Of a DNA stretch of 64,000 nucleotides, positions 1 to 64,000 are shown piece after piece. The position numbers were made by a program, and so were the translations under genes. Each line of letters begins with the position of its first letter. Position 1 is the first letter of the stretch. The DNA is from an uncultured Planctomycetota bacterium (GTDB lineage: Bacteria > Planctomycetota > Phycisphaerae > Tepidisphaerales > Tepidisphaeraceae): the NCBI GenBank assembly GCA_963841915.1, contig CAWJEN010000003.1, forward strand, positions 1 through 64,000, in the 5' to 3' direction. The notes under the pieces are model-generated. The model saw only the letters and a list, made by a program, of their open reading frames with translations, had not been told where the DNA came from and searched no databases.

Positions 1-103
1 TCTCGATCACCGGCCTTGCCGCGGCGGTGAGGGAGCGGCGGCGGGCGGAGGCCTTCGAGAAGCGACGCGAGGGCACGGCGGGGTGGGTGGTGGTCATGGT
101 CAT
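1..103 (-). CDS. 5' end (partial) of a probable planctomycete extracellular protein
   Basis: Manual translation MTMTTTHPAVPSRRFSKASARRRSLTAAARPVIE... runs off the window edge; an Arg-rich N-terminus leading into RPVIE resembles the start of the planctomycete LExLExRxLL export motif. Confidence 0.45.
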   Translation of the reverse strand, partial: MTMTTTHPAVPSRRFSKASARRRSLTAAARPVIE

Positions 104-395
104 GCGTAAGGCGAATCGATCCATTGGGACAAGATGACCCGGCCGCGACTAAGGCGGCTGGGAAACGACGATGGGGCCGAGGCGGCCGGGTGGGTCGGCC
201 ATGGTGGCGGCGTGATGCGTGTCGCCGGCTCCCCTCCAGACGGTCCCGAGGTACTGCTTCTTCCCCCTTCTTCTGTGAGGATAACGACGATGATGCCGGT
301 CGGCAACATCTCGATGTTTCTTGTTGATCCCTTAACGGACGGTGTCGCCGAAAGCCACTTACCGCACGCAGATGGAAGGAAGATGCGCGTAAGAA

Positions 396-605
396 GGGAC
401 AGGCTGCTCGCGTGCGGCGACGTCCTGCACGCGTGAAGCAACATGATGCACGCGTGAATCGAGGTCCTGAACGTCGGAAGCGACGCCATGCTCGCGACCC
501 TCGACGTCGTTCACGCGAGCATCAGCCGCCTGCAGACGAGAACCGAGGCCGTTCTCACGAGAAACGACGCCGTGCACGCGAGAAAGAGCTTCATGCACGT
601 GTGCT
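396..605. repeat. Degenerate 21-bp tandem repeat, about 10 units
   Basis: Units in exact 21-nt register, e.g. gcgacgtcctgcacgcgtgaa (417), gcaacatgatgcacgcgtgaa (438), ccgaggccgttctcacgagaa (543), acgacgccgtgcacgcgagaa (564). Confidence 0.8.
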
Positions 606-805
606 GAAAGGGCCAGACAACAAGCATCGGTCCGGCGGCACGTCCCATAGCCGCCGCTGAAACCCTCTCGGCGCCGACACGGCCGTTGCCGGTGACGATA
701 CATGGCCTGAGCCGACGAGGCGACGCAGGGTGGGGTGGTCCCGCTTGGCGGTCGCGACGATTCTCGTCCTGCCGTCGTTCGGCTCGCACAGTGCAAGGAC
801 GCGAT

Positions 806-1522
806 ATGAGCTACATCAACGAACTCAAGACCGAAGCAAAACTTATCAATTTTACCGGTAACATGGAAACCGTCCTCACCGGCGATCCTTCGCGCTTCAA
901 CATCGATCCCGTCCGCGCGACGGCTTACGCGACCACGCGGTCCAACTTCATGAACGCCTACGAGACGTACCACACCGACGCGACGCACTCGACGCCGTAT
1001 CGGGTGAAGAAGGATGACATGAAGGGTCACCTCTTCAACAGCACGCGGGATTTGTGCGAGCAGTTCCTGGCCGACAAGTCGCTGGACAACACGACGCTGG
1101 CGCTCGTCGGGCTGCGGCGTCGCCAGACGAGCGGGACACCCGCGCCGACGCCGAACGCCGCGCCGCTGGTGATCGGCCGGGTCGATTCGGCGACGAGCAT
1201 CGCGTTGTCGTTCCGCGATGAAGCGGACCGGGATCGGCGGGCCAAGCCGGCGGGCGTGCGGCAGGTGGCGGTCGCGACGTTCATCGGCGACGCGCCGCCG
1301 GCGTCGATCGATCTGTGGGGACAGCCGATGCTGCTGGGGCGGACGAACCATCGCATGGAGTTCCCGAACCGGCCGGACATCACGGTGTGGGTGACGGCGT
1401 GGTGGGTCAACTCCCGCAACATCAGCGGCCCGGCCAGCCGGCCGCAGTCGTTCCGCATCGCGGGGCTGGGCAGCGTCGTTCCCGCTAGCGGGCAGCAGCC
1501 GAGCCTGAGGATTGCGGCGTAA
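806..1522 (+). CDS. Hypothetical protein (helical N-terminal part, beta-rich possibly FN3-like C-terminal part)
   Basis: ATG at 806 after an AAGGA RBS-like motif; strong GC3 codon bias; ends ...LRIAA. Confidence 0.75.
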   Translation: MSYINELKTEAKLINFTGNMETVLTGDPSRFNIDPVRATAYATTRSNFMNAYETYHTDATHSTPYRVKKDDMKGHLFNSTRDLCEQFLADKSLDNTTLALVGLRRRQTSGTPAPTPNAAPLVIGRVDSATSIALSFRDEADRDRRAKPAGVRQVAVATFIGDAPPASIDLWGQPMLLGRTNHRMEFPNRPDITVWVTAWWVNSRNISGPASRPQSFRIAGLGSVVPASGQQPSLRIAA

Positions 1523-1537
1523 CGCGCTGGCTTTTGC

Positions 1538-1670
1538 CGCAAAGGGCGCAAAGACGCAAATAACGCAAAGCAGAAGAGAGAATAGGGTTGGAGCTTGGGC
1601 GGCGTGAGCCCGTCTGCTTTCTGACCCTTTTCTCTCCTTTGCGGTCCTTTGCCCCTTTGCGTCTTTGCGT
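1538..1670. repeat. Palindromic element built from tandem CGCAAAG units and their reverse complements
   Basis: cgcaaagggcgcaaagacgcaaataacgcaaag (1538-1570) faces ctttgcggtcctttgcccctttgcgtctttgcgt (1637-1670). Confidence 0.7.
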
Positions 1671-1767
1671 TGAGATGCCAGCGATAACCGCCACCCCACC
1701 CGCGACGTCCGACAGTGCGGCTTGCTCTCGCCGCTTGCCGGTCTGTACCGACTTATCCCATATCGTC

Positions 1768-3159
1768 ATGCCTTCCAAACGCAAGCCCAAGCAACGCCGC
1801 GGCCACGATCCGATGGGGCGGCGGATCGCGCGGTATCGACTGACCCTGGACGCCATCGACACCGCGACCGGCGGCGATCTACGCGGGTGCTTCGATCAAT
1901 TGGCCGACAGCGACCGGCGGTTCATCGTGCAGTTCAAGCCGCCGGACCCGGCGGTGAAGTTCGAGTTCGACCCGCGGCTGTACGAGCCGAAGAAGGTCTC
2001 GCGGACCGAGCGTAAGTTTCGCGATCGGCTCGAAGAACGCATGCGCGAGTGTGTTGTAGCGTTTGACGAAGACGACCCGAAGAAGGGCGAGCTGCCGGTG
2101 CGCGACCTGTTTACAACGGCGATGGGCATCGCCAAGAGCGGCTTTATTGCTGAGGAAACCCTAAAACGCGAGAAGCGGCGGGTCGCGGCGAAGAAGGACT
2201 GCAAGGGGTTGCCGACGCAAACCAGGGACAAGCGGCCCGAGCGAGACGACCAATCGCGGGCGGCGAATCAGCCGTTCACGCCGTTCATGATCGAGGCGGG
2301 CAAGCGGACGCGCGAGGCGATCGGCATTGGTGCGGACGACGTTCGAGACACCGTCATTCACCGCGGCTGTGTCGCGATCCATCAGGCAATGAGTCTGGAG
2401 ATGGGCAAGCACTCGCGGCTCGACGGTCATCACCTCGTGACGCACTTCGGCAATGAGCCGTGGAAGTGGGGGCTGGAGCAGCCGGTGGTGACGGTGCGGC
2501 GGCAGCCGTGTCGGCCGGAGAAGGTCGAGTGCGACGGCAAGCGGCGGGTCGTGTATCCGGTCGCGTGGGAGAACACGCAGGGCGAGTTGTCGTCGGTCGA
2601 GTGGACGCCGAGGGAGGTGAAGCTGAAATTGGAAGAGCCCGACGAGGCGCGGCCGGTGGTCGTGCAGGGGCACGCCCTGGAGCAGATGCGTCAGCGGCTG
2701 GCGGCGTTGAAGATCGAGCCGTATCTGGACCCGTGGCTGTTCGACAGCCTGAAGCACCCCGAGATCATCGACCGCCGCGGTAAGGACAAGACGGACTTGC
2801 TGGTGGCCTACACGGTTGGCGACAAGCGGCTGGGTTACCTGGTGGTGACGCCGACGCGAGGAGGTGGGGGGGAGCGGTTCGTGGTGCGGACGTTCCTGTT
2901 CCTGACGATGGCCCCGTCACCGGAGTTCCGCCAGCTCGAGCGGCGACTAAGCGTGTCGCGATTGGATGCGGATTACCTGAAGATCACGTCGATCGACCCG
3001 TTCCTGAAGACGGATCTCCGCGAAGACGAACGCCTACGGCAAGTCATCCGCGACAGCGGCTGCGGGCATCTGTTCCACCTCGACAACGACGTGGCCGATG
3101 ATGACAACCGGCGGGCGTACGCGGACGAGGTGTCGGACTACCTGCGGCTGGCGGCGTGA
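1768..3159 (+). CDS. Hypothetical protein
   Basis: Long ORF with coding-like codon bias from MPSKRKPKQRR; no family recognised; ends ...YLRLAA. Confidence 0.75.
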   Translation: MPSKRKPKQRRGHDPMGRRIARYRLTLDAIDTATGGDLRGCFDQLADSDRRFIVQFKPPDPAVKFEFDPRLYEPKKVSRTERKFRDRLEERMRECVVAFDEDDPKKGELPVRDLFTTAMGIAKSGFIAEETLKREKRRVAAKKDCKGLPTQTRDKRPERDDQSRAANQPFTPFMIEAGKRTREAIGIGADDVRDTVIHRGCVAIHQAMSLEMGKHSRLDGHHLVTHFGNEPWKWGLEQPVVTVRRQPCRPEKVECDGKRRVVYPVAWENTQGELSSVEWTPREVKLKLEEPDEARPVVVQGHALEQMRQRLAALKIEPYLDPWLFDSLKHPEIIDRRGKDKTDLLVAYTVGDKRLGYLVVTPTRGGGGERFVVRTFLFLTMAPSPEFRQLERRLSVSRLDADYLKITSIDPFLKTDLREDERLRQVIRDSGCGHLFHLDNDVADDDNRRAYADEVSDYLRLAA

Positions 3160-3173
3160 GTGGCATCCGACAC

Positions 3174-5003
3174 TTAAGCCGGGGCGAGGTCGCGGACCAT
3201 GAGCTCGGCGGAGACGCGGCCGTTCCATTCGTTGAGCGTCACCTCGGCGGCGACGTCGAGGGCGGTGCCGGGGGAGAGGTCGCTGGCCAGCTTGCCGCAG
3301 CCGAAGGCGATGCCTTTGAGCGGCTTTGGTGTCCCACTGTCGAATTGTAGTTGCAGGTGATCACTCGTCTTGCCGACGGCACGGGCGGTCAGCAGGGTCA
3401 GTCCACGAAGCACGAGAATCGGCCTCGAATTCGAGCGGCCGAACGGGGCGAGGCGGCCGAGCTCTTTGGCCAGTGCTTCGGACACGTCATCGACTTCAAT
3501 TTCAGCCTCGATACGGAGCGACGGCCGAAGGGCGTCGGCAGAGAGCTGAGCTTTTGCGATGCCAGTCAGCTTTTCGCGGAAGGCATTAATGTTGTCGACC
3601 GAAAGCCGCATGCCCGCTGCCATGGCGTGGCCGCCGTGACTGGTGAGCAAGGCGTCACACGCGTTGAGGCTCTCGGCCAGGTTGAACCCGTCGATACTGC
3701 GCCCGCTGCCGGCGGCTTCGCCTTCGTCGTTGATGCCGAGGACGATGGCCGGACGGCTGAACTTGTCGACGAGGCGACTGGCGACGATGCCGACGACACC
3801 TGGATGCCAGCCCTCGCCGGCGACAACGATGGCCGGGAAGTCGGGGCCGTCCCAGCCGTGATCGATGACGTCCTGCTCGGCCTGCCGAGTGATGCGACGC
3901 TCGGTGTTCTGGCGGTCGCGATTCTGACTTTCGAGTTCTTCGGCAATGTCACGGGCCCTACCGGCATCAGCGACGGTGAGCATCTCGACCGCCTCGCGCG
4001 CGTGGCCCATGCGGCCGCACGCGTTCAGCCGTGGCCCGAGCTTGAAGCCGACGTCGAAGGAGTCGAGGTCCTGCCCGCCGAGCCCGCTGCCGTCGATTAG
4101 CGCCCGCACGCCGGCAAGTCGTGATTTGGTCAAATTGCCAAGGCCGTAGGTGACAATCAGGCGATTTTCTCCGACCAGTGGCCCGACATCGGCCACCGTA
4201 CCCAGCGCCGCCAGTGCCATCGCGTCCATCAGGAACTGCTTCATGCCCTCGGCCACTTTGGGTCCGCCGGCGAGGCTCTTGCCGACCTGCCAGGCGAGCT
4301 TGAAGGCGACACCTGCGCCGACGAGGTCATCGTTGGCAGTCGAGCCCGGCAGTCGCGGGTGGACCAGCCATGACACGTCGGGCAGCGCCGGCTCGCCTTG
4401 TGCGTCGGGCTTCCATTCGTGGTGATCGGTGATGATGAGGTCGAGGCCGATCTCCCTGGCCACCGCCGCCGGTTCGACGGCTGTGATGCCGCAGTCGACC
4501 GTGATGACGAGGTCGGCCCCGTCGCTCTTGAGCTGTCGCAGGGCGTCGCTGTTGACGCCGTATCCCTCGTCGATGCGGTGCGGCACGTAGCTGCTGACTT
4601 TGCCCGCAGGATGACCGAGTGTGGTCAGGGCGTGCCAGAGGATGCTGGTGGCGGTGATGCCGTCGACGTCGTAATCGCCGTAGATGACAATGCTTTGCTC
4701 TTGCTCGACAGCCTGTGCGATGCGGGTCGCAGCCGACTCGCAGCCGGGGATCGAGGTTGGATCATCAAGATCTGCCAGCTTCGGCCGTAGGAACGTGCGT
4801 GCGTCTTCGAGCGAATCGGCCGCAAAGCCACGATTAACAAGGGCCTTGGCCAGCACCGGGCCGCACTTGAGCAGGCGCGACAGCTCTCTGGCGGTTTCTT
4901 CGTCGGGCGTTGCGACCAGCCACCGCTTCCGCGGGAAGCTGCTCAGGTCAGACTCGGTGCCGGGTGGCGAGATCGGCCGGACTCCATTCGCGGCGAGGTG
5001 CAT
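3174..5003 (-). CDS. recJ: Single-stranded-DNA-specific exonuclease RecJ
   Basis: DHH-family motifs YGDYDVDG, ITVDCG, ITDHH, PRLNACGR, GSGRS, GGHAMAAG; exact start uncertain. Confidence 0.96.
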   Translation of the reverse strand: MHLAANGVRPISPPGTESDLSSFPRKRWLVATPDEETARELSRLLKCGPVLAKALVNRGFAADSLEDARTFLRPKLADLDDPTSIPGCESAATRIAQAVEQEQSIVIYGDYDVDGITATSILWHALTTLGHPAGKVSSYVPHRIDEGYGVNSDALRQLKSDGADLVITVDCGITAVEPAAVAREIGLDLIITDHHEWKPDAQGEPALPDVSWLVHPRLPGSTANDDLVGAGVAFKLAWQVGKSLAGGPKVAEGMKQFLMDAMALAALGTVADVGPLVGENRLIVTYGLGNLTKSRLAGVRALIDGSGLGGQDLDSFDVGFKLGPRLNACGRMGHAREAVEMLTVADAGRARDIAEELESQNRDRQNTERRITRQAEQDVIDHGWDGPDFPAIVVAGEGWHPGVVGIVASRLVDKFSRPAIVLGINDEGEAAGSGRSIDGFNLAESLNACDALLTSHGGHAMAAGMRLSVDNINAFREKLTGIAKAQLSADALRPSLRIEAEIEVDDVSEALAKELGRLAPFGRSNSRPILVLRGLTLLTARAVGKTSDHLQLQFDSGTPKPLKGIAFGCGKLASDLSPGTALDVAAEVTLNEWNGRVSAELMVRDLAPA

Positions 5004-5053
5004 GGGGCGAGTCTACCCGCCGCGACCGTTACCACTTGCAACGGCTGCCGTTG

Positions 5054-5596
5054 ATGCACTACACCACCCTGGAGATGGCACAGCAGTTGATGAACAGCAT
5101 TCCCGCGCTCCTGGCCTTTGGCCTCTTCATCGGCACGTTTGCCGGCCTCTTCGGGCTCGGTGGCGGGGCGATCCTCGTGCCCTTGCTCGTGTTGCTGTTT
5201 GGCATGGACCAGAAGTCGGCCCAAGGCACCAGCTTGGCCATGATCCTGGCCCCGACGGCGGCTCCGGCGATTTGGAACTACCACCGCGGCGGCTTTGTCG
5301 AGTGGCGATTGATGATCTGGATCACGCCCACGATGCTCGTCGGCAGCTTCATCGGTGCCGAAATCGCCAAGTATCTGCCACAAGACGTGTTGCGGATCAG
5401 CTTCGCCGTCGTGCTGACGTACATCGCCGCCTACATGGTGTTCGCAAAGCTCGGCAACATCACCACGGCCCTGGCCTACTCGGCCGCGCCGGTGTCGCTG
5501 ATGATTATCCTCATCTTCGTCAGCGGCGTGTTCAGCAAGGTCGTCAAGTCTGCTCCCGAAGCCGTCGAATCTACGCCGTCTCTTGGTGAGGATTAA
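5054..5596 (+). CDS. TSUP (TauE/SafE) family membrane transporter, short form
   Basis: AGLFGLGGGAILVPLL and AQGTSLA motifs; multiple TM segments. Confidence 0.85.
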   Translation: MHYTTLEMAQQLMNSIPALLAFGLFIGTFAGLFGLGGGAILVPLLVLLFGMDQKSAQGTSLAMILAPTAAPAIWNYHRGGFVEWRLMIWITPTMLVGSFIGAEIAKYLPQDVLRISFAVVLTYIAAYMVFAKLGNITTALAYSAAPVSLMIILIFVSGVFSKVVKSAPEAVESTPSLGED

Positions 5597-5605
5597 CCTG
5601 CCGCA

Positions 5606-6115
5606 ATGCCGACGCGTCCACCCGATCCAGAGCCATGTGCGATGACGTCTGAGGACGCTCAGCGGTGGATGCAAATCGCGACGGATGAAGCAAGATCAGC
5701 GCAGCAGCACGGCGACGTGCCGGTCGGTTGTGTAGTCGTCGGTCCCGAAGGCGATGTGATCGCCCGTGGGCACAACCGTCGAGAGGCGGACGAAGACCCG
5801 ACGGCCCACGCAGAGGTGGTTGCCATGCGGGCCGCAGCGGCGGCGGCGGGGTCTTGGCGGCTCGTCGGCTGCACGCTTGTCGTCACGCTCGAGCCGTGCC
5901 CGATGTGCGCGGGGGCGATCATCAACGCGCGGGTGCCACGCGTCATCTTCGGTACAGCCGATCCCAAAGGTGGCGCTGCGGGTAGCATGCTGAACCTGCT
6001 CGACGATGCGCGGCTGAACCATCGACCGCAAGTCATCGGCGGCGTGCTGGCAGAAGTGTGTGCCGAACAGCTTCGGGCGTTTTTTCGCAAGCAGCGGTCA
6101 CTTGGCAAGAAGTGA
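5606..6115 (+). CDS. tadA: tRNA adenosine(34) deaminase
   Basis: VPVGCVVV, DPTAHAE, TLEPCPMCAGA, DPKGGA, LNH motifs. Confidence 0.93.
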   Translation: MPTRPPDPEPCAMTSEDAQRWMQIATDEARSAQQHGDVPVGCVVVGPEGDVIARGHNRREADEDPTAHAEVVAMRAAAAAAGSWRLVGCTLVVTLEPCPMCAGAIINARVPRVIFGTADPKGGAAGSMLNLLDDARLNHRPQVIGGVLAEVCAEQLRAFFRKQRSLGKK

Positions 6116-6142
6116 AGGTCCGTGCAAGAAGTGAAGGTCCGT

Positions 6143-7921
6143 CTACCGAACGGGCTTGCCGACACCGACGAAGTTATTGCCAAGGCTCTCGCTGAGCACG
6201 ATGTTGTTGTACCGCAGCAGGGTTCCCTTGGCCCGCTCGAACTGGGCAAGCGCGACGTTGTACTGCGTCAGTGCCTGCACCTCTGCTGCCCGCACGCGGG
6301 CCAGGTCGCTGAGGTATCGCAGCAGCCGATCAACGAACTCGGGCGTCAGGTTGCCGTCCTCGCCACGCGTTTGCTCGACGCGGACCACCTCCGCGGCCGC
6401 ATCCGAAGCACGTCGCCGTTCGGCCAGCACGGCATACGCAGCACTGAGCTGCATCTGGGACTGCTTGAGTTCGGACGTGATCTGGTTCTTCAAAGCCGCG
6501 TACTGCACGATCGCCTGCGACCGCTGCGATAGTGCCCGACGCAGCACCGCCCGCGCCGCCCGGTTGCCGATCGGGATCTCGAACTGCAGGCCGGCTCCGA
6601 ACGTCAGGTTGTCGAACTCGAACTGATTCTCGACGCTGTCGACGTAGTCTTCATCCAGCCCTTGAAATCCGGCTTCGACGACGAAATCGAGCCGCGGCAG
6701 GATGTTGTTCCGGCCGACATCGAGAGCCGTTTCTGCCGACTCGACGCGGATGAGCTGTGTAGCGATCTCTGGGCGAAGCAGCAGGGCCGTCGCGAGTGCT
6801 TCTTCGTAGTCGAACAAGACCGGCGCATCGATGGGTGGCGTCGTCGGAACAATCTCGTGTGTGCCGGCAATCGGCAGATCCGGGTCGTTCATAAGTTGCT
6901 TAAGCCGCTCGCCCAGGATGGCTGCCTGTGCCTCCGCTTGAATAAGAATGGCCCGCCTTTCGCTGATGAATTGCTCGGCCTGGGCCACCTGACCGGCATT
7001 GGCGTCAACGACAATTCGGGCGGCAATGGTTTCCGCCGTGGCGATGGTGCGGGTCAGCAGGTCAGTTTGAATCTCGACCTCACGCTGGGCCTGGCTCAGC
7101 TGCCAGTAGGTTTGCTCGACATCGACGAGGACCTCTTCGAGCCGCTGCCGAAAGTCGAGGATGCTGACACGCCGATTGTTCTGCGAAATGACGATGCGGG
7201 CACGGTTCGTGTCGCTGCCGAAGTCACGAAGAATCGGCTGCGTCAGTCGGAAGGTCAGGCTGCTTTCGAACGTCTCTTCGAGCGTCGTCAGGCCGCGGTC
7301 GAAGTTCGTCGGCGAGTTGAGATACGTGATGCCGTACGTCAGTTCCGCCTGGCCGCCTGCACCAAGCTGTTGCGTCAGGCTCGATGAGGAGCTGAAGACG
7401 CGCTGCAGGTCGGTCACGATCGACGTCTGGTCGATAAGCTGACCGGCGATCTGCTGATCGGCATAACGGCCTTCGAGCCGCTGGCGGAACGTCGGATCGA
7501 ACCGGGCCAGCGCTTCGATCGTGCGTGTCGCCTCGATGGCCGGTTCGAATGCGGCGACCTTGATGTCGAGGTTGTTGACCGTTGCCCGCCGAACGGCTTC
7601 GCTGAGTGGCAGGTAGACGGTCTTCGCCGGTCGCGTTGCCGGTTGCGAGGTCGGCCCGAAGCCCGGATCACCCGTTGCACCACGCTCGCGCTCTTCGTCG
7701 AGGACGGCCAGCACGTCCAGGTAATCCTGCTCGTTGCGCGGCGACTGCCCCAACTCGGGCAACCGGCGAAACTCAACATCGTCGGCCGCGGCAAGCTCCA
7801 GCGCGTGCAGCTCACGCGGTTCGAAAGGAATGGCATCGGGTTGCGAGCAGCCGGTGAGGCCAAGTGCGGTGCACGCGAGCAGGGCGGCGCGGCGGAGGAC
7901 GGGGCGGCAGGTTGGCTTCAT
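6143..7921 (-). CDS. TolC-family outer membrane efflux lipoprotein
   Basis: Lipobox-like LTGC; LSEAVRRATVNNLDI, LTQPILR, VEQTYWQL, RPEI, PRLD, EIPIGNRAA, ERAKGTLL pattern. Confidence 0.85.
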   Translation of the reverse strand: MKPTCRPVLRRAALLACTALGLTGCSQPDAIPFEPRELHALELAAADDVEFRRLPELGQSPRNEQDYLDVLAVLDEERERGATGDPGFGPTSQPATRPAKTVYLPLSEAVRRATVNNLDIKVAAFEPAIEATRTIEALARFDPTFRQRLEGRYADQQIAGQLIDQTSIVTDLQRVFSSSSSLTQQLGAGGQAELTYGITYLNSPTNFDRGLTTLEETFESSLTFRLTQPILRDFGSDTNRARIVISQNNRRVSILDFRQRLEEVLVDVEQTYWQLSQAQREVEIQTDLLTRTIATAETIAARIVVDANAGQVAQAEQFISERRAILIQAEAQAAILGERLKQLMNDPDLPIAGTHEIVPTTPPIDAPVLFDYEEALATALLLRPEIATQLIRVESAETALDVGRNNILPRLDFVVEAGFQGLDEDYVDSVENQFEFDNLTFGAGLQFEIPIGNRAARAVLRRALSQRSQAIVQYAALKNQITSELKQSQMQLSAAYAVLAERRRASDAAAEVVRVEQTRGEDGNLTPEFVDRLLRYLSDLARVRAAEVQALTQYNVALAQFERAKGTLLRYNNIVLSESLGNNFVGVGKPVR

Positions 7922-8041
7922 GGGCGTCGGGCGGGCGAGCGGCGGGGCGAGCATGTTAGAGCCGGCCGCCGTCGCACACCAATTGACCGGCGAACATGGC
8001 CTGGGTTCCAGTTTTGCCGGCCGCCCGTTAGCCTCGGCTTC

Positions 8042-8809
8042 ATGTCTGACACGCCTCTGACTCAACAGCAAATCGACGTCTGCAACGACAACCAAACCGA
8101 CTTCAGCGACCTGAGGGCGATCTACTTCAACTGCTCGCTCACGCCGTCCCCGGGCGACAGCCACACGCAGCGGCTCATGGACCTGTCGATCGCGATCCTC
8201 GAGGCGAACAAGGTCGCCTGCGAGACGATTCGCGTCGCCGACTTTGACCTGCCGCCGGGCGTTCAGCCGGACATGACGGAGCACGGCTACGCCAAGGACG
8301 ACTGGCCGATGCTGTTCGAGAAGGTCATGAAGGCGAACATCGTCGTCATCGGCACGCCGATCTGGCTCGGAGAGAAGTCAAGCATTTGCACACGCCTCAT
8401 CGAGCGGCTCTACGGCAACTCCGGTCAAACCAACGATGCCGGCCAGTATGTTTACTACGGCCGCGTCGGTGGCTGCGTCATCACCGGGAACGAAGACGGG
8501 GCCAAGCACTGCGCGACCGAGATCCTCTACGGCATGAGCCATTTGGGCCTCACGATTCCACCACAAGCCGACTGCTACTGGGTCGGCGAGGCGGGACCGG
8601 GTCCGAGCTACGGCGACGAGCGGGACGACGGCACCCGAGCCGGCTACGGGCGGGAATTTACCCGTCGCAACACGACGTTCATGAGCTGGAACCTGATGCA
8701 CCTGGCCCGCATGATTAAAGACGCCGGCGGCATCCCGGCCCACGGCAACTCTCGCACCGAGTGGAAGGCCGGCTGCAAGGCCGATGCTCCCAATCCAGAG
8801 CACCGGTAG
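8042..8809 (+). CDS. Flavodoxin-like NAD(P)H-dependent FMN reductase family protein
   Basis: NCSL..SPGDSHT, VIGTPIWLG, GNEDGAKH, WVGEAGPGPSY. Confidence 0.88.
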   Translation: MSDTPLTQQQIDVCNDNQTDFSDLRAIYFNCSLTPSPGDSHTQRLMDLSIAILEANKVACETIRVADFDLPPGVQPDMTEHGYAKDDWPMLFEKVMKANIVVIGTPIWLGEKSSICTRLIERLYGNSGQTNDAGQYVYYGRVGGCVITGNEDGAKHCATEILYGMSHLGLTIPPQADCYWVGEAGPGPSYGDERDDGTRAGYGREFTRRNTTFMSWNLMHLARMIKDAGGIPAHGNSRTEWKAGCKADAPNPEHR

Positions 8810-8826
8810 TCGTCGGTAGGGCGGTC

Positions 8827-9468
8827 CTACAGGAGCTGACGAACGAGGCCGGACAGCGCGATGCAGCCGAACAGCGTCAGTAAGCCGCCCCCGATCAAGT
8901 CGGCGGCACGGGTCAGCTTCGGCCCGCGGCCGCCCGCGCTGGCGAGACGGACGACACTCGACCAGGTCAGCACCCACGCCAAGGTGGCTGCGAAGACCCC
9001 AGTAACGACGCCGAGCGGCTGCTGGACGTCGCCCGCGTCGAGAATGGCCGGCACGCCGGTGAGCCAGAACGCCGCTTGGTATGGGCTCGTCGAGCACAAG
9101 GCCAAGCCCGTCGCGTAGCCAGCGATTGGCGTCGCCCGAATGAGCGGTGGTGGACTGGTCGAGTCGTCGGCTTTGACCATTCCGCTACGGATCGAGCCGA
9201 TGCCGAGGCGAAACAGCAGCAACACGCCGATGGCCGAAATCGGCAGACGGATCCATGGCGTCGCATTGATCAGGTCGAGCACGCCGCCGACGAGCAGCAA
9301 GGCCAGCACCAGATCGACCGTCACAGCACCGAACCCGACAGAAGCGCCGCTGAGCCAACCGCCGCTCGGAATCCGCCGCGTGATCTCGAAATTGACCGGA
9401 CCGGGCGGAACGGCGGCACCGAAGCCCAATCCGACTCCAACGGCCAAGGCCGCGAGCAGATCGTTCAT
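8827..9468 (-). CDS. LysE family translocator
   Basis: AAVPPGPVN N-terminal motif, GLALCSTSP...FW motif, several TM helices. Confidence 0.85.
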   Translation of the reverse strand: MNDLLAALAVGVGLGFGAAVPPGPVNFEITRRIPSGGWLSGASVGFGAVTVDLVLALLLVGGVLDLINATPWIRLPISAIGVLLLFRLGIGSIRSGMVKADDSTSPPPLIRATPIAGYATGLALCSTSPYQAAFWLTGVPAILDAGDVQQPLGVVTGVFAATLAWVLTWSSVVRLASAGGRGPKLTRAADLIGGGLLTLFGCIALSGLVRQLL

Positions 9469-10130
9469 CGCGACGCTCCGGTGTCATCTTCGCGTCGTTC
9501 TTCGTCGAGCATGCCGAAGAGACGCCGCGCGTTGTCGAGCCGGCGTCTGGCGATCGAGCGGGAGGCGGCGAAGTGGAAACCGTCGGCCAGTCGCGCCTGC
9601 CAATAGCCGTACTCGAGCTGCTTTGCGAAGTTTTTGGCTAGGGCGTCGATCCCGCCACCGCGCCGCCCGGCCTCGGCGGCGTGCTTCAGTACGCCTACCA
9701 CGCCGAAATCATCGAGATTCGTCGCATCAGCTAGCAGCTTGGCCTCTTCCAGCACCGGCGGTTTGTGCGGCGACTCCTGGAGAAGGCGAATCGTGCGGTC
9801 GAGCAACGTCGCATCGATGTGTTCGCCGAGCTCCTCGACCAGTAGCTGTGCCGCCCGCTCGGTCCGCTCGCGCAGGTTGACGATGCCCATAGGCCCGTTC
9901 GTCGGCAGGTCGCTCGTTCGCATCGGCAGCTGCAACGCCCAGCACGCCAGCTCCAGCGCCGGCTCGTCGACCGGGTTGCGCACCGTGCCGCTGGCGGCGA
10001 GCTTGCGCAGTCGTCGCCAGAGTCTTCTTGCGTCATCTGCAAGCCGCGCAGCGACAACCGGCTCGACTGGGCCGACTTCGGTCGACAAAGCCTCTCGTGC
10101 CCGCCTGCGAACGCGTGCATCAAGGGTCAT
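9465..10130 (-). CDS. Degenerate HD-fold protein
   Basis: C-terminal LEEAKLLADATNLDDFGVVG matches the HD-family DADxLDxxG region, but the upstream H and HD residues are not evident; stop overlaps the LysE start. Confidence 0.6.
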   Translation of the reverse strand: MTLDARVRRRAREALSTEVGPVEPVVAARLADDARRLWRRLRKLAASGTVRNPVDEPALELACWALQLPMRTSDLPTNGPMGIVNLRERTERAAQLLVEELGEHIDATLLDRTIRLLQESPHKPPVLEEAKLLADATNLDDFGVVGVLKHAAEAGRRGGGIDALAKNFAKQLEYGYWQARLADGFHFAASRSIARRRLDNARRLFGMLDEERREDDTGASR

Positions 10131-10296
10131 GAAGCGTCCATACGTGACGCGGTGGGCCAGCCGTCGGCCGATGACGGTTGGCGTCTCTCCCATTCCCGCG
10201 CCGGCCGCCACAGCGTAGGGGCACCGACCGGGCCACGGGCTCATGTCGACCCCCAATGTGTGACGATGTTCTGGTAGGACCCTCGCGGCCTTGATT

Positions 10297-11391
10297 ATGC
10301 TCAATCGCTTCAGCAGTCTCATCGCACTGGCCTGTGCAGGCGTCGTCGGCTGCGCAACGCCACCTCGCCTGCCGGGCCAGCCACGCTCGGTCATCGAGTC
10401 GCCGCTCCAGCTCACCCGTGGCGGCACGTTCGACGACGCTACCGACCCCACCATCACACCCGACGGTAACTGGATCGCCTTCCGCGGCACGCCGGCGGCA
10501 AGTGAACTGCCACAGATCTACATCGCGCGGGTCCAGCGTGACCCTGCCGGAGCAGTCACCGGCATCGCAACGCCCGTCCGTGTCACACCGGCCGGTAGCC
10601 GCAATGCTTCGCCGGCCTTCGGCATGAATGGCACAAGCTTGTTCTTTGCTTCCACCGCTGACGCGAGAGTCGATCCGACCACGCTCAGCGACGGCAGACC
10701 CGTGTTCTCGCTTCGGTACGACACGCTTGCAGAGCTTTTCCGTGCAGACGGCTGGCAACGCGGCGTTGCGGCTGGCGATGTGCGCGCGGGTGTTGATCTG
10801 GCTCGCTTCCCCATCAGCGACAACCGCGGTTTCGACGGCGAGCCGGCTATTTCACCCGACGGCCGATTCCTCGCCTTCGCCAGTGACCGGGCCGCGCCTG
10901 CAAGTGCCATCGCGACGCGGCCGATGGTCGACCTGTACGTGGCCCGCGTCGACGGTACGAACGCAAAGCAGCTCACCACCGTCAACGGCTTTGACGGCCG
11001 ACCGGCGTGGTCACCCGACGGCACACAGCTTGCCTTCGAAAGCGAACGACGCGGCCCGGGACAGTTCGACATCTACGTCCTGACGCTTGACATCGCAGGC
11101 GAGGCCGTGCCCGAGCGGGCCGGCCGGGCCCGTCGCATCACCAGCCGACCCGATGCGCGAGGACCGGTTTGGCACCCGTCGGGTGCGTACCTGGTCTATT
11201 CGGCGGCCGATAAAGAGGGTGGCCGTCAGCTTCGTCGCGTCGACGCCGACGGCGGAAACGATCGGGTGGTGCAATCCATGGGCAATGTCGAAGCGCCCGC
11301 CTTTGATGACAGCGGTGAAACCATCGTCTTTGCTGCGACGACACAACGTGCGGCCTCTCGACAAATCTTCGTAGGCCGCGTGGGCGATTGA
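10297..11391 (+). CDS. TolB-like PD40 beta-propeller lipoprotein
   Basis: Lipobox-like VVGC; repeated P.(W/I)SPDG..LAF.S.R blades. Confidence 0.85.
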   Translation: MLNRFSSLIALACAGVVGCATPPRLPGQPRSVIESPLQLTRGGTFDDATDPTITPDGNWIAFRGTPAASELPQIYIARVQRDPAGAVTGIATPVRVTPAGSRNASPAFGMNGTSLFFASTADARVDPTTLSDGRPVFSLRYDTLAELFRADGWQRGVAAGDVRAGVDLARFPISDNRGFDGEPAISPDGRFLAFASDRAAPASAIATRPMVDLYVARVDGTNAKQLTTVNGFDGRPAWSPDGTQLAFESERRGPGQFDIYVLTLDIAGEAVPERAGRARRITSRPDARGPVWHPSGAYLVYSAADKEGGRQLRRVDADGGNDRVVQSMGNVEAPAFDDSGETIVFAATTQRAASRQIFVGRVGD

Positions 11392-11413
11392 ATCAGAGAC
11401 TGATGGCATCTCC

Positions 11414-13663
11414 ATGACTCACCCGCGTGTCGATCTTGTCCTGCGTCAGCTCGATTCGCTGCCCGCCTTGCCGGCGGTGGCGGCACAGCTTTTGCGCGTT
11501 ACGTCGGCAGACGGTCGGGAAGCGCCCTCGGCCAAGAGCATTGCCGAACTAGTTGCCGGTGATCCTGGTATTGCAGCCCGCGTGCTTCGTTTTGCCAGGC
11601 GGGCCGACGGTGGTGGGCGAGATGTGCAAACGCTCGAGAAGGCGGTCGTTCATCTCGGTACGACCGGCGTCCGCGACGTCGTGCTTGCGGCAGGCGTGGC
11701 CAAGGCCTTTGGCGAAGCCGGTGCCGGTGACCACGGAGCATTCTCCGGCGGTGGTTTCTGGCGGCACAGTTTGGCTGTCGCTTGTGCGTGCGAAGCACTG
11801 GCGGGCAAAGTCCGGGCGACGAAGCTCGACCGCGGCGAAGCCTTCTGCTGCGGCCTGTTGCACGACCTGGGCAAGCTCGCGTTGCATGCGGCACTGCCCA
11901 AGGCCTACGGCCGCGTCGTCCGGGCGGCGCAGGAACTGCGTTGCGACATCACGCGCGTCGAACGCGAGGTCATCGGTCTCGACCACCAGTCCGCCGGTAG
12001 CCGACTGTGCAAACGCTGGGATTTGCCCGAGGCGGTTGACCGCGTCGTGCTGAGCCACAACGGCCGACCCGAATACGGCGACGGTGATGAGATGGCGCTC
12101 GTGCACCTCGTCACGCTCGGCGACCAGATCGCCCGGCAATTGCACCTCGGTTTCAGCGGAAACCACACATTCGGCGTGCCCCGGGACGTGCTGCTCGAAA
12201 CGCTGGGCCTGACGGCAGCTGACGTGTCGGGTGTGCTGCGGACGCTCGTGCCGGCGGTCCACGGCAGGGCCAGCGATCTGGGACTCGATGATGCGGATGA
12301 AGGGGCGATCTATCGCGACAGCGTCGGCCACGCGGAGGGGTTGCTACGCCGGGCCGAGCAGGACGTCGCAGAGTTCCGCAAGGCCGCAGCTGAGGAGCGA
12401 CGCAAGCGAGCCGAGGGCGATGCGGCCATCGAGCAGGAGCGTCGCCAGCTCGCCGAGCGGGCTGCTGCGTTTTCGACGCTGACGACTTTGTCCGACGAGC
12501 TGGCCGCAGAGGCAACGCCGCGTGACGTGCTGACGGGCATCGCCAAGACGGCGGCGTCGGCGCTTGCTCTTGACGGTGAGGCGGCGGCGGTGCTGGCGGC
12601 CGGCTATTTCCGCGATGACCAGAAAATGGCCGAGTACGCGCTGCTCGAGGCCGACGCGACCGTGCGTGGCGACCTGGCCGAGGGACTGCCGACGGCCGAG
12701 GCAAGGCCGGTGTGGGCCAGCGACGTGCTGGGCGAAACCGGCGGCTTTTTACGAATTGGTGGAGAACACGAGGGGCTTGGGTTTGTCGCGTGGTCTGGTG
12801 ATGCGACGCCCGGTGTAGACCTTCAAGCACTCGCCTCCGGCTGGGCGATGGCGTTGCGTCTGGTGGCGGCACGAGAGCGTCGTCGGGTGGCGGAAGAGCG
12901 CTACGTCGACGAGGCACGACGGCTGCGCGAGGCACGGGAGCAGATGGCGCACGACCGTGCGCTGATTGCCGTGGCCGAATTGGCGGCCGGGGCGGCCCAC
13001 GAGATGAACAACCCGCTCATGGTGATCAGCGGCCGTTGTCAGCAGATCTACAACGCCGTCGTCGATCAGCGGTTGCGGCAGTCAGCCCTGACCGCGTTTC
13101 ATAATGCCGAGCGATTGGGCGGCATGATTCGGCAGTTGCTCGAGTACGCCAAGCCGCCGCAGGGCGAGGTGCGGCCGATCACGGTGCGTGAAGTGGTCGA
13201 TGATGCCGTGAAACTGGTTGCCGCAACGATGGGCGAAGAAGCGTCTGTCGCGGTAACGCAGATGAACGTGCGTGTGCCGCGGAACCTTCCGCTGGTGGCC
13301 GCCGATCGCGGGCGTTGGGCGCGGGCTGTTGCGGCGACGCTTGAAAATGCAATCGAGGCGCTACCGGCCGGTGGCGGCTCGATCGAGGTGACGGCGTCGC
13401 CCGGATTAGGCAAAGACGCGATTGTGCTGACGGTCACAGACAACGGCCGCGGGATGAACGACGCGACGCTGGCGCGGGCATTCGATCCGTTCTATAGCAA
13501 CAGGCCCGCCGGTCGCGGTCGCGGCATGGGGCTCGCCGCCGCACGCCGATTGGCCGAGACCGGTGACGGCAGCCTGACGCTCGACAGTCGCGAGGGCGAA
13601 GGGACGCGTGCCATCTTTACCATGCCGGTGGCCCAAGCCGTCGCCGCCCGACAAGCCGCTTAG
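11414..13663 (+). CDS. HDOD-domain sensor histidine kinase
   Basis: N-terminal HDOD (LPALP, DP..AARVLR, FWRHS, LLHDLGKL); C-terminal H-box AHEMNNPL, ENAIEA, DNGRGM, FDPFYS, GMGLA. Confidence 0.9.
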   Translation: MTHPRVDLVLRQLDSLPALPAVAAQLLRVTSADGREAPSAKSIAELVAGDPGIAARVLRFARRADGGGRDVQTLEKAVVHLGTTGVRDVVLAAGVAKAFGEAGAGDHGAFSGGGFWRHSLAVACACEALAGKVRATKLDRGEAFCCGLLHDLGKLALHAALPKAYGRVVRAAQELRCDITRVEREVIGLDHQSAGSRLCKRWDLPEAVDRVVLSHNGRPEYGDGDEMALVHLVTLGDQIARQLHLGFSGNHTFGVPRDVLLETLGLTAADVSGVLRTLVPAVHGRASDLGLDDADEGAIYRDSVGHAEGLLRRAEQDVAEFRKAAAEERRKRAEGDAAIEQERRQLAERAAAFSTLTTLSDELAAEATPRDVLTGIAKTAASALALDGEAAAVLAAGYFRDDQKMAEYALLEADATVRGDLAEGLPTAEARPVWASDVLGETGGFLRIGGEHEGLGFVAWSGDATPGVDLQALASGWAMALRLVAARERRRVAEERYVDEARRLREAREQMAHDRALIAVAELAAGAAHEMNNPLMVISGRCQQIYNAVVDQRLRQSALTAFHNAERLGGMIRQLLEYAKPPQGEVRPITVREVVDDAVKLVAATMGEEASVAVTQMNVRVPRNLPLVAADRGRWARAVAATLENAIEALPAGGGSIEVTASPGLGKDAIVLTVTDNGRGMNDATLARAFDPFYSNRPAGRGRGMGLAAARRLAETGDGSLTLDSREGEGTRAIFTMPVAQAVAARQAA

Positions 13664-14694
13664 ATGGTGTCGAAGCAGTAGCTGGTCGTCTGCCGATAGG
13701 TCTCACCCGGCCGCAGGACGAGATTGCCGAGCTGTGGATTGTCGTGGTTCAGCGCGTCGGGGAACGCCTGTGCTTCGAGGCAGAGCGCGCTGAACTGGCC
13801 ATAACTTGCGCCGCCCTTACCGGAGCTCTGCTCATTGGTCATGAGTCCGGTGTAGAACTGCAGGCAGGTCTCAGTCGTTGCCACGCTCAAGCGTCGGCCG
13901 GCCGCTTCGCACGTGACTTCGGCGACATCTCGCAGCTCACCGGGCGTGCCGTTGACGAAGTACATCGAGCCATGTCGGCCGGCGAGCTGATCGATGCGAT
14001 CGGCGAACAGCGTGGGACGACGCAGATCGTCGGGCGTGCCGTCGACCGGCAGGCGCTGGCCGGTAAAGGAATAGTCGGTACGACTGGCTGCAAAAGTGTC
14101 GGCATGGACCACGAGCCTGTGATCCCGCACGTCACCAGTGTCGTGACCGCGAAGGTTGATGTACGCGTGGTTCGTCGGAGCGATCGGCGTCGGGGCGTCG
14201 GTCGTTGCCTCGTAGTCGAGCGAGACCGTGCCGTTGGCGAGCGTGTAGGTGACGCTGACATTGACGCGTCCGGGAAAGCCGCCGTCGCCGTCGGGGCTGA
14301 CGAGCGAGAAGCGGGCTGACGTGTCGCCGGCGTCGTCGAGCGTCCAAAGCTGCTTGTCCCAGCCGGAGAATCCGCCGTGCAGGCCGTGCTTCGGCTCGTC
14401 CTTCGGCTCGTTCTTGTCGATCGTGAAGGTCTTGCCGTCGAGGTCGAAGCTGGCGCCGGTGATGCGACCCGCGACGCGGCCGACTGTCGAGCCGAAGTAT
14501 GGGTGCGGCTTTGCGTAATGGTCAGCGGCGTCGAAACCGAGCAGCACGTCGGCCACGCCGTCACGACCCGGCACGTGCTGCGACCGCCACGTCGCGCCGA
14601 TCGTGAGAATCTCGGTTGAAACGTCGCCGTCGCGAAGCGTCACAGCTTGAACATCGCGGCCGTCAGAAAGCTGGCCAAAGGTAGAAACAGGCAT
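13660..14694 (-). CDS. galM: Aldose 1-epimerase (galactose mutarotase)
   Basis: DVLLGFD, YFGSTVGRVAGRI, LHGG, GFPG, TNHAY.NL, LQFYTG, CLEAQ.FPD. Confidence 0.92.
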   Translation of the reverse strand: MPVSTFGQLSDGRDVQAVTLRDGDVSTEILTIGATWRSQHVPGRDGVADVLLGFDAADHYAKPHPYFGSTVGRVAGRITGASFDLDGKTFTIDKNEPKDEPKHGLHGGFSGWDKQLWTLDDAGDTSARFSLVSPDGDGGFPGRVNVSVTYTLANGTVSLDYEATTDAPTPIAPTNHAYINLRGHDTGDVRDHRLVVHADTFAASRTDYSFTGQRLPVDGTPDDLRRPTLFADRIDQLAGRHGSMYFVNGTPGELRDVAEVTCEAAGRRLSVATTETCLQFYTGLMTNEQSSGKGGASYGQFSALCLEAQAFPDALNHDNPQLGNLVLRPGETYRQTTSYCFDTI

Positions 14695-14738
14695 GGCGGC
14701 AGGATGACGATTCCCAGCAGAAACGCAACGTGACGAAG

Positions 14739-16220
14739 TCACTGCGGCACGTGACGCCCTGGGCTTGTCGGCTTTGCCGCCTCGCTGAACTCCGGCGGCA
14801 GTAGTTTGCCGGCGTTGAGGTGGTTGTCCGGGTCGAACGCCTGCTTGACGAGTCGGAAGGCGGACAGCGTGTTGGCATCAAACTGGCGCGGCATCATCGA
14901 GAGTTTCTCGACGCCCACGCCGTGTTCGCCGGTGATGGTTCCGCCCGCGTCGATGCAGGCCTGCAGCACTTCTTCCGCCGTCTCGAGCACGTTTGTGACC
15001 TCTGCGGGATTTCGGTCGTCGTAGAGGAAAATCGGGTGCACGTTGCCGTCACCGGCGTGGAAGACGTTGTTGATGGACAACCCGCGGCGGGCACCGATCT
15101 CGCCGATCTCCGCCAGTACGTCGGCCAGCTTCGACCGAGGCACGCAGGCGTCCTGCGTGCAATAACTCGGTGAAATTCGCCCGATCGCGCCGAATGCCCG
15201 CTTGCGGGCGGACCACAGCTCCGTCTTCCGCGCCAAGTCGCTGGCCGTCTCAATCGTCAGCGGCACGTGGCGGTTGAGCACCTCGACCAAGTCGCTCAGC
15301 GAGCCGTCGAGTAACGGCTCGGCGTCGTCGATCTCGATGAGCAGCATGGCCTTTGCGTTGGGGTTGATGCCGAGGTGAAAGACGTCTTCAACGACCTTGA
15401 CCATGCGGCCGTCGAGCATTTCCATCGCGGCCGGCAGGTGACCGGTGGCGATGATGTCGCTCACGGCTCGGCACGCGGTCTGCTGGGCGTCGAAGGTGGC
15501 GACGACGACGCGAAACGCCGTCCGCTTGGGGACAAGGCGGACGTGCAGCGAGGTGATGATGCCGAGCGTCCCCTCGCTGCCGCACACGAGTCCGGCGAGA
15601 TCGAAGCCGCCCGGAGCGACGTATCTGCCGCCGGTGGCACCGAGCTGGTGCAGGTTACCGTCAGCGTCGCAGAGTTCGACGCCCACGACGTGGCTCGACG
15701 TGACGAAGTCTTTCAACACGTGAATGCCCCCGGCATTGGTCGCCGCGTTGCCACCGAGGGTGCTGGCTCGCTGGCTGCTGGGATCTGGCGCGAAGTGAAA
15801 GCGCTCGCCGCCAGGAAGCCGGGCAACGGCCTCAGAGAGCTGCGTGTTGCGTACGCCTGCACCGACGTGAGCGACGCGAGAGGCAAGGTCGATCGTGTGA
15901 ATGCGGTCGAGCTTCGCCGTCGAAACGACGACGCCGGGATGGTCGGCGTCGAGCGAGACCGTGCCGCCGGTGAGACCCGTACCGCTGCCGCGTGGCAGGA
16001 TCGGGATGTCGTGTCGCGACAGCGTCTTGACGGCGGCGGCGAGTTCCTGACTTGTCGTTGGAAAAACCACCGCCCCCGGCCGACCGCGGGCGAGCGTGAA
16101 GCCGTCGGTCTCGTAAACGCTTAGCTCCGCCGGATCATGCAGGACACGATTGCTACCTCCGACGGCGTGGCCGAGGTCGCTCAATGCTTCCGAAGAAAGT
16201 CCATGTACGGCAGCGACCAT
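14739..16220 (-). CDS. glcD: FAD-linked oxidase, glycolate oxidase GlcD-like
   Basis: PRGSGTGLTGG, APDPSS, GGNAATNAGG, GSEGTLGIIT, HAGDGNVHP, GEHGVGVEK. Confidence 0.82.
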   Translation of the reverse strand: MVAAVHGLSSEALSDLGHAVGGSNRVLHDPAELSVYETDGFTLARGRPGAVVFPTTSQELAAAVKTLSRHDIPILPRGSGTGLTGGTVSLDADHPGVVVSTAKLDRIHTIDLASRVAHVGAGVRNTQLSEAVARLPGGERFHFAPDPSSQRASTLGGNAATNAGGIHVLKDFVTSSHVVGVELCDADGNLHQLGATGGRYVAPGGFDLAGLVCGSEGTLGIITSLHVRLVPKRTAFRVVVATFDAQQTACRAVSDIIATGHLPAAMEMLDGRMVKVVEDVFHLGINPNAKAMLLIEIDDAEPLLDGSLSDLVEVLNRHVPLTIETASDLARKTELWSARKRAFGAIGRISPSYCTQDACVPRSKLADVLAEIGEIGARRGLSINNVFHAGDGNVHPIFLYDDRNPAEVTNVLETAEEVLQACIDAGGTITGEHGVGVEKLSMMPRQFDANTLSAFRLVKQAFDPDNHLNAGKLLPPEFSEAAKPTSPGRHVPQ

Positions 16221-16259
16221 GAAGCAGTCTAAGGAGGCCCACCCTCGGTCGACGCGGCG

Positions 16260-17834
16260 TCAGATGTTGCGAATCTTGTTCAACCCGTTGAGCGCCGCCA
16301 CGCGATAGGCCTCGGCGAGTGTCGGATAGTTGAACACGTTCTGGGCGAAGAACTCTGCCTTACCGCCAAGGGCCATGCACGTCTGACCGATGTGGATCAG
16401 CTCCGTCGCACCGCTGCCGATGACGTGCACGCCGAGAATGTCGCGTGTCTCCTGGTGGATGAGCAGCTTGAGCATGCCCGTCTCGTCACCGAGCAGTTGC
16501 CCGCGGGCGATTTCGCTGTAGCTGGCGACGCCTGCCTCGTACGGAATGCCGGCTTCGGTGAGTTCTTTTTCCGTCTTACCGACCATGCTGATTTCGGGAA
16601 TCGCGTAGATGCCGAAAGGGAACAACTCGGGGAAGCTGTTGGTCTCGATGCCGAACATGTGGCACGACGCCAGTCGCCCCTGCTCCATCGCGGTGCTGGC
16701 TAGGGCGGGGAAGCCAATGACGTCGCCGCAGGCGTAGATGTGCGGCACTTCGGTCTGGTAGTGCTCGTTGACCTTTAGCCGTTCGCGGTCGTCTGCTTTG
16801 AGGCCAGCCTCTTCGACCTTGAGCGCGCCGGTCGTGCCTTGACGGCCGACGGCGTAGAGCAGGGTGCTGGCACGAAGCTTTTTGCCGCTCTCGAGCGTGG
16901 CCATGACCAGGTCGTCGTCGCTCGGACCCGCACGCCTGTCGACACCGGTCGGCAGCTCGTCAGCAGTCGCCTCGACCTCTTCGGCCTCCGTCACCGCTTC
17001 GACATCTGGTGAGCCTTCGGCATGTTCGACCACGACATCGCTCGCCCGCCGCCTGGCCCGTTGCGGGTAGTCAGGGTGCGAGTTGTTGATGATCTCGATG
17101 CTCTTGACCTTCTCGCCCAGCCGCAGCGTGATGCCCGCCCGACGCATCTGGTACTGGAACGACTCGCCGATTTCGTCGTCGATGAAGCCCAGCACCTCAC
17201 GGCGCCCCTCGACGAGGGTGACCTTCACGCCCAGCGTCGCCATCATGCAGGCGTACTCGGTGCCAATGACACCACCGCCGACGACGATCATGCTCTTGGG
17301 CAGTTGCTTGAGCTTGAGGATGCCGTCGCTGGTAAAGACGCGTGTGCTGGAGAACGGAATATCGTCCGGCCGCGCCGGTTTGGTGCCGATGGCCAGGACG
17401 AAGTTGTCGGCCTGCACGCGCTCGCTGCGGGCCGTGTCAGAATCCTCGTCCTGTGTGGTGACGGTGATTTGATTCGGCGCGTTGAACTCGGCATGGCCGA
17501 CGATGACCTCGACGCCGTTGCGCACGAGCTGGCTCATGACAAGTTCGCGCTCGTGGCTGATGACGGTGCGACTGACGCCGATCAGGTCACCGATGGTGAT
17601 GCGGCCTTTGACGCGATAGGCCTCGCCGAAGAGACCGCGCTTGCTCGATCCGGTGAGGTGGACGATGGCCTCGCGAAGCGCTTTGGACGGGATCGTGCCC
17701 GTGTTGAGCGCGACACCGCCGAGCCAGTTGTTTTTCTCAATAATGGCTGCGCGTTTACCGAGCTTGGCCGCTTGAATAGCAGCCTTCTGCCCGGCGGGTC
17801 CGCTACCGATGACAACGAGGTCGTACTGCCGCAT
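16260..17834 (-). CDS. sthA: Soluble NAD(P)+ transhydrogenase
   Basis: YDLVVIGSGPAG, GTIPSKALRE, GGGVIGTEYA, GDVIGFPALAST, FNYPTLAEAY. Confidence 0.9.
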   Translation of the reverse strand: MRQYDLVVIGSGPAGQKAAIQAAKLGKRAAIIEKNNWLGGVALNTGTIPSKALREAIVHLTGSSKRGLFGEAYRVKGRITIGDLIGVSRTVISHERELVMSQLVRNGVEVIVGHAEFNAPNQITVTTQDEDSDTARSERVQADNFVLAIGTKPARPDDIPFSSTRVFTSDGILKLKQLPKSMIVVGGGVIGTEYACMMATLGVKVTLVEGRREVLGFIDDEIGESFQYQMRRAGITLRLGEKVKSIEIINNSHPDYPQRARRRASDVVVEHAEGSPDVEAVTEAEEVEATADELPTGVDRRAGPSDDDLVMATLESGKKLRASTLLYAVGRQGTTGALKVEEAGLKADDRERLKVNEHYQTEVPHIYACGDVIGFPALASTAMEQGRLASCHMFGIETNSFPELFPFGIYAIPEISMVGKTEKELTEAGIPYEAGVASYSEIARGQLLGDETGMLKLLIHQETRDILGVHVIGSGATELIHIGQTCMALGGKAEFFAQNVFNYPTLAEAYRVAALNGLNKIRNI

Positions 17835-17842
17835 ACGACAGG

Positions 17843-18652
17843 CTATCGGTCGCCGGCGACGAAGAGCACAGCGTCCGGGAATCTTGCCTGCCACGCCGCC
17901 TCGTTGTGGTCGGCGTTCTTGTCGTCGACCCGGACATGAACGTCGACAGCCTGTCGCTCGAGTGCTGCGGCCAAATCTTGCGTCCGCCGGACGGCGGCAG
18001 CGCGACCCGGACCGACCCCGCCTTCCCGCGTTCCGATGTCGAGCCACACACGCTTTGCCGCCAGGGCCGAGGCGTCCTGTTCCAGCGAGCGCTGTAGATG
18101 GCCGTTGTCCCACCAGAGCGACGGCGACATCGCGATGACGCCGGCGAAGCGGTCGGGGTGATGCATGGCAAGTTCGAGCGACATGATGCCGCCCAAAGAT
18201 GAGCCGCCGACGTAGGTCGTCGCGGGATCATGTGTGATGGCGTAGGTGTTCTCTACGAACGGCATGACCTCGTCCATGAGGAAGGACTCGTACTGCTCGC
18301 CCCTGCCGCCTCCATGCCGGGCGTCGCGGGTCATGGTGAGTTCCGCAATGCGATTGTTTCCGCCGTGGTCGATGCCGACGACGAGCAACGCCGGCACGGT
18401 GCCGTCTGCCACGAGCGCCGTCATAGCTTCATCAACTTCCCAAGCGACGCCGAACGACGCCGCCTTGGGGTCGAAGAGGTTTTGAGCGTCGTGCATGTAA
18501 AGCACGCCGGCGATGTCACCTGCCGGTTTCCAGATACGGATCGTCCGCTCGCCACCTAGGGCGGCAGATTCGACACGATGTTGTTCAAGCTCACCAGCCG
18601 AGGCCTTGGTCCAGGAGGCGAGCAGCACAAACAAGACGAGCCAGATTCGCAT
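17843..18652 (-). CDS. Secreted alpha/beta hydrolase (esterase family)
   Basis: Signal peptide; VLYMHDAQNLF, GSSLGG nucleophile elbow, HNEAAW. Confidence 0.88.
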   Translation of the reverse strand: MRIWLVLFVLLASWTKASAGELEQHRVESAALGGERTIRIWKPAGDIAGVLYMHDAQNLFDPKAASFGVAWEVDEAMTALVADGTVPALLVVGIDHGGNNRIAELTMTRDARHGGGRGEQYESFLMDEVMPFVENTYAITHDPATTYVGGSSLGGIMSLELAMHHPDRFAGVIAMSPSLWWDNGHLQRSLEQDASALAAKRVWLDIGTREGGVGPGRAAAVRRTQDLAAALERQAVDVHVRVDDKNADHNEAAWQARFPDAVLFVAGDR

Positions 18653-18696
18653 GGTCCTCATCATGGTCCGTGCCCGGCTCGCCGGCAAGGCATCGT

Positions 18697-19872
18697 TTAG
18701 AGGTCGTCGGCCGGATCATCTTCAGCGGAAACGTCTGGATCGTCCGGCCGATTCGCCCACGGCGGTCGGTAGCGGAGCGGCCACAACTCGGCAGGCCAGA
18801 GTCGCACCGGACGAACCGCGTCGTCACCCGGTCTTGCTTCGGCGGGTAGCAGAATCGGCAACAGCCCGTCGCCCGGCAGCCGCTCGCCCGGCAATTCCTG
18901 CCGGACCACCATCGGGCTGAACCAGTAAGTCGCGTCGTTGCCACTGACACTCGGCGGCAGCTTGCTCGTGCCGTCATCGGCCTCGCTCTCGAGCCGCTGA
19001 GCCACCCGAGTCTCGTCCGGATCATCGGCCCCGTGATCCCGCAACCACGCCAGCCGCCGCGACATCCAATTCAACCACGCGACGTCGTCGCGGCGTCGAC
19101 TGTCAAGCGTGAAGACGGCGACGAGGCCGAACCGTGCTCCGTGCGGGTAGTCGGGGTGCGACGCGACAAGCAGCGCTTCGAATGCCTGCACCACGCTGGC
19201 CAGCGTCATCGGTAGACGCTTGAGCTCGTCCGGCCGACGCAAGGCCGCCCGTGGCATCTCAAGGTACGTCGTGTAGCACAGCGCCAACGCCACCAGGCCG
19301 ACGAGGCCGTAGCAGATCCACTGCACGATCGGCCACGGCACCAACCACCAGACGACGCCGGCGAGCAACGCGGCGACGACCAGGATCATCACCATCGCCC
19401 CGACGGCCTCGCCTTCGCCATCCTGTTCCTTACGCACCGGCATCGCCTTGGGAATGGTGCGCGGAACGGCGAACATCTGACGCAACTCGGCAAGGTTCAT
19501 GAACCGGTGCCGTGCCTCGCCGAAAATCGGCTCTGTCGCGCGGAGGGCGTTCGTTAGGCCGTCACGCTCACCGACGGCGAAGACGGCGATCTCGATCGCA
19601 CCCGCGTCCGTTTCTGCATCTTCCTGCAAGCGGCGCCGCAAGTCGTCGGCCACGGCTGCCCGCTGTTCATCGCTCAGAACTTCGTCCGCGTCCGAGCCGC
19701 GAAGCTCAGCACCTACAAGTAGTCTCGCAGGTCCGTCGGGCGGTACGAGTTCTTCGACCCACAGCCGCGCTACGCGACCGGCACCGGCTTGCAGAGATCG
19801 TCGCATCGCATCGGCGAATAGCGGCCAATGCTTCGGCGGTCGCAGGTCAAAGCCGCCGTTGTCTCTCTGCAT
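18697..19872 (-). CDS. Hypothetical membrane protein (two central TM helices)
   Basis: 391-aa ORF with a hydrophobic hairpin; fills the space between identified genes. Confidence 0.65.
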   Translation of the reverse strand: MQRDNGGFDLRPPKHWPLFADAMRRSLQAGAGRVARLWVEELVPPDGPARLLVGAELRGSDADEVLSDEQRAAVADDLRRRLQEDAETDAGAIEIAVFAVGERDGLTNALRATEPIFGEARHRFMNLAELRQMFAVPRTIPKAMPVRKEQDGEGEAVGAMVMILVVAALLAGVVWWLVPWPIVQWICYGLVGLVALALCYTTYLEMPRAALRRPDELKRLPMTLASVVQAFEALLVASHPDYPHGARFGLVAVFTLDSRRRDDVAWLNWMSRRLAWLRDHGADDPDETRVAQRLESEADDGTSKLPPSVSGNDATYWFSPMVVRQELPGERLPGDGLLPILLPAEARPGDDAVRPVRLWPAELWPLRYRPPWANRPDDPDVSAEDDPADDL

Positions 19873-19926
19873 CCCGCGACCTTAGGTAGATGTCGTTCGA
19901 TCCAGGAGCGGACGTACGCTCAAGCC

Positions 19927-20850
19927 ATGCCAAGCAACAACTACATTCTGTGCCCCGGACAAGGTGCCCAATCGGTCGGCATGGGCCGTGACTACAGCGA
20001 CGCTCATCCCGAGGCCAAGGCCGTCTACGACGAAGCGAGCGACGTCTTGGGCGTTGACCTTGCCGGCTACTGCTTCGACGGACCCGAGGACGAACTGAAT
20101 CAAACCGACATCGCCCAGCCGGCGATCTTTGCCACCAGCGTCGCCTGCTACCGCGCGGCCAAGGCGGCGGGCAAGCTGCCGGACACCGTGGCCGGGTTTG
20201 CAGGTCTAAGCCTCGGTGAGTACACGGCGTTGCACCTTGCCGGATGCTTCGATTTTGCCACCGGGCTCAGACTCGTTCAGGCCCGCGGCCGGTACATGCA
20301 AGAGGCGGCCATCTCGATGCCGGGCGGCATGGTCAGCCTCATCGGGGCCGATGAGCAGCAGGCGGCCGACCTGTGCGAGCAGGCGGGTCACGGGCACATA
20401 CTCGTGCCTGCCAACTACAACTGCCCCGGTCAGATTGTGTGCAGCGGTGCAAAGCCTGCCGTCGATCGACTGGTCGAGATCGCCTCGGACAACAAGCTGC
20501 GTGCGGTGAAGCTGGCCGTTGCCGGCGCGTTTCACTCGCCGCTGATGGCCCCGGCCGCCGATCGGCTGGAGGAGGATCTCGAGCAGATCGACATGGCCGC
20601 GCCTGGTACGCCGGTGTGGGCCAACGTCACCGCCGAGCCGCACGGCGGCGACGTGGCCGAGATCAAGAAGCTTCTCGTCAAGCAAGTCGTCGAGCCAGTC
20701 CGCTGGCAGCAGACGATCGAGAAGCTCGTCGCGAGTGACAACCCGACATTCGTGGAGCTTGCTCCCGGTCGCGTGCTGGCGGGGCTTCTCAAGAAGGTCG
20801 AACGCCGGGCCGACATGACGAACCTGCAGGCGGCCGACGCGATTGCCTGA
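19927..20850 (+). CDS. fabD: Malonyl CoA-ACP transacylase
   Basis: PGQGAQ, QPAIF, GLSLGEY, AGAFHS, PVRWQQT. Confidence 0.95.
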   Translation: MPSNNYILCPGQGAQSVGMGRDYSDAHPEAKAVYDEASDVLGVDLAGYCFDGPEDELNQTDIAQPAIFATSVACYRAAKAAGKLPDTVAGFAGLSLGEYTALHLAGCFDFATGLRLVQARGRYMQEAAISMPGGMVSLIGADEQQAADLCEQAGHGHILVPANYNCPGQIVCSGAKPAVDRLVEIASDNKLRAVKLAVAGAFHSPLMAPAADRLEEDLEQIDMAAPGTPVWANVTAEPHGGDVAEIKKLLVKQVVEPVRWQQTIEKLVASDNPTFVELAPGRVLAGLLKKVERRADMTNLQAADAIA

Positions 20851-20851
20851 G

Positions 20852-21361
20852 CTACCGCAGCTTGGTCAGCAAGCCGTCCAGCAGCGACCACGCGATCGTC
20901 AGCAGGACGGCCGTCGGCCCGACCACCGCCACGAACGGCATCGGTTGGTCGTCCAGCGCCGGGCCTGCAAACATCAACAGCAGGCCCAGGGTCGCTATAA
21001 GGCCGGCGACGCGTGGGCTGCGAAGCGACAGCATTGCCGTTGCCAACAGCAACGCACTGGCCCCTGCGGCAGGCATGAGCAGCCGTTCGCTCGTTAGATG
21101 TGCAAATGACGACGCCGTCTCTGCCGGGGCTGCTGCGGTCAGCGTTATCATCATCGGGCCGATGACGGTTGCCTGCAGCAGCATGAGCAGTCCGCAGTGC
21201 ATGAGCCGCTTGGACATTCGCTTGGCCGCCGCAACGTCTGCCAGGGCCGCCCGAAGCGGCTCGCCAGGTGCATAGCGGGCCCAATCTGCCGTGCCGTCCA
21301 ACGCAGCGGCGAGAAGGTGACGGTGACTGGCGGTCTCAAAAGCTTGGGCCTTCACATCCAT
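20852..21361 (-). CDS. Hypothetical membrane protein
   Basis: About four hydrophobic segments; no family recognised. Confidence 0.55.
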   Translation of the reverse strand: MDVKAQAFETASHRHLLAAALDGTADWARYAPGEPLRAALADVAAAKRMSKRLMHCGLLMLLQATVIGPMMITLTAAAPAETASSFAHLTSERLLMPAAGASALLLATAMLSLRSPRVAGLIATLGLLLMFAGPALDDQPMPFVAVVGPTAVLLTIAWSLLDGLLTKLR

Positions 21362-21420
21362 ATGTGAACTGTGCCACACTTATGGAAATCAGGCGGTGCT
21401 TTTTCAAGTCCGATAGTCGT

Positions 21421-22293
21421 TCAGGCCACCAACTTGCCGCGAACGATGGTCACCGCACGACCGCCCAGGTGGACGCGGTCGCCCCGAAGCACGCACCGCA
21501 AGCTGCCGCCACGGGGGCTGGCTTGGCGGCAATGGATGGTCTCACCGTCGCCCCGGCCCAACTCTCGGGCGAAATACGGAGCAACCGTGCAGTGGGCACT
21601 ACCCGTTACTGGATCTTCATCAATGCCGTACGCCGGGTAGAAGCATCGGCTGACGACGTCTGCCTCACCATCGTCGCGTGCGCTGAGGATCACACCGCGG
21701 GCATGGCTGCCGCGAGTCAGTTCATCGAGTCGGCGAAACTCGGGCCGAGCCTGTCGGACGGCATCTGCGTCGGGCAGCTCGATGAAGTAGTCGAAGTAGT
21801 CATTGTCGCTCCCGTCGTCGACGCCGTCCGGCGGTCGGCTGCGACCCGTGAAGCTGAACGGCCCGCAATTGACCGCCGACAACATGCCGTCCGGTAGGGC
21901 CGTTCCCACGGGCGGCGTTGCGGGAAGATCGAGCCAGAAACCCTTCCAATCAGCGTCCGGCGCGGCACGCAGCACGCCCGAGCGTGTCTCGAACGACAAC
22001 GGTTCGTGCAAGCTCACACGACCCGCGTCGTACAACGCGTGTGCGGCAGCAAGCGTCGCATGGCCGCACAGGTCCACCTCGCGCTCCGGCGTAAACCAGC
22101 GTAAGGCAAAGGTACCCGTCGCCTCGGTCGGCAGGGTCACAAAGGCGGTCTCCGACAAATTCATCTCGCCGGCAACAGCCAGCAGCAGTGTGTCCGACGG
22201 CTCGTCGTCTGGCTCGAGCAGCACGACGGCCGCCGGATTGCCCGAGTAGGGCTGATCGGCAAAGGCGTCGACGATAAAGAGCGGGCGATTCAT
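21421..22293 (-). CDS. PhzF family isomerase
   Basis: VDAF...GNPAAV, EMNLSETAF, RWFTP.EVDLCGHATLA, EDPVTGSAH. Confidence 0.93.
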   Translation of the reverse strand: MNRPLFIVDAFADQPYSGNPAAVVLLEPDDEPSDTLLLAVAGEMNLSETAFVTLPTEATGTFALRWFTPEREVDLCGHATLAAAHALYDAGRVSLHEPLSFETRSGVLRAAPDADWKGFWLDLPATPPVGTALPDGMLSAVNCGPFSFTGRSRPPDGVDDGSDNDYFDYFIELPDADAVRQARPEFRRLDELTRGSHARGVILSARDDGEADVVSRCFYPAYGIDEDPVTGSAHCTVAPYFARELGRGDGETIHCRQASPRGGSLRCVLRGDRVHLGGRAVTIVRGKLVA

Positions 22294-23252
22294 GATGTGC
22301 TGACGCCGGGCAGGGTATCGACCTGCACGACCATTCGCTGATCCTGACGTATAAACCGACACCTGACGCCGACAGCGCGACTCGCGGCCTCTGCAATTTG
22401 CGAGAGGCGGTCGTCGCTCCCGGCCACCGTGATGAACCTGCCGCCGCACGCCAACGCCATCGGGACGATCAATCGGCGTGCGAGTCGTCGCTGCACCGCC
22501 ACGCCCGCGTCGATCCAGCCGGCTGTACGGTTGGCCGCCGCTTCGGCGACCGCGGCTGGAGAATCACCCGGCCGCGCGACCTGCGTGAAGACCGCCTCAC
22601 CATCGGTGCAGATCGCCCGGACCGTCACCGCGTTCCCCTCGCCGGTCGCATCTTCGGCCTCGCGAACCGTTACCGCCGGAAGCGGCCAGCCCGTCGTCCG
22701 CAATTGCTGTCGCAGGGCACGCAACTGCTCGCTGGCCACGTCAAATGGCACACGCGGCGTCACCACGACTTCGCACCTAGCCGACACCAGGCGACCCGCA
22801 TGCACCCACGACAGGGCCGGCCGCGACGCCACATCAACAGGCCGTACGTGCACAGAAATTTTGCCGTTGTCGCTCGATGTAAAGCCTGTTTGCGAGAGAT
22901 AGAACCCGACATCAAAGCCCAGCCGCCGAAGCGCCGGTTGGAGCGCGTGCCGGTAAAACGGAAACGACGCCGCCGTCGCGTCGTGCGTGACACCAACGAT
23001 GTCGAGCTGAAGCCGTCGCTTCGTGGTGAGCAGCAGCGGGAGCAGTGCGTCGATAACGTTGCCGCACGCGACGTTCGGCAATGCTTCCAGCAGGACGGTG
23101 GCCGTTTCGGGTCGGTCCGCAGCCAATGCATCGCTCACCCGCCTGGCCGCGGCAAAGAGCTTGGCCGCCCGCGCCTTGTCGTCATCCAGGCTCAACAGCG
23201 CGACCGTCAGATCGCGACCGGCTGCAAGTTGCTGGACGTCCGACACAGACAT
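22290..23252 (-). CDS. RNA 3'-terminal phosphate cyclase (RtcA)-like protein, divergent
   Basis: GVTH, L.P.LRRLG, GF...G.G.I, GEGNAV, AEAA...W..AGVAV..LA..L..PMALA.GG.F align by eye with RtcA; catalytic motifs look eroded. Confidence 0.7.
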   Translation of the reverse strand: MSVSDVQQLAAGRDLTVALLSLDDDKARAAKLFAAARRVSDALAADRPETATVLLEALPNVACGNVIDALLPLLLTTKRRLQLDIVGVTHDATAASFPFYRHALQPALRRLGFDVGFYLSQTGFTSSDNGKISVHVRPVDVASRPALSWVHAGRLVSARCEVVVTPRVPFDVASEQLRALRQQLRTTGWPLPAVTVREAEDATGEGNAVTVRAICTDGEAVFTQVARPGDSPAAVAEAAANRTAGWIDAGVAVQRRLARRLIVPMALACGGRFITVAGSDDRLSQIAEAASRAVGVRCRFIRQDQRMVVQVDTLPGVSTS

Positions 23253-23286
23253 GCCAACAGGATAAGCAACCGGCCGGCCCGACGCA

Positions 23287-24894
23287 TCAGCCTGCTGCCG
23301 TCTCGTTGTCGTGGAGCAGGTGGTACTCGTAGCCGTCGATGAGCGCCTCCCAGGAGGCGTTGATGACGTTTTCGTCGACGCCGACAGTGCCGAAGTAATG
23401 GGCGTTGCCCTCAGCATCATGGCGTCGGAACTCGATGACGACGCGCACCTTAGCCGCAGTCGCCGCGGCGGAGTTGACGACGCGCACCTTGTAATCGACG
23501 AGCTGCACGTCGTCGATGATCGGGTAGTGGGGCGACAACGCCTTGCGAAGCGCCGCGTCGAGGGCGTCGACCGGGCCGTCACCTTCGGCCACAGTGTGCT
23601 CTGCGGTGCCGTCGACGGTCAGCTTGCACGTCGCCTCTGCGGTCGATTTGGCCTCGTCCCCGCCGCGGAGGATGACGCAGCGGTAGTGGTCTAATTCGAA
23701 GTAGTCTTTCCTTTTGCCGATCTCGCGGCGGAACAGCAGCTCGAAACTTGCCTCTGCCGCCTCGAAGACAAAGCCCTCGTTCTCCAGGTCTTGCACACGC
23801 GTCAGCACACGGCGTTGCAACTCGCGGTCACCTTCGACACCGAACTGGCGGCCGACCTTCTCGGCGATGTTGCTCGCGCCGCTGAGCTCGCTGACGAGGA
23901 CGCGGCGGGCGTTACCGACGAGGGCCGGATCGATGTGCTCGTACGTGCCGGCATGCTTGCGGATGGCGTGGACGTGCATGCCGCCTTTGTGGGCGAAAGC
24001 CGACGGCCCGACGTACGGCTGGCCGGGCCGCAGGTTCATGTTGGCTGTCTCGTAGACGAATCGGCTGACATCCGTCAGCTTACCGAGGCCGCCGTCTGTC
24101 AGTGCTTCGTACGCACCGTCGTACTTGAGCAGGAGCGAGGCAACGAGCGGCAACAGGTCCATGTTGCCGCACCGCTCACCAACGCCGTTGATGGTGCCCT
24201 GGACCTGCGTCGCGCCCGCTTCGACGGCGGCAAGTGCGTTGGCAAGGGCAACGCCTCCGTCGTCGTGCGTGTGGATACCGACGCCGACGTGTTTCGGCAT
24301 CATCTTGCGTGCCCGACGCGTTGCCTCGGCGACCAGCGTGGGCAGCGTGCCGCCGTTGGTGTCGCACAAGCAGACAACCTTTGCCCCCGCATCGGCGGCG
24401 GCTTGGAGCGTCGACAGCGAGTGCTCGGCGTCCTCGGCAAAGGCGTCGAAGAAGTGCTCTGCGTCGTAGATGACATCGCGACCCCTCTCGGCGATGTGCC
24501 CGACCGTGTCGGCGATCATGTCCCGGTTCTCCGACGCCTCCACGCCCAGCACGGTCTCGAGCTGGAACCGACTGCTCTTGCCGACGATCGTGACGATCGG
24601 CGTCTCGGCCGACAGCAGCGAGGTAGTGCCCGGATCGTCGGTCACCTTCGTGCCGCGACGCCTCGTCATGCCAAAGGCGGCAATGCGGGCGTGCTTGAGC
24701 CCCAGCGTCTTGACCTCGTCGAAGAAGGCAGCGTCCTTCGGATTCGACTGCGGAAAGCCACCCTCGATGGCATCGACGCCAAGGTCGTCGAGCTTTTCGG
24801 CGACGGCTAGCTTGTCGTGCAGGCTGAGGTTGAAGCCCTCGCCCTGCGTGCCGTCGCGCAGCGTGGTGTCGTAGATGTTGATGCGCGTGGGCAT
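23287..24894 (-). CDS. cimA: Citramalate synthase
   Basis: YDTTLRDGTQGEG, EGGFP.SNPKD, DAEHFFD, CDTNGG, GERCGN, SAFAHKGGMHV, DYKVRVV. Confidence 0.92.
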   Translation of the reverse strand: MPTRINIYDTTLRDGTQGEGFNLSLHDKLAVAEKLDDLGVDAIEGGFPQSNPKDAAFFDEVKTLGLKHARIAAFGMTRRRGTKVTDDPGTTSLLSAETPIVTIVGKSSRFQLETVLGVEASENRDMIADTVGHIAERGRDVIYDAEHFFDAFAEDAEHSLSTLQAAADAGAKVVCLCDTNGGTLPTLVAEATRRARKMMPKHVGVGIHTHDDGGVALANALAAVEAGATQVQGTINGVGERCGNMDLLPLVASLLLKYDGAYEALTDGGLGKLTDVSRFVYETANMNLRPGQPYVGPSAFAHKGGMHVHAIRKHAGTYEHIDPALVGNARRVLVSELSGASNIAEKVGRQFGVEGDRELQRRVLTRVQDLENEGFVFEAAEASFELLFRREIGKRKDYFELDHYRCVILRGGDEAKSTAEATCKLTVDGTAEHTVAEGDGPVDALDAALRKALSPHYPIIDDVQLVDYKVRVVNSAAATAAKVRVVIEFRRHDAEGNAHYFGTVGVDENVINASWEALIDGYEYHLLHDNETAAG

Positions 24895-24920
24895 TGGTCG
24901 TGGTGGAGCAGAAACAATGA

Positions 24921-24946
24921 ACGCCCCGCCGGATCGGGCGGGGCGT
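24921..24946 (-). terminator. GC-rich hairpin, probable intrinsic terminator of the upstream small ORF
   Basis: acgccccgcc-ggatcg-ggcggggcgt 10-bp stem followed on the minus strand by tcattgtttc. Confidence 0.55.
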
Positions 24947-24979
24947 CTGGTTGATCGTGATTCGATGCCGAAGACTGCC

Positions 24980-25192
24980 TCACCCGTCGCGGGCGATGTC
25001 AATGGAAGCGTCAATGAAGATCGCGGGAGCGGCGGTCAAGGCAGGCGACGTTACAGCGGCAGAGGCGTCAACGTCAATGCTGACGGGCGAACTGCCCATT
25101 CCGAGGAACGGCAGCGCCAGGACCGACGGCACGATCGCCATCGTGAAGGTCACCGCGAGAAACTTCAACGAGGACTTGGCGTCGCGAGACAT
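24980..25192 (-). CDS. Small hypothetical membrane or secreted protein
   Basis: 70-aa ORF with a hydrophobic N-terminal helix and coding-like codon bias, followed by a hairpin. Confidence 0.5.
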   Translation of the reverse strand: MSRDAKSSLKFLAVTFTMAIVPSVLALPFLGMGSSPVSIDVDASAAVTSPALTAAPAIFIDASIDIARDG

Positions 25193-25276
25193 GTGAGTGT
25201 TATCGGTCGAGGGCGGCTCGTGGCTGCAGCGGCTTGGCCCAGCGATACGCGGTAGCGGCCCGGGCGGTTCACGCCG

Positions 25277-26866
25277 TCACGCCACGGGGCAGGATGCCGC
25301 GCCCAGCAGCGTCAAGCCGAGCTGTGCCAACACTGCCATGAGCGCCGCCGGCACCGCGCCGAGCAGGAGCCAGACGTTGTCGTTGAGCCGGATGCCCTTG
25401 AAGATCGGGTCGCCGTACCCGCCCGCGGCGACGAACGCACCCAACGTCGCAAAGCCGATGGCGATGACCGTGCTCGTTTTGATGCCCGTCAGGATCGACG
25501 GCATGGCCAACGGCAGCTCGACGCGGAGCAGCCGCTTCCACGGCGACAGGCTGATGGCGTCGGCCGACTCGATGAGCGCCCGCGGGATGCCGAGCAGGCC
25601 CGCCTGCGTGTTGGCGACGATCGGCAGGAGCAGGTAGAGGAACAATGCGATGACGGTGGGCCAGAAGCCGATCGCGGTCAGGCCCAGCAACGCCAGCAGC
25701 GGAATCATGAACGCCAGCAACGCCAGCGACGGGATCGTCTGAAGGATCCCGACAAACGGCAGCACAAGGCGGCCGACCATGCGATCCTTCGCCGCCCAAA
25801 GCCCCAACGGCACCCCGACAAGCACCGCGGCAACGACGCTCGTCAGCACCAGGCCGAGGTGTTCGAGCGTCGCCTTCCACAAGCTGTCGCGGCGGTCCCA
25901 GGCGACCTGCCACCACGGCCGCGTTTCTTCAACCCGGTCGATGTCGGTGCCTTCGTAGGCGGCCGAGAGAAGCGCCCGCGCCACCTCGGCCGGTGGCCGC
26001 TTGTCGATCGCCGCGAGCTTATTGGCCGCGATCATCATCGGGGCCGGGATCATCCCTTCGAGAGACCGCCACGCAGCGACGACATCAGGCCGCCGCGTCG
26101 CAAGATCGGCACGGAACAGGATGACGCAGTCGTACCGCGGGAAAAAGGCCTCGTCGTCCGCGAGGCTGCGCAGGTTGTACGCGCTGATCTCGGCATCGGT
26201 GCCGTAGAGGTCGGTAACGTCTGCTTCGTCACTCGACAGGGCACGGAAGGCCAAGGAATGCTCGATGCCGCGGACGTCTGCCTGCGGTAGGTTGTAAAAC
26301 GCCCGCAGGCCAGGCCAGCCGTCGCTGCGGTCCATCCACTCGTTGCTGAAGCGCAGTCGAAGGTCAGGATGGTCGCGGAGGTCGCTGATCGTCGAGATGC
26401 CCAGTTCAGCCGCCTGCGCTTCTGGCATGCCGATGACGTAGCCGTTGTTGAAGCCGAGCGACGCGGACATGAAAATGCCGCGCCGCCGAAGCGAGCGGCG
26501 GAGCTCATCAAGATCCTGTAGATCCTCATTTGCCAGAAGTTCCCGGAGCAGGGTGCCGGTGTATTCGGGGTAGGCGTCGATCGCGCCTGCTTCGAGTGCC
26601 GCGATGAGCAAACCGCTGCCGCCCATTTCTGCCTTGTGCTCTGCGTCGACGCCTGCGTCACGGGCCAAAGCCGTAAGTGTTTCACCGAGGACGACGCTCT
26701 CGGTAAAGCCTTTGCTGCCGACGATAACCGGATCGTCAGGCCCTTTGGCAGCGGTCAGCGACACCAGCGTCAAGACGGCAACAACGAAAGACCGTGTCAC
26801 GATTGACAGATGGAAGCGTTGACCGGACATGCTCGACGTACTTGATAAAGAGCGGGCGAAACTCAC
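25277..26866 (-). CDS. Glycine betaine/osmoprotectant ABC transporter, fused substrate-binding and permease protein
   Basis: IVGSKGFTES, YPEYTGT, FFPRYD, QTIPSLAL, ELPLA.PSIL.G, AGGYGD; start overlaps the ATPase stop. Confidence 0.92.
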   Translation of the reverse strand: MSFARSLSSTSSMSGQRFHLSIVTRSFVVAVLTLVSLTAAKGPDDPVIVGSKGFTESVVLGETLTALARDAGVDAEHKAEMGGSGLLIAALEAGAIDAYPEYTGTLLRELLANEDLQDLDELRRSLRRRGIFMSASLGFNNGYVIGMPEAQAAELGISTISDLRDHPDLRLRFSNEWMDRSDGWPGLRAFYNLPQADVRGIEHSLAFRALSSDEADVTDLYGTDAEISAYNLRSLADDEAFFPRYDCVILFRADLATRRPDVVAAWRSLEGMIPAPMMIAANKLAAIDKRPPAEVARALLSAAYEGTDIDRVEETRPWWQVAWDRRDSLWKATLEHLGLVLTSVVAAVLVGVPLGLWAAKDRMVGRLVLPFVGILQTIPSLALLAFMIPLLALLGLTAIGFWPTVIALFLYLLLPIVANTQAGLLGIPRALIESADAISLSPWKRLLRVELPLAMPSILTGIKTSTVIAIGFATLGAFVAAGGYGDPIFKGIRLNDNVWLLLGAVPAALMAVLAQLGLTLLGAASCPVA

Positions 26867-27612
26867 GCGGCGTGGCCCCGCTGGGCGGTGACGAACTTTT
26901 CGACAAATGGGTCACTCGTGTCACGGGTGATGGCGTCCATCGATCCCTTGGCCACGACACGGCCGTCCCGCATGAGCGCGACCTCGTCGCCGAAATAGCC
27001 TGCTTCGGCAAGGTCGTGCGTGACCATGACGACCGTCTTGCCGACCTGCTCGAAGATGCGTCTCAAATCGGTTTGCAGGTCGTAGCGGATCATCGGGTCC
27101 AGTGCGCCGAGCGGCTCATCCATGAGCAGCACGTCGGGGTCAAGGACCAATGCCCGCATGAGCGCGATGCGCTGCCGTTGCCCGCCCGAAAGCTCGCCCG
27201 GCAGGCGGTCCAAGGCGTCTGCCGGGAAGTCGGTGAGCTTGACGAGCTCGTCGACCCGCGCGTGCAAGGCGTCGCCCGTCAGCTTGCCCGCCGCTGGGCC
27301 GTCGCGGGCGGGCAGGTGAATGTTGCGTCGGGCCGTAAGGTGCGGGAACAGCCCACCATCCTGGATGACGTAGCCGATCCCGCCGCGGACGGAGCGAACG
27401 CTTGTTGGCGTCATCGCAATGCCGTTGATCTCGATCACGCCCAAATCGGGTTCGATGAGGCCGATCATGAGGCGGAGCAGCGTTGACTTGCCGCAACCGC
27501 TCGGGCCGATGAGGGCGACGGTCGTGCCTGCTTCCACCTGGAGCGACACGTCGTCCACCGCCGGGGCGGCGGTGCCGGGAAAGGTTTTGCTGACGCCGAC
27601 GACTTGAATCAC
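26863..27612 (-). CDS. Osmoprotectant ABC transporter ATP-binding protein
   Basis: GPSGCGKST, YVIQDGGLFPH, LSGGQRQR, LMDEPLGALD, VTHD. Confidence 0.93.
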   Translation of the reverse strand: MIQVVGVSKTFPGTAAPAVDDVSLQVEAGTTVALIGPSGCGKSTLLRLMIGLIEPDLGVIEINGIAMTPTSVRSVRGGIGYVIQDGGLFPHLTARRNIHLPARDGPAAGKLTGDALHARVDELVKLTDFPADALDRLPGELSGGQRQRIALMRALVLDPDVLLMDEPLGALDPMIRYDLQTDLRRIFEQVGKTVVMVTHDLAEAGYFGDEVALMRDGRVVAKGSMDAITRDTSDPFVEKFVTAQRGHAA

Positions 27613-27638
27613 GGGAGCGAGCTTAGCGGCCGATGCCT

Positions 27639-30044
27639 TTACTTCCGCTCGGCGGCGTAGAGCAGGGCTGCGGCAGTTAGGCGTGTGGCGTCCTCGGGCG
27701 CATACCCGACGATGCCGCTGGTGTTCGTGCCGACGAGGCCGCTCGACAGGTCTTCCCACGAAGCGATAACGCCCAGACGGTTCTCGAAGCTGATGCCCCG
27801 AATCCGCGGCCGCCGTTCACCGCCGAGCGTGCGCCGGGCGAACAGGCGGAAGTCGACCTGATCGATCGCCTGCCCCATTGCCTTGTACAGCGGGTGATTG
27901 AGCTCGAGCGGATTGGCCAGCTCTTCAGCTTCTTTGCCGAGCGCCTCACGCAGCATCTGCTCGGCCGAGCCGGCAAATTTGGCGTCACCACCCGCCGCAT
28001 CGACGAGCAACGTGCCGCCGTTTTTGACGTACGTCGCTAAGGCTGTCGATGCGTCACCGCCGAGCTTCAGCGTGTCGACGCCCGTCAGGTGCAACACGTC
28101 GTAATCGGCCAGCTGTGCCGAGGCCGCGTCGACCGGCTCGACCGTCACCTTGGCCTTGTAGTCGTTGTTCATGACGGCGACCAGACGGTCCCAGCCGGCC
28201 GGCTCGGGGTTCCAGTTGCCCTCGTGCGTCACGCGGCCGACGCGGATGGACTTGGTCGTCTTCACCGCCGAGTTGGCCTCGACCAGCGGCGTGTCACCGC
28301 GAGGCCGCTGGTCCCGGCTGTCGAGGGCGTACATGTACAGGTTTGTACCGATGTGGAATGGCTCCTCGCGAGACGTGTTGCGGGTCTGCCAGTTCTCGCC
28401 CGGATCGTCCTGCGTGACGACGATGAGCTCCCGCACGCCGTTCGACAGCCCCATCAACGGCGGCAGGCGACGGCTTTGGGCCATGTTGAACTTCTGAGCC
28501 GTGTAAATCGGGTGATTCTCCGGCAGCACCCGGAAGCTGTAGCCCTCGTCGGCAAAAAGCTCATTGCCGAAGTCGGTCACTTGCTTGAGGAACTTGCGAT
28601 CGGTGCAGTCAGGGTTGATTACGAGCATGCCACCGGTCAGCAGGTACTGTTTAATCACTTCCTTGTCCTGGTCTCGCAGGGCAAGCTGTCCGCCACCCGA
28701 CAGGTAGGCGATCGGAGAATCGTGCAGCTCCCGCACGGCATCCTGTGTCGACTCGACCGCACCGAAGCGGAAGATCTGCCAGTTCACCTTCCGCTCGTCT
28801 GACCGCTCGATGTAGTCGACGAGGTTGGCGACGTCTCGCGACCGCTGATTCCAGGCACTTGCCCGCAAATTCGTGCCATCGGCGTACGCGAGTTTGGTCA
28901 CGGCCGCCGGTTGCCTGCCATTGACCAGAAACAGCAATGAAAAGGCAGTGTTCTGGATGTTCCCCCAGCTGCCGTTGGGCTGCTGCTTGTCGAGCAGGAA
29001 GCGAGCCCCATCCTGATACCAGTCGACGTCGCCAAGGTACTTGTACCCGCTGGCGACGCCGACCCGCTCGATGCCGTAGAGCGTGTAGTACTCCTGGCGG
29101 CCGACGTTGGCCTTGCGGGCGAGCAGCTCGTCCTTCGTCGTCTTGTGTCCGAGCATGTAGGGCAGTGCGTCGGCGATGTAGGCGATGCCCCTGTCGATGG
29201 CCGGATTAATTTGATTGCCGTTGCAGCCCGGGCCGCTCCGCAGGTAGTCCTGCGTGATGAACAGCGACGCCACGCCCGCCGTGGCCAGTGCCAGCGTGCC
29301 GGGCTTGTCTTCTTTGATGACACCCGCGTACGCCCACGAACCATCGGGTAACTGCCAGCGGATCCACGCCTGCTCCATCGCGTTCCAAAACGCCGGCGGC
29401 ACCTCGGCACCGTACCGCGCCGCCGCCCATAGTCCGAGAACGCCGTACTGACTCACGCTCGTGTCGATTCGGCCCGTCTCGTTAGCCAGGTAGTCGAAGA
29501 AGCCGACATTCTTATCCGGCAAGTTCCGTTGTCTTCGTGTGGCCTCGTCATCGCCCTGGACAGCGTCGAGAAGCAACTGATACTCCCGACGCATCGCCTG
29601 CTGATACTCCGGCCGGGGTGGCAGGTTGAGCCAGACCTGGCTCTGCATGCCCAGCGCATAGACCCCGCGCAGTTGCGTGTTCCCGAGGAAGTTGATCGCT
29701 TGCTCAAGTTCCTTGTGCTCGTTCGGCGAAGTACCGGCGGCAAGCAGGGCGTACGTCGCAAGCGCCGTCTGCCCGCCCCATTGCCCGCCTTCGATCCCGT
29801 GCCCGACCTTCGGATCGACCTGACTCAGCGGGACCTGCTCCCAATTGAGTGCCGGCTTGTGCATCCGAAGCAACGCCGTCACGCCACGGTCGATCGCACG
29901 GTCGACCTCTGCAGCCGTCGGTGGTTGACGATCCTGCTGAGCCGACGCCGGACTCACAAGCAGCATCGACGCAAGGAGCAGCGACAACGAAACGATCCTG
30001 TTCCGCGTACGACAGGACAACAGCAAAGAGCAGATCGTATTCAT
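27639..30044 (-). CDS. Secreted DUF4159-type protein with N-terminal prenyltransferase/squalene-cyclase-like repeats
   Basis: Signal peptide; Q.PDGSW.Y and QQPNGSW repeats, YTLYGIERVG; two C-terminal domains with YL..GG.L and HP.Y motifs. Confidence 0.75.
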   Translation of the reverse strand: MNTICSLLLSCRTRNRIVSLSLLLASMLLVSPASAQQDRQPPTAAEVDRAIDRGVTALLRMHKPALNWEQVPLSQVDPKVGHGIEGGQWGGQTALATYALLAAGTSPNEHKELEQAINFLGNTQLRGVYALGMQSQVWLNLPPRPEYQQAMRREYQLLLDAVQGDDEATRRQRNLPDKNVGFFDYLANETGRIDTSVSQYGVLGLWAAARYGAEVPPAFWNAMEQAWIRWQLPDGSWAYAGVIKEDKPGTLALATAGVASLFITQDYLRSGPGCNGNQINPAIDRGIAYIADALPYMLGHKTTKDELLARKANVGRQEYYTLYGIERVGVASGYKYLGDVDWYQDGARFLLDKQQPNGSWGNIQNTAFSLLFLVNGRQPAAVTKLAYADGTNLRASAWNQRSRDVANLVDYIERSDERKVNWQIFRFGAVESTQDAVRELHDSPIAYLSGGGQLALRDQDKEVIKQYLLTGGMLVINPDCTDRKFLKQVTDFGNELFADEGYSFRVLPENHPIYTAQKFNMAQSRRLPPLMGLSNGVRELIVVTQDDPGENWQTRNTSREEPFHIGTNLYMYALDSRDQRPRGDTPLVEANSAVKTTKSIRVGRVTHEGNWNPEPAGWDRLVAVMNNDYKAKVTVEPVDAASAQLADYDVLHLTGVDTLKLGGDASTALATYVKNGGTLLVDAAGGDAKFAGSAEQMLREALGKEAEELANPLELNHPLYKAMGQAIDQVDFRLFARRTLGGERRPRIRGISFENRLGVIASWEDLSSGLVGTNTSGIVGYAPEDATRLTAAALLYAAERK

Positions 30045-30123
30045 GGGGAATTGCAGCCGCATCGGTCGATCGGCCTCTCCACAGCTTAACACGCTCCACA
30101 CGCGATTGTCGCGGCAACGCCTC

Positions 30124-30873
30124 CTAACGCTCCAGCCGGTCGGCCAGAACATCGTCCATCGTGTACCGACCCGCCGGTCGCCCGATCAGCCACGCAGCCG
30201 CCTGCAATGCCCCGCGGGCAAAGGTCCGACGGTCAGTCGCCTCGTGCCGAAGCGACACGATTTCACCCGTGCCGGCAAAGCTGACCTCGTGCCTGCCGAC
30301 GACGTCCCCAAGGCGAAGGCTGTGGACGCCCACCGATCCTGCCGACCGAATACCGTCGCCGACGCGTCCGTGCTGCAGGTCGTCTGAGGTCTGGCCGCGG
30401 GCCTTTAAGATGCGGTCGAGCAATGTGACTGCCGTGCCGCTGGGGGCGTCGCGTTTGTGCCGGTGATGGGCCTCGACAAGCTCGACATCAAAGTCATCAT
30501 CCAGCACGCCCGCCGCGTCGGCGACAAGTCGATTGAGCAGGGCCACACCGAGCGACGTGTTGGTCGCGTGCAGCACGGCAACAGACGTCGCAGCGGCTGT
30601 CAGTGCCTGCTCGGCCTGCTCGTCGAGCCCCGTTGTGCCACTGACGATCGGCACGCCTGCCGCGACGGCCATGTCGAGTGCCCGCATCAAGCCATTGGGT
30701 GACGAGAAGTCGATGATCACCTCCGAGCCCGGCGGAAGGGCATTGCTGTCACGCTCGACCACGACCGGCGACTGCCAGCGATCTGATGCCTCGCAGGTCT
30801 CGATCAGCAGGCGTCCAACGCGTCCGCCGGCTCCGACGATGGCAGCCAGGATCGGCTTTGGCGATGCGTGCAC
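30124..30873 (-). CDS. dapB: 4-hydroxy-tetrahydrodipicolinate reductase
   Basis: GAGGRVG, IDFS, SGTTG, EAHHRHKRDAPSGTA, FARGA. Confidence 0.95.
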   Translation of the reverse strand: MHASPKPILAAIVGAGGRVGRLLIETCEASDRWQSPVVVERDSNALPPGSEVIIDFSSPNGLMRALDMAVAAGVPIVSGTTGLDEQAEQALTAAATSVAVLHATNTSLGVALLNRLVADAAGVLDDDFDVELVEAHHRHKRDAPSGTAVTLLDRILKARGQTSDDLQHGRVGDGIRSAGSVGVHSLRLGDVVGRHEVSFAGTGEIVSLRHEATDRRTFARGALQAAAWLIGRPAGRYTMDDVLADRLER

Positions 30874-30964
30874 GCGGCGAGGCTACGCTGCGGCGAGGCG
30901 GGCGTGCCTGGCGTGCCTAGTGTGCCGGCCCACTTTTCAGATTTCCTTCAACCCCGGAGACCTT

Positions 30965-31249
30965 ATGGCCCGCACAGACCAAGACCTCGCCGCTATGGCA
31001 GACGGTCGGCCAGACGACAGCGAGCAGGATCAGCCCAAGCTTCCAAAGCTCGTACACACGAGTGAGAGCGGCTTTGACTACATCGATTACAAGGAGACCG
31101 AGACGCTCCGCCGCTTCACCAGCAACAACGGCAAGATGAACGCTCGCCGCCGCAACAGCCTCAGCGCCAAGCAACAGCGCATGCTCGCGACGGCCGTCAA
31201 GCGGTCGCGGTTCATGGGCCTCTTGCCGTACGTCGAGACGACGATCTAG
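30965..31249 (+). CDS. rpsR: 30S ribosomal protein S18 (no Zn-binding cysteines)
   Basis: IDYKETETLRRF...GK..ARR......QQRMLATAVKRSRFMGLLPYV; GGAG RBS. Confidence 0.92.
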   Translation: MARTDQDLAAMADGRPDDSEQDQPKLPKLVHTSESGFDYIDYKETETLRRFTSNNGKMNARRRNSLSAKQQRMLATAVKRSRFMGLLPYVETTI

Positions 31250-31285
31250 TCGGCAGACAACGCAACAACCTCAGGCGGCGGCACC

Positions 31286-32234
31286 TCAGTGCCGCCGCTT
31301 TTCATTGCGCCGCCTCAGCAACAGCAACCCACCGGCCAGGCCCGCGACGGCCACCGACGGTTCCGGCACCGTCGCCGCCCAGGCGTCGAGGGCGGCAAAC
31401 TCCTGAGCCGTCCCCCCGAAATTGGCCCGCAGGATGGCAAAATCAAGAATCGACACGCCGCCGTCCCCGTTGAAGTCGCCCGTGGCGAAGTACGCCGGAT
31501 CAGCCGTCCCGAAGTTGGCCCGCAGCAGGGCGAAGTCGAGGATGGAGACAACGCCGTCGAAGTTCGCATCGCCAGGCAGCACATCATCAATGCTCGGCGG
31601 GGTCCAGAGGAGGATGTCAGAGTCGTCCTCTCCATCCCAAATTCCATAGACAACCTGACCGAGGTCATTGAATGCGTCAGAGTTCTTTCCCCCACCAGAT
31701 ACATTGGTATTGGCCCCAGCATTTTTAGCCACTTCGATAACTCCAAGTCGATCATCAAAAAACAGAAGGGAAGATCCAACTTTGCCGTCAGATGAACGAA
31801 CCCTGACATGGAAAAGAAGTTGCCCTCGCTCATTTAGCGAAGCACCACCATTGTCGTAGTTCCCGTAGGGCCGCCCGATATCCAGAATTGTTCCACCCGA
31901 TGGAGTTGAGTCATCCACAGTTGCAACAACCAAGAGTTGATCCCGATCTAATCTGCCGACCGATCGCCTTGTGACCCCGTCTTCTTGAAGGTCGCCTATG
32001 ACAGCCACTTGTCCTATGTCGTTCAAACGTTCCAGAGTGCGGACATAAGGCGAAGGTGCCGTTATCGTTAAGAACGATTCCATCTAATCTGTTGGCAGAG
32101 ACATCATCCCCCAGCAACCGGCTTGCTGATCCATCGTGTACGACTTGAATTCCAGGACGAGATTGTGCGTGAACTAGGGTTGCAAGGAGCAACGGTGCAG
32201 AACAACAAGCAGTTGGCAGGCGGCGTCGAAGCAT
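31286..32234 (-). pseudogene. PEP-CTERM exoprotein with dockerin/EF-hand-like duplication; frameshift near 32045
   Basis: Signal peptide and LNDNGTFA in one frame; LNDIGQVA, LNERGQ, FNDLGQ repeats, GDANFDGVVSILDF...NFG twice and VPEP-TM-RRR in another frame; the shift may be a sequencing error. Confidence 0.7.
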
Positions 32235-32537
32235 GGTCAGGATTGTAGGTGGAAGTACCAGGGAACGCCAGTGCTGCGGAGCGGCCACTCCGGCTCAACG
32301 TGCGCTACCAACGGCTGGCAGCCGGCTTCCTGTTCGAAATACTCTTGCAGACTGGAGACCTTCTTCAGGAAGACTGACAAGCCAAATCGCCGTCGCCGCG
32401 GCGGCCGCGGCGGCGCATGTCGTAATCCTTGTGAACAGGTCTCGGCAGCTACGTCACGGTACGCACCCGTACCGTAATTTCTGTCGCACCCCGCCCGTAG
32501 TGGCGACGACCCGCGGACGCTCCGGCGAGCCTGAGAA

Positions 32538-32553
32538 TGTTCCACGTGGAACA
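32538..32553. promoter_or_regulatory. parS site 1
   Basis: Perfect palindrome TGTTCCACGTGGAACA matching the parS consensus TGTTNCACGTGNAACA. Confidence 0.88.
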
Positions 32554-32612
32554 TTCCGACCCTCTGCCGGCACCCTTAACCCTCGCCACAGCCCGCGGCA
32601 GGGGGTGGCGAT

Positions 32613-32628
32613 TGTTCCACGTGGAACA
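32613..32628. promoter_or_regulatory. parS site 2
   Basis: TGTTCCACGTGGAACA, 75 bp from site 1. Confidence 0.88.
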
Positions 32629-32737
32629 TTCGGGTTGAAGCGAGTGCTGAGAATCCATTTGGCCGCCGCTGCGCACCTTTGCCGACGTGCGGTGGGATGT
32701 CGTGCAGCAAGTCGCGTGGTCCCTACCGTGCCGGCGC

Positions 32738-35600
32738 ATGCCTGCATTGACCGCCGAATCCTCCTCTCCCGCCGATCGGCCGCTCGTCAAGCACGGGTTC
32801 CTCTCGATCGAGAAGCAGCTCGCCTACCTCAGCGGGTGCCTGCGGGATGTGCTGGTGGATCTGGGCGAGCACGAGGCGGCCAAGCACGTTGATGACGCCA
32901 CCAATGTCCCACCCGCGGCATCCGGTACCGCGTACGACCGGCTGGCCCAGGTCGATTCGGTTTGGTTCCAGCTGCTGAACATGGTCGAGGAGCTGGTCGC
33001 AGGCGACGTGCGGAAGTTGCGGGAAGCCGAGCAAGGGCCGGCGGCCGAGCCGGGGCTTTGGGGGCGGACGCTGAGTGATCTTGCGAAGCAAGGGTCTCAC
33101 GCCCGACCCAGGTGGCCGAGGCACTACAGCATGTTCGCATCGAGCCGGTGCTGACGGCCCACCCGACGGAGGCCAAGCCGTCGACCGTCATTGAGCAGCA
33201 CCGGGCGTTGTTTCTGCTGCTGGGTGAGCTGCACGCGCTGCAGACCGACGTGGACCGCGAAGACCACCGCGAACGCACCAAGGCGGCGTTGGAACGGCTG
33301 TGGCGGACGGGTGAAATCCTGCTGCAGAAGCCTGACCTTGCCGCCGAGCGTGCGAACCTGCTGTTCTATCTGCGGGAAGTCTTTCCAGATGCCGTCGCCG
33401 ACGTGGACCGTCGGTTGCGTCGTGCGTGGCAGGCGGCGGGGTATCCGACGCTCGACGACGACCCGTCCAAGCTCCCGGAAGTCAGTTTCGGCTTCTGGGC
33501 GGGCGGTGACCGCGACGGCCACCCGGGCGTCACCCATGCCGTGACGCGCCGCACCTTCGGTGAGTTGCGCCGAGGTGCGATTCAGTCGCACTCGAAGATG
33601 CTGCTTCGTTTGTCAGACCGCCTGAGCCTCAGCAGCTATGTCCAAACGCCGCCTGACGAACTTGTGGCACGCGTCGAAGAGTTGGCAAAGGCCCACCCGA
33701 ACGCGTATGAGGAGATCACGACGCGGCACCCGAACGAGCCTTGGCGTCACCTGGCGCTGCTCATGCGGGTCCACCTGCCGCCGCCTCCCGGAAAGCCGGG
33801 TCGCGGCGAGGGAGAGTCGGCGGCCTCTGGTGAGAATCGCAAGGTGTTCTACCCCGACGCCCCCGCCTTTGCAGACGACTTGAAGCTGCTGCGTGAGGCC
33901 TTGCGGCCGGTCGGTGCGAGCCGTTTAGCCGCCGCCGATGTATCGCCAGCGCTCCGCCGCGTCGGCGTGCTCGGGTTCCACCTCGGCAAGCTCGACGTCC
34001 GTCAGAACAGCGATTATCACGACCGCGCCTTTAGTCAACTGCTCAAGGCTGCCGGGTTCGACGACGCCGACTCCTGGGCGGAATGGCCCGAGGAACGCCG
34101 GCTTGAGCTACTCAATCGCGAGCTCGTCGGCCCGCGCCCATTCACCCGCTTCGGCCGCAAGATCGGCACCGAGTGCGACGAGTTGCTCGCGACCTATCGC
34201 GTGCTCAGCGACCAGGCTGACAAGTACGGCTGGGACGGCCTGGGCCCGCTCATCGTCAGCATGACGCACCGGCTCAGCGACCTGCTGGTCGTCTACGTCT
34301 TCGCCCGCGAGGCAGGGTTGGCACGCTTCCAGGTCGATGCCGAGAAGGGGGGCGGGCGTCTTGTCTGCCCGCTACCGGTCGTGCCGTTGTTCGAGACGAA
34401 CGACGACCTGGAGATCGCACCGGGCCTCATGGCCGACTTCCTACGGCACCCGGTGACGCAGGCCAGCATCCGCAGCCGACCGGGTCGGCCGCCGTCGCTG
34501 CTAGTCAGTCGAGGCGAGACGTTGCCCGTCCAGCAGGTCATGCTGGGTTACAGCGACTCCAACAAGTCCAGCGGCATTCTGGCAGCCCAGTACGCACTGC
34601 ACGTCTGCCAGGAGCAGCTCAGCGACGTGGCCGACGAAATCGGCGTGCGGCTCCGCTTCTTCCACGGTCGCGGCGGCACCATCAGCCGCGGTGCCGGCCC
34701 GACGCACCGCTTCCTCGAAAGCCTTCCGCAACGGTCGCTCGGTGGTGATGTTCGCCTGACCGAGCAGGGCGAAACCGTCAGTCAGAAGTTCGCCAACACG
34801 GAGTCCGCCGCTTACAACCTCGAACTTCTCGTCGCCGGTGTGACGGGCGTGACGCTCGAAAATCGTGCCAGCCACGGTTCCAGCAAGCCGCCGCACCATG
34901 CGTTAAGGCCGGCGGCGGCGTTGCTCAGCGACTACAGCCGCGACGCTTACCGCGAGTTGGTCGAGGCGGACGGCTTCATCGACTTCTTCCGCCAGGCGAC
35001 CCCGATCGATGTTCTCGAGCAGTCGAACATCGGCTCCCGCCCCAGCCGGCGGACCGGTCAGCGAACGCTCGACGACCTGCGGGCCATCCCCTGGGTCTTC
35101 AGCTGGAACCAGGCCCGCTTCTACCTGCCCGGCTGGTTCGGCGTCGGCACCGCCCTCGAACGACTCGCGGGCGAAGAGCCAAAGTTATTCGAGCGGCTGT
35201 GCGACGATCAGACGGGAGTGTCGGACTATCCGTTCCTCAACTACGTGCTGACGAATGTGGAGACGAACATCGCCAGTGCGGATCGCGACCTCATGCAGCG
35301 GTACGCCCAGCTGGTGGAGGACAAGGACCTTCGCGAGCGGTTCATGCAGACGCTGCTGGGTGAGTACGACCGGACCGAGCAATCATTGAACCAGCTGTTC
35401 GGCGGCCTGCCGCTCGCCGACCGGCGGCCACGCATGGTGCGGACGCTGGATCTGCGTGAGGCCCGACTTCGTGTATTGCACGAGCGTCAGATTGACCTGC
35501 TGCAAGCAGTTCCGCACGCAGCGAAGACACGGCCGGCTTGCTGCCGCAGTTGTTGCTCAGCGTCAACGCCATCGCCAGTGGCCTCCGCACGACGGGCTGA
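32738..35600 (+). CDS. ppc: Phosphoenolpyruvate carboxylase; frameshifts near 33095-33110 and 35500-35520
   Basis: VLTAHPTE, GGDRDGHP, VPLFET, VMLGYSDSNK, FHGRGG, LRAIPWVF; canonical C-terminus LLLSVNAIASGLRTTG* in a shifted frame ending at 35600. Confidence 0.9.
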
Positions 35601-35795
35601 CGCAGCACGACAGGACAGGAAGCCGCGACGTGGCGTCAACCTGTCGCCTACGACAGATTCGCCCGTCGGCTAGCAACTGTGCGAATTTTCAAATTGATGC
35701 GGGAACGGCATTGGATATTCAGGTGACCGTCAATTTAACGCCGTTATCGCCGCACGGCTTCGAAGCAAAGGAAATTTGCCGGCGAATCGGGCGTG

Positions 35796-35811
35796 TTGGC
35801 ACAGCACTTGC
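35796..35811 (+). promoter_or_regulatory. Sigma-54 (-24/-12) promoter
   Basis: TTGGCACAGCACTTGC = TGGCAC-N5-TTGC with GG-N10-GC spacing, about 70 bp before an ATG with an AAGGAG RBS; AT-rich upstream region. Confidence 0.72.
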
Positions 35812-35883
35812 CTCCAGTGTTTGTGGGAGACGTTACGACAACAGTGACGTTGCATTACTCACTGATACAGAAGGAGATACAAG

Positions 35884-36132
35884 ATGAGCATTGGAGCCGA
35901 CGCCTTCGCCGCCACTGGCCTGCACCCGACATTCGACCCCTACGAGCCGACCGTCGAGCGGCTGACGGTCCACCAGACGCAGTGCCGATCCTGCGGCAAC
36001 GAGCCAGCCGATCCGTTGTCGCCGCCTCGTCGTTGCCCCAAGTGCGGCAGCACGTCGTGGGAGCGTTTTGCACTGCCGGGCAGCATTCTGAAGAACAGCA
36101 TTCGCTACGGCCGCCGCGTCGGATTGTCCTGA
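35884..36132 (+). CDS. Small zinc-ribbon protein
   Basis: AAGGAG RBS; CRSCG...CPKCGS. Confidence 0.75.
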   Translation: MSIGADAFAATGLHPTFDPYEPTVERLTVHQTQCRSCGNEPADPLSPPRRCPKCGSTSWERFALPGSILKNSIRYGRRVGLS

Positions 36133-36551
36133 TCCGACATCAGTCGTCGCGTCGCGATGACGTGACCGCCCGAGCAACTGATAACGCATGTCGCCGCCGT
36201 CCGCTGGACGTCGGCGACGTCGTTCAATGACATCCACCGACACTTAGGATGCACAGCAGGTTTGTGGTGTCCGCCACCGCGCCCTGTGGACGGACGACTT
36301 GCAGCGCCTGCACGTCCCGATGAAAAAGGTCCTGCCGTGGGTCACCGCGGCCGACCACAACCCGTCGACGCGCCTGCTCGACGCGGAGGATTTGCGGCAA
36401 CGCGTAGCACCGGTCGATCGGCAGATGACGCTGTTCTGAGTCTGGACACACGCCCGTCTCGAGGTGAATGAACTCGCACCAGCATCACGATGAGTTTCAG
36501 CGCAGAACCCGAAGCAATGGCTCGCAATACCGTGAACGCTGACTCTGTGCT

Positions 36552-36881
36552 TTGTTAGCTCTAGCTGTGGCCGAGCGTAGCTGCGCTTTGATGAGCTTCA
36601 CGCGTCACGAGGTCGACCGAGATCCGCCTGCCACTGTTTCGGCCGACGCCGAAGGCCCGCATCAGGTTCGGCTGGCATCGGTTCGTCGACCGTGTGACGG
36701 TCAGTACGAAACTGCTATTGAAGCCTTTGAGGCTGTTCTCGGCAGAGGGCAGAGAGTCAATGGTGACACGGGCGTGAGATATCGCCTGTCGCGTGACAGC
36801 TTCGGCGTCGACGACCTTTACCTCTACCTCGGCGTCGAAGACGACGGATCAGTCGTCGCAGCAAAAATTGTGTCACAGTAG
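36552..36881 (+). CDS. Hypothetical protein (possibly with a frameshifted 5' part starting near 36490)
   Basis: 109-aa ORF in a lower-GC accessory stretch; no family recognised. Confidence 0.35.
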   Translation: MLALAVAERSCALMSFTRHEVDRDPPATVSADAEGPHQVRLASVRRPCDGQYETAIEAFEAVLGRGQRVNGDTGVRYRLSRDSFGVDDLYLYLGVEDDGSVVAAKIVSQ

Positions 36882-36992
36882 GACGCCGTGGTGGGCGATA
36901 GCGCGTCGGCAAGCCCTCGCTAGTAGTCGGCTTTGTCATGGACGTGCAGGTGTACAGGACGATGTTGGGCCGCGACCCACCGTCGCACGCCG

Positions 36993-37064
36993 GGTGCCAC
37001 GGCTTGCTGTGCAAGCCGTGTCTGCTCGATTCGCCGCACGGCTCGCACAGCATGCCGTGGCACC
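36993..37064. repeat. REP-like doublet, family GGTGCCACGGCTTGC
   Basis: ggtgccacggcttgctgtgcaagccgtg (36993-37020) and an inverted copy (37037-37064) with 2 mismatches; the first arm is itself a perfect 10-bp-stem hairpin. Confidence 0.8.
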
Positions 37065-37453
37065 AGTGCACTTGGCATCAGGCCTTATCGTGCCCGCCGC
37101 CGTGCGCCTGAACCCACTCGCCCCCAGGTCGTCGCGTCCGGGAAGCTCGGCCTCGCCGCGGGCCGCCACGCCCGCCCCCACCCGCCCCAGCACCCCCGAC
37201 GACGGCCGAGCGCGCAAAGAAGTCAGGCGTCGCAAACGACGCTTCGTTCGCTGCAATCAACGCGTCGTTTGTCACGACGGAGAGCCTACAAGAGGTCGAA
37301 CGGCCGATGCGGCGACCGCCTTCGAACCCACCGATCCCCGAGCGGCGACGCCTGACCCCGTCGATCCCGACCGGGGTTCACGGCAGAAGCCTACCTGAGT
37401 TCACGCTCCCGCCCGACCGCGAACCTCGGCAGCCCCTGACGTTCAACCCTTCT

Positions 37454-37527
37454 GTAGGGTGGGCTTCAGCCCACCACCGGCGGCTGAGCGGCGTTCGCCT
37501 CCCGTGGTGGGCTAAAGCCGACCCTAC
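37454..37527. repeat. GTAG-class REP doublet
   Basis: gtagggtgggcttcagcccaccac (37454-37477) and an inverted copy (37504-37527) with 2 mismatches; GTAG tetranucleotide followed by a palindrome. Confidence 0.85.
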
Positions 37528-37557
37528 TTGGCTAATCCCAGGCTACGGTGTTACCAA

Positions 37558-38136
37558 GTGATCGATGTTGACACTATCTCCCAACGTGTTGTCGGGGCCT
37601 TTGCTCTAAGCGGCATCGCTTATGTCTCGGTATACATGTACGAGAGAGGGATTGCTGACTTCTACGGATATCCGTTCGATTGGATTGAACTGCAGCTTGT
37701 CAACAGCGTTGTTCCGCTTATGATTTGCGGAGTAGTAGTCTTTATCGCTCTGATGCTCCTGGGAATTGCCGACAACAATTTTCTACGTGCGATTCCCGAA
37801 GGTGCTTTGTTGCGAAGGATAAAAACCCTTCTCATTATGCTGATACTCGGCACCATTCTGTTTTTAATGGAACAAGCTGAGTCGCTAGGTGGAAGCACAT
37901 TCCTTCCTGTGTTCGCCACGTCGCTCGTGATTTTTATCCTGAGTTTCTTCATAACACCGCTACTGCTTCAGTCATCGGACGGGACAAAGCTTTCCTATGC
38001 TGAAAAGCTGCAACTCGACGAGGATCGGGACAAGGGGAAGGTTGCCGCGGGCAATGAGGACATCGTTGGCCGCCTTGTCCACCTGCTCCCAATCCCGTTG
38101 GCCTGCTTGTACTCTGCTCGCTTTTGTTGCGCTTGA
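37558..38136 (+). CDS. Low-GC multi-pass membrane protein, 3' end probably truncated or frameshifted
   Basis: Several TM segments; codon usage visibly unlike neighbouring genes; begins 30 bp after the GTAG REP doublet. Confidence 0.6.
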   Translation: MIDVDTISQRVVGAFALSGIAYVSVYMYERGIADFYGYPFDWIELQLVNSVVPLMICGVVVFIALMLLGIADNNFLRAIPEGALLRRIKTLLIMLILGTILFLMEQAESLGGSTFLPVFATSLVIFILSFFITPLLLQSSDGTKLSYAEKLQLDEDRDKGKVAAGNEDIVGRLVHLLPIPLACLYSARFCCA

Positions 38137-38304
38137 CGACGGGGGCATCGCTCCGGCGAGAAGGCACTGGAGTGAGACAGCAGCAAAGAACGACCAGGAC
38201 TGCGGAATGTTCATCCGGACTCGAGCATCAGGGTACCATTCAACATTGGATTACAGTCGAGTAGGTCGACCAGCTGATGGCAGATCACAGCCCATTCGCC
38301 GCCG

Positions 38305-38922
38305 TCACAGCAGCGTCACGAGCTGCCGCGCAAACGCCGCCTTGTCGGCGACGGGCATCTCGACCTCCGAGCCGTGTTGGCCGAAGACGACGGCCCGGAC
38401 CTCGCCGCTGTCGAGGGTGGCGATCGGGTTGAAGACGAGCCAGTCGCACCCCTTGCGGGCCAGCTTCGCCCTCGCCCGGTCGCGGGCGGCGGGCGTGTCG
38501 TCGTCGAGGCTGAAGCCGACGAGGACCTGTCCGTCCCTGCGGAGGCGGCCGGCGGCGGCGAGGATGTCCTCGGTCGGCTCGAACTCGAGCGTCAGGCCGT
38601 CACCTCTCCGCAGCTTGACGTCGCTGACGCCCCCACCCTTGGGCCGAAAGTCGGCGACGGCCGCGGCCATGACGAGGGCGTCGCTCGTCGGCCAGCGCTC
38701 CAGGACCGCGTCGTGCATCTGCCGCGTCGTCTCGACGGGCACCACCTCGACCGTCGGCGGCATCGCGACGCTCATGCTGCCGCAGACGGCGACGACGTCA
38801 TGCCCGGCCTCGACGGCGGCGTCGGCGATGGCCGCGCCCATGCGGCCGCTGCTGCGGTTGCCGAGATAGCGGACGGCGTCGACCGGCTCCCGCGTCCCGC
38901 CGGCGGTCAGGAGGAGCTTCAC
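38305..38922 (-). CDS. coaB: Phosphopantothenate-cysteine ligase (CoaB domain, stand-alone)
   Basis: LLTAGGTREPVDAVRYLGNRSSGRMG, AAAVADF, LVGFS. Confidence 0.9.
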   Translation of the reverse strand: MKLLLTAGGTREPVDAVRYLGNRSSGRMGAAIADAAVEAGHDVVAVCGSMSVAMPPTVEVVPVETTRQMHDAVLERWPTSDALVMAAAVADFRPKGGGVSDVKLRRGDGLTLEFEPTEDILAAAGRLRRDGQVLVGFSLDDDTPAARDRARAKLARKGCDWLVFNPIATLDSGEVRAVVFGQHGSEVEMPVADKAAFARQLVTLL

Positions 38923-39364
38923 GGGCGGGGAAGTTGGTGCAGGAGGAGCGTCGGCACGTCGGCAACGTCGGCCATGCCCGCGTCGTTGGTGACGAAGGCA
39001 TCGGCCGCGTGCTGTTCGGCCGTCGCTAAGTGGATCGCGTCGGGCGTCTTCAGCGACGCGGCGGCTCGCAACTCTGCCGCCCGTCGAAGGATGGGCAATG
39101 TCATCGGAAGCAGGTCCATCCCGTCCGAACCGAAGAGCGTCGTCTCGTAGAAGCGCCGCAGCCGGGCATCGCCCGCACGAAACGGTAGAACGAGGACCTC
39201 CGATACGATGATCTCGCTCGCGACCAATTGGAGTTCTCCGGCCCGTGGGCCTCGAACAGCGGGCGGACGAGGTAGAACCAAGGCGTGACGGTCTCGCCGA
39301 CGTAGATCAGGACGTTGGTGTCGATGAAGACGCGACCGCTCGTCGGCAGCTGCGTCAGTCCCAC
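38919..39364 (-). CDS. PIN-domain (VapC-like) toxin; frameshift near 39245
   Basis: VFIDTNVLIY in one frame; SEIIVSEVLV, AAELRA...LKTPDAIHLATA, FVTND in another. Confidence 0.85.
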
Positions 39365-39681
39365 GATTTTCGCTCCTTGCGGATGTACTCGTCGACTTCC
39401 TCGCCCGTCTTGAACATGGGCGGGATGCCCATGGCAAATCGCTTCTCGACCATCTCGAGGATGCTCATGCCCTTGAACGGATTCTCCTCATCTTCGGTCG
39501 CAACGTCCCGTGGCGGCAGCCGCCTTGAGGCGCGGCACGATCAGCAGCTCGACGTCCTCGCCGTCGGCGATCTCGGGGATGTCGGCCTCGACGTGGCCGT
39601 TGCGACCGGCACGGACGCGGACGCGGTAGCCCGCTCGGTCGTGACGGCGGGGGCGGCGGGCTCGGCTTCGGCGACGCTCAT
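39355..39681 (-). CDS. Probable antitoxin of the PIN module; two apparent frameshifts
   Basis: Reconstructed MSVAEAE..GYRVRVRAGRNGHVEADIPEIADGEDVELLIVP..EEVDEYIRKERKSWD*; overlaps the PIN start. Confidence 0.65.
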
Positions 39682-39685
39682 GACG

Positions 39686-40156
39686 TCACTCTACCGCATC
39701 GCCGCCCTCGGCGGGAGGCGGGGCAGCGACGACCCGCCCGCACTCGGGGCAGACGCCGCTGACGTTGCCGGTGAGGTCGTAGCCGCAGGCGGAGCAGAGA
39801 GCTGGAAGGCGATCTCGAAGATACTTGCTCATTCGGCGTACCCGCAGGACTTGATCCGCTCCGATCATCGTTGGGAGAGTCACAACAACGCTAGAGCCGA
39901 TGATGCACGGGCCCGGAATGCCAGGGTTGAGACCGCTGAATGCGAACTGCCAAGCAGCAATGAAGACGAGGCCAATGAACAGGATTTGCACCGGGATGAA
40001 AAGCATCTCTCGACAGCCTGCACGTGTTGCTTTGACGGCATCATCAAAGAGTTCAGCTTTCCGCGAGTGCGATAAGTGCCTGAGTTCCGGCACGGTGTCG
40101 AAGAGGGCGCGGTTGTACGAATCCGCCGGTTCTTCATTCGGCATGGCAGGCCTCAT
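39686..40156 (-). CDS. Two-TM membrane protein with C-terminal CxxCGYDL..CPECG zinc ribbon
   Basis: CSACGYDLTGNVSGVCPECG; ATG overlaps the coaC stop. Confidence 0.75.
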   Translation of the reverse strand: MRPAMPNEEPADSYNRALFDTVPELRHLSHSRKAELFDDAVKATRAGCREMLFIPVQILFIGLVFIAAWQFAFSGLNPGIPGPCIIGSSVVVTLPTMIGADQVLRVRRMSKYLRDRLPALCSACGYDLTGNVSGVCPECGRVVAAPPPAEGGDAVE

Positions 40157-40716
40157 GACACCGAGAGAGACACGCAAGCTTGAAGAATCGCGTCCCGCTC
40201 CGCCAGCCGGCCCGCCCCCTGGTTGCGGCAGGCCAGCCATCCGCTGTCGGGGCCGACGAAGCTCACGCCGCGGGCCTTGAGCTTCTCGACCGCCTCCCCT
40301 GTCGCCGGGTTGGCCCACATGCGGTCGTTCATGCTCGGGGCCATCAGGACCGGGCAGGCCGACGCCGCGACGAGGAGGCTGACGACGTCGTCGCACAGGC
40401 CGACGGCGCACTTGCAAAGCAGGTGCATCGTCGCCGGGGCAATCAGCAGGAGGTCGGCCTTCTCGGTGAGCTTGATGTGCTGGGTGTCGGCGGCGTCGAC
40501 CTGGTTCCAGATGCCGGTGTGGACCGGCCGCTGCGTCAGCGCCTCGAAGGTCAGCGGCGTGACGAACTTCTGGGCGGCGTCGGTCATGGCGACGGTCACG
40601 CCGCAGCCGGCCTGGGCGAGCTTGCTGACGACGTCGCAGACCTTGTAGCACGCGATCCCGCCACCGACGCCGACGACGATCTCGCGGCCTTTGAGCGATG
40701 AGAGGTCGAGGTCCAC
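40153..40716 (-). CDS. coaC: Phosphopantothenoylcysteine decarboxylase (CoaC domain, stand-alone)
   Basis: GVGGGIACYK, AQKFVTPLTF, IAPAT, APSMN..MW.NP, G.LAC...G.GRL. Confidence 0.92.
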   Translation of the reverse strand: MDLDLSSLKGREIVVGVGGGIACYKVCDVVSKLAQAGCGVTVAMTDAAQKFVTPLTFEALTQRPVHTGIWNQVDAADTQHIKLTEKADLLLIAPATMHLLCKCAVGLCDDVVSLLVAASACPVLMAPSMNDRMWANPATGEAVEKLKARGVSFVGPDSGWLACRNQGAGRLAERDAILQACVSLSVS

Positions 40717-40737
40717 GCCCGTACCTTATGGTGCGAC

Positions 40738-42006
40738 GTGCAAGGCGACACCACGATCTGCGCCGTCGCCACGCCGCCGGGCGTAGCGGTGCGGGCCATC
40801 GTGCGGACGAGTGGGCCGATGGCCATTGCCGTCGCTGAGGAGGTGGCAGGGCATTCGCTGCGGATTAGATGTGCAACGGCTGTTGCGCTGCCTTTGGCGG
40901 GTGCGACCATTTCGGCGGAGGTCTATGTCTTTGCAGCCCCTTCATCCCACACGGCAGAAAATGTTGTCGAGTACCACCTGACCGGCGGCCCGCTCGTGTC
41001 GCGGCTGCTCATCGAACGGCTTCACGCGCTCGGCCTGCACGACGCTCAGCCCGGCGAGTTCACCGCCCGCGCGTTCCTCAACGGCAAGATCAGCCTCGAC
41101 CGGGCCGAGGCGGTGCAGCTTGCCATCGCAGCCGACAACGACGCCGATCTGCAGGCGGCCCATCGACTTCGGCAGGGTGCACTGGCGGACGTGCTGGCGG
41201 GACCGACGGGCCAGACGTCGCACCTGCTGGCGATGGCGGAGGCGGCAATTGATTTCGCCAGCGAGCCCGACGTCACGCCACTCCCGCACGAGGTGGCACG
41301 GCGTGAGTTGGCGTCGCTCCACGCGTCTTTGCTCGTACTCGTAGCTGATCAGCAGCGGGTGACCGCTGACGCTGTGCCGACCGTCGCTCTCGTCGGCCGC
41401 CCGAATGCGGGCAAGAGCACGCTGTTCAACGCGTTGCTGAAGCGGACCCGCACCGTCGCCTCCGAGCAAGCAGGTACCACACGCGACGCCGTCGCCGCTG
41501 ACGTCACGATCAACGGCATCAAGATGCGTTTACTCGACCTGCCTGGCATCGGAACCTTCTCCAACGCCGTCGATGCCGCGGCCAGCGATCGGGCGGCAAC
41601 GCTGTCCGAGTCGGCCGACGTGCGCGTTCTTGTCGTTGATCCCGCCGACACAAATCGGCAGGCGGCGGATCTTGTTGTCACGACAAAATCGGACATTACG
41701 CAGGCCGGTGAATTTCAGGTGTCTGCCGTCACCGGCGACGGCATGTCAACATTGGAGCAACGCCTGGCAACGCTCGCCGGCCGCACGTCAATCGGCAGCG
41801 CACTGCGACTCAACGCACGGCACGCCGGTCTCATCCGTCAGGCAGCAGATCACGTGGCCGACGCCCTTGCAGCGGTCGATGCCGGTGACGAGCTTGTCGC
41901 CTTCTCACTGCGCGAAGCGCTCGACGCCCTTGGTGAAGTTGTCGGCGTCGTCACACCCGACGACGTCCTGGGCAAGATCTTCAGCGGCTTTTGCGTCGGG
42001 AAGTAA
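40738..42006 (+). CDS. mnmE: tRNA modification GTPase MnmE
   Basis: DTTICAVATP, PGEFTARAFLNGK, GRPNAGKSTL, GTTRD, C-terminal IFSGFCVGK. Confidence 0.93.
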   Translation: MQGDTTICAVATPPGVAVRAIVRTSGPMAIAVAEEVAGHSLRIRCATAVALPLAGATISAEVYVFAAPSSHTAENVVEYHLTGGPLVSRLLIERLHALGLHDAQPGEFTARAFLNGKISLDRAEAVQLAIAADNDADLQAAHRLRQGALADVLAGPTGQTSHLLAMAEAAIDFASEPDVTPLPHEVARRELASLHASLLVLVADQQRVTADAVPTVALVGRPNAGKSTLFNALLKRTRTVASEQAGTTRDAVAADVTINGIKMRLLDLPGIGTFSNAVDAAASDRAATLSESADVRVLVVDPADTNRQAADLVVTTKSDITQAGEFQVSAVTGDGMSTLEQRLATLAGRTSIGSALRLNARHAGLIRQAADHVADALAAVDAGDELVAFSLREALDALGEVVGVVTPDDVLGKIFSGFCVGK

Positions 42007-42084
42007 GGAAACAGAGTGTCGTGCAACTCCCAGCCGGGTTGTCGCTGAAGACGAGAAGTCGTTACCCTTTTGCCGGACCACATT

Positions 42085-43971
42085 ATGAAACTTGCCATCA
42101 GCCCCATCGCTGTCTGCGTCGCCCTTGCCACTGGCCAGGCTCTCGCCAAGCCTGAATCGCCGCTTGCGGAACGCGTGCCGACGAACGCGCTCCTGTACGT
42201 CGGCTGGGCCGGCGCAGAATCGATTGTCGAGCAGTACGAAGGAACGCACACGCAGGCGCTGCTCGAGCAGAGCGAGATGCCAGCCGTGTTCAGCGAGTAT
42301 GTGCCCGAGCTGCTGGCGGCGCTCGGTCGCGAGGAACGCGACGCGCAGCCCGTCATCGACTTCGTGAACAACGTCGGCCCGATCCTCTGGCAAAAGCCGC
42401 ACGCGCTGGCGTTCGGTGGGATCGACTGGCAGTCACCGTTGAACGACGGCGACCCGATGCCGCGCATCATGGTCGTCGTCGATGCCGGTGATCAGGCCGC
42501 AGAATTGCGGGCCGGCATCACGCAGTCGCTGGCCAGCTGGGAGGCGTTGCAGCTCGTTCCGCTCATCCGTGAGCAGGATGGCTTTGTCTACATGAGTGTC
42601 GGTTACGGCGACATGGATCTGGCAGAGCTCGCCGCCGAAGGTGCGGGCGGGATGCCGGACAACGACCGTTTCGACCTGGCGATGAACAATCTGCCGGGCG
42701 GCTTCGAGCAGGGCACGCTGCTCAGCGCATACGTCGATGTTCCCGGCATGGCGGCCCTCGTTGTCGAGGCGATCGAGCTCGAGGGCGACGTGGAAGACGC
42801 ACAGCAGGTTCTGGAGGTGATGGACGTGCTCGGCCTCGACACGGTCGGCGACCTGTCGTACGCGATCGGCTTCGACGGCGACATGTTCGTTGCCAGCGCC
42901 TTCTTCGGCCTGCCCGGCGAGCGTGACGGCCTGTTCCGCCTGCTGCCTGCCGTCGGTGACGGGCTCGATAGTGAGACGATCGACCAGATCCCGGCCGACA
43001 GCACGATGGTCGCCGCGACCCGCTTCGAGGTCGGTCAGCTCATCCCGGTCATCCGCGACGTCGTCAACCGGCTTTCGCCTGAGAACGCCGAAAACATCGA
43101 TCAAGGCCTGCAGTTCGCCAACATGTTCGGCGGGGCCGACCTTGAGCAGGACGTGCTCGGCAACGTCGGCCCGACGTGGGGCTTCTTCGTCAGCCCGAGC
43201 GTCGGCAATGACCTCATCGGCGGCGTGGTCGTCAACCGTCCGGCCGATGCCGACAAGCTCACCGCCGCACTGCGTGGCCTGTCGCTCAACCTCACGAGCG
43301 TCGCCAACGGCCAACTGCGTCAGGAGACCGACGGCATGGTCCGGATTCCGGCCCGCACGGTTGAGCGGGACGGCGAAACGTTCTACCTGCTCAACGCACC
43401 GGTGCTCGCGCCGACGTGGAGCATCGCCGACGGCACGCTGACACTCGGCCTGCTGCCGCAAAGTGCTATTGCCGCCCGGCAGGTCAAGGGCGGCTTCACC
43501 AGTGGTGACGCGGCGGCCAAGGTGATGGAGCTGACCGACGGCAACGTGCCGATCAGCATGACCTACGCGGCCCTGCCGACGATGGTGCCGGACACGTACC
43601 CGGCATTTCTCGCCCTGACGCAGGCGGCCTTCGGTGCCGGTGACCTTCTGGGCGACTTCCTGAGGACGACGCCCCCGACGATGGTCCTGCCGCCGCTTCC
43701 GACGGTGATGGAGCACGTGACGCCCAGCATGTCCGCCTCGTGGCAAACCGACGCCGGCATCATGGTCCGCAGCGTCGAGCCGTTCCCGGCCAGTGGCCTG
43801 CTCATCGATTCGGGCAACGTCGGCGGATTGCTCAACTCAATTGGTACCGTGGCTCCGCTTCTGAGCGGTAATGGCGTTCATTCCAGGCCGATGGAGTTCG
43901 AGGAATTCGAGTTCGAGGACATGCAAGACGCCGAAGACGCCGACGGTGCTCGACTAGAAGTCGGCGAATGA
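42085..43971 (+). CDS. Secreted hypothetical protein (DUF3352-like)
   Basis: Signal peptide; two similar halves (VP.NALLY and IPADS.MV starts); acidic. Confidence 0.7.
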   Translation: MKLAISPIAVCVALATGQALAKPESPLAERVPTNALLYVGWAGAESIVEQYEGTHTQALLEQSEMPAVFSEYVPELLAALGREERDAQPVIDFVNNVGPILWQKPHALAFGGIDWQSPLNDGDPMPRIMVVVDAGDQAAELRAGITQSLASWEALQLVPLIREQDGFVYMSVGYGDMDLAELAAEGAGGMPDNDRFDLAMNNLPGGFEQGTLLSAYVDVPGMAALVVEAIELEGDVEDAQQVLEVMDVLGLDTVGDLSYAIGFDGDMFVASAFFGLPGERDGLFRLLPAVGDGLDSETIDQIPADSTMVAATRFEVGQLIPVIRDVVNRLSPENAENIDQGLQFANMFGGADLEQDVLGNVGPTWGFFVSPSVGNDLIGGVVVNRPADADKLTAALRGLSLNLTSVANGQLRQETDGMVRIPARTVERDGETFYLLNAPVLAPTWSIADGTLTLGLLPQSAIAARQVKGGFTSGDAAAKVMELTDGNVPISMTYAALPTMVPDTYPAFLALTQAAFGAGDLLGDFLRTTPPTMVLPPLPTVMEHVTPSMSASWQTDAGIMVRSVEPFPASGLLIDSGNVGGLLNSIGTVAPLLSGNGVHSRPMEFEEFEFEDMQDAEDADGARLEVGE

Positions 43972-44855
43972 GCAAGCCAGCTGAAACTCTGCTCTTCGGC
44001 TCTCACCTGTCGATCGCCGGCGGCTTGTACAAGGCCGTCGATGCGGCGACAGGTTTGGGTATGCGGGCGGTCCAGATCTTCACGAAGAATCAGAAGACCT
44101 GGGCCGCTCCGCCGTTGACGACCGCGGCCATCGACGGCTGGCGGACGGCGTGTGACAACGCCGGCTTCACCCAGACCGTCAGCCACGCAAGCTACCTCAT
44201 CAACCTCGCCTCGCCGGACCCGGCCCAGCGGAAGAAGAGCGTCGACTTGTTCGTCGATGAGATTCGCCGGTGCGATGCGCTCGGCGTGCCGTGGCTGGTC
44301 GCCCATCCGGGTGCCCACATGGGTGAGGGCGAGACGGCGGGCATCGAGCGAATCGCCAAAGGGCTTGACACAATCTTCGGCCGCACGAAGAAGAGCCAGA
44401 CGATCGTCTGCCTAGAGAGCACCGCCGGGCAGGGCAGCAGTGTCGGGCACAAGCTCGAGCATCTGGCCGAGATCATCGCGAGCAGCAAGCATCCGGAGCG
44501 GCTGGCGGTGTGCCTCGACACGGCCCATCTGTTTGCCGCCGGCTACGACTTTCGCGGCAGAAAATACGCCGGCTTCGTCAAGGAGCTGGACGCCACCGTT
44601 GGTGTCGATCACGTGAAGGTCTGGCACATCAATGACAGCAAGAAAGAGCTCGGCAGCCGCGTCGACCGCCATGAGCACATCGGCCGCGGTACGATCGGCG
44701 ACGACGGCTTCCGCCCACTCGTCCGCGACAAGCGGTGGAAGAACATCCCGATGATCCTCGAAACGCCCAAGGGCGAGGATGACGAAGGCACCGCCTGGGA
44801 CGCGATCAACATGCAGCGCCTCCGCGATCTGACAACCGGGCCATCATCTGCGTAA
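43968..44855 (+). CDS. nfo: Endonuclease IV
   Basis: GSHLSIAGG, HASYLINLAS, HPG, LESTAGQG, CLDTAH, HINDSK, DRHEHIG, ILETP. Confidence 0.95.
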   Translation: MSKPAETLLFGSHLSIAGGLYKAVDAATGLGMRAVQIFTKNQKTWAAPPLTTAAIDGWRTACDNAGFTQTVSHASYLINLASPDPAQRKKSVDLFVDEIRRCDALGVPWLVAHPGAHMGEGETAGIERIAKGLDTIFGRTKKSQTIVCLESTAGQGSSVGHKLEHLAEIIASSKHPERLAVCLDTAHLFAAGYDFRGRKYAGFVKELDATVGVDHVKVWHINDSKKELGSRVDRHEHIGRGTIGDDGFRPLVRDKRWKNIPMILETPKGEDDEGTAWDAINMQRLRDLTTGPSSA

Positions 44856-44865
44856 CCTGCGGCCG

Positions 44866-46017
<1,152 letters not shown>

Positions 46018-46123
46018 ACGCTCTGTCTTTTGCGGATGCGAAGTCGGAACGTTTGGGCGGGAAGAAGGTCGCGTGTGCCAGGTGGATTGGCAACCCGGCG
46101 GCCGACCGCTCGGCGAGCCACGC

Positions 46124-49100
46124 TCAAAGCTTCGCCAGATCCGCCTCGGCTTTGGCAAGCTGATCCCGCGTCTCTTGCACCAAGTGCGGGGGAGCCCGAT
46201 CGGTGTACCCCTTGTTGGACAAGCGGCCGGACAAGGCGGCGACCTGCTTCTGAAGCGCCGCCTTCTCCTTGGCGACGCGGTCGGCGTCGGCGGCCTTGTC
46301 CACGACGCCGCCGACGCGGATCGTTGTGTCGGCAGCCGTCGTTTCGGCCGCGTCCTCGACCGTCTCCTTCACCTCACAGTTGGCCCAAAGCTCAAGGGTC
46401 TGGCGCACATCGTCGGCCACCTCGACCGCGACCGGCACCGTCTGTCGCGGCGGTACCTTGTTCTCCGTTCGCACGCGACGCACCGCCTCGGCGATCTCGC
46501 GGACCCGCTCGATCGACGCCTCGGCCGCTTCGTCGGCAAACGTCACCGTCGGCCAGGCGGCGGTAATGCACCGCTCGTTTGCCGGCAAGTCGATGACGCC
46601 TTCGATGCCGCGCGTGGGCATGGCTTCGTTCAGTGCCCACCAAAGGCGTTCGCTGACGAACGGCATGATCGGGTGCATCAGTCGAAGCGCGCCGTCCAGG
46701 CAGGCCGCCAACGTCGCAGCGGCGGCGGCATCCTGGGCCTTCATCCGCGGCTTCGTCGACTCGACGTACCAGTCGCAGAAGTCCCGCCAGAAGAAGTCGT
46801 AGATGGCCGTCGCGTATCGGTCAAAGCGATAGTCGGCCAGGGCCGCGTCGCATTCGCGGACGGCCGCGGCGAGGCGCGACAGGATCCACCGGTCGGCGGT
46901 GGTCAGATCAATCTCGCCTGTCACATCGGCGTTGTGCAGGTTCGAGATGACAAACCGCCCGGCGTTCCAGATCTTGTTGGCAAAGTTGCGGCCGTGATCG
47001 AACTTGCTGCTCGTTGTGCCGGCCGCGGGTCGGTCGTCGGTCGCCGTCGCTTCACCGCTGGCGATGCCGTATGGGCTGACGCTGTGCTTGCCTTTGTGCT
47101 CCTGGATCGGCTTGAAGACGGTGTAGCCGCTGTTGTTGGTGAAGGTTTGGCCCGGGAAGGTCTCGCCGGTGTGCGGGTCGACGAGGTCGACGGGCAGGCG
47201 GACGTCCTGCGTGTGGGTCGTCATGCCGCAGAGCGTGAACCGCATGGCGTCGGCGCCGTGGGAGTCGATGACCGCCAGCGGGTCGACGCCGTTGCCGAGC
47301 GACTTGCTCATCTTCTGGCCGTGGCCGTCCTGGATCATCGCGTGGATGAAGACGTCTTTGAACGGCAGGTGCGACGCGTCCGCCCCACGCGGGCCCCGAC
47401 CGTGAGGGAGGGGTTCTGAATGAAGTTCTGAAAGGGTCGCTGGATCGAGTTCTGATGTCTGGCGGTCGTCCAGAACCCCTCCCTGACGGTCGGGGCTCGC
47501 GTGAGACTGTTCGACATCTTTTTTCGAGTCGGAGCGCTGCTCGTCGGGGTGGGCGAGGAGGTAGCGGTTGAACATGACCATCCGCGAGACCCACAGCGTG
47601 ATGATCTCGCGTGCGGTGCACAGGACGCTGGTCGGGTTCCACTGCTCGAGCGCGGGCGTGCGGTCGGGCCAGCCGAGCGTGCTCATCGGCCACAGGGCAC
47701 TGGAAAACCAGGTGTCGAGGACGTCGGGGTCCTGCTCAAATCCTGCCTTGTCCAGCTCACCAAGGAACTTGTCCGCATTGCTTGGGACGGCGTACTGGTA
47801 TCCCCACGAGCTGTCCGCTCGGCGATAGGAGTAGTACGGCGCGATGCCGTGCGGATCATCGGGATCGCCGAACGTGAGTTCATTGGGTTCCGTGCTCTCG
47901 CCCGGATCGAGGTCGCTCTGGTAAAGCGCCGACTGTGACCCGCTCCACACCGGGATCCGGTGCCCCCACCAAAGTTGGCGGCTGATGCACCAGTCGCGGA
48001 GGGCGGCGTTCCACTGCGTGTAGGTCTTGGCGTACCGGTCGGGCACGAACCGCAGCACGTCGTCGCCCAACGCGAACGATCCCTGCGAGCCCCGACCGTC
48101 AGGGAGGGGTTCTGATTCTGAGCGAGCCCCCGACACCCCTCCCTCACGGTCGGGGCTCGCATCGCTCTCGACGCTCTCGACGGACGCGGGGTTGAGCGGG
48201 CGCCCCTGACGATCGACCGTGTACCGGATCGCCCCCTCAACCGACCCCGACGTTTTGAGATAGCGCGTGCTCCCGTGACGGGTCCAGACCTTGCGCTCCC
48301 CGTCGACGAGCGACTCCTCTCGAAGACGACGCGTCGCGTACGCCTTGAAGTCCGTCATGACCTTCTCCGGCGTCGCGTCGGCCGACACGACGGCGTGCAG
48401 GTGGTTCGACCGCACGTGCAGCGCGTGAAGCGTCCAGCCGCGGTGTCGGCAGACGTCGACGATCGCGTCTTGCACCGTAATCCGCTGGGCCTCGTCGAGC
48501 TCCGTCGGCTCATGCTTGAGGCGGGCGAACTGGCGACGCTCTTCGTCTTCGTCGCCAACGAGGTAGGGCTCGCCCGGGATGTTGTGTCGTTTGGGGTCGG
48601 CGCTTCCGAGCTCGCGACCCTGGAGCCAGGTTCCGTAGGTCGTGAACGTGATGAGATACGAGAGGGTCTCCCGCGAGCCCTGAGCGTGAGCGAGGGGTTC
48701 TGAGCGAGAAGCGGAATCCCCTCCCTCACGGTCGGGGCTCGCGGGGATTTTCTCGCATCCCGTCAGTGCGGTGAGTGCGAGACCTGCGAGCGAATTCGCC
48801 GGGACGTCGGTGCCCTCGACCTTGCCGGTGTCGGGCATCCACGGAATCGGCTTCTGGACCGCGACGTACCACTGGTCACTCAGGTACGGCTCGACCGGCA
48901 CGTGGCTGCGGTAGCTGTGGCCGACGCTGTGGCGGTACGGGCGGACCTCCTCGAGCAGGTCGTGCTCCTTGAACCACGAGACGATCGCCTCGCGGGCGGC
49001 CTCGCGGGAGAGGCCGACGAACTGCCTGGCGGCGTCGGTCTCGGGCGTCCAGCCGTGTGCGTCGGAGATCGACGCGTCGGGGGCCATGATGTTGATGGCC

Positions 49101-50155
49101 GCAAGGCTGTGCCGCTGGCCGATGTCCCAGTCGTTGGGATCGTGAGCGGGCGTGACCTTCAGGAAGCCGGTGGCAAACTTGGCCTTGGGGTCGCTTTCAT
49201 CGCTCGGCATGACCACGTAGTCGTCCTCGACGATCGGGATCTCGCGGTCGACGATCGGCAGCAGGACCTTCTTCCCGCGCAACCCCGCCGCCCTCGGGTC
49301 GTTCGGGTTGATGGCGACGGCGGTGTCGCCGAGCATCGTCTCGGGACGCGTCGTGGCGACGACGACATACTCGAGTTCTCCGTCGCGAGCCCCGACCGTG
49401 AGGGAGGGGTCCGGGTCGCTCGAGGAAGACCCCTCCCTCACGGTCGGGGCTCGCGAGGTGCTCTCGGGTCGGGTCTCGTTCAACGGCGCGAGCGGATAAC
49501 GCAGGTAGTAGAACTTCCCATCGATCTCCTCGTTCTCAACCTCGTCGTCGGCGAGGGCGGTTTGGGTGACGGGGTCCCAATTGACCAGCCGCTTGCCGCG
49601 GTAGATGAGGCCGTCCTTGAAGAGGCGGAAGAAGGCCTCTCTCACGGCCGCGGCTCGTGGGGGGTCCATCGTGAAGGCGGTGCGTTCGAAGTCGCAGCTG
49701 CAGCCCATTGCCTTGAGCTGGCCGAGGATGACGGTTTCGTATTCGTCCTTCCACGCCTGGACCTTGCCGATGAACTGCTCGCGTCCCGGCTGGCCGGCCG
49801 CTTCGTCGAGCTTGTAGTCCTTCAGCGCCTTCTCACCCGCCGCCTGGAGCCGTTTGTCGACGACCGTTTGCGTCGCAATGCCCGCATGGTCGGTGCCGGG
49901 AATCCAGACCGCGTTCAGCCCCCGCATGCGGGCGTGACGCACCAGAATGTCCTGGATCGTGTTGTTCAGCGCGTGCCCGAGGTGCAGCGCAGCGGTCACA
50001 TTGGGCGGCGGGATGACGACGCTGAACGGCTCCTTGCTTGCGTCGGGCTCGGCGTGGAACAGCCGCTCGTCGTCCCAAACCTTCGCCACCTCGCTCTGCA
50101 CGGCAGTGGCGTCGTAACGGGGCGGCAGCTCGGTCGTCGGGGTCGTGTCAGACAT
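46124..50155 (-). CDS. valS: Valyl-tRNA synthetase with in-frame REP doublets and an embedded transposase domain
   Basis: PPPNVT.LHLGH (HIGH), ATTRPET, KVTPAHD, WCISRQLWWGH, DTWFSS, KMSKS, DWYVE, C-terminal coiled coil; uninterrupted frame. Confidence 0.96.
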   Translation of the reverse strand: MSDTTPTTELPPRYDATAVQSEVAKVWDDERLFHAEPDASKEPFSVVIPPPNVTAALHLGHALNNTIQDILVRHARMRGLNAVWIPGTDHAGIATQTVVDKRLQAAGEKALKDYKLDEAAGQPGREQFIGKVQAWKDEYETVILGQLKAMGCSCDFERTAFTMDPPRAAAVREAFFRLFKDGLIYRGKRLVNWDPVTQTALADDEVENEEIDGKFYYLRYPLAPLNETRPESTSRAPTVREGSSSSDPDPSLTVGARDGELEYVVVATTRPETMLGDTAVAINPNDPRAAGLRGKKVLLPIVDREIPIVEDDYVVMPSDESDPKAKFATGFLKVTPAHDPNDWDIGQRHSLAAINIMAPDASISDAHGWTPETDAARQFVGLSREAAREAIVSWFKEHDLLEEVRPYRHSVGHSYRSHVPVEPYLSDQWYVAVQKPIPWMPDTGKVEGTDVPANSLAGLALTALTGCEKIPASPDREGGDSASRSEPLAHAQGSRETLSYLITFTTYGTWLQGRELGSADPKRHNIPGEPYLVGDEDEERRQFARLKHEPTELDEAQRITVQDAIVDVCRHRGWTLHALHVRSNHLHAVVSADATPEKVMTDFKAYATRRLREESLVDGERKVWTRHGSTRYLKTSGSVEGAIRYTVDRQGRPLNPASVESVESDASPDREGGVSGARSESEPLPDGRGSQGSFALGDDVLRFVPDRYAKTYTQWNAALRDWCISRQLWWGHRIPVWSGSQSALYQSDLDPGESTEPNELTFGDPDDPHGIAPYYSYRRADSSWGYQYAVPSNADKFLGELDKAGFEQDPDVLDTWFSSALWPMSTLGWPDRTPALEQWNPTSVLCTAREIITLWVSRMVMFNRYLLAHPDEQRSDSKKDVEQSHASPDRQGGVLDDRQTSELDPATLSELHSEPLPHGRGPRGADASHLPFKDVFIHAMIQDGHGQKMSKSLGNGVDPLAVIDSHGADAMRFTLCGMTTHTQDVRLPVDLVDPHTGETFPGQTFTNNSGYTVFKPIQEHKGKHSVSPYGIASGEATATDDRPAAGTTSSKFDHGRNFANKIWNAGRFVISNLHNADVTGEIDLTTADRWILSRLAAAVRECDAALADYRFDRYATAIYDFFWRDFCDWYVESTKPRMKAQDAAAAATLAACLDGALRLMHPIMPFVSERLWWALNEAMPTRGIEGVIDLPANERCITAAWPTVTFADEAAEASIERVREIAEAVRRVRTENKVPPRQTVPVAVEVADDVRQTLELWANCEVKETVEDAAETTAADTTIRVGGVVDKAADADRVAKEKAALQKQVAALSGRLSNKGYTDRAPPHLVQETRDQLAKAEADLAKL
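47386..47503. repeat. REP doublet 4 inside valS (solo)
   Basis: 33-bp arms 47386-47418 and 47471-47503 with 2 mismatches; encodes ASPDRQGG...PLPHGRG. Confidence 0.9.
48084..48161. repeat. REP doublet 3 inside valS (downstream flank of the transposase domain)
   Basis: 27-bp arms 48084-48110 and 48135-48161 with 1 mismatch; encodes ASPDREGG...PLPDGRGS. Confidence 0.9.
48670..48745. repeat. REP doublet 2 inside valS (upstream flank of the transposase domain)
   Basis: 28-bp arms 48670-48697 and 48718-48745 with 3 mismatches; encodes ASPDREGG...PLAHAQGS. Confidence 0.88.
49383..49456. repeat. REP doublet 1 inside valS (solo)
   Basis: Perfect 29-bp inverted repeat 49383-49411 and 49428-49456; encodes RAPTVREG...PSLTVGAR. 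Confidence 0.92.
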
Positions 50156-51014
50156 GAGAACGAACCAGCGTAGAGCGACCGCCAATGCCTCAGCCGATAG
50201 GCTGGCGACGTTGGACCCGCTTCACGTCGAGATCGAGAAGGCACCGCTGCTGAGCATCGGCCTGCCGCAGACGCTTCGGGCGATGAAGGCGACGCTGCCG
50301 ATCAGAGGCAACCTGCCGCCGAACGGGTTGCGGATCGTGCATCTGAGCGATCTGCATCTGCGCAACCACGTCCCGCCAGCGCTGCCTTGGCTTGCGAAGC
50401 GACTGGCAGCTGATCCGCCGGACCTGATCCTGATCACCGGTGATTTTGTCGACGACAAGGTAACCTGTGACGCGACGCCGACGCTCGCCAAAGCCGCAAA
50501 CCTCCTGCGGCCGATGGCAACGCTTGGTCTGTTCGGCTCGATCGGCAACCACGACGGTGACCTCATCGCCGCCCGGCTCGAGGCAGCAGGCATTGTCCCG
50601 CTGCACGGCCGACGCGTGCGCGTGGAGAATCGTGGCTTCCCCGTCGAGCTTCTCGGTCTGCCGGGCACCACGCGGTACGAGTGGCCGGGCGTCAGCACGT
50701 TGTCGCGAAACCCGGCCGTGCCGCTGATCGTGCTGGGGCATTATCCCGACGAGGTTCGCCGCGTGCTGCCGCTGAGGCCGTCGCTCTACCTCGCCGGTCA
50801 CACCCACGGCGGCCAGATCGCGATGCCCAAGGTCGGCCCGCTGCTCACCCACGACGGCCTTCCCAAGCATCAAAGCAGCGGCATCCATCGCTTCGACGAC
50901 ACCTGGCTGAGCGTCTCCCGCGGCATCGGGACGACGCGACTGCACGCCCGCTTCCTCTCGCCTGCCGAGTACGGCGACCTCACGCTCGTGGCCGCTGACG
51001 AAGCGCAGGCCTGA
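50145..51014 (+). CDS. Calcineurin-like metallophosphoesterase
   Basis: LSDLH, TGDFVD, GNHD, AGHTHGGQ, SRGIG; true start probably downstream of the valS start. Confidence 0.9.
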   Translation: MSDMRTNQRRATANASADRLATLDPLHVEIEKAPLLSIGLPQTLRAMKATLPIRGNLPPNGLRIVHLSDLHLRNHVPPALPWLAKRLAADPPDLILITGDFVDDKVTCDATPTLAKAANLLRPMATLGLFGSIGNHDGDLIAARLEAAGIVPLHGRRVRVENRGFPVELLGLPGTTRYEWPGVSTLSRNPAVPLIVLGHYPDEVRRVLPLRPSLYLAGHTHGGQIAMPKVGPLLTHDGLPKHQSSGIHRFDDTWLSVSRGIGTTRLHARFLSPAEYGDLTLVAADEAQA

Positions 51015-51158
51015 TTGTGGGGCGACAACCTGGCACGTACTGCCTTGACACTTGAACAATCTGGCAACGTCCGCATAATCACGCGGCGGGACCTGCGACA
51101 GGAGGTCGCCGCCCATGTCTCGCAAATTTCTTCAGCACCTACTGCACGGAGGCAGACC

Positions 51159-52064
51159 ATGCCCTTAAACACCATTCTCACCCGCGCCGCCTCGATCGGC
51201 CTCGCCACCTTGCTCGGCTCTTCTCTCCTCGGTTGCGTCAGCCAGGACGACTACCGCGCGATGAAGCTCCAGCGCGACGACCTCGCCGCCGAACTCGCCG
51301 AGACGCAGCGTCAGGCCGAAGCCCAGCGTGCACTTGCCGCCGGTTATCGCGGCCAGATTGACCGCGTCGATAACGCCGTTGCCAACGAAGGCGCGATGCA
51401 GGCGAACTACGAGATGCAGATCGCCAGCCTCACCGGCGAGCGGGACGATCTGGCGTCCCGCTACGAAGAGCTTGTCGGCAAAATCGGCACCGGCCCGGCC
51501 TTGCCTGCCGCTTTGACGAGCGAGCTGTCGAGCTACGCCGCCGAGAACCCTGACTTGATCGAATTTGATGCCGATCGTGGCATCGTCAAGTTCAAGAGCG
51601 ACGTGACGTTCAAGAGCGGCGATGCCGAGCTGGTCGCCGACGCTAAGCAGGCGATCGACCGCTTCGCCACCATCCTCAACTCGCCCGTCGCCCGCAGCTA
51701 CCAGCTTCGCATTGAAGGCCACACCGACAACGTCAAGGGCTTCAGCGCCAACACGATCGCCAAGGGCCACAAGGACAACTGGTATCTTTCGAGCCACCGC
51801 GCGATCAGCGTCGCGCAGGGCCTGATGGGCCAAGGCATCGACGCCGGCCGGATCGGCGTCCTCGGCTACGCCGACCAGCAGCCCGCCGCCAGCAACGCCT
51901 CCGCCGCCGGCCGCGCCCAGAACCGTCGCGTCGAGGTCCTGATCCTCCCGCAGACCGTCGCCAAGGGTGGCCAGGCTTCACCCGAGCCCGACGCCATGCC
52001 CGCCGCTGCTGTCGAGAACGACATGGAGACGGACCGCATGGACGACAGCGACTCGATGAAGTAG
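51159..52064 (+). CDS. OmpA/MotB-domain lipoprotein with coiled coil
   Basis: GGAGG RBS; lipobox LLGC; IEGHTD, NWYLSSHRA, GYAD..P, NRRVE. Confidence 0.9.
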   Translation: MPLNTILTRAASIGLATLLGSSLLGCVSQDDYRAMKLQRDDLAAELAETQRQAEAQRALAAGYRGQIDRVDNAVANEGAMQANYEMQIASLTGERDDLASRYEELVGKIGTGPALPAALTSELSSYAAENPDLIEFDADRGIVKFKSDVTFKSGDAELVADAKQAIDRFATILNSPVARSYQLRIEGHTDNVKGFSANTIAKGHKDNWYLSSHRAISVAQGLMGQGIDAGRIGVLGYADQQPAASNASAAGRAQNRRVEVLILPQTVAKGGQASPEPDAMPAAAVENDMETDRMDDSDSMK

Positions 52065-52084
52065 CCGCTTCTCATCCAGCAACA

Positions 52085-52117
52085 CAAGAGGCCCGACGGC
52101 TGCCGTCGGGCCTCTTG
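52085..52117. terminator. Hairpin after the OmpA/MotB gene
   Basis: caagaggcccgacggc-t-gccgtcgggcctcttg perfect inverted repeat between convergent genes. Confidence 0.7.
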
Positions 52118-52157
52118 CATGTCCATGAAGTCGCGATCCTCGACAAGCGTTATCATG

Positions 52158-52197
52158 ACGAACAAGCACCCGCACGTTGGTGCGGGTGCTTGTTCGT
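52158..52197. terminator. Second hairpin between the convergent genes
   Basis: acgaacaagcacccgcac-gttg-gtgcgggtgcttgttcgt 18-bp stem. Confidence 0.7.
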
Positions 52198-52217
52198 TGT
52201 CGTGTTGGCTGTGGTCG

Positions 52218-53054
52218 CTACCGCCTGCGACGCAGGAGTAGGCCGCCGAACGCGAGGGCCGCTGCGGAGGTGGGTTCGGGTACGACGCTGAAGTCGTAGG
52301 TGACGGTGATGTCACCCTGGTGACGCAGGTTGTTGTACTCGAGGAAGACGCCATAGTACGGGTCTTCGAAGAAACCGAAGTTGCCGGGTGGCGGGTTGTT
52401 GGGGTCGACGTCGGGGAAGTCGGGCTGCGTGTTGTAACCGCCGAACAGCTCGACGAGGCCGCCGAACACGGTGGTCAACGAGCCTTCGCCGGTGAGCGTT
52501 TCGATGAAGCTCAGCTCGATCGGCTCGCCATCGGAGGCGTAGGACGATGAGAAGGTGAAGAGACCTGAGTCAAAGCTTGTGGAAAAGCTGTCGGGGCCGG
52601 TGCCGTTGAAGCCGTCGCTGGGGGCAAAGCCGGGGCTGTAGACATCGCCGGCGGCGCCTGGCCCGAGGAAGGGCGGGCCGCTACCACCGTCATCGTCATC
52701 ATCGTCGTCCCCGCCGCCGTCATCGACGGTGCCGAGCTGGTGAATCGAGCGATAGAGGATGTCGATGAAGAAATCACCCTCGGGAATGGCCACAGGTGAG
52801 TTCTGCTCGAGCAGGACGTCGAAGGTGACCCGCTGGTCGTAGGTGAGCGTCACGCCGTCAAGCGTGCGGGTGCCGTTCATCGTGTCGAACAGCTCGATCT
52901 CCGGAAATATCGGAGCTTGATTGATGAAGAAGTCGAAGGGAATGACCTGCGACTCAGAGTCGGCGGCGGCGGGCGCGACACAGGCGACGGCGGCGAGCAG
53001 AGCCGCGGCCGACGGTGCGACGCGGCGGAGCGAGACGGACGAATAAAGCGGCAT
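52218..53054 (-). CDS. PEP-CTERM exoprotein (choice-of-anchor E-like), very acidic
   Basis: AGGAG RBS, signal peptide, FDT..GT.TL..VTL, poly-Asp tract, ITVTYDF, VPEPT-TM-RRRR. Confidence 0.85.
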   Translation of the reverse strand: MPLYSSVSLRRVAPSAAALLAAVACVAPAAADSESQVIPFDFFINQAPIFPEIELFDTMNGTRTLDGVTLTYDQRVTFDVLLEQNSPVAIPEGDFFIDILYRSIHQLGTVDDGGGDDDDDDDGGSGPPFLGPGAAGDVYSPGFAPSDGFNGTGPDSFSTSFDSGLFTFSSSYASDGEPIELSFIETLTGEGSLTTVFGGLVELFGGYNTQPDFPDVDPNNPPPGNFGFFEDPYYGVFLEYNNLRHQGDITVTYDFSVVPEPTSAAALAFGGLLLRRRR

Positions 53055-53159
53055 GTTGATTCTCCTGATGTTGCGTGTGGATCGGCCGAGTCGGCGGCCT
53101 TGGCGGGGTCGGTGTCGCAGCAACCTAGCAGGTCGGGCGACGACTGAAAGCGGATTCTG

Positions 53160-53179
53160 GAAAATCTCCAAAGATTTTC
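53160..53179. promoter_or_regulatory. AT-rich palindrome, candidate operator
   Basis: GAAAATCT-ccaa-AGATTTTC between divergent genes. Confidence 0.55.
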
Positions 53180-53221
53180 TGCACGGGTTGCGACTCAATG
53201 GCCTGCCGGTAGGATGAGGCC

Positions 53222-54451
53222 ATGTCCGTACGGGCCGAGACTTCGACCGCCGACTTCGTTCCCGCCGCCGAGCGGGCGATCAGGCGGTCGCAACGGGCGC
53301 TTCGCGCCGTAATGGACGACGCCGGCCTGGAAGACGCGCGGGCGGTCGACTTGGCCCGCACGCTCAAGCTGGACAAGACGCTGGCGTGGAAGGTGGCACG
53401 CTTCACCATCGATGCCGACCCGCAGGAGGCGTTTCGACATTTACCCGGTCGCGGCGGCATGGAGCTGGTCGTCACCGCCGCCAAAAAGCTCGGCATTGCG
53501 TCGGGTCGACTCGAAGAAGCCCGCAAAGCAGACCGTGACCTACGCGGCCTCGTTCGCCTGCACGCGGGTGATCGGCGGACATTCGAAGCCATGCTTGCCG
53601 GCGTCCGACCCGACGCGGCGGCGGAGCTCGAGGAGCGAAAGGCCTATTTCAAGTCGGGCTCAGCCATCTGGGGCGTACGGGCCCACGCCCAGGTGCTGAC
53701 GCTTGCCCTCAAGCCGGCCGACGACGCGCCCGACAAGCTTGACTGCATTTCGCTGTCCGGTTTCGTGCGTCTGGAACGACTGCGGTCGGACGTGCCCTGG
53801 GTGGTGCGGCGGCTTCGGACGCACGCCGATGACGGGACGGCGTACGAGCCCTTTGAACGGGTGCCGCTCGATGCGGCAGGGGCTGCGTCTGCGGGTTCGG
53901 GCGAGCGGCCGCTGGCACTGATGGCCGACTATTGCTCGCAGCCGCTTCCGACGATTCGCCAGCGCATGGCCGACAACGGCTGGCTGTACGACGAGATCGC
54001 GCCCGGCGACGTCGGTCGGCCCGGCGCGGTGACAGTGGTGTCCGGTGAGCGGTATCGGCACGCGCTGCCACGGCATCGTTCGGCAGACAACACTGAAGGG
54101 CGGTACGTGCTGACGGTGCGGACGCCTCTGGAGCGGGTGCAGCTTGATCTGCTGTTGCACCCGAGCCTGACGAACTTTCGCTGGCCCAGCGTGACGGTGA
54201 CGGGGAACCTGGAGGAACGGGCCAGCAGCGAGCGGGCACCCGGGCGTGAGTTGTTCCCGGTGCGACCGGCCGAGGCGGTGACGCCGGGGTCGGCGTCGTT
54301 CGATGCAAACCTGCTGGACTTGCGGCAATTGCTGCCCGACGCTTTCGAACGCGGCGGGTTCGGCGACGTGTCGAGCTATCGGGGCTTTCGGGCGACGGTC
54401 GAGTATCCGCCTTCGCCTTGCGAGGTGATGGTGACGTCGGAGCTTGCGTAA
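53222..54451 (+). CDS. Hypothetical protein, putative regulator with an N-terminal HTH-like segment
   Basis: AVDLARTLKLDKTLAWKV resembles a helix-turn-helix; AGGA-like RBS; divergent from the PEP-CTERM gene. Confidence 0.7.
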   Translation: MSVRAETSTADFVPAAERAIRRSQRALRAVMDDAGLEDARAVDLARTLKLDKTLAWKVARFTIDADPQEAFRHLPGRGGMELVVTAAKKLGIASGRLEEARKADRDLRGLVRLHAGDRRTFEAMLAGVRPDAAAELEERKAYFKSGSAIWGVRAHAQVLTLALKPADDAPDKLDCISLSGFVRLERLRSDVPWVVRRLRTHADDGTAYEPFERVPLDAAGAASAGSGERPLALMADYCSQPLPTIRQRMADNGWLYDEIAPGDVGRPGAVTVVSGERYRHALPRHRSADNTEGRYVLTVRTPLERVQLDLLLHPSLTNFRWPSVTVTGNLEERASSERAPGRELFPVRPAEAVTPGSASFDANLLDLRQLLPDAFERGGFGDVSSYRGFRATVEYPPSPCEVMVTSELA

Positions 54452-54599
54452 TGGCGGCCGCGGCGGCGCACCAGGATTTGGTGCGCACATTGACGTCGTG
54501 CGGACGACACAGTGTTGCCGTTTGTGGCACAGGGCATGTCTCGTGCTGTAGAAAATCCCGCTTGGCAGACGGACCGCCGACGCACAAGTGAGGGCAGAA

Positions 54600-54615
54600 T
54601 GTTCCACGTGGAACA
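54600..54615. promoter_or_regulatory. parS site 3
   Basis: TGTTCCACGTGGAACA. Confidence 0.88.
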
Positions 54616-54665
54616 ATCGCCGGCGGTGGAATGGTGGCTGAGAGCGTGTGGCGAGGGTCGGCCGA

Positions 54666-54681
54666 TGTTCCACGTGGAACA
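54666..54681. promoter_or_regulatory. parS site 4
   Basis: TGTTCCACGTGGAACA, 66 bp from site 3. Confidence 0.88.
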
Positions 54682-54728
54682 TTGGCCCCGCCACCGACGC
54701 CCAAACCCAAGGCGGCCGCCGCGGCGCA

Positions 54729-56570
54729 TCATTTTGGAGGCGTTTTGCCGTTCTTGATCGGGTCGGCGATTGTCGGCTCTGGCTCGGCGTCGAGCACGTC
54801 GGCCAGCTTGCCTTGGATGCGGTCGACGAGCTGTTTGGCCTCGGGTGGCAGGCTCTTCAGGAAGCCGTCGGCCGCGTTGCCCATTGTGGCGGCGGTCATG
54901 AAGCGGCTCGACATTTTGGCCATCGTCTCCGGGTCGCCGAAGATCTGCATGTTCGCCTTCGACAGCATTTGCCCCAGCGACGCTGCGGCGGCGATACGCA
55001 CGTCCTTGTCCGCGGCGATCCGCAGCTTGTCGATCTCAAAGTTGAGGGCCGCTTCCTCAAATTCGCTCTTGTTGGCCAGCTCCTGACGCTCGACCTCGAC
55101 GCGATCCCGCTCGACGTCGACACGCTCCCGCTCGATCTGCACGTCGACACTCTTGCGGGCACGATCACCCTCGGCCCGCTTCATCTCCGCGCTTGCATCG
55201 GCCTCTGCCAGACGCAGCTTGGCCGCCGCCTGCGCTTCGGCAGACTGCTTCTCGGCATCCGCCTTCTTGATCACCCGGAATGCGTCGACCTCGGCCTCGG
55301 TCTGCTCACGGATGCGGCTCTCATCGATAATCTGCTGGGCGGCGATGAGCTTCTGGGCGGCTTCGCGGTCGGCCTGGCTCTTGACCTCCACGGTCAGCAC
55401 GTCCTGCCGGGCCTGTTCCTTCTCGGCCTCGGCTTCGAGTGCACGCGCCTGCGCGGTGGCCCGTTCCTGCTCCTGCTCGGCAATGGCAGCTTCACGACGC
55501 CGCTGGGCGACCTCAATCGCCTGCTGCTTGGCCACCTCTGCCGTTTCCTGCTCCTGGAGCTTCTCGATGAGGGCAACCCGCTTGGCAACCTCCGCCTGCT
55601 CGACGGCGAGCGTGCGACGCACCTCCGCTTCCTCGATCTCCTGCTGACGCTCGATGTCGCGACGGTTGACGGCCTCTTCCTGGGCGATGCGGAACTCTTC
55701 CTGCTCACGCTTGCGACCCGCCTGCACGTTGGCGACCTTCGTCCGCTGGTCAGCCTCGAACTCTGCCTGATCCCGCTGCAGTTCGAGCACCTGCTTACGG
55801 GTGGCCACGTCCTTCATCGTGATCTCCTGCTCGCTCTGACGCTCGATCTCGTTCCGCTGGACCTTGGCCCGTTGGGTGATCTCTGCGATCTTGCGGAGGC
55901 CCTGGGCGTCGAAGACGTTGCGCTCCTGGAGCTGCGACGGGTCGGTCTGGTCGAGCGCACTAATTGTCACAGACTCGAGCGTCAGGCCGTTGCTGGCGAG
56001 GTCGTGCGTGACGATCGCCTGCACCTTGCCGGCGAATTCGTCGCGCTTGCTGTGCAATTCGACCAGTTCCTGCGTGGCTGCGACGGTGCGAAGGGCACTG
56101 ACGAGCTTTTCCTGAACAAGCTCGCTGACGCTGCCGGGCGTGATTGAACGTTCGCCGAGCGAGCGTGAAGCGTTGAGGATGTCGTCGCTGTTGGCCTGGA
56201 CCTTGATGTAGAACTCTGCCGACAGGTCGACGCGCAGGTTGTCCTTTGTGATGAGCGCGTGCGTGCCGCGCCGCTCGACGTTGAGGCGCATCGTCTCGAG
56301 GGAGACAGGGATGACCTGGTGGACGACGGGCAGGACGATGGTGCCGCCGTCCTTGACGACGCGAGCACCACCCATACCGGTGCGGACGAAGGCCATGTTG
56401 GCCGACGCTTTGTGGTAGAGCTTCGTGATGACGGCTGCGACGGCTGCGGCGATGAGCAGCAGCAGGCCCAGGCCGCTGAGGCCGATCTGCACCGTCGAGG
56501 CCATCTCAGGCAGGAACCACGGGCCGACCGCCAGGACGGCACCGACGATGAGCATTACAAAGAGAACCAT
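54729..56570 (-). CDS. Flotillin/SPFH family protein (YqiK-like)
   Basis: AFVRTGMGG..VV.DGG..VLPVVH, LITKD..RVD, NGL.LESV.I..LDQT, long AE-rich coiled coil. Confidence 0.92.
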   Translation of the reverse strand: MVLFVMLIVGAVLAVGPWFLPEMASTVQIGLSGLGLLLLIAAAVAAVITKLYHKASANMAFVRTGMGGARVVKDGGTIVLPVVHQVIPVSLETMRLNVERRGTHALITKDNLRVDLSAEFYIKVQANSDDILNASRSLGERSITPGSVSELVQEKLVSALRTVAATQELVELHSKRDEFAGKVQAIVTHDLASNGLTLESVTISALDQTDPSQLQERNVFDAQGLRKIAEITQRAKVQRNEIERQSEQEITMKDVATRKQVLELQRDQAEFEADQRTKVANVQAGRKREQEEFRIAQEEAVNRRDIERQQEIEEAEVRRTLAVEQAEVAKRVALIEKLQEQETAEVAKQQAIEVAQRRREAAIAEQEQERATAQARALEAEAEKEQARQDVLTVEVKSQADREAAQKLIAAQQIIDESRIREQTEAEVDAFRVIKKADAEKQSAEAQAAAKLRLAEADASAEMKRAEGDRARKSVDVQIERERVDVERDRVEVERQELANKSEFEEAALNFEIDKLRIAADKDVRIAAAASLGQMLSKANMQIFGDPETMAKMSSRFMTAATMGNAADGFLKSLPPEAKQLVDRIQGKLADVLDAEPEPTIADPIKNGKTPPK

Positions 56571-56604
56571 ATTGAGCTAGTAACAGGAGATGAGAAAAAA
56601 GAGG

Positions 56605-57303
56605 TTAGAAGTCGAGCTGTTTGACCAGGAATGAGCCGTCGCGGTAGTCGACGAGCACGACCTCGCTGCCGGCGGCGATGGGTTTGAGCGAGCGGGCGGC
56701 AACCTGATACCGGTCGCCACCGGCGTCGCTCACCGTTACCGTGCCGCTGTCGGCAGAGACGGCGAACACGACCGTCGCCCGACTACCGACGAGGGCGGCA
56801 ACCGGGCGGGCGCTCGACTCGTTGAGCGGCATATACCGGGCGATGAGCTGGCTGACGCCGCTCGTAATGGCAAAGGCGAGCACGAATGCAATTGGCAGGG
56901 CGACGAAGAAGCCGTTGACGCCCAGTGAATCTCGCAGAAGCTGGTTCGTCGCAAAGCCGACGAGGCCAAACGTCAGGCAAAGGACCATCAGCACGATCGA
57001 CAACGGCACGCGGCCGACACCAAGCCACGTCAGCGACGCGAGCAGGCCGTGGGCCTGGCCGACGTCGCTGTCGGCACCAATGTCAGGCCGGGCGACGGCG
57101 TGATCGGCGTCTGCATCAGCGTTCAGATCCCAATCTGCGTCGACATCAACGTCTACCTCGACGTCTGCATCGGCACCGACGTCGACATCAGCGTCGCCAA
57201 AGGTCCACCCGCTCAGGGCGTAGGCGAACAGGTACGCCAGCGCCAACCCGAGCGGCACGAGGAAGACGAGATTGTTCCACCCCAGCAGCCACGCGACGCT
57301 CAT
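56605..57303 (-). CDS. YqiJ/NfeD-like membrane protein
   Basis: DADVD linker, WLGVGRVPL, C-terminal OB-like V.D.GG..Y.V.AR; directly upstream of flotillin. Confidence 0.85.
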   Translation of the reverse strand: MSVAWLLGWNNLVFLVPLGLALAYLFAYALSGWTFGDADVDVGADADVEVDVDVDADWDLNADADADHAVARPDIGADSDVGQAHGLLASLTWLGVGRVPLSIVLMVLCLTFGLVGFATNQLLRDSLGVNGFFVALPIAFVLAFAITSGVSQLIARYMPLNESSARPVAALVGSRATVVFAVSADSGTVTVSDAGGDRYQVAARSLKPIAAGSEVVLVDYRDGSFLVKQLDF

Positions 57304-57424
57304 GTCAGGGTCCCCAGGGCGATCATGGACTGCAGGCTAACAGAGATGTCAGCTCGACGACAACAAGACCGCCGCACGATAAAGCTCGTGCGGCGGCGTT
57401 CTCCCTTCCGGAATCGACGCCGGC

Positions 57425-58135
57425 TTACCGCCTGAAGCGTCGCATCAGCATCGGCAGCGCGAGCAGGAACGCTGTCGACGCTATAGCCGGCTCTGGCACG
57501 AGTACGACGATGCTGCCGCTGCTCATGTCCGGGGCCGTCCCGCCACTGAGACTGGCAAATCCCGGCGAGCCCATGGCCTCCGGTGGCAGGCCGAGAACGT
57601 TGCTGTAGTCATCGATGATGAACTCCCACGTCTCACCGGGGCTGAAGACATGGTCGCTCAGCACGCTCTCCGACAGGAGCGGCCGGTTGAGACCGACGTT
57701 GTCGATCTTGAAGGCGAGTCCCGCAGCACCGCCGCCGGCACCACCTGTTAAGTCCACAGCACCGCCGTCGTCATTCGACAAGAACGTCTGCGGCCCGGCG
57801 CCTGGGTCAGATGTCGAGTCGCCGACGTAGAACAGGTCGGTGAAGGCCCGGTCGGTCAAATTGGTCATCCGCACGATAACATTGGGCACCTGTGGGTTGT
57901 CAGAGCCGGGACAGGCCGCCTGATCGGTCACGGTCGAGCCTGCGAAGATGAGCTCATCCGGGTAGAGGGTTTCAAAAATCGAGCCGGTGCCGAGCTCGTC
58001 GACGATGCCTTGCTGGCCGTGGTTGTCACAGTCGGGGCCGTCGACGTAGAAGCCTTCGCGGGGCAGGGCGAAGGCACATTGAGCGAACGTCAACCCGGCA
58101 GTGCCGGCGATGACAAAGTACATGTGACGGAGCAT
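57425..58135 (-). CDS. PEP-CTERM exoprotein
   Basis: Signal peptide; C-terminal VPEPA-TM-RRFRR. Confidence 0.85.
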   Translation of the reverse strand: MLRHMYFVIAGTAGLTFAQCAFALPREGFYVDGPDCDNHGQQGIVDELGTGSIFETLYPDELIFAGSTVTDQAACPGSDNPQVPNVIVRMTNLTDRAFTDLFYVGDSTSDPGAGPQTFLSNDDGGAVDLTGGAGGGAAGLAFKIDNVGLNRPLLSESVLSDHVFSPGETWEFIIDDYSNVLGLPPEAMGSPGFASLSGGTAPDMSSGSIVVLVPEPAIASTAFLLALPMLMRRFRR

Positions 58136-58345
58136 GATGATTCTCTCTCGCCCGCATCGGAAGGACGATGGAGCGACAAAACGCAGTGACCTGTGCCCGC
58201 ATCACCGAGTGACGTGCGAGCGGGAAGATCCGACGCCGACGGCCACACGGCCAAGGGCGCTACAGCGGGAACGACACAGCGGTACGTCGACAGCAACAAC
58301 AGCCTGTCACGTTGCAAATTACCATCATTCGACAACGCGTCAATC

Positions 58346-59254
58346 CTATTGCGCCGTGTTGTTGTCTCCACCCGTGAGCAGGTCTGCCCATGCCCGCATC
58401 AGGCTCTCCGTGATCGTGCCGGGCGTCCCGTCGGCAATTTGTTCTTGCTCCAACTTTGTTACCGGCAGCACGCCCATCGCACTGTTCGTGACAAAGACCT
58501 CGTCGGCGGCGAGCAGCCGCTTGACGTTGATCGGCAGCCGCTGCACCTTTCGCTCACGCAGCACCCAACCCCTGACCGTGCCCGGCAGCACGCACGACCG
58601 CGGGTAAGGCGTCGACCGCTTCACCGCCTCATCCCTTAAGTCATCATTTGTCGGCGGCGTCACGATCATCCCAGCCTCGACGATGTAGACATTGCACACG
58701 CTGCCGCACTGCAGGAAGTTGTGGACGTCGAACCAGAGCGATTCGCCCGCACCACGCCTGGCCGCCTCGCGAAGGGCGGCGAATCGGCTGAAGTAGTCGA
58801 GCGTCTTGTGCCCTGACTGGATGTCGTACGGGTTGAGCTTGTGCTCGCTGTTGAGCACGGCTGTCATGCCCTTCTCCTGATACTCGGGCGGATAGATCGT
58901 CATGTCGCCCGCCGTCAGGAGCATTGTCGGGCGGTGAATCTCGCCGTGGAGCGGGTCTCGTTCGGTTCTGCCGCGGGTGACGGTGAGACGCATGCGGGCG
59001 TTGTGTAAGCCGTTGCGGGCGAGCAGGCCGCCACAGGCGATTGCAAGGTCTTTGTCGCTGACGGTGAGCGGCACGTGCAACGCCCCGCAAGAGTTGCGCA
59101 GCCGGGCCAGGTGGTCGTCGAGCATTAACACGCGTCCGCCGACGGCTCGCATGGTGGTAAAGACGCCCGCCCCGTGCAGGAAACCGCCGTCGCGAGGGTC
59201 GATGCGGGCTTCGTCTTCGGAAACGAAGGTGCCATTGAGCCAGACGTCTGCCAT
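58346..59254 (-). CDS. Aminotransferase class IV (IlvE/PabC-like)
   Basis: GFLHGAGVFTTMR, HLARL..S, RLTVTRG, HKTLDY, VLPGTVR, EVFVTNS..GVLPV. Confidence 0.9.
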   Translation of the reverse strand: MADVWLNGTFVSEDEARIDPRDGGFLHGAGVFTTMRAVGGRVLMLDDHLARLRNSCGALHVPLTVSDKDLAIACGGLLARNGLHNARMRLTVTRGRTERDPLHGEIHRPTMLLTAGDMTIYPPEYQEKGMTAVLNSEHKLNPYDIQSGHKTLDYFSRFAALREAARRGAGESLWFDVHNFLQCGSVCNVYIVEAGMIVTPPTNDDLRDEAVKRSTPYPRSCVLPGTVRGWVLRERKVQRLPINVKRLLAADEVFVTNSAMGVLPVTKLEQEQIADGTPGTITESLMRAWADLLTGGDNNTAQ

Positions 59255-59465
59255 GCCGCACCGTACGGGGACCGCAGGTAAAGGCAGATCGCGTGGCAGC
59301 GACAACTCCACGTCGTTGCGGCATCCTGCCGCACTGCCTGGGGCGCAGGACTGGAAGTCTCCGCGGCAAAATGCACTGACCCGCCCGAGCCGATACGGGG
59401 AATCGAACGGGGAACATCTTCACATGCCGGATCGCCGCGTGCTTCGCTCCTACCCTCGGCCGCAC

Positions 59466-61343
59466 ATGTCTGAAGCTCCACGCCGCGACGATCTTCGCAA
59501 CGTCGCCATCATCGCCCACGTCGATCACGGCAAAACCACGCTTGTCGATGCTCTGCTGCGTCAAAGCGGCAACTTTCGCGACACGCAGTTGTCCGACGAT
59601 CTTATCATGGACAGCAACCCGCTCGAAAGGGAACGGGGCATCACCATCCTGAGCAAAAACGTTGCGATTACCTACCGCGGCCAGGACGGTAAGGAGACGA
59701 AGATCAACCTCATCGACACGCCTGGCCACGCCGACTTCGGTGGTGAGGTCGAACGCGTCCTGAGCATGGCCGACGGCTGCTTCCTGCTCGTCGACGCTGC
59801 CGAAGGTCCGATGCCGCAGACACGTTTCGTGCTCGGAAAGGCGCTGGGCCTAGGGCTCAAGCCGATCGTCGTCATCAACAAAATTGACCGTCCGGACCGT
59901 CGGCCCGACGAGGTACTCAACGAGATCTTCGACCTCTTTGTCGAGCTCGACGCCGCCGATGATCAGCTCGACTTCCCGGTGCTCTACGCCTCAGGCCGAG
60001 ACGGCTGGGCGAGTGACGCCGTGGACAAGAAGGGCGAAGACATCCGTCCCATCTTCGAGGCCATTTTGGACCAGGTGCCCGGCCCTGAGGCTGATCGGGA
60101 CGGCCCGCTCCGGTTGCGGATTCAGACGCTGGCCTACAGCGAATACGTCGGCCGCATTGCCGTCGGGCGCGTCTGGGGCGGCAAGGTCAAGACGAACATG
60201 CCGATTAAAACGGTCGGCCGCGAAGGGGAGAAGGCCGGTCGGATTCAGCAGGTTCAGGTGTTTGAAGGCTTCGGCCGCAAAGATGTTGACGGTGCAGAAG
60301 CCGGTGACATCGTTGCGCTTGTCGGCCTGCCGGACGTCGAGATCGGCAACAGCGTTGTTGATCCACAGAACCCGTCTCCAATGCCGCCGCTCGAAATCGA
60401 GCCGCCGACGCTGACGATGACGTTCCGCGTCAACGACAGCCCCTTCGTCGGTAAGGATGGTGATCACGTCACCAGCCGCAAGATTCGCGATCGACTCCAC
60501 AAGGAGCTCGAGAGCAACGTTGCCCTTCAGGTTGAAGACACGGCCGACAATGACGCCATGCGGGTCAGCGGACGCGGCCTGATGCACCTGGGCATCCTCA
60601 TCGAAACGATGCGGCGTGAGGGCTACGAGTTGTCCGTCGGCAAGCCTGAGGTTGTCCTCAAGCGTGGCGAAGACGGCGTGTTGATGGAGCCTGTCGAGCA
60701 CCTCGTCGTCGACGTGCCGGAGGCCAACATGGGACCGGTCATGGAGATGGTCGGCCTGCGTCGTGGCACGCTCGAGAAGATGGACCAGCGCAGCGGCATC
60801 ACGCACCTGGAGTTCTCGATTCCCGCTCGCGGGCTCATCGGCTTGCGGACACGTTTGCTCACCGCCACCCAGGGCGAGGCGATCGTCCACCACAACTTCA
60901 GCGGCTACCAACCGGCGGCGAAGAACGATCCCGGCGGCCGAAGTGCGGGTGTGATGATCTCCAACATGGCTGGTAAAGCGACCGCGTACAAGATCAACGA
61001 GTTGCAGCAACGCGGCGTCTTGTTCGTCGCGCCGACTGACGAGGTCTACGAGGGCATGGTCGTCGGTGAGCACGCTCGTGAGAATGACATTGTCGTCAAC
61101 ATCACCGAAGCCAAGCAGCTGACGAACTTTCGCACCACCAGCAAGGATAACGCCGAGTATCTCAAGCCGGCTTGGAAGCCGACGGTGGAGCAGGCGCTGG
61201 AATACGTAGGCGAAGATGAGTACGTCGAGGTGACGCCTACCGGTGTCCGCCTTCGTAAGCAGATGCTCAAGGAGGCCGAGCGCAAGCGGCACGATCGTGG
61301 TAAGGCCAAGCGTGAAAAGGAAGCCGCCATGGCAATCGTCTAG
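59466..61343 (+). CDS. typA: Translational GTPase TypA/BipA
   Basis: AHVDHGKTT, ERERGITI, DTPGHADFGGEVER, NKID, GRGLMHL, PARGLIG, YEGMVVG. Confidence 0.97.
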   Translation: MSEAPRRDDLRNVAIIAHVDHGKTTLVDALLRQSGNFRDTQLSDDLIMDSNPLERERGITILSKNVAITYRGQDGKETKINLIDTPGHADFGGEVERVLSMADGCFLLVDAAEGPMPQTRFVLGKALGLGLKPIVVINKIDRPDRRPDEVLNEIFDLFVELDAADDQLDFPVLYASGRDGWASDAVDKKGEDIRPIFEAILDQVPGPEADRDGPLRLRIQTLAYSEYVGRIAVGRVWGGKVKTNMPIKTVGREGEKAGRIQQVQVFEGFGRKDVDGAEAGDIVALVGLPDVEIGNSVVDPQNPSPMPPLEIEPPTLTMTFRVNDSPFVGKDGDHVTSRKIRDRLHKELESNVALQVEDTADNDAMRVSGRGLMHLGILIETMRREGYELSVGKPEVVLKRGEDGVLMEPVEHLVVDVPEANMGPVMEMVGLRRGTLEKMDQRSGITHLEFSIPARGLIGLRTRLLTATQGEAIVHHNFSGYQPAAKNDPGGRSAGVMISNMAGKATAYKINELQQRGVLFVAPTDEVYEGMVVGEHARENDIVVNITEAKQLTNFRTTSKDNAEYLKPAWKPTVEQALEYVGEDEYVEVTPTGVRLRKQMLKEAERKRHDRGKAKREKEAAMAIV

Positions 61344-61369
61344 GCGGTCAGCCGCCGGGGGAGCCGACG

Positions 61370-62632
61370 ATGTACACAGTCTTCATTGATGTTCCCTTCG
61401 CCCGTCGGGGCGACAGGAAGGCGTGCGTCACCGGCGAGTGGGCAATTGCTTTGAAGCTGCTTCGTGACAGCTTTGGCGGCCGCTTCGGCCCGCTGCGGGT
61501 TGCCTCACCAGAGGTGCTGACTGATGACCCGTCCGCTTTTGATCAGGCACCGGCCGACCTCGACGAGAGGGAGGACGACATCCACTTCTTCTCGCTCGGG
61601 GCCAAATTCACGCGGGCCGTCGACTATTGGCGGCATCGAACTGACATAGAAGCTCGATGTGCAGCTGCCGTCGCTGAGGCGACGGTCGTGCATGCCGGCA
61701 TCAACGACGCCTTTCGACCATGGGCGCCGACAGGTGCACGCTTGGCCTTCAAAGCGGGCAAGCCCAGCGTCTTTGTCATCGACACCGACATCGTTCGGCA
61801 GAATCGCCAATTGTCCCGGGACAAGCCGCTGCCCGTGCGTCTCAAGCAAATGATCTATCGCCGGGTCCACCACCGCCAGGCCCAGCGCGGCGTCCGCGAA
61901 GCGACGATCGCGCTGCTGAAGGGGCAGGCGCTGATGGACGTTTACGCAGGCGGCATCGACCACGCTCGCAGCTTCTACAACACGTCTTACAGCGCGGCGG
62001 ACGTCGTGCAGCAGGGTGAACTCGATCGCAGGCTGAGCCTGCGTCGTTTGGGTGCCTCGACGTCACCACTGAGGGTCGTCTCCTTGGGTCGCCTTACCGC
62101 GCGGAAGGGCGTGGATCATTCGATTCGTGCAGTTCACGCAGCCGTCGAAGGAGGTGCGTCAGTAACGCTCGACATCATCGGCGACGGCGATGAGCGGGCG
62201 AACCTGGAGGCGCTTGTCGCAATGCTCGGGGCTGGCGATCATGTTCATTTTCTAGGGGCTCAGCCATACGGACCGAAGCTGCTGCAGTCGCTTCAGGCTT
62301 ACGACGCGTTCATTTATACACCGCTCGGCGAGGACACGGCTCGTGCGTATTTCGACGCATTATGTGCCGGCTTGGCCACCGTCTGCTACGACATCTCATA
62401 CACGCGAGACTTGGCAAGCGAGGCCAGGCAGCCCCGCACGGTGCCGCTGGGTGACGAAGCGGCGATGACGCGTTTGCTCAATGCGTTGGTGAATGATCCT
62501 GATCGTCTTGAAGCACACCGGCGTGCCGCCGCGGCGGCGGCGCTGCTCAACACGCACGAGCAGTGGTACGCCCGACGTGCCGTCTGGACAATCGAGGCCC
62601 ACGACCGCCACGTAGCCGCACGTAGATGTTGA
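61370..62632 (+). CDS. Glycosyltransferase (GT-B fold, GT4-like)
   Basis: LGRLTARKG, LDIIGDG, VHFLG, E...A.FDAL..GL. Confidence 0.85.
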   Translation: MYTVFIDVPFARRGDRKACVTGEWAIALKLLRDSFGGRFGPLRVASPEVLTDDPSAFDQAPADLDEREDDIHFFSLGAKFTRAVDYWRHRTDIEARCAAAVAEATVVHAGINDAFRPWAPTGARLAFKAGKPSVFVIDTDIVRQNRQLSRDKPLPVRLKQMIYRRVHHRQAQRGVREATIALLKGQALMDVYAGGIDHARSFYNTSYSAADVVQQGELDRRLSLRRLGASTSPLRVVSLGRLTARKGVDHSIRAVHAAVEGGASVTLDIIGDGDERANLEALVAMLGAGDHVHFLGAQPYGPKLLQSLQAYDAFIYTPLGEDTARAYFDALCAGLATVCYDISYTRDLASEARQPRTVPLGDEAAMTRLLNALVNDPDRLEAHRRAAAAAALLNTHEQWYARRAVWTIEAHDRHVAARRC

Positions 62633-62636
62633 AGCG

Positions 62637-63281
62637 TCAGGCAAGCGGCCGCATCAGGACGCTGCCGTACCGCTTGAGCCACCGCTCGTGGAGCTTGAAC
62701 GCTGAACACGCAGCGGCGACGCGCCGCCAGTACTCAGGCGAGTGATTCGGCACGTCAAGGTGGATCAACTCGTGAATCGCGAGATACTCCAGCACGGGCG
62801 GTGGGGCCATGATCAGCCGAAAGTTGAAGGACAACGTCCCGCGGGACGAGCAACTGCCCCAAAGCGTTCGCTGGTCTCGGATCGTCAGCCGAGTCGGCTG
62901 GTTCGTGACGAACTTGCGATTGCGTTCGACGGCAGCCGCAAGGTCGACCCTCGCCTCGCTGCGTAGCCACGGCTCGAGCGGGTCGGGCACGTCCTCCCGT
63001 CGCACAGCCTTGCCCCTCAGCAGGATCATGCCGTCCTGGAGTTCCAGCTCGTCAGCTGTTGCCCGCCGCTCATCCGCCGTTTGGTCTAGTCGCTTCAGCA
63101 GCCAAGCCGCATGCGCTTGCACCAGTCGTTGCACGTCTTGCTGCGTCGCTCGTCTGGGCGCAGTGACGCGTACGCCCGCTGGCGTGACCCGCAGGATAAG
63201 CCGCCTCGCCGACGGATGCCGATGCACGCGGTAGGTGATCGAGCGACCCCGAATCGTGATCTGGTGCGGCCGGTCGAGCAC
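62637..63281 (-). CDS. YgjP-like (M48/DUF45) zinc metallopeptidase
   Basis: WGSCS, LIMAP..VLEY..IHELIHL...NHS..YW. Confidence 0.9.
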   Translation of the reverse strand: MLDRPHQITIRGRSITYRVHRHPSARRLILRVTPAGVRVTAPRRATQQDVQRLVQAHAAWLLKRLDQTADERRATADELELQDGMILLRGKAVRREDVPDPLEPWLRSEARVDLAAAVERNRKFVTNQPTRLTIRDQRTLWGSCSSRGTLSFNFRLIMAPPPVLEYLAIHELIHLDVPNHSPEYWRRVAAACSAFKLHERWLKRYGSVLMRPLA

Positions 63282-63346
63282 TACGTAAACCTTATACTTT
63301 CCGAAATTGCTGACGCCGCATCGCGCCGGCTGTACGCTCGCGGCGA

Positions 63347-63739
63347 ATGAACCCCGCTTTCGTCGAACAGCTTTTCGTCTATGGCCTTCTGAGGCCGGAC
63401 GATGCGCCGGTGGCGATTCGACCCGCGATTGAAGACGCCGAAGATCTCGGCGAGGCCAGCATTCGTGGCAAGCTGTTCAACGTGCACAACAAATTTCCCG
63501 CCGCGGTCGAGGGTGACGGCGTCATCCATGGCCACCTCCTCCGTTGGACGAGCGTAGTTGATTGGCAGACGCTGGATCACTGGGAGGGCTGTGACCGTAA
63601 TCCGCCGCTGTACTACCGAACGGTCACACGTGTGACGCTGGCCCCTGGCCACCTGCTCGATGCCTGGGTTTACTGGTGGCAGGGATCGTCGGAGGGCCTG
63701 AAGCATCTGCCGACCGGCTACTGGAGTCAGACACCGTGA
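63347..63739 (+). CDS. Gamma-glutamylcyclotransferase (AIG2-like)
   Basis: LFVYGLL, G.LF....FPA, LD.WEG, Y.R, AWVY. Confidence 0.85.
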   Translation: MNPAFVEQLFVYGLLRPDDAPVAIRPAIEDAEDLGEASIRGKLFNVHNKFPAAVEGDGVIHGHLLRWTSVVDWQTLDHWEGCDRNPPLYYRTVTRVTLAPGHLLDAWVYWWQGSSEGLKHLPTGYWSQTP

Positions 63740-64000
63740 GGCGGCCGATCATCGGCATCACCCTTGACCACGAGCGGTCACGCGAGCGTTACGAGCTGAG
63801 TTACGCCGTTGTCGACAGTGTCGTGCTCGCCGGTGGCGATCCAGTGTTGTTGCCATTCCACGACGAGGCGACGCTGCCGACCTTCATCGACGGGTTGCTA
63901 CTTTCAGGGGGAAATGATCCCGATCCGGCGGCCTGGGGCGAGCCGTGGCACCCGGCCTGCAATCCGGTCGATCCTCATCGAGAGCAACACGAACGACGGC
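63736..64000 (+). CDS. Gamma-glutamyl-GABA hydrolase / peptidase C26 family (partial, 5' end)
   Basis: Manual translation from GTG 63736: RRPIIGIT...AGGDPVLLP...IDGLLLSGGNDPDPAAWG; overlaps the upstream stop. Confidence 0.88.
   Translation, partial: MRRPIIGITLDHERSRERYELSYAVVDSVVLAGGDPVLLPFHDEATLPTFIDGLLLSGGNDPDPAAWGEPWHPACNPVDPHREQHERR

Follow-up and report, generated by a model that had tools for sequence, protein, structure and literature searches.

Why should the valyl-tRNA synthetase (ValRS) gene of a bacterium carry, within its own reading frame, a domain that resembles a transposase, and how might such a domain be made and kept there? We addressed this question in an uncultured member of the Planctomycetota whose assembly consists of 6 contigs and is 93.8% complete, taking as our window a stretch of 64,000 nucleotides. 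The features on which the argument turns are these:

46124..50185, minus strand: valS, 1353 codons from a TTG at 50185, one open frame
48077..48742, minus strand: the whole in-frame cassette, 222 codons, made up of a hairpin-coded linker, the HUH/Y1 core and a second hairpin-coded linker
48179..48670, minus strand: HUH/Y1 nuclease core (class 3 TnpAY1, RAYT-like), 164 aa, Pfam PF01797
48395..48403, minus strand: His-Leu-His, the HUH metal-binding motif, both His invariant in 113 aligned homologues
48206..48232, minus strand: AIRYTVDRQ, with the catalytic Tyr and Gln (Y-x4-Q), each kept in at least 90% of the 113 homologues
48670..48748, no strand assigned: hairpin doublet 5′ of the core (valS sense), coding ASPDREGG...EPLAHAQGS
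48079..48161, no strand assigned: hairpin doublet 3′ of the core, coding ASPDREGG...EPLPDGRGS
49385..49453, no strand assigned: solo hairpin doublet in frame in valS, in another frame RAPTVREG...PSLTVGAR, folding z -9.4, pLDDT 38-44
47390..47500, no strand assigned: solo hairpin doublet with a 64-nt loop, in frame, upstream of KMSKS, folding z -6.8, pLDDT 33-40

The host gene scores 936 and 806 bits against the NCBIfam valS equivalogs, over both cut-offs, and retains an intact HIGH-type motif (HLGH, 49973-49984) and an intact KMSKS (47300-47314); the database protein begins instead at an ATG at 50155 and has 1343 aa. A sequence-only reading of the window had claimed about 220 extra codons in ValRS. 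We count 233 residues from LAGLALTAL to DDVLRFVP, and the motifs quoted in that reading are all present: YLITFTTYGTWL at 48623-48658, HLH at 48395-48403, KVWTRHGS at 48269-48292 and AIRYTVDRQ at 48206-48232. Opposite residues 444-710 of this protein, the ValRS of T. thermophilus (1GAX) has only about 15 residues (364-378), and the insert follows the editing domain and precedes the WCISRQ segment, at the surface in a short connecting loop. GC3 is 0.85 in the module and 0.85-0.90 in the host gene.

The valS frame runs continuously through its 1353 codons, with the cassette open to both flanks and no stop codon across it, and the 77 codons from 48790 to 48560, which span the cassette start, hold no in-frame ATG, GTG or TTG; as had been proposed, the module has neither a start nor a stop of its own. 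None of 18 embedded copies has a Met in the 15 residues that precede the first strand, and the protein begins at the first-strand region in 57 of 97 short free-standing relatives. When five genomes were searched without regard to gene calls, all 7 close copies lay inside open frames of 589-1617 aa; of the 99 matches in 301 genomes of the class, 19, including the 13 best, fell in open frames 500 aa long or longer. The observation of a transposase-like domain in frame inside valS is confirmed.

It is hardly credible that the arrangement is an artefact, whether a chimeric assembly or a valS pseudogene with its function supplied from elsewhere. The long frame is intact with all ValRS motifs, dN/dS of the host ValRS is 0.19-0.29, and the same valS architecture recurs in the independent assemblies G003, G004 and G009 and in 56 ValRS clusters from several sources, one record being named an isolate by its source. 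A tblastn search with two host parts revealed no second valS copy in the assembly, its other matches being paralogues of 22-26% identity; a second valS could be missing because the assembly is only 93.8% complete, but the result as it stands favours the sequence-only reading. The congener G001, whose valS carries several frameshifts, might be taken to point toward decay, but the frameshifts reach conserved host parts as well and, given this and an 80%-complete, 3-contig assembly, look like sequencing errors; we therefore rejected G001 as evidence of a broken allele. Separately, a look for sequencing runs that contain this stretch found none, either of DNA or of RNA. In three metagenome runs (shares 0.04-0.06), short contigs of other organisms fall on the conserved valS flanks at 80% likeness, and some of these join across the insert; they have no bearing on the source genome.

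What kind of enzyme the insert encodes was asked of both sequence and predicted structure. The Pfam Y1_Tnp profile (PF01797) recognizes the insert alone at 29.0 bits and within the whole protein at 26.0 bits, against a gathering cut-off of 23, in agreement with the HUH/Y1 assignment first made from the sequence alone; the His-hydrophobic-His motif and the catalytic Tyr on the last helix that mark this superfamily are likewise present. In an AlphaFold2 (AF2) prediction the core (pLDDT 92-99) has the strand-helix order of IS200 TnpA and is predicted to form an independent IS200-type domain; in the AF2 model of residues 1-1200, both the ValRS body and the module core are confident, the output carrying no geometry for placement of the module on ValRS. 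Every one of 30 Foldseek matches in the PDB at E<=0.001 is an IS200, IS608 or ISDra2 TnpA, a Sulfolobus transposase or the RAYT 4er8 (E. coli TnpA-REP), the last at an E of 5e-5, so that the core fold agrees with both IS200-type TnpA and RAYT. The proposed RAYT-like identity is thereby supported, with one correction: the HUH/Y1 nature and the RAYT-like fold hold, but class 3 TnpAY1 describes the module better than canonical RAYT. Scores against the NCBIfam models REP_Tyr_transpos (NF047646, 25.9-28.9 bits, cut-off 80) and IS200/IS605 TnpA (NF033573, 26.4-29.4 bits, cut-off 55) are below cut-off, and for this reason we rejected membership of either the RAYT or the IS200 equivalog.

The motifs NHLH, WT and Y-TVDR-Q match the class 3 TnpAY1 signature, for which Quentin, Siguier, Chandler & Fichant (2018; PMC6006769) give NHVH, W[TA] and a Y-x4-Q of the type YV[VI]xEQ in the part of their account used here. 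The likeness extends to the general pattern N-H-u-H, W-T and Y-x4-Q, to a core of about 160-180 aa, to flanking by atypical hairpins repeated in the genome, which we find here too, and to the taxa named there, Planctomycetes, Acidobacteria and Proteobacteria (PMC6006769). One difference is the u residue, Leu here and Val there (PMC6006769), the consensus of the present module's relatives being likewise NHVH. A larger one is that class 3 enzymes are described as the products of genes that stand alone, their median length being 178 aa, whereas this module is start-less, stop-less and enclosed in valS; according to the same source, the main family survey left out TnpAY1 proteins that were unexpectedly long ('gene fusions or annotation errors') (PMC6006769).

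The catalytic residues were said to be intact, and the homologues bear this out. Tyr and Gln are present in 116 of 116 embedded rows, only one of which lacks some catalytic residue, and H, H, K, W, G, S, Y and Q are conserved at 100% in 58 of 58 ValRS-embedded and 38 of 38 AlaRS-embedded rows. Module columns are as invariant as the catalytic columns of ValRS itself. For the closest pair of modules (G000 and G003), pN is 0.121, pS is 0.671 and dN/dS is 0.078, and across pairs the module dN/dS spans 0.08-0.45. By these comparisons the catalytic residues evidently stand under strong purifying selection, and their conservation suggests that the module retains nuclease activity. The valS-borne module is the sole copy in the source genome, and no free-standing close copy occurs in the five related genomes examined.

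Two inverted-repeat doublets of about 70 nt each bracket the core, as the sequence-only reading had it. On the 5′ side, the arms 48670-48697/48718-48745 form an inverted repeat of 28 nt that is 89% complementary (folding z -6.2); on the 3′ side, the arms 48084-48110/48135-48161 pair over 27 nt at 96% (z -7.5). Folded as single-stranded DNA, the hairpins reach z scores of -6.2 to -9.4, with 0 of 200 shuffles as good, and a 22-nt arm is present in 8 copies in the 64-kb window, all within valS, where 0.00 were expected (100 shuffles). The arms code low-complexity linkers of the form ASPDREGG...PLPxGRGS that are predicted to be disordered: all four hairpin-coded stretches have a pLDDT below 50 in the model of residues 1-1200, with values below 60 for the 5′ linker and 27-49 for the 3′ linker. 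The two solo doublets vary among relatives. That at 49385..49453 is missing in G003 and G009, and G004 has another hairpin type at the same loop; at the site of 47390..47500, G003 has a shorter doublet and G009 none.

Outside valS, the same kind of element is dispersed through the source genome, which holds 23 hairpin doublets, most of them within genes. Fifteen of the 23 keep the frame of ORFs to which a Pfam family could be assigned: four in valS, three in carB, two each in putA-like and crtI-like genes, and one each in lysS, hrpA, an amidohydrolase gene and a cstA-like gene. A hairpin insertion in a fumC-like gene and the first in the putA-like gene coincide with a change of reading frame, meaning either that some insertions are not read through or that indel errors occur at hairpins. 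Counted at one mismatch or fewer in a set of five related, non-independent genomes, arms of types A and A′ together number 36, 83 and 46 in G000, G002 and G003, which carry type-A modules, and 4 and 0 in the carriers of B modules, G004 and G009; arm type B numbers 11 and 24 in these last two and 1-3 in the other genomes; arm type C (62 and 4) is restricted to the two genomes with an hrpA module. Reversed-pattern controls gave counts of 0. Across these five genomes the hairpin families track the type of embedded module. All arm types have a common core, CGACCGTGAGGGAG, with CCGA, GCGA or ACGA within the stem; the hairpins of class 3 TnpAY1 are described as having a 5′ tetranucleotide foot, CnGA (PMC6006769).

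Such structures raise the possibility that the mature enzyme lacks the insert, which would have been taken out beforehand by RNA splicing, ribosomal bypass or protein splicing; continuity of the frame would in that case be incidental or would serve the nuclease only. The bracketing hairpins are very stable and the outermost arms of the two flanking doublets can pair with each other across the insert (31 nt, 94%); the two frame-shifting insertions elsewhere in the genome, which do no other visible damage to their hosts, point the same way. There is also a precedent in IStrons, which consist of a group I intron fused to IS200/IS605-type elements and are excised as RNA by the ribozyme; like the present cassette, they are elements of the IS200 superfamily that persist in genes without destroying them. 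The likeness stops there, as no intron model is found here and the host frame is kept: in 45500-50800, no Rfam gathering score is reached, and the 15 matches at E<=1 are all generic hairpin look-alikes, so we do not class the element as a self-splicing intron or IStron. An intein was likewise rejected, since a Pfam profile search of the insert and protein found no Hint or intein family at E<=0.1 and the residues at the cassette junctions are not conserved, differing among G000, G003, G004 and G009; for the same two reasons the mature protein most likely retains the insert. Moreover, a spliced insert need not remain in frame, stop-free and start-less, as 18 of the 18 embedded copies examined do. 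Removal of the insert therefore seems to us improbable.

The distribution of the module bears on its history. Empty-site alleles are common, 25 of 30 relatives having no insert at the valS site. Of the 56 ValRS clusters that do carry the module, 55 have it in this same loop; in a ValRS record that its source names Phycisphaerae bacterium RAS1, the module occupies a different loop. It occurs too in 36 AlaRS clusters (31 of them at one site), in HrpA and AddB, and in further proteins: a lactonase, DNA methylase-like proteins, GlnE and Gfo/Idh/MocA, where the type-A module of G002 sits at the end of the ORF. At least 92 distinct protein clusters (56 ValRS, 36 AlaRS) thus have the module within an enzyme essential to translation and, in an unbiased sample, a synthetase-borne nuclease occurs in 17 of 301 genomes of the class; free-standing relatives also exist, for example as a 199-aa frame in G015. 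The architecture is widespread and old and is not peculiar to the source genome. In the databases, these synthetases bear labels such as 'class I tRNA ligase family protein', 'transposase, partial' and 'alanyl-tRNA synthetase/RayT'.

Host and module identities are correlated (Spearman 0.40, 1378 pairs), which argues that most descent of the module is vertical. Exceptions occur: the ValRS hosts of G003 and G004 are 85% identical, whereas their modules are only 50% identical and their flanking hairpins are of different types, a pattern that suggests cassette replacement among close relatives. In a FastTree tree that is weakly resolved (107 of 246 forks open), the ValRS label changes at least 5 times on well-supported branches and 14 times overall. 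A single ancient insertion followed by pure vertical descent is insufficient to account for the G003/G004 discordance and the supported label changes.

These data also bear on whether the HUH module has been domesticated, so that it would no longer serve its hairpins and would be retained by the host for a benefit to the synthetase, such as nucleic-acid helix binding, regulation or a moonlighting nuclease. The near-constant sites in ValRS and AlaRS, the correlated divergence of host and module, the invariance of module columns, the low module dN/dS and the single module copy per genome would all suit that explanation, as would the description of RAYTs in general as single-copy and mostly vertical in descent (PMC5581495; 10.1101/2022.05.22.493013). 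Yet 25 of 30 relatives manage without the module, which must accordingly be dispensable for ValRS; the same module lineage occupies unrelated hosts, from HrpA and AddB to GlnE; the flanking hairpins are kept and their cognate families rise and fall with module type; cassettes appear to be replaced among close relatives; and the module retains its catalytic Tyr and HUH, for which a domain that did no more than bind would have no use. On balance we consider loss of the hairpin-serving role unlikely, while recognizing that strong conservation and mostly vertical descent would fit a domesticated, host-beneficial role as well as a selfish one.

Several known systems share some of these properties. 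RAYT/REPIN systems, such as E. coli TnpA-REP and the Pseudomonas RAYTs (Bertels, Gallie & Rainey 2017; PMC5581495), likewise combine a single-copy HUH/Y1 enzyme with its own flanking palindromes and with dispersed cognate palindrome doublets that co-vary with enzyme type, as in the five genomes here; mostly vertical descent, purifying selection and a structure near 4er8 are further likenesses. They differ in that the present module falls under the NCBIfam REP_Tyr_transpos cut-off, that its gene is not free-standing, and that its hairpins number only tens per genome and lie mostly inside coding sequence, not between genes. IS200/IS605 TnpA, for its part, belongs to a multi-copy insertion sequence with subterminal hairpins, whereas a single copy is present here. 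The Rickettsia RPEs and intragenic GTAG/CGTC REPs are hairpin repeats of about 66-108 nt that lie in frame in working genes, among them genes for tRNA synthetase and DNA repair, and add 20-40 residues (Di Nocera et al. 2013; PMC3733652). In-frame hairpin repeats in functional genes are what we see in 15 of 23 doublets, but that report, in the part drawn on here, describes short repeats only, whereas here the enzyme itself is in frame between two repeats (PMC3733652). Homing-endonuclease inteins come closest in another sense: each is a selfish insert that codes a nuclease, occupies one set position in a conserved and essential protein without breaking its frame, is made only via translation of the host gene, and is present or absent among relatives. 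The intein enzyme, however, is a LAGLIDADG or HNH endonuclease and not an HUH/Y1 single-strand nuclease, and the present insert has neither Hint domain nor conserved junction residues.

We think it probable that a RAYT-like nuclease is made here only as an internal domain of ValRS and still serves its hairpins. The element would be a REPtron-like cassette, a class 3 Y1 HUH core between two cognate DNA hairpins, placed in the ValRS connecting loop and translated through as part of the valS frame. The valS promoter and ribosome start would then produce the nuclease solely as an internal domain of a working ValRS. Acting on single-stranded copies of its own hairpins, as RAYTs are thought to do for REPs and REPINs, the nuclease would keep or move the approximately 23 cognate hairpin doublets of the genome. 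Residence in an essential gene would shield the cassette from loss, because only in-frame deletions would be tolerated there; one such route might be recombination between the flanking doublets, leaving a solo hairpin. In the long term the cassette would mostly be inherited with valS and would occasionally be replaced or move to other genes. The protein is presumably translated as a fusion, and constitutive expression and protection from deletion, the advantages proposed at the outset, may come with it. More tentatively, the modules could represent a Y1 HUH lineage that is obligately in-frame and catalytically active and is exchanged or moved by cutting at the shared hairpin core, CGACCGTGAGGGAG. 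Made only as a domain of essential enzymes, chiefly ValRS and AlaRS, maintaining the in-frame hairpins of the proteome and undeletable, it might, with no greater assurance, be compared to a non-splicing counterpart of the homing-endonuclease intein.

RAYT/REP systems have been viewed as genes that stand alone, accompanied by repeats located outside genes. REP hairpins that keep the frame have been reported before; a full-text search of the main text of openly accessible papers turned up these and class 3 TnpAY1, but no Y1/RAYT domain in frame inside a synthetase. For annotation the matter is of practical relevance, module-bearing synthetases being labelled inconsistently. If the fusion is made and is active, an enzyme of mobile elements can persist for long periods without a gene of its own, and there would be a second route, besides inteins, by which selfish DNA may reside in essential proteins. 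What RAYTs do, a question of long standing, would then become open to test, because the enzyme would be tied to an easily purified protein and to a small, countable set of hairpins.

The gene that carries the module is a single open frame of 1353 codons that NCBIfam assigns to valS (profile score 935.8 bits, cut-off 704), and both synthetase signatures, HLGH and KMSKS, are intact. Relative to the ValRS of T. thermophilus (1GAX), residues 444-710 replace about 15 residues (364-378) in the stretch that follows the return from the editing domain and precedes the F-x-P-x-R-Y...WCISRQ segment. Within the frame lie an in-frame cassette of three parts and two solo doublets, each doublet being a pair of inverted-repeat arms:

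46124-50185, minus strand: valS, 1353 codons
47391-47498: solo in-frame doublet in valS
48077-48742, minus strand: in-frame cassette of 222 codons (doublet, core, doublet)
48084-48110/48135-48161: arms of cassette hairpin doublet 2
48179-48670, minus strand: cassette core, 164 codons
48670-48697/48718-48745: arms of cassette hairpin doublet 1
49387-49452: solo in-frame doublet in valS (within the loop at 49385-49453)

The two doublets of the cassette are direct repeats of each other at a spacing of 582-588 nt, and its outermost arms are mutually complementary across 31 nt. All eight arm copies in the 64-kb window fall in valS, with 0.00 expected by chance, and as single-stranded DNA all four valS doublets fold far better than shuffled sequences (z -6.2 to -9.4). 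A further insertion relative to T. thermophilus ValRS, of about 64 residues (window 46995-47186, valS residues ~1000-1063, VDLVDPHTGETF...SSKFD), is kept among relatives, is not hairpin-coded, and is modeled by AlphaFold2 as short strands with high confidence.

The core is an HUH/Y1 nuclease by family and by predicted fold. It passes the Pfam Y1_Tnp cut-off of 23 bits both alone (29 bits) and within the whole protein (26 bits); against the more specific IS200 and RAYT models of NCBIfam it scores 26-29 bits and does not reach their cut-offs of 55 and 80. An AlphaFold2 model of the insert, based on 112 homologues, has pLDDT values of 92-99 in the core and below 60 in both hairpin-coded linkers, and all 30 PDB structures matched at E<=0.001 are IS200/IS608/ISDra2-type transposases or 4er8, the E. 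coli REP-associated transposase. The core agrees with the class 3 TnpAY1 of Quentin et al. (2018, PMC6006769) in its motifs (NHLH, W-T and Y-x4-Q), taxa (Planctomycetes and others), size and unusual flanking hairpins; the same paper states that unexpectedly long proteins were dropped from its survey as fusions or annotation errors.

The module has no recognizable gene of its own. Across the 77 codons of 48790-48560 there is neither an in-frame ATG, GTG or TTG nor a stop in the valS frame, and the strand's remaining two frames contain 1 and 5 stops. None of 18 embedded copies from other sequences has a Met in the 15 residues that precede the first strand, the interval in which 57 out of 97 short, free-standing relatives have their protein start. 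By tblastn this is the only core copy in the 3.63-Mb assembly (93.8% complete), and both host parts of valS likewise retrieve no second valS from it. We infer that the module is translated as a ValRS fusion; with the frame continuous throughout, removal of the insert through splicing or bypass is unlikely. An AlphaFold2 model of valS residues 1-1200 (54 carriers, mean pLDDT 78.6) gives values mostly of 85-98 for the ValRS body and 79-96 for the module core, dropping to 27-44 in all four hairpin-coded stretches. This output, which carries no inter-domain geometry, is consistent with ValRS and module as folded beads on flexible surface linkers.

Among 30 related genomes, the module occupies the same place in valS in four, G001, G003 and G004 from the genus of the source genome (G000) and G009 from another genus. 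A contiguous valS without the module is present in 25, 13 from the same family (the unpublished G006 among these) and 12 from other families of the class; G002, whose valS is fragmented, was counted in neither group. The G001 valS (L018) changes frame three times or more in a span of 900 nt, in conserved host parts too, and these changes are probably sequencing errors because the assembly is 80%-complete and in 3 contigs. The module-free valS of G008 (L006) has, in the loop matching window 48040-48790, another palindrome-like coded insert, SPLAGEGG...PLPQGEGE, which may have been inserted independently or be the scar of a solo hairpin. The loop after YPL at the entry to the editing domain (window 49385-49453) is occupied in G000 by a hairpin of type A and in G004 (L002) by one of type B, and has none in G003 or G009; it is a permissive loop, struck by different hairpin families. 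Other placements include a related in-frame module in hrpA of G002 and G004, at a site that is empty in G000, a type-A module in G002 that sits at the C-terminus of a Gfo/Idh/MocA ORF, and a free-standing 199-codon relative in G015.

The embedded arrangement extends well beyond these genomes. A phmmer search of the module against 1.84 billion representatives returned 2511 matches at E<=0.001. Long proteins make up nine of the top ten, and the other domains in these are ValRS, AlaRS, AddB, HrpA and lactonase. The 120 clusters listed in the search for longer proteins comprise 56 ValRS-type hosts (the window's own included), 36 AlaRS-type, four DUF1156/methylase-like, three each with HrpA, PF20466 and nucleotidyl-transferase, six single cases and nine without another domain. 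Source names of carriers include Phycisphaerae, Phycisphaerales, Phycisphaeraceae and Planctomycetota, and some are labeled 'alanyl-tRNA synthetase/REP element-mobilizing transposase RayT' by one source. Where both ValRS landmarks are present, the QW and WCISRQ motifs bracket the module in 55 of 56. Of the 36 AlaRS, 31 have it between WNLVF and YRVIADH and three at a second site; for two the landmark could not be located. A search of 301 genomes of the class that ignored gene calls (E<=1e-20) gave 99 matches in 69 genomes. Nineteen of these matches, spread over 17 genomes, fall within open frames of 500 aa or longer, including all 13 best matches. That the embedded module is an artefact is, beside such recurrence at the same protein sites, very unlikely.

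The lone ValRS exception, P0180 (named by its source 'Valine--tRNA ligase [Phycisphaerae bacterium RAS1]'), has an empty usual site and, within residues 600-960, a module in a different loop that runs from STLGWP to ...IITLWV. Tandem arrays of half-arm-coded units, with EEPLPHGRGSEGR repeated, flank this module. Two AlaRS proteins, P0154 (1541 aa) and P0155 (1481 aa), carry two modules at two sites in one frame, as do AlaRS frames in G242 and G152 from the class-wide search; the hairpin-coded linkers differ between the paired modules.

The catalytic residues are conserved, and on the most economical account selection maintains the module in a catalytically intact state. Between G000 and G003 its dN/dS is 0.078 (pN 0.121, pS 0.671), that of the host part of valS being 0.27. 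In 58/58 ValRS-embedded and 38/38 AlaRS-embedded rows the two His, the Tyr, the Gln and a further four family-invariant residues are kept, the second His is absent in 1 of 116 embedded rows, and in 54 aligned module-bearing ValRS the invariant module columns stand beside the ValRS catalytic columns. The main rival reading is that the module has been domesticated for a host function. On the reading of a RAYT-like system, the module would act as a nuclease on the hairpins and may benefit from its location in valS.

At 0.85, module GC3 is level with the 0.85-0.90 of its host gene. In 53 full-length carriers module identity correlates with host identity (Spearman 0.40, 1378 pairs), so most inheritance of the module has been along with the host gene, with three exceptions. 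G000 and G003 are 74% identical in the host outside the insert and 82% in the module; for G003 and G004 the values are 85% and 50%. The G004 cassette has a different hairpin type within genus-typical immediate host flanks and looks like a cassette-limited replacement through a putative swap. The type-A module clusters with the Gfo/Idh/MocA copy of G002 (SH-aLRT 97). A weakly resolved FastTree tree built from 256 modules requires 14 changes of the ValRS label, at least five of these on well-supported branches, and seven of the AlaRS label, which is compatible with one origin for AlaRS.

The hairpins share a core, CGACCGTGAGGGAG, common to all types, and differ in outer and inner stem. Hairpin type covaries with module type in five genomes, an association rather than a test because the genomes are related:

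Arm counts per genome at <=1 mismatch (reversed-pattern controls all 0)
G000, embedded module type A: arms A 25, A' 11, B 1, C 0
G002, embedded modules types A and C: arms A 50, A' 33, B 3, C 62
G003, embedded module type A: arms A 6, A' 40, B 1, C 0
G004, embedded modules types B and C: arms A 1, A' 3, B 11, C 4
G009, embedded module type B: arms A 0, A' 0, B 24, C 0

All seven close modules in these genomes are embedded, other matches being distant (25-34% identity).

At <=4 mismatches G000 contains 50 arms, forming 23 doublets and 4 single arms, and the 4 kb of valS hold four of these doublets. Fifteen are in frame in ORFs of a recognized Pfam family (valS 4, carB 3, putA-like 2, crtI-like 2, and one each in lysS, hrpA, an amidohydrolase and a cstA-like gene). 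Two lie within long ORFs where homology is absent on the both-sides criterion (a vWA protein and an ORF without a Pfam hit), two at a change of host frame, and four upstream of genes or in unclear positions, the groEL and argH leaders among them. Arm-to-arm length is divisible by three in 15 of 23 (binomial p 0.0017 vs 1/3). The frame changes, seen in the homologous host sequence, are at a fumC-like gene (G000:C4:136906-138138; L022) and, in a putA-like gene with three doublets, at the first of them (G000:C6:1470600-1471300; part in L031); they reflect either real frameshifting insertion, with a split or dead gene, or hairpin indel error in the 6-contig assembly. Doublets also cluster in a small number of long genes, with three in carB (G000:C4:55346-59278), three in the putA-like gene (G000:C6:1470777-1473158) and two in the crtI-like gene (G000:C6:1177441-1179690), and no remnant of a module lies inside any such cluster.

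Publications already cover both in-frame REPs and class 3 TnpAY1, the former from Rickettsia, Opitutus and others, tRNA synthetase genes included (PMC3733652). Full-text literature searches gave no description of a synthetase that carries an in-frame Y1/RAYT domain. The most economical reading is a RAYT-like system whose enzyme, lacking its own gene, would be made as a domain inserted into an essential ValRS that still works, and would be paired with a small hairpin family, most members of which would themselves be read through in genes.

Follow-up and report, generated by a model that had tools for sequence, protein, structure and literature searches.

In-frame transposase domain and REP doublets within a valyl-tRNA synthetase gene

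REP sequences and the inverted pairs that they form, REPINs, are described in textbooks as extragenic repeats, with transposases encoded by stand-alone genes. The stretch of DNA analysed here, a window of 64 kb from a Phycisphaerae bacterium, raises the question of how such repeats, along with a transposase domain, come to lie inside the reading frame of an essential enzyme, valyl-tRNA synthetase (ValRS), and whether they still move.

The valS frame and its four doublets

The valS ORF matched the Pfam families tRNA-synt_1, Anticodon_1 and Val_tRNA-synt_C, and Pfam and NCBIfam together describe it as a ValRS in which aa 567-635 form a Y1_Tnp stretch. Its product scored 935.8 bits against NCBIfam NF004349 (cut-off 704) and 805.8 against TIGR00422 (cut-off 612.1), which places it among ValRS equivalogs, and a whole-genome search returned this one ValRS match only (n=1). 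An earlier note, made from the DNA letters, had described an unbroken 4-kb frame, and the frame of this only valS is indeed free of stops for 1353 codons when counted from TTG. Translation more likely begins at the ATG at 50155, which gives 1343 aa and matches a public gene call (P0001). Judged by frame conservation, the whole valS frame is probably translated.

We considered it highly improbable, and the least probable of the explanations weighed here, that valS is a dead gene or that its arrangement is an assembly artefact. The assembly contains frame breaks in PutA, FumC, CstA and an ABC ATPase, and in G001 valS lies in three pieces with TGA stops, as either possibility would have it. However, this is the sole ValRS of a 94%-complete genome, its long open frame retains both HLGH (the HIGH motif) and KMSKS intact in translation, and dN/dS in the ValRS core is 0.21-0.30. 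The same architecture also recurs in G003, G004 and G009, which are independent assemblies, and among public ValRS in over 50 clusters.

A search of the window for the 25-mer with up to three mismatches gave eight matches, against 0 expected from 100 shuffles, and no copy outside valS within the 64 kb. The eight form four +/- inverted doublets, every one within the minus-strand valS ORF (Table 1), in agreement with the number, pairing and confinement to one gene within the window that had been claimed from the letters. The translation likewise bears out the three sites named at that time: before VVATTRPET, around the transposase domain, and before LPFKDV. The spacers had been given as 16, 20, 24 and 52 bp, but between the 25-mers they measured 20, 20, 26 and 62 nt; in some copies the palindrome exceeds the 25-mer by about 5 nt (GGGG-TTCTG...CAGAA-CCCC), so spacer figures vary with the chosen arm ends.

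Table 1. Features of the valS locus, with positions in the window
Feature	Position	Strand	25-mers	Basis or remark
valS	46124..50185	(-)		ORF list, Pfam, NCBIfam; the genome's sole valyl-tRNA synthetase gene
Solo REP doublet 1	49385..49454	.	49385-49409(+), 49430-49454(-)	two perfect 25-mers, 20-nt spacer
REP doublet 2	48673..48742	.	48673-48697(+), 48718-48742(-)	upstream flank of transposase domain
Class 3 HUH-Y1 transposase domain (RAYT-like)	48190..48670	(-)		160 aa; Pfam PF01797, motifs
REP doublet 3	48085..48160	.	48085-48109(+), 48136-48160(-)	downstream flank of transposase domain
Solo REP doublet 4	47389..47500	.	47389-47413(+), 47476-47500(-)	62-nt spacer

Solo doublet 1 is translated as SRAPTVREGSSSSDPDPSLTVGARD, immediately ahead of VVATTRPET, and solo doublet 4 as HASPDRQGGVLDDRQTSELDPATLSELHSEPLPHGRGPRG, immediately ahead of LPFKDV and the KMSKS strand. 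The doublets beside the transposase domain read PASPDREGGDSASRSEPLAHAQGSR (doublet 2) and DASPDREGGVSGARSESEPLPDGRGSQ (doublet 3), and one arm of doublet 2 is the GAGCGTGAGCGA variant, which bears a compensatory stem change. When aligned with Thermus thermophilus ValRS (1GAX), the three insert sites are unaligned gaps at residues 204/209 (doublet 1), 363/379 and 503/510 (doublet 4), and the three loops differ in length among 14 aligned ValRS. The tolerant loops postulated from the letters thus correspond to three length-variable loops between blocks alignable to 1GAX, and the gaps and length variability suggest that these positions may be surface-exposed. As had also been proposed, the doublets would contribute new peptide sequence to the enzyme. 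In G005, G007, G012 and G014, the loop that holds doublet 4 carries unrelated repeat peptides instead.

The embedded transposase domain

The transposase domain has neither a start nor a stop codon of its own. It scored 26.0 bits against Pfam PF01797 (Y1_Tnp) on the whole protein (cut-off 23) and 30.6 bits, again above the cut-off, in a genome search that found no second copy of it. Its motifs are NHLH (HuH), VWTRHGS and YTVDRQ (Y----Q), with catalytic positions H90-L-H92 and Y150 in the numbering of the 160-aa domain. H90 and H92 were invariant in all 52 sequences of the alignment and Y150 was conserved in at least 90%. The best solved relatives in a profile search were the IS200-type transposases 2f4f (E 1.6e-4) and 2ec2 (E 5e-4). 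The domain fell below the cut-offs both for RAYTs sensu stricto, which are class 2 (NCBIfam NF047646 REP_Tyr_transpos, 30.1 bits, cut-off 80), and for IS200/IS605 TnpA (NCBIfam NF033573, 30.8 bits, cut-off 55).

Equally weak scores against these two models are expected for a class that lies between them, as class 3 TnpA-Y1 does. According to the accessible text of the class description, such enzymes occur mainly in Planctomycetes, carry the motifs NHVH, W[TA] and YV[VI]xEQ (Y----Q), and are bordered by hairpins that occur in many copies and bear the 5' foot CnGA (Quentin et al. 2018, PMC6006769). The valS domain, of a kind that is likewise found mainly in Planctomycetes, fits this motif set with NHLH, WT and YTVDRQ; its homologues mostly have NHVH and YV..xQG. 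The assignment to class 3 is a match to the published motif table (PMC6006769) rather than to a class profile. The valS domain has hairpins of a multi-copy family, each with a 5' foot, on both sides; compared with the published foot string alone, CAGAG (G004, G009) fits CnGA, whereas GCGAG/ACGAG (G000) does not. It differs from the published class 3 enzymes, as far as that text describes them, in being read within valS without a start or stop.

Our main reading, to which we assign a probability of roughly two in three, is that valS holds an in-frame cassette (REP doublet, class 3 HUH-Y1 domain, REP doublet) and two non-autonomous REPIN-like doublets in other variable loops. The cassette occupies the identical valS site in G003, G004 and G009 and is shared by two genera. 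Between G004 and G003 the transposase dN is 0.48 while that of ValRS is 0.13; because the G004 transposase has diverged far beyond its ValRS, inheritance of the transposase is not simply vertical. The dN/dS of the domain ranged from 0.08 to 0.45 (0.45 for G000 vs G004) and is comparable to that given above for the ValRS core, although these values are rough because dS is saturated.

The REP family inside and outside valS

Genome-wide, the REP family comprises 48 copies at 25 loci (0 for a reversed-pattern control), arranged as 23 doublets and 2 singles with spacers of 19-62 nt. This contradicts the local proliferation envisaged in the earlier note. The pairs resemble REPINs in being inverted and multi-copy, with doublets on both sides of the sole transposase domain. 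The predicted fold of a single REP, .....((((..((....))..)))), combines a 5' foot with a hairpin, as is typical of REPs. Across 51 distinct copies from 5 genomes, two stem pairs covary (CG 32/GC 12 and CG 29/GC 15) and conservation extends to the tandem G-A mismatches, so the description of the doublets as REPIN-type holds. A lone hairpin is no more stable than shuffles (z -0.5), and the valS doublets are predicted to fold, as single-stranded DNA, into extended hairpins with energies from -29 to -40 kcal/mol (z -7 to -9).

Known REPINs are extragenic, but 19 of the 25 loci lie within protein-coding genes, with hosts that include CarB, LysRS, HrpA and PutA; 17 fall in crude ORFs and FumC and CstA were added via Pfam. 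The crude coding fraction of the genome is 0.84. The genome scan suggested in the earlier note thus shows coding doublets that are not confined to valS. Reading frame is kept at 16 of the 19 intragenic loci. Since most other copies are, like those of valS, in frame in ordinary genes, the family behaves as a mobile element inside proteins and not between genes. At the other three loci (PutA doublet 1, FumC and CstA), this assembly shows a frame change no more than about 220 nt away from the doublet. In PutA the change lies outside the doublet and adjoins a homopolymer, and one more C in a C5 run would restore the frame, which suggests, but does not prove, an assembly error. The frame of rpoB, the single gene checked for background frame breaks, is intact.

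These data bear on whether the inserts could be removed before the protein matures, either at the RNA level through splicing or processing or by an intein-like reaction of the protein, leaving a ValRS of normal size. Very stable doublet hairpins could serve as processing sites, and frame changes near doublets in three host genes would be harmless if removal occurred at the RNA level. RNA-level removal would not, however, require the frame to be kept as it is at those 16 loci and in about 100 embedded homologues, and the PutA change lies beside the homopolymer rather than in the doublet. We rejected a self-splicing intron because no group I or group II model was among nine Rfam matches at E<=0.1, all of them hairpin look-alikes below gathering scores, and an intein because the 7 Pfam families found include no Hint/intein domain and the junctions consist of REP-encoded residues that differ from copy to copy. 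Overall, removal of the inserts appears very improbable.

Among 41 related genomes, the 25-mer (<=3 mismatches) was found in eight. Only genus g1 and G009 have it in several copies, and these are the genomes whose embedded transposases are closest. REP variants differ among genomes in step with the divergence of their transposases. Among the aligned ValRS, solo doublet 1 occurs only in G000, is decayed in G004 and is absent from G003 and G009; G000 and G003 both carry solo doublet 4, whereas G004 has a decayed form and G009 lacks it. Doublets in LysRS and CarB are likewise present, decayed or absent across five relatives. Presence and absence therefore vary among congeners for the two transposase-free doublets, but not for the transposase cassette, which is fixed. 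The earlier note had counted inserts fixed at the same positions, with no copies elsewhere, against its own proposal; the cassette is indeed fixed, at a single valS site shared by two genera, yet copies are abundant elsewhere and the solo doublets are polymorphic. DNA alignments of filled and empty LysRS and CarB sites had ragged boundaries and revealed no clean ends, target motif or target duplication. At the left junction in LysRS, a 12-nt unit is repeated approximately four times.

A fixed cassette has the look of domestication, the LysRS and CarB alignments gave no definable element ends or target site, and RAYTs are viewed in the literature available to us as single-copy and vertically inherited. 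The transposase domain might accordingly be co-opted for a host function or trapped and inactive, with doublets that spread by recombination or gene conversion, or that are old and harmless. We regard this as unlikely in view of four observations: 94/94 copies embedded in aminoacyl-tRNA synthetases (58/58 in ValRS, 36/36 in AlaRS) retain the HuH histidines, Tyr and Gln without exception; 15 of the 48 REP copies match the consensus exactly and lie at dispersed loci; doublet presence differs among congeners; and REP variants track transposase divergence between genomes. Co-occurrence, single-copy status and intact catalytic residues are consistent with the spread that the earlier note called RAYT-driven, for an enzyme that belongs with class 3 Y1 and scores below the RAYT cut-off.

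A read-through element and its relation to known systems

Related transposase domains sit inside ValRS, AlaRS, HrpA and other proteins throughout the taxonomic class. About 100 embedded homologues have an open frame through both REP flanks. A peptide of the REP-forward type precedes the domain in 88/117 embedded homologues and a PLPxGRGS-type peptide follows it in 82/117, as counted with home-made gene calls and with peptide patterns derived from the same data. In a tree of the domain, host labels are clustered but not monophyletic, with 12 changes for 58 ValRS rows.

Under the main reading, the transposase domain would be produced solely as part of ValRS, which may tolerate the Gly/Ser/Pro/Asp/Arg-rich REP-encoded peptides as loop or linker sequence. 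The domain would cut and join REP hairpins on single-stranded DNA, allowing doublets to spread, and in needed genes only frame-keeping insertions would survive. Such insertions are made easier because the forward REP arm is open in 2/3 frames and the reverse arm in 3/3, and because inverting a palindromic doublet leaves its reading unchanged. Residence in an essential gene could provide the transposase with expression and with protection from deletion. More tentatively, and with rather less confidence than in the arrangement of valS, we propose that a Phycisphaerae clade of class 3 HUH enzymes may no longer exist as a gene. It may persist solely as a read-through domain in essential enzymes (ValRS, AlaRS, HrpA and others), with its own translated REP hairpins as linkers, while still mobilising REP doublets into coding sequence at approximately chance frequency. 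On this view, transposition would keep supplying these proteomes with new loop sequence, and the loops of essential genes would be a safe harbour for the element.

Inteins with homing endonucleases are selfish nuclease elements that lie in frame in essential, highly expressed genes, inserted at conserved active-site motifs. The valS element would similarly borrow host expression and be hard to delete, but it has no Hint domain or conserved splice-junction residues, sits in variable loops and, judging from sequence, is apparently retained in the mature protein. Rickettsia palindromic elements, which Ogata et al. are said to have described in 2000, are reportedly short palindromic repeats in frame in genes.

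REPIN-RAYT systems, to the extent that the accessible text covers them (Bertels and Rainey 2011, PMC3116915, and later papers), share several features with the valS case. Both have multi-copy pairs of inverted REPs separated by a short spacer, and a single-copy Y1 transposase with those REPs on its flanks. Inheritance in both is mostly vertical, and every REP variant goes with a transposase of its own. Unlike in those systems, where the RAYT is a separate class 2 gene, the enzyme here is class 3 and embedded, and the repeats are mostly intragenic. A survey of intragenic REPs described palindromic repeats, often dimers coding 20-30 aa, that lie in frame within housekeeping genes, among them genes for tRNA synthetases and for repair, with the highest intragenic counts in Opitutus terrae, of the PVC group, and R. 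conorii (Di Nocera et al. 2013, PMC3733652). The in-frame doublets in housekeeping genes of the valS genome are alike in this respect, although the foot of the valS REP family is not GTAG or CGTC; in the accessible part of that survey, most REPs lie between genes and no transposase forms part of a host protein (PMC3733652).

Intragenic REPs and class 3 enzymes have thus each been published, and our literature search found no published description of an embedded, read-through REP/transposase arrangement. In this arrangement, the transposase depends for its promoter and its start and stop codons on an essential aminoacyl-tRNA synthetase. If the domain is active, it would show that selfish elements can conceal themselves in essential genes by a third route, distinct from inteins and introns. 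It would also be a working bacterial case in which transposition makes protein sequence, and a natural design for placing a folded nuclease domain in a loop with self-encoded linkers. In practical terms, gene callers and domain surveys drop or mislabel such "fusions", and repeats of this type break short-read assemblies at housekeeping genes.

The same genome holds another Y1 gene, at C6:1462938-1463678, with motifs of class 2 type (YHVLNR, PNHWHLVL, YVEQNARRAGL). We rejected it as the mobiliser of the valS REPs because it is class 2-like and surrounded by a different repeat, and because the 25-mer is missing from the 7 kb on either side. The repeat family tied to this canonical RAYT is almost wholly intergenic, with 3/45 copies in ORFs compared to 35/48 for the valS REP family.

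REP doublets and a transposase domain in one valS frame

Scanning the window for the 25-nt repeat at up to three mismatches returned eight copies, all within 47389-49454 (none expected, 100 shuffles). The scan and the ORF call confirmed what an earlier note had read from the sequence, namely that the copies form four inverted doublets in an unbroken valS frame. Its spacer lengths (16, 20, 24 and 52 bp) differ from ours because the arm ends were set differently; measured between 25-mers, the spacers are 20, 20, 26 and 62 nt. In the valS product, Pfam recognises the ValRS domains and, at residues 567-635, Y1_Tnp. The product also scores above the NCBIfam ValRS equivalog cut-off (935.8 bits vs 704) and is the only ValRS encoded in the source genome, G000.

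Coordinates of the features discussed (C, contig; positions with a contig code lie in G000 unless another genome, G, is named)
Feature	Location	Strand or arrangement	Size	Details
valS open frame	46124..50185	minus	1353 codons	holds all four doublets
Transposase domain	48190-48670	minus	160 aa	
Doublet 1	49385-49454	plus-then-minus 25-mers		25-mer scan
Doublet 2	48673-48742	plus-then-minus 25-mers		25-mer scan
Doublet 3	48085-48160	plus-then-minus 25-mers		25-mer scan
Doublet 4	47389-47500	plus-then-minus 25-mers		25-mer scan
Frame change, PutA	C6:1470900-1471170			
Frame change, FumC	C4:136780-137130			
Frame change, CstA	C3:107070-107367			
Frame change, ABC ATPase	C6:1154353-1155042			
Canonical class 2-type RAYT	C6:1462938-1463678		246 aa	L099, outside the window; YHVLNR, PNHWHLVL, YVEQNARRAGL
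LysRS doublet, left junction	C6:890700-890770			L055
Frame with two domain copies	G244:C11:69580-72204		1686 codons	
Frame with two domain copies	G155:C2:2581708-2583390		1555 codons	

The transposase domain, which occurs once in the genome (3.63 Mb, 94% complete), carries HuH (NHLH), VWTRHGS and YTVDRQ motifs. It exceeded the Pfam Y1_Tnp cut-off and fell under those of NCBIfam (IS200, 30.8 vs 55; RAYT, 30.1 vs 80), and its best solved relatives by profile were IS200-type transposases, matched weakly (E 1.6e-4). The domain lacks an in-frame start close to its beginning and is followed by no stop of its own. Class 3 Y1 enzymes have already been published, and their motifs and host phylum agree with the G000 domain. 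Their foot-plus-hairpin flanks agree in general form: the foot given for class 3 is CnGA, to which the CAGAG of the relatives G004 and G009 conforms but the G000 feet do not. The same paper excluded over-long 'fusion' proteins (Quentin et al. 2018, PMC6006769).

The fold of a single 25-mer consists of a 5-nt foot and, after it, a hairpin (CCCC, GA, CC, loop GTGA, GG, GA, GGGG). The folding energy of one unit was not unusual (z -0.5); as single strands, the doublets formed hairpins with energies between -29 and -40 kcal/mol (z from -7 to -9). Two stem pairs covary (CG 32 / GC 12 and CG 29 / GC 15) and the tandem G-A mismatches are retained across 51 distinct copies, drawn from G000 and its relatives G001, G003, G004 and G009. 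Copies in G000 have GCGAG or ACGAG as the foot, those in G004 and G009 CAGAG. The 25-mer is built like a REP, and the doublets like REPINs. Read forward, the REP arm encodes ASPDREGG or RAPTVREG, its remaining frame containing a TGA; read in reverse, it is open in all three frames (PLPHGRGS, PSLTVGAR and PPSRSGLA). Since the doublet is palindromic, either orientation offers the same peptides, which would help a coding frame to withstand an insertion.

Spread of the repeat through G000

The earlier note had proposed local proliferation within valS, a claim that did not hold: genome-wide, G000 carries 44 copies at up to three mismatches and 48 at up to five (none of the reversed pattern), the latter lying at 25 loci as 23 doublets and two singles. 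A crude, home-made gene call, which took ORFs of 100 aa or more with coding-type GC3 and reached a coding fraction of 0.84, placed 17 of the 25 loci within ORFs. Adding FumC and CstA by Pfam brought the count that the note had suggested to 19 intragenic loci and six others, the latter just upstream of groEL, argH or an ABC ATPase, or intergenic. Several loci each fell in ValRS (4), CarB (3), PutA (3) and an amine-oxidase/CrtI-like protein (2), with one each in HrpA, LysRS, an amidohydrolase, a vWA/YfbK protein, two GNAT-like proteins, FumC and CstA. As an in-genome control we used the 27-nt repeat belonging to a class 2-type RAYT, for which 3 of 45 copies lay in crude ORFs, compared to 35 of 48 for the 25-mer family. 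This RAYT is surrounded by its own repeat, whose copies form clustered arrays, almost always between genes. Many intragenic in-frame REPs are described for Opitutus terrae and Rickettsia conorii, with tRNA synthetases among the host genes, by Di Nocera et al. (2013, PMC3733652).

Sixteen of the 19 intragenic loci were cleanly in frame. The coding frame shifts within ~220 nt of the doublet at PutA doublet 1, FumC and CstA; an ABC ATPase with a single REP nearby is frame-broken as well. Frame changes lie within about 30-270 nt of a REP copy in four genes, where they could represent either assembly error or real damage. PutA points to a possible assembly error: the doublet marks the exact point where its Pro_dh profile splits (positions 2-194 and 195-277), and the frame would be restored if the C5 run immediately upstream had one more C (C6). 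The rpoB gene is intact in G000.

Young solo doublets and an old cassette

The doublets without a transposase are young, as judged by their distribution among relatives. Solo valS doublet 1 occurs in G000 only, with a decayed remnant in G004, and solo doublet 4 in G000 and G003, being decayed in G004 and absent from G009. The LysRS doublet, located where the first block alignable to solved LysRS ends, is shared by G000, G001 and G002 and cleanly missing from G003, G004 and G009. CarB doublet 1 was found in G000, G001 and G003; its site holds another, longer insert in G009 and gave no match in G004. CarB doublets 2 and 3 each occur in some of G001-G003, have decayed or are missing in the rest, and are absent from G009.

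The three valS insert sites coincide with unaligned gaps relative to Thermus thermophilus ValRS 1GAX (residues 204/209, 363/379 and 503/510) and with hot spots of length variation among 14 aligned ValRS. Peptides of unrelated repeats occupy the same loops in G005, G007, G012 and G014 (L042, L019, L040 and L046), where the two solo-doublet loops hold long inserts such as PSPGTPGEGGG ... PHPNPLPxYRGRG, so other repeat families may use them. At the left junction of the LysRS doublet, a 12-nt unit resembling the REP foot region is repeated ~4x and read as SDARSDAKSDAKSD; embedded transposases of other genomes likewise often have tandem REP-forward peptides upstream. Short-read contigs of G002, G003 and G004 often end within REP-bearing CarB, LysRS or valS (e.g., the end of G003:C60, the start of G004:C20, and G004:C42), so that in metagenome bins the repeats break up housekeeping genes.

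The valS cassette, comprising the domain and its flanking doublets, is old and maintained. The domain occupies one and the same place, after the LAG(L/A)AL helix and before LRF.P.RYAKT, in two congeners, G003 and G004, and in G009, which belongs to a different genus of the family. G001 valS also has it, yet is split into three pieces with stops, and ten further aligned relatives, with ValRS frames of 963-1173 aa, lack the domain at this site. Nei-Gojobori dN/dS was 0.08-0.45 for the domain and 0.21-0.30 for the ValRS core, figures that are rough because dS is saturated. Among 257 collected homologues of the domain, all ValRS-embedded (58/58) and all AlaRS-embedded (36/36) copies retained the Tyr, the Gln and the two histidines of HuH. 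G003 and G004 have close ValRS cores (dN 0.13) but distant domains (dN 0.48), and the G004 REPs differ too, which suggests that the G004 cassette was replaced or is fast-changing.

Embedded homologues across Phycisphaerae

A length-restricted search recovered 122 long proteins with the domain, ~58 of them ValRS and 36 AlaRS; the remainder include HrpA helicases, DUF1156 methylases, a GlnE-like protein, a Gfo/Idh/MocA oxidoreductase and NTP-transferases. Their source labels are Phycisphaerae, Phycisphaerales or Planctomycetota, and one is named 'alanyl-tRNA synthetase/REP element-mobilizing transposase RayT'. A cultured example is the Phycisphaerae isolate RAS1, for which a 1481-aa ValRS containing the domain is on public record (P0031). 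An exhaustive search gave 2513 cluster representatives, the closest of which are embedded; those at 40-50% identity mostly stand alone, as proteins 150-260 aa long that have a Met and a stop of their own. Using peptide patterns derived from the same data in which they were counted, we found a REP-forward-type peptide within 120 aa upstream of 88/117 embedded copies and a PLPxGRGS-type peptide downstream of 82/117, so the transposase is enclosed by a REP pair. The short doublets have the look of derivatives that lack this transposase.

On a FastTree phylogeny of the domains, host labels were strongly clustered, although not monophyletic, with 12 label changes for ValRS (52 when shuffled) and 6 for AlaRS (34 when shuffled). 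A close homologue was present in 59 of 301 sampled genomes of the class, and in 17 of these, representing nine families, the frame holding it ran without a stop for 500 codons or more (19/84 matches). Across the genome and the class, a class 3 transposase lives in reading frames together with its REP doublets, and valS is one example; the earlier interpretation was right in kind and too narrow in scope. From sequence, there is good motivation to infer that the inserts would be translated and that the embedded enzyme may be active. Among the papers listed by a literature search, none describes a Y1 transposase in frame inside an aminoacyl-tRNA synthetase and none joins Phycisphaerae with these topics. 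Two stop-free frames, in G244 and G155, each hold two copies of the domain.
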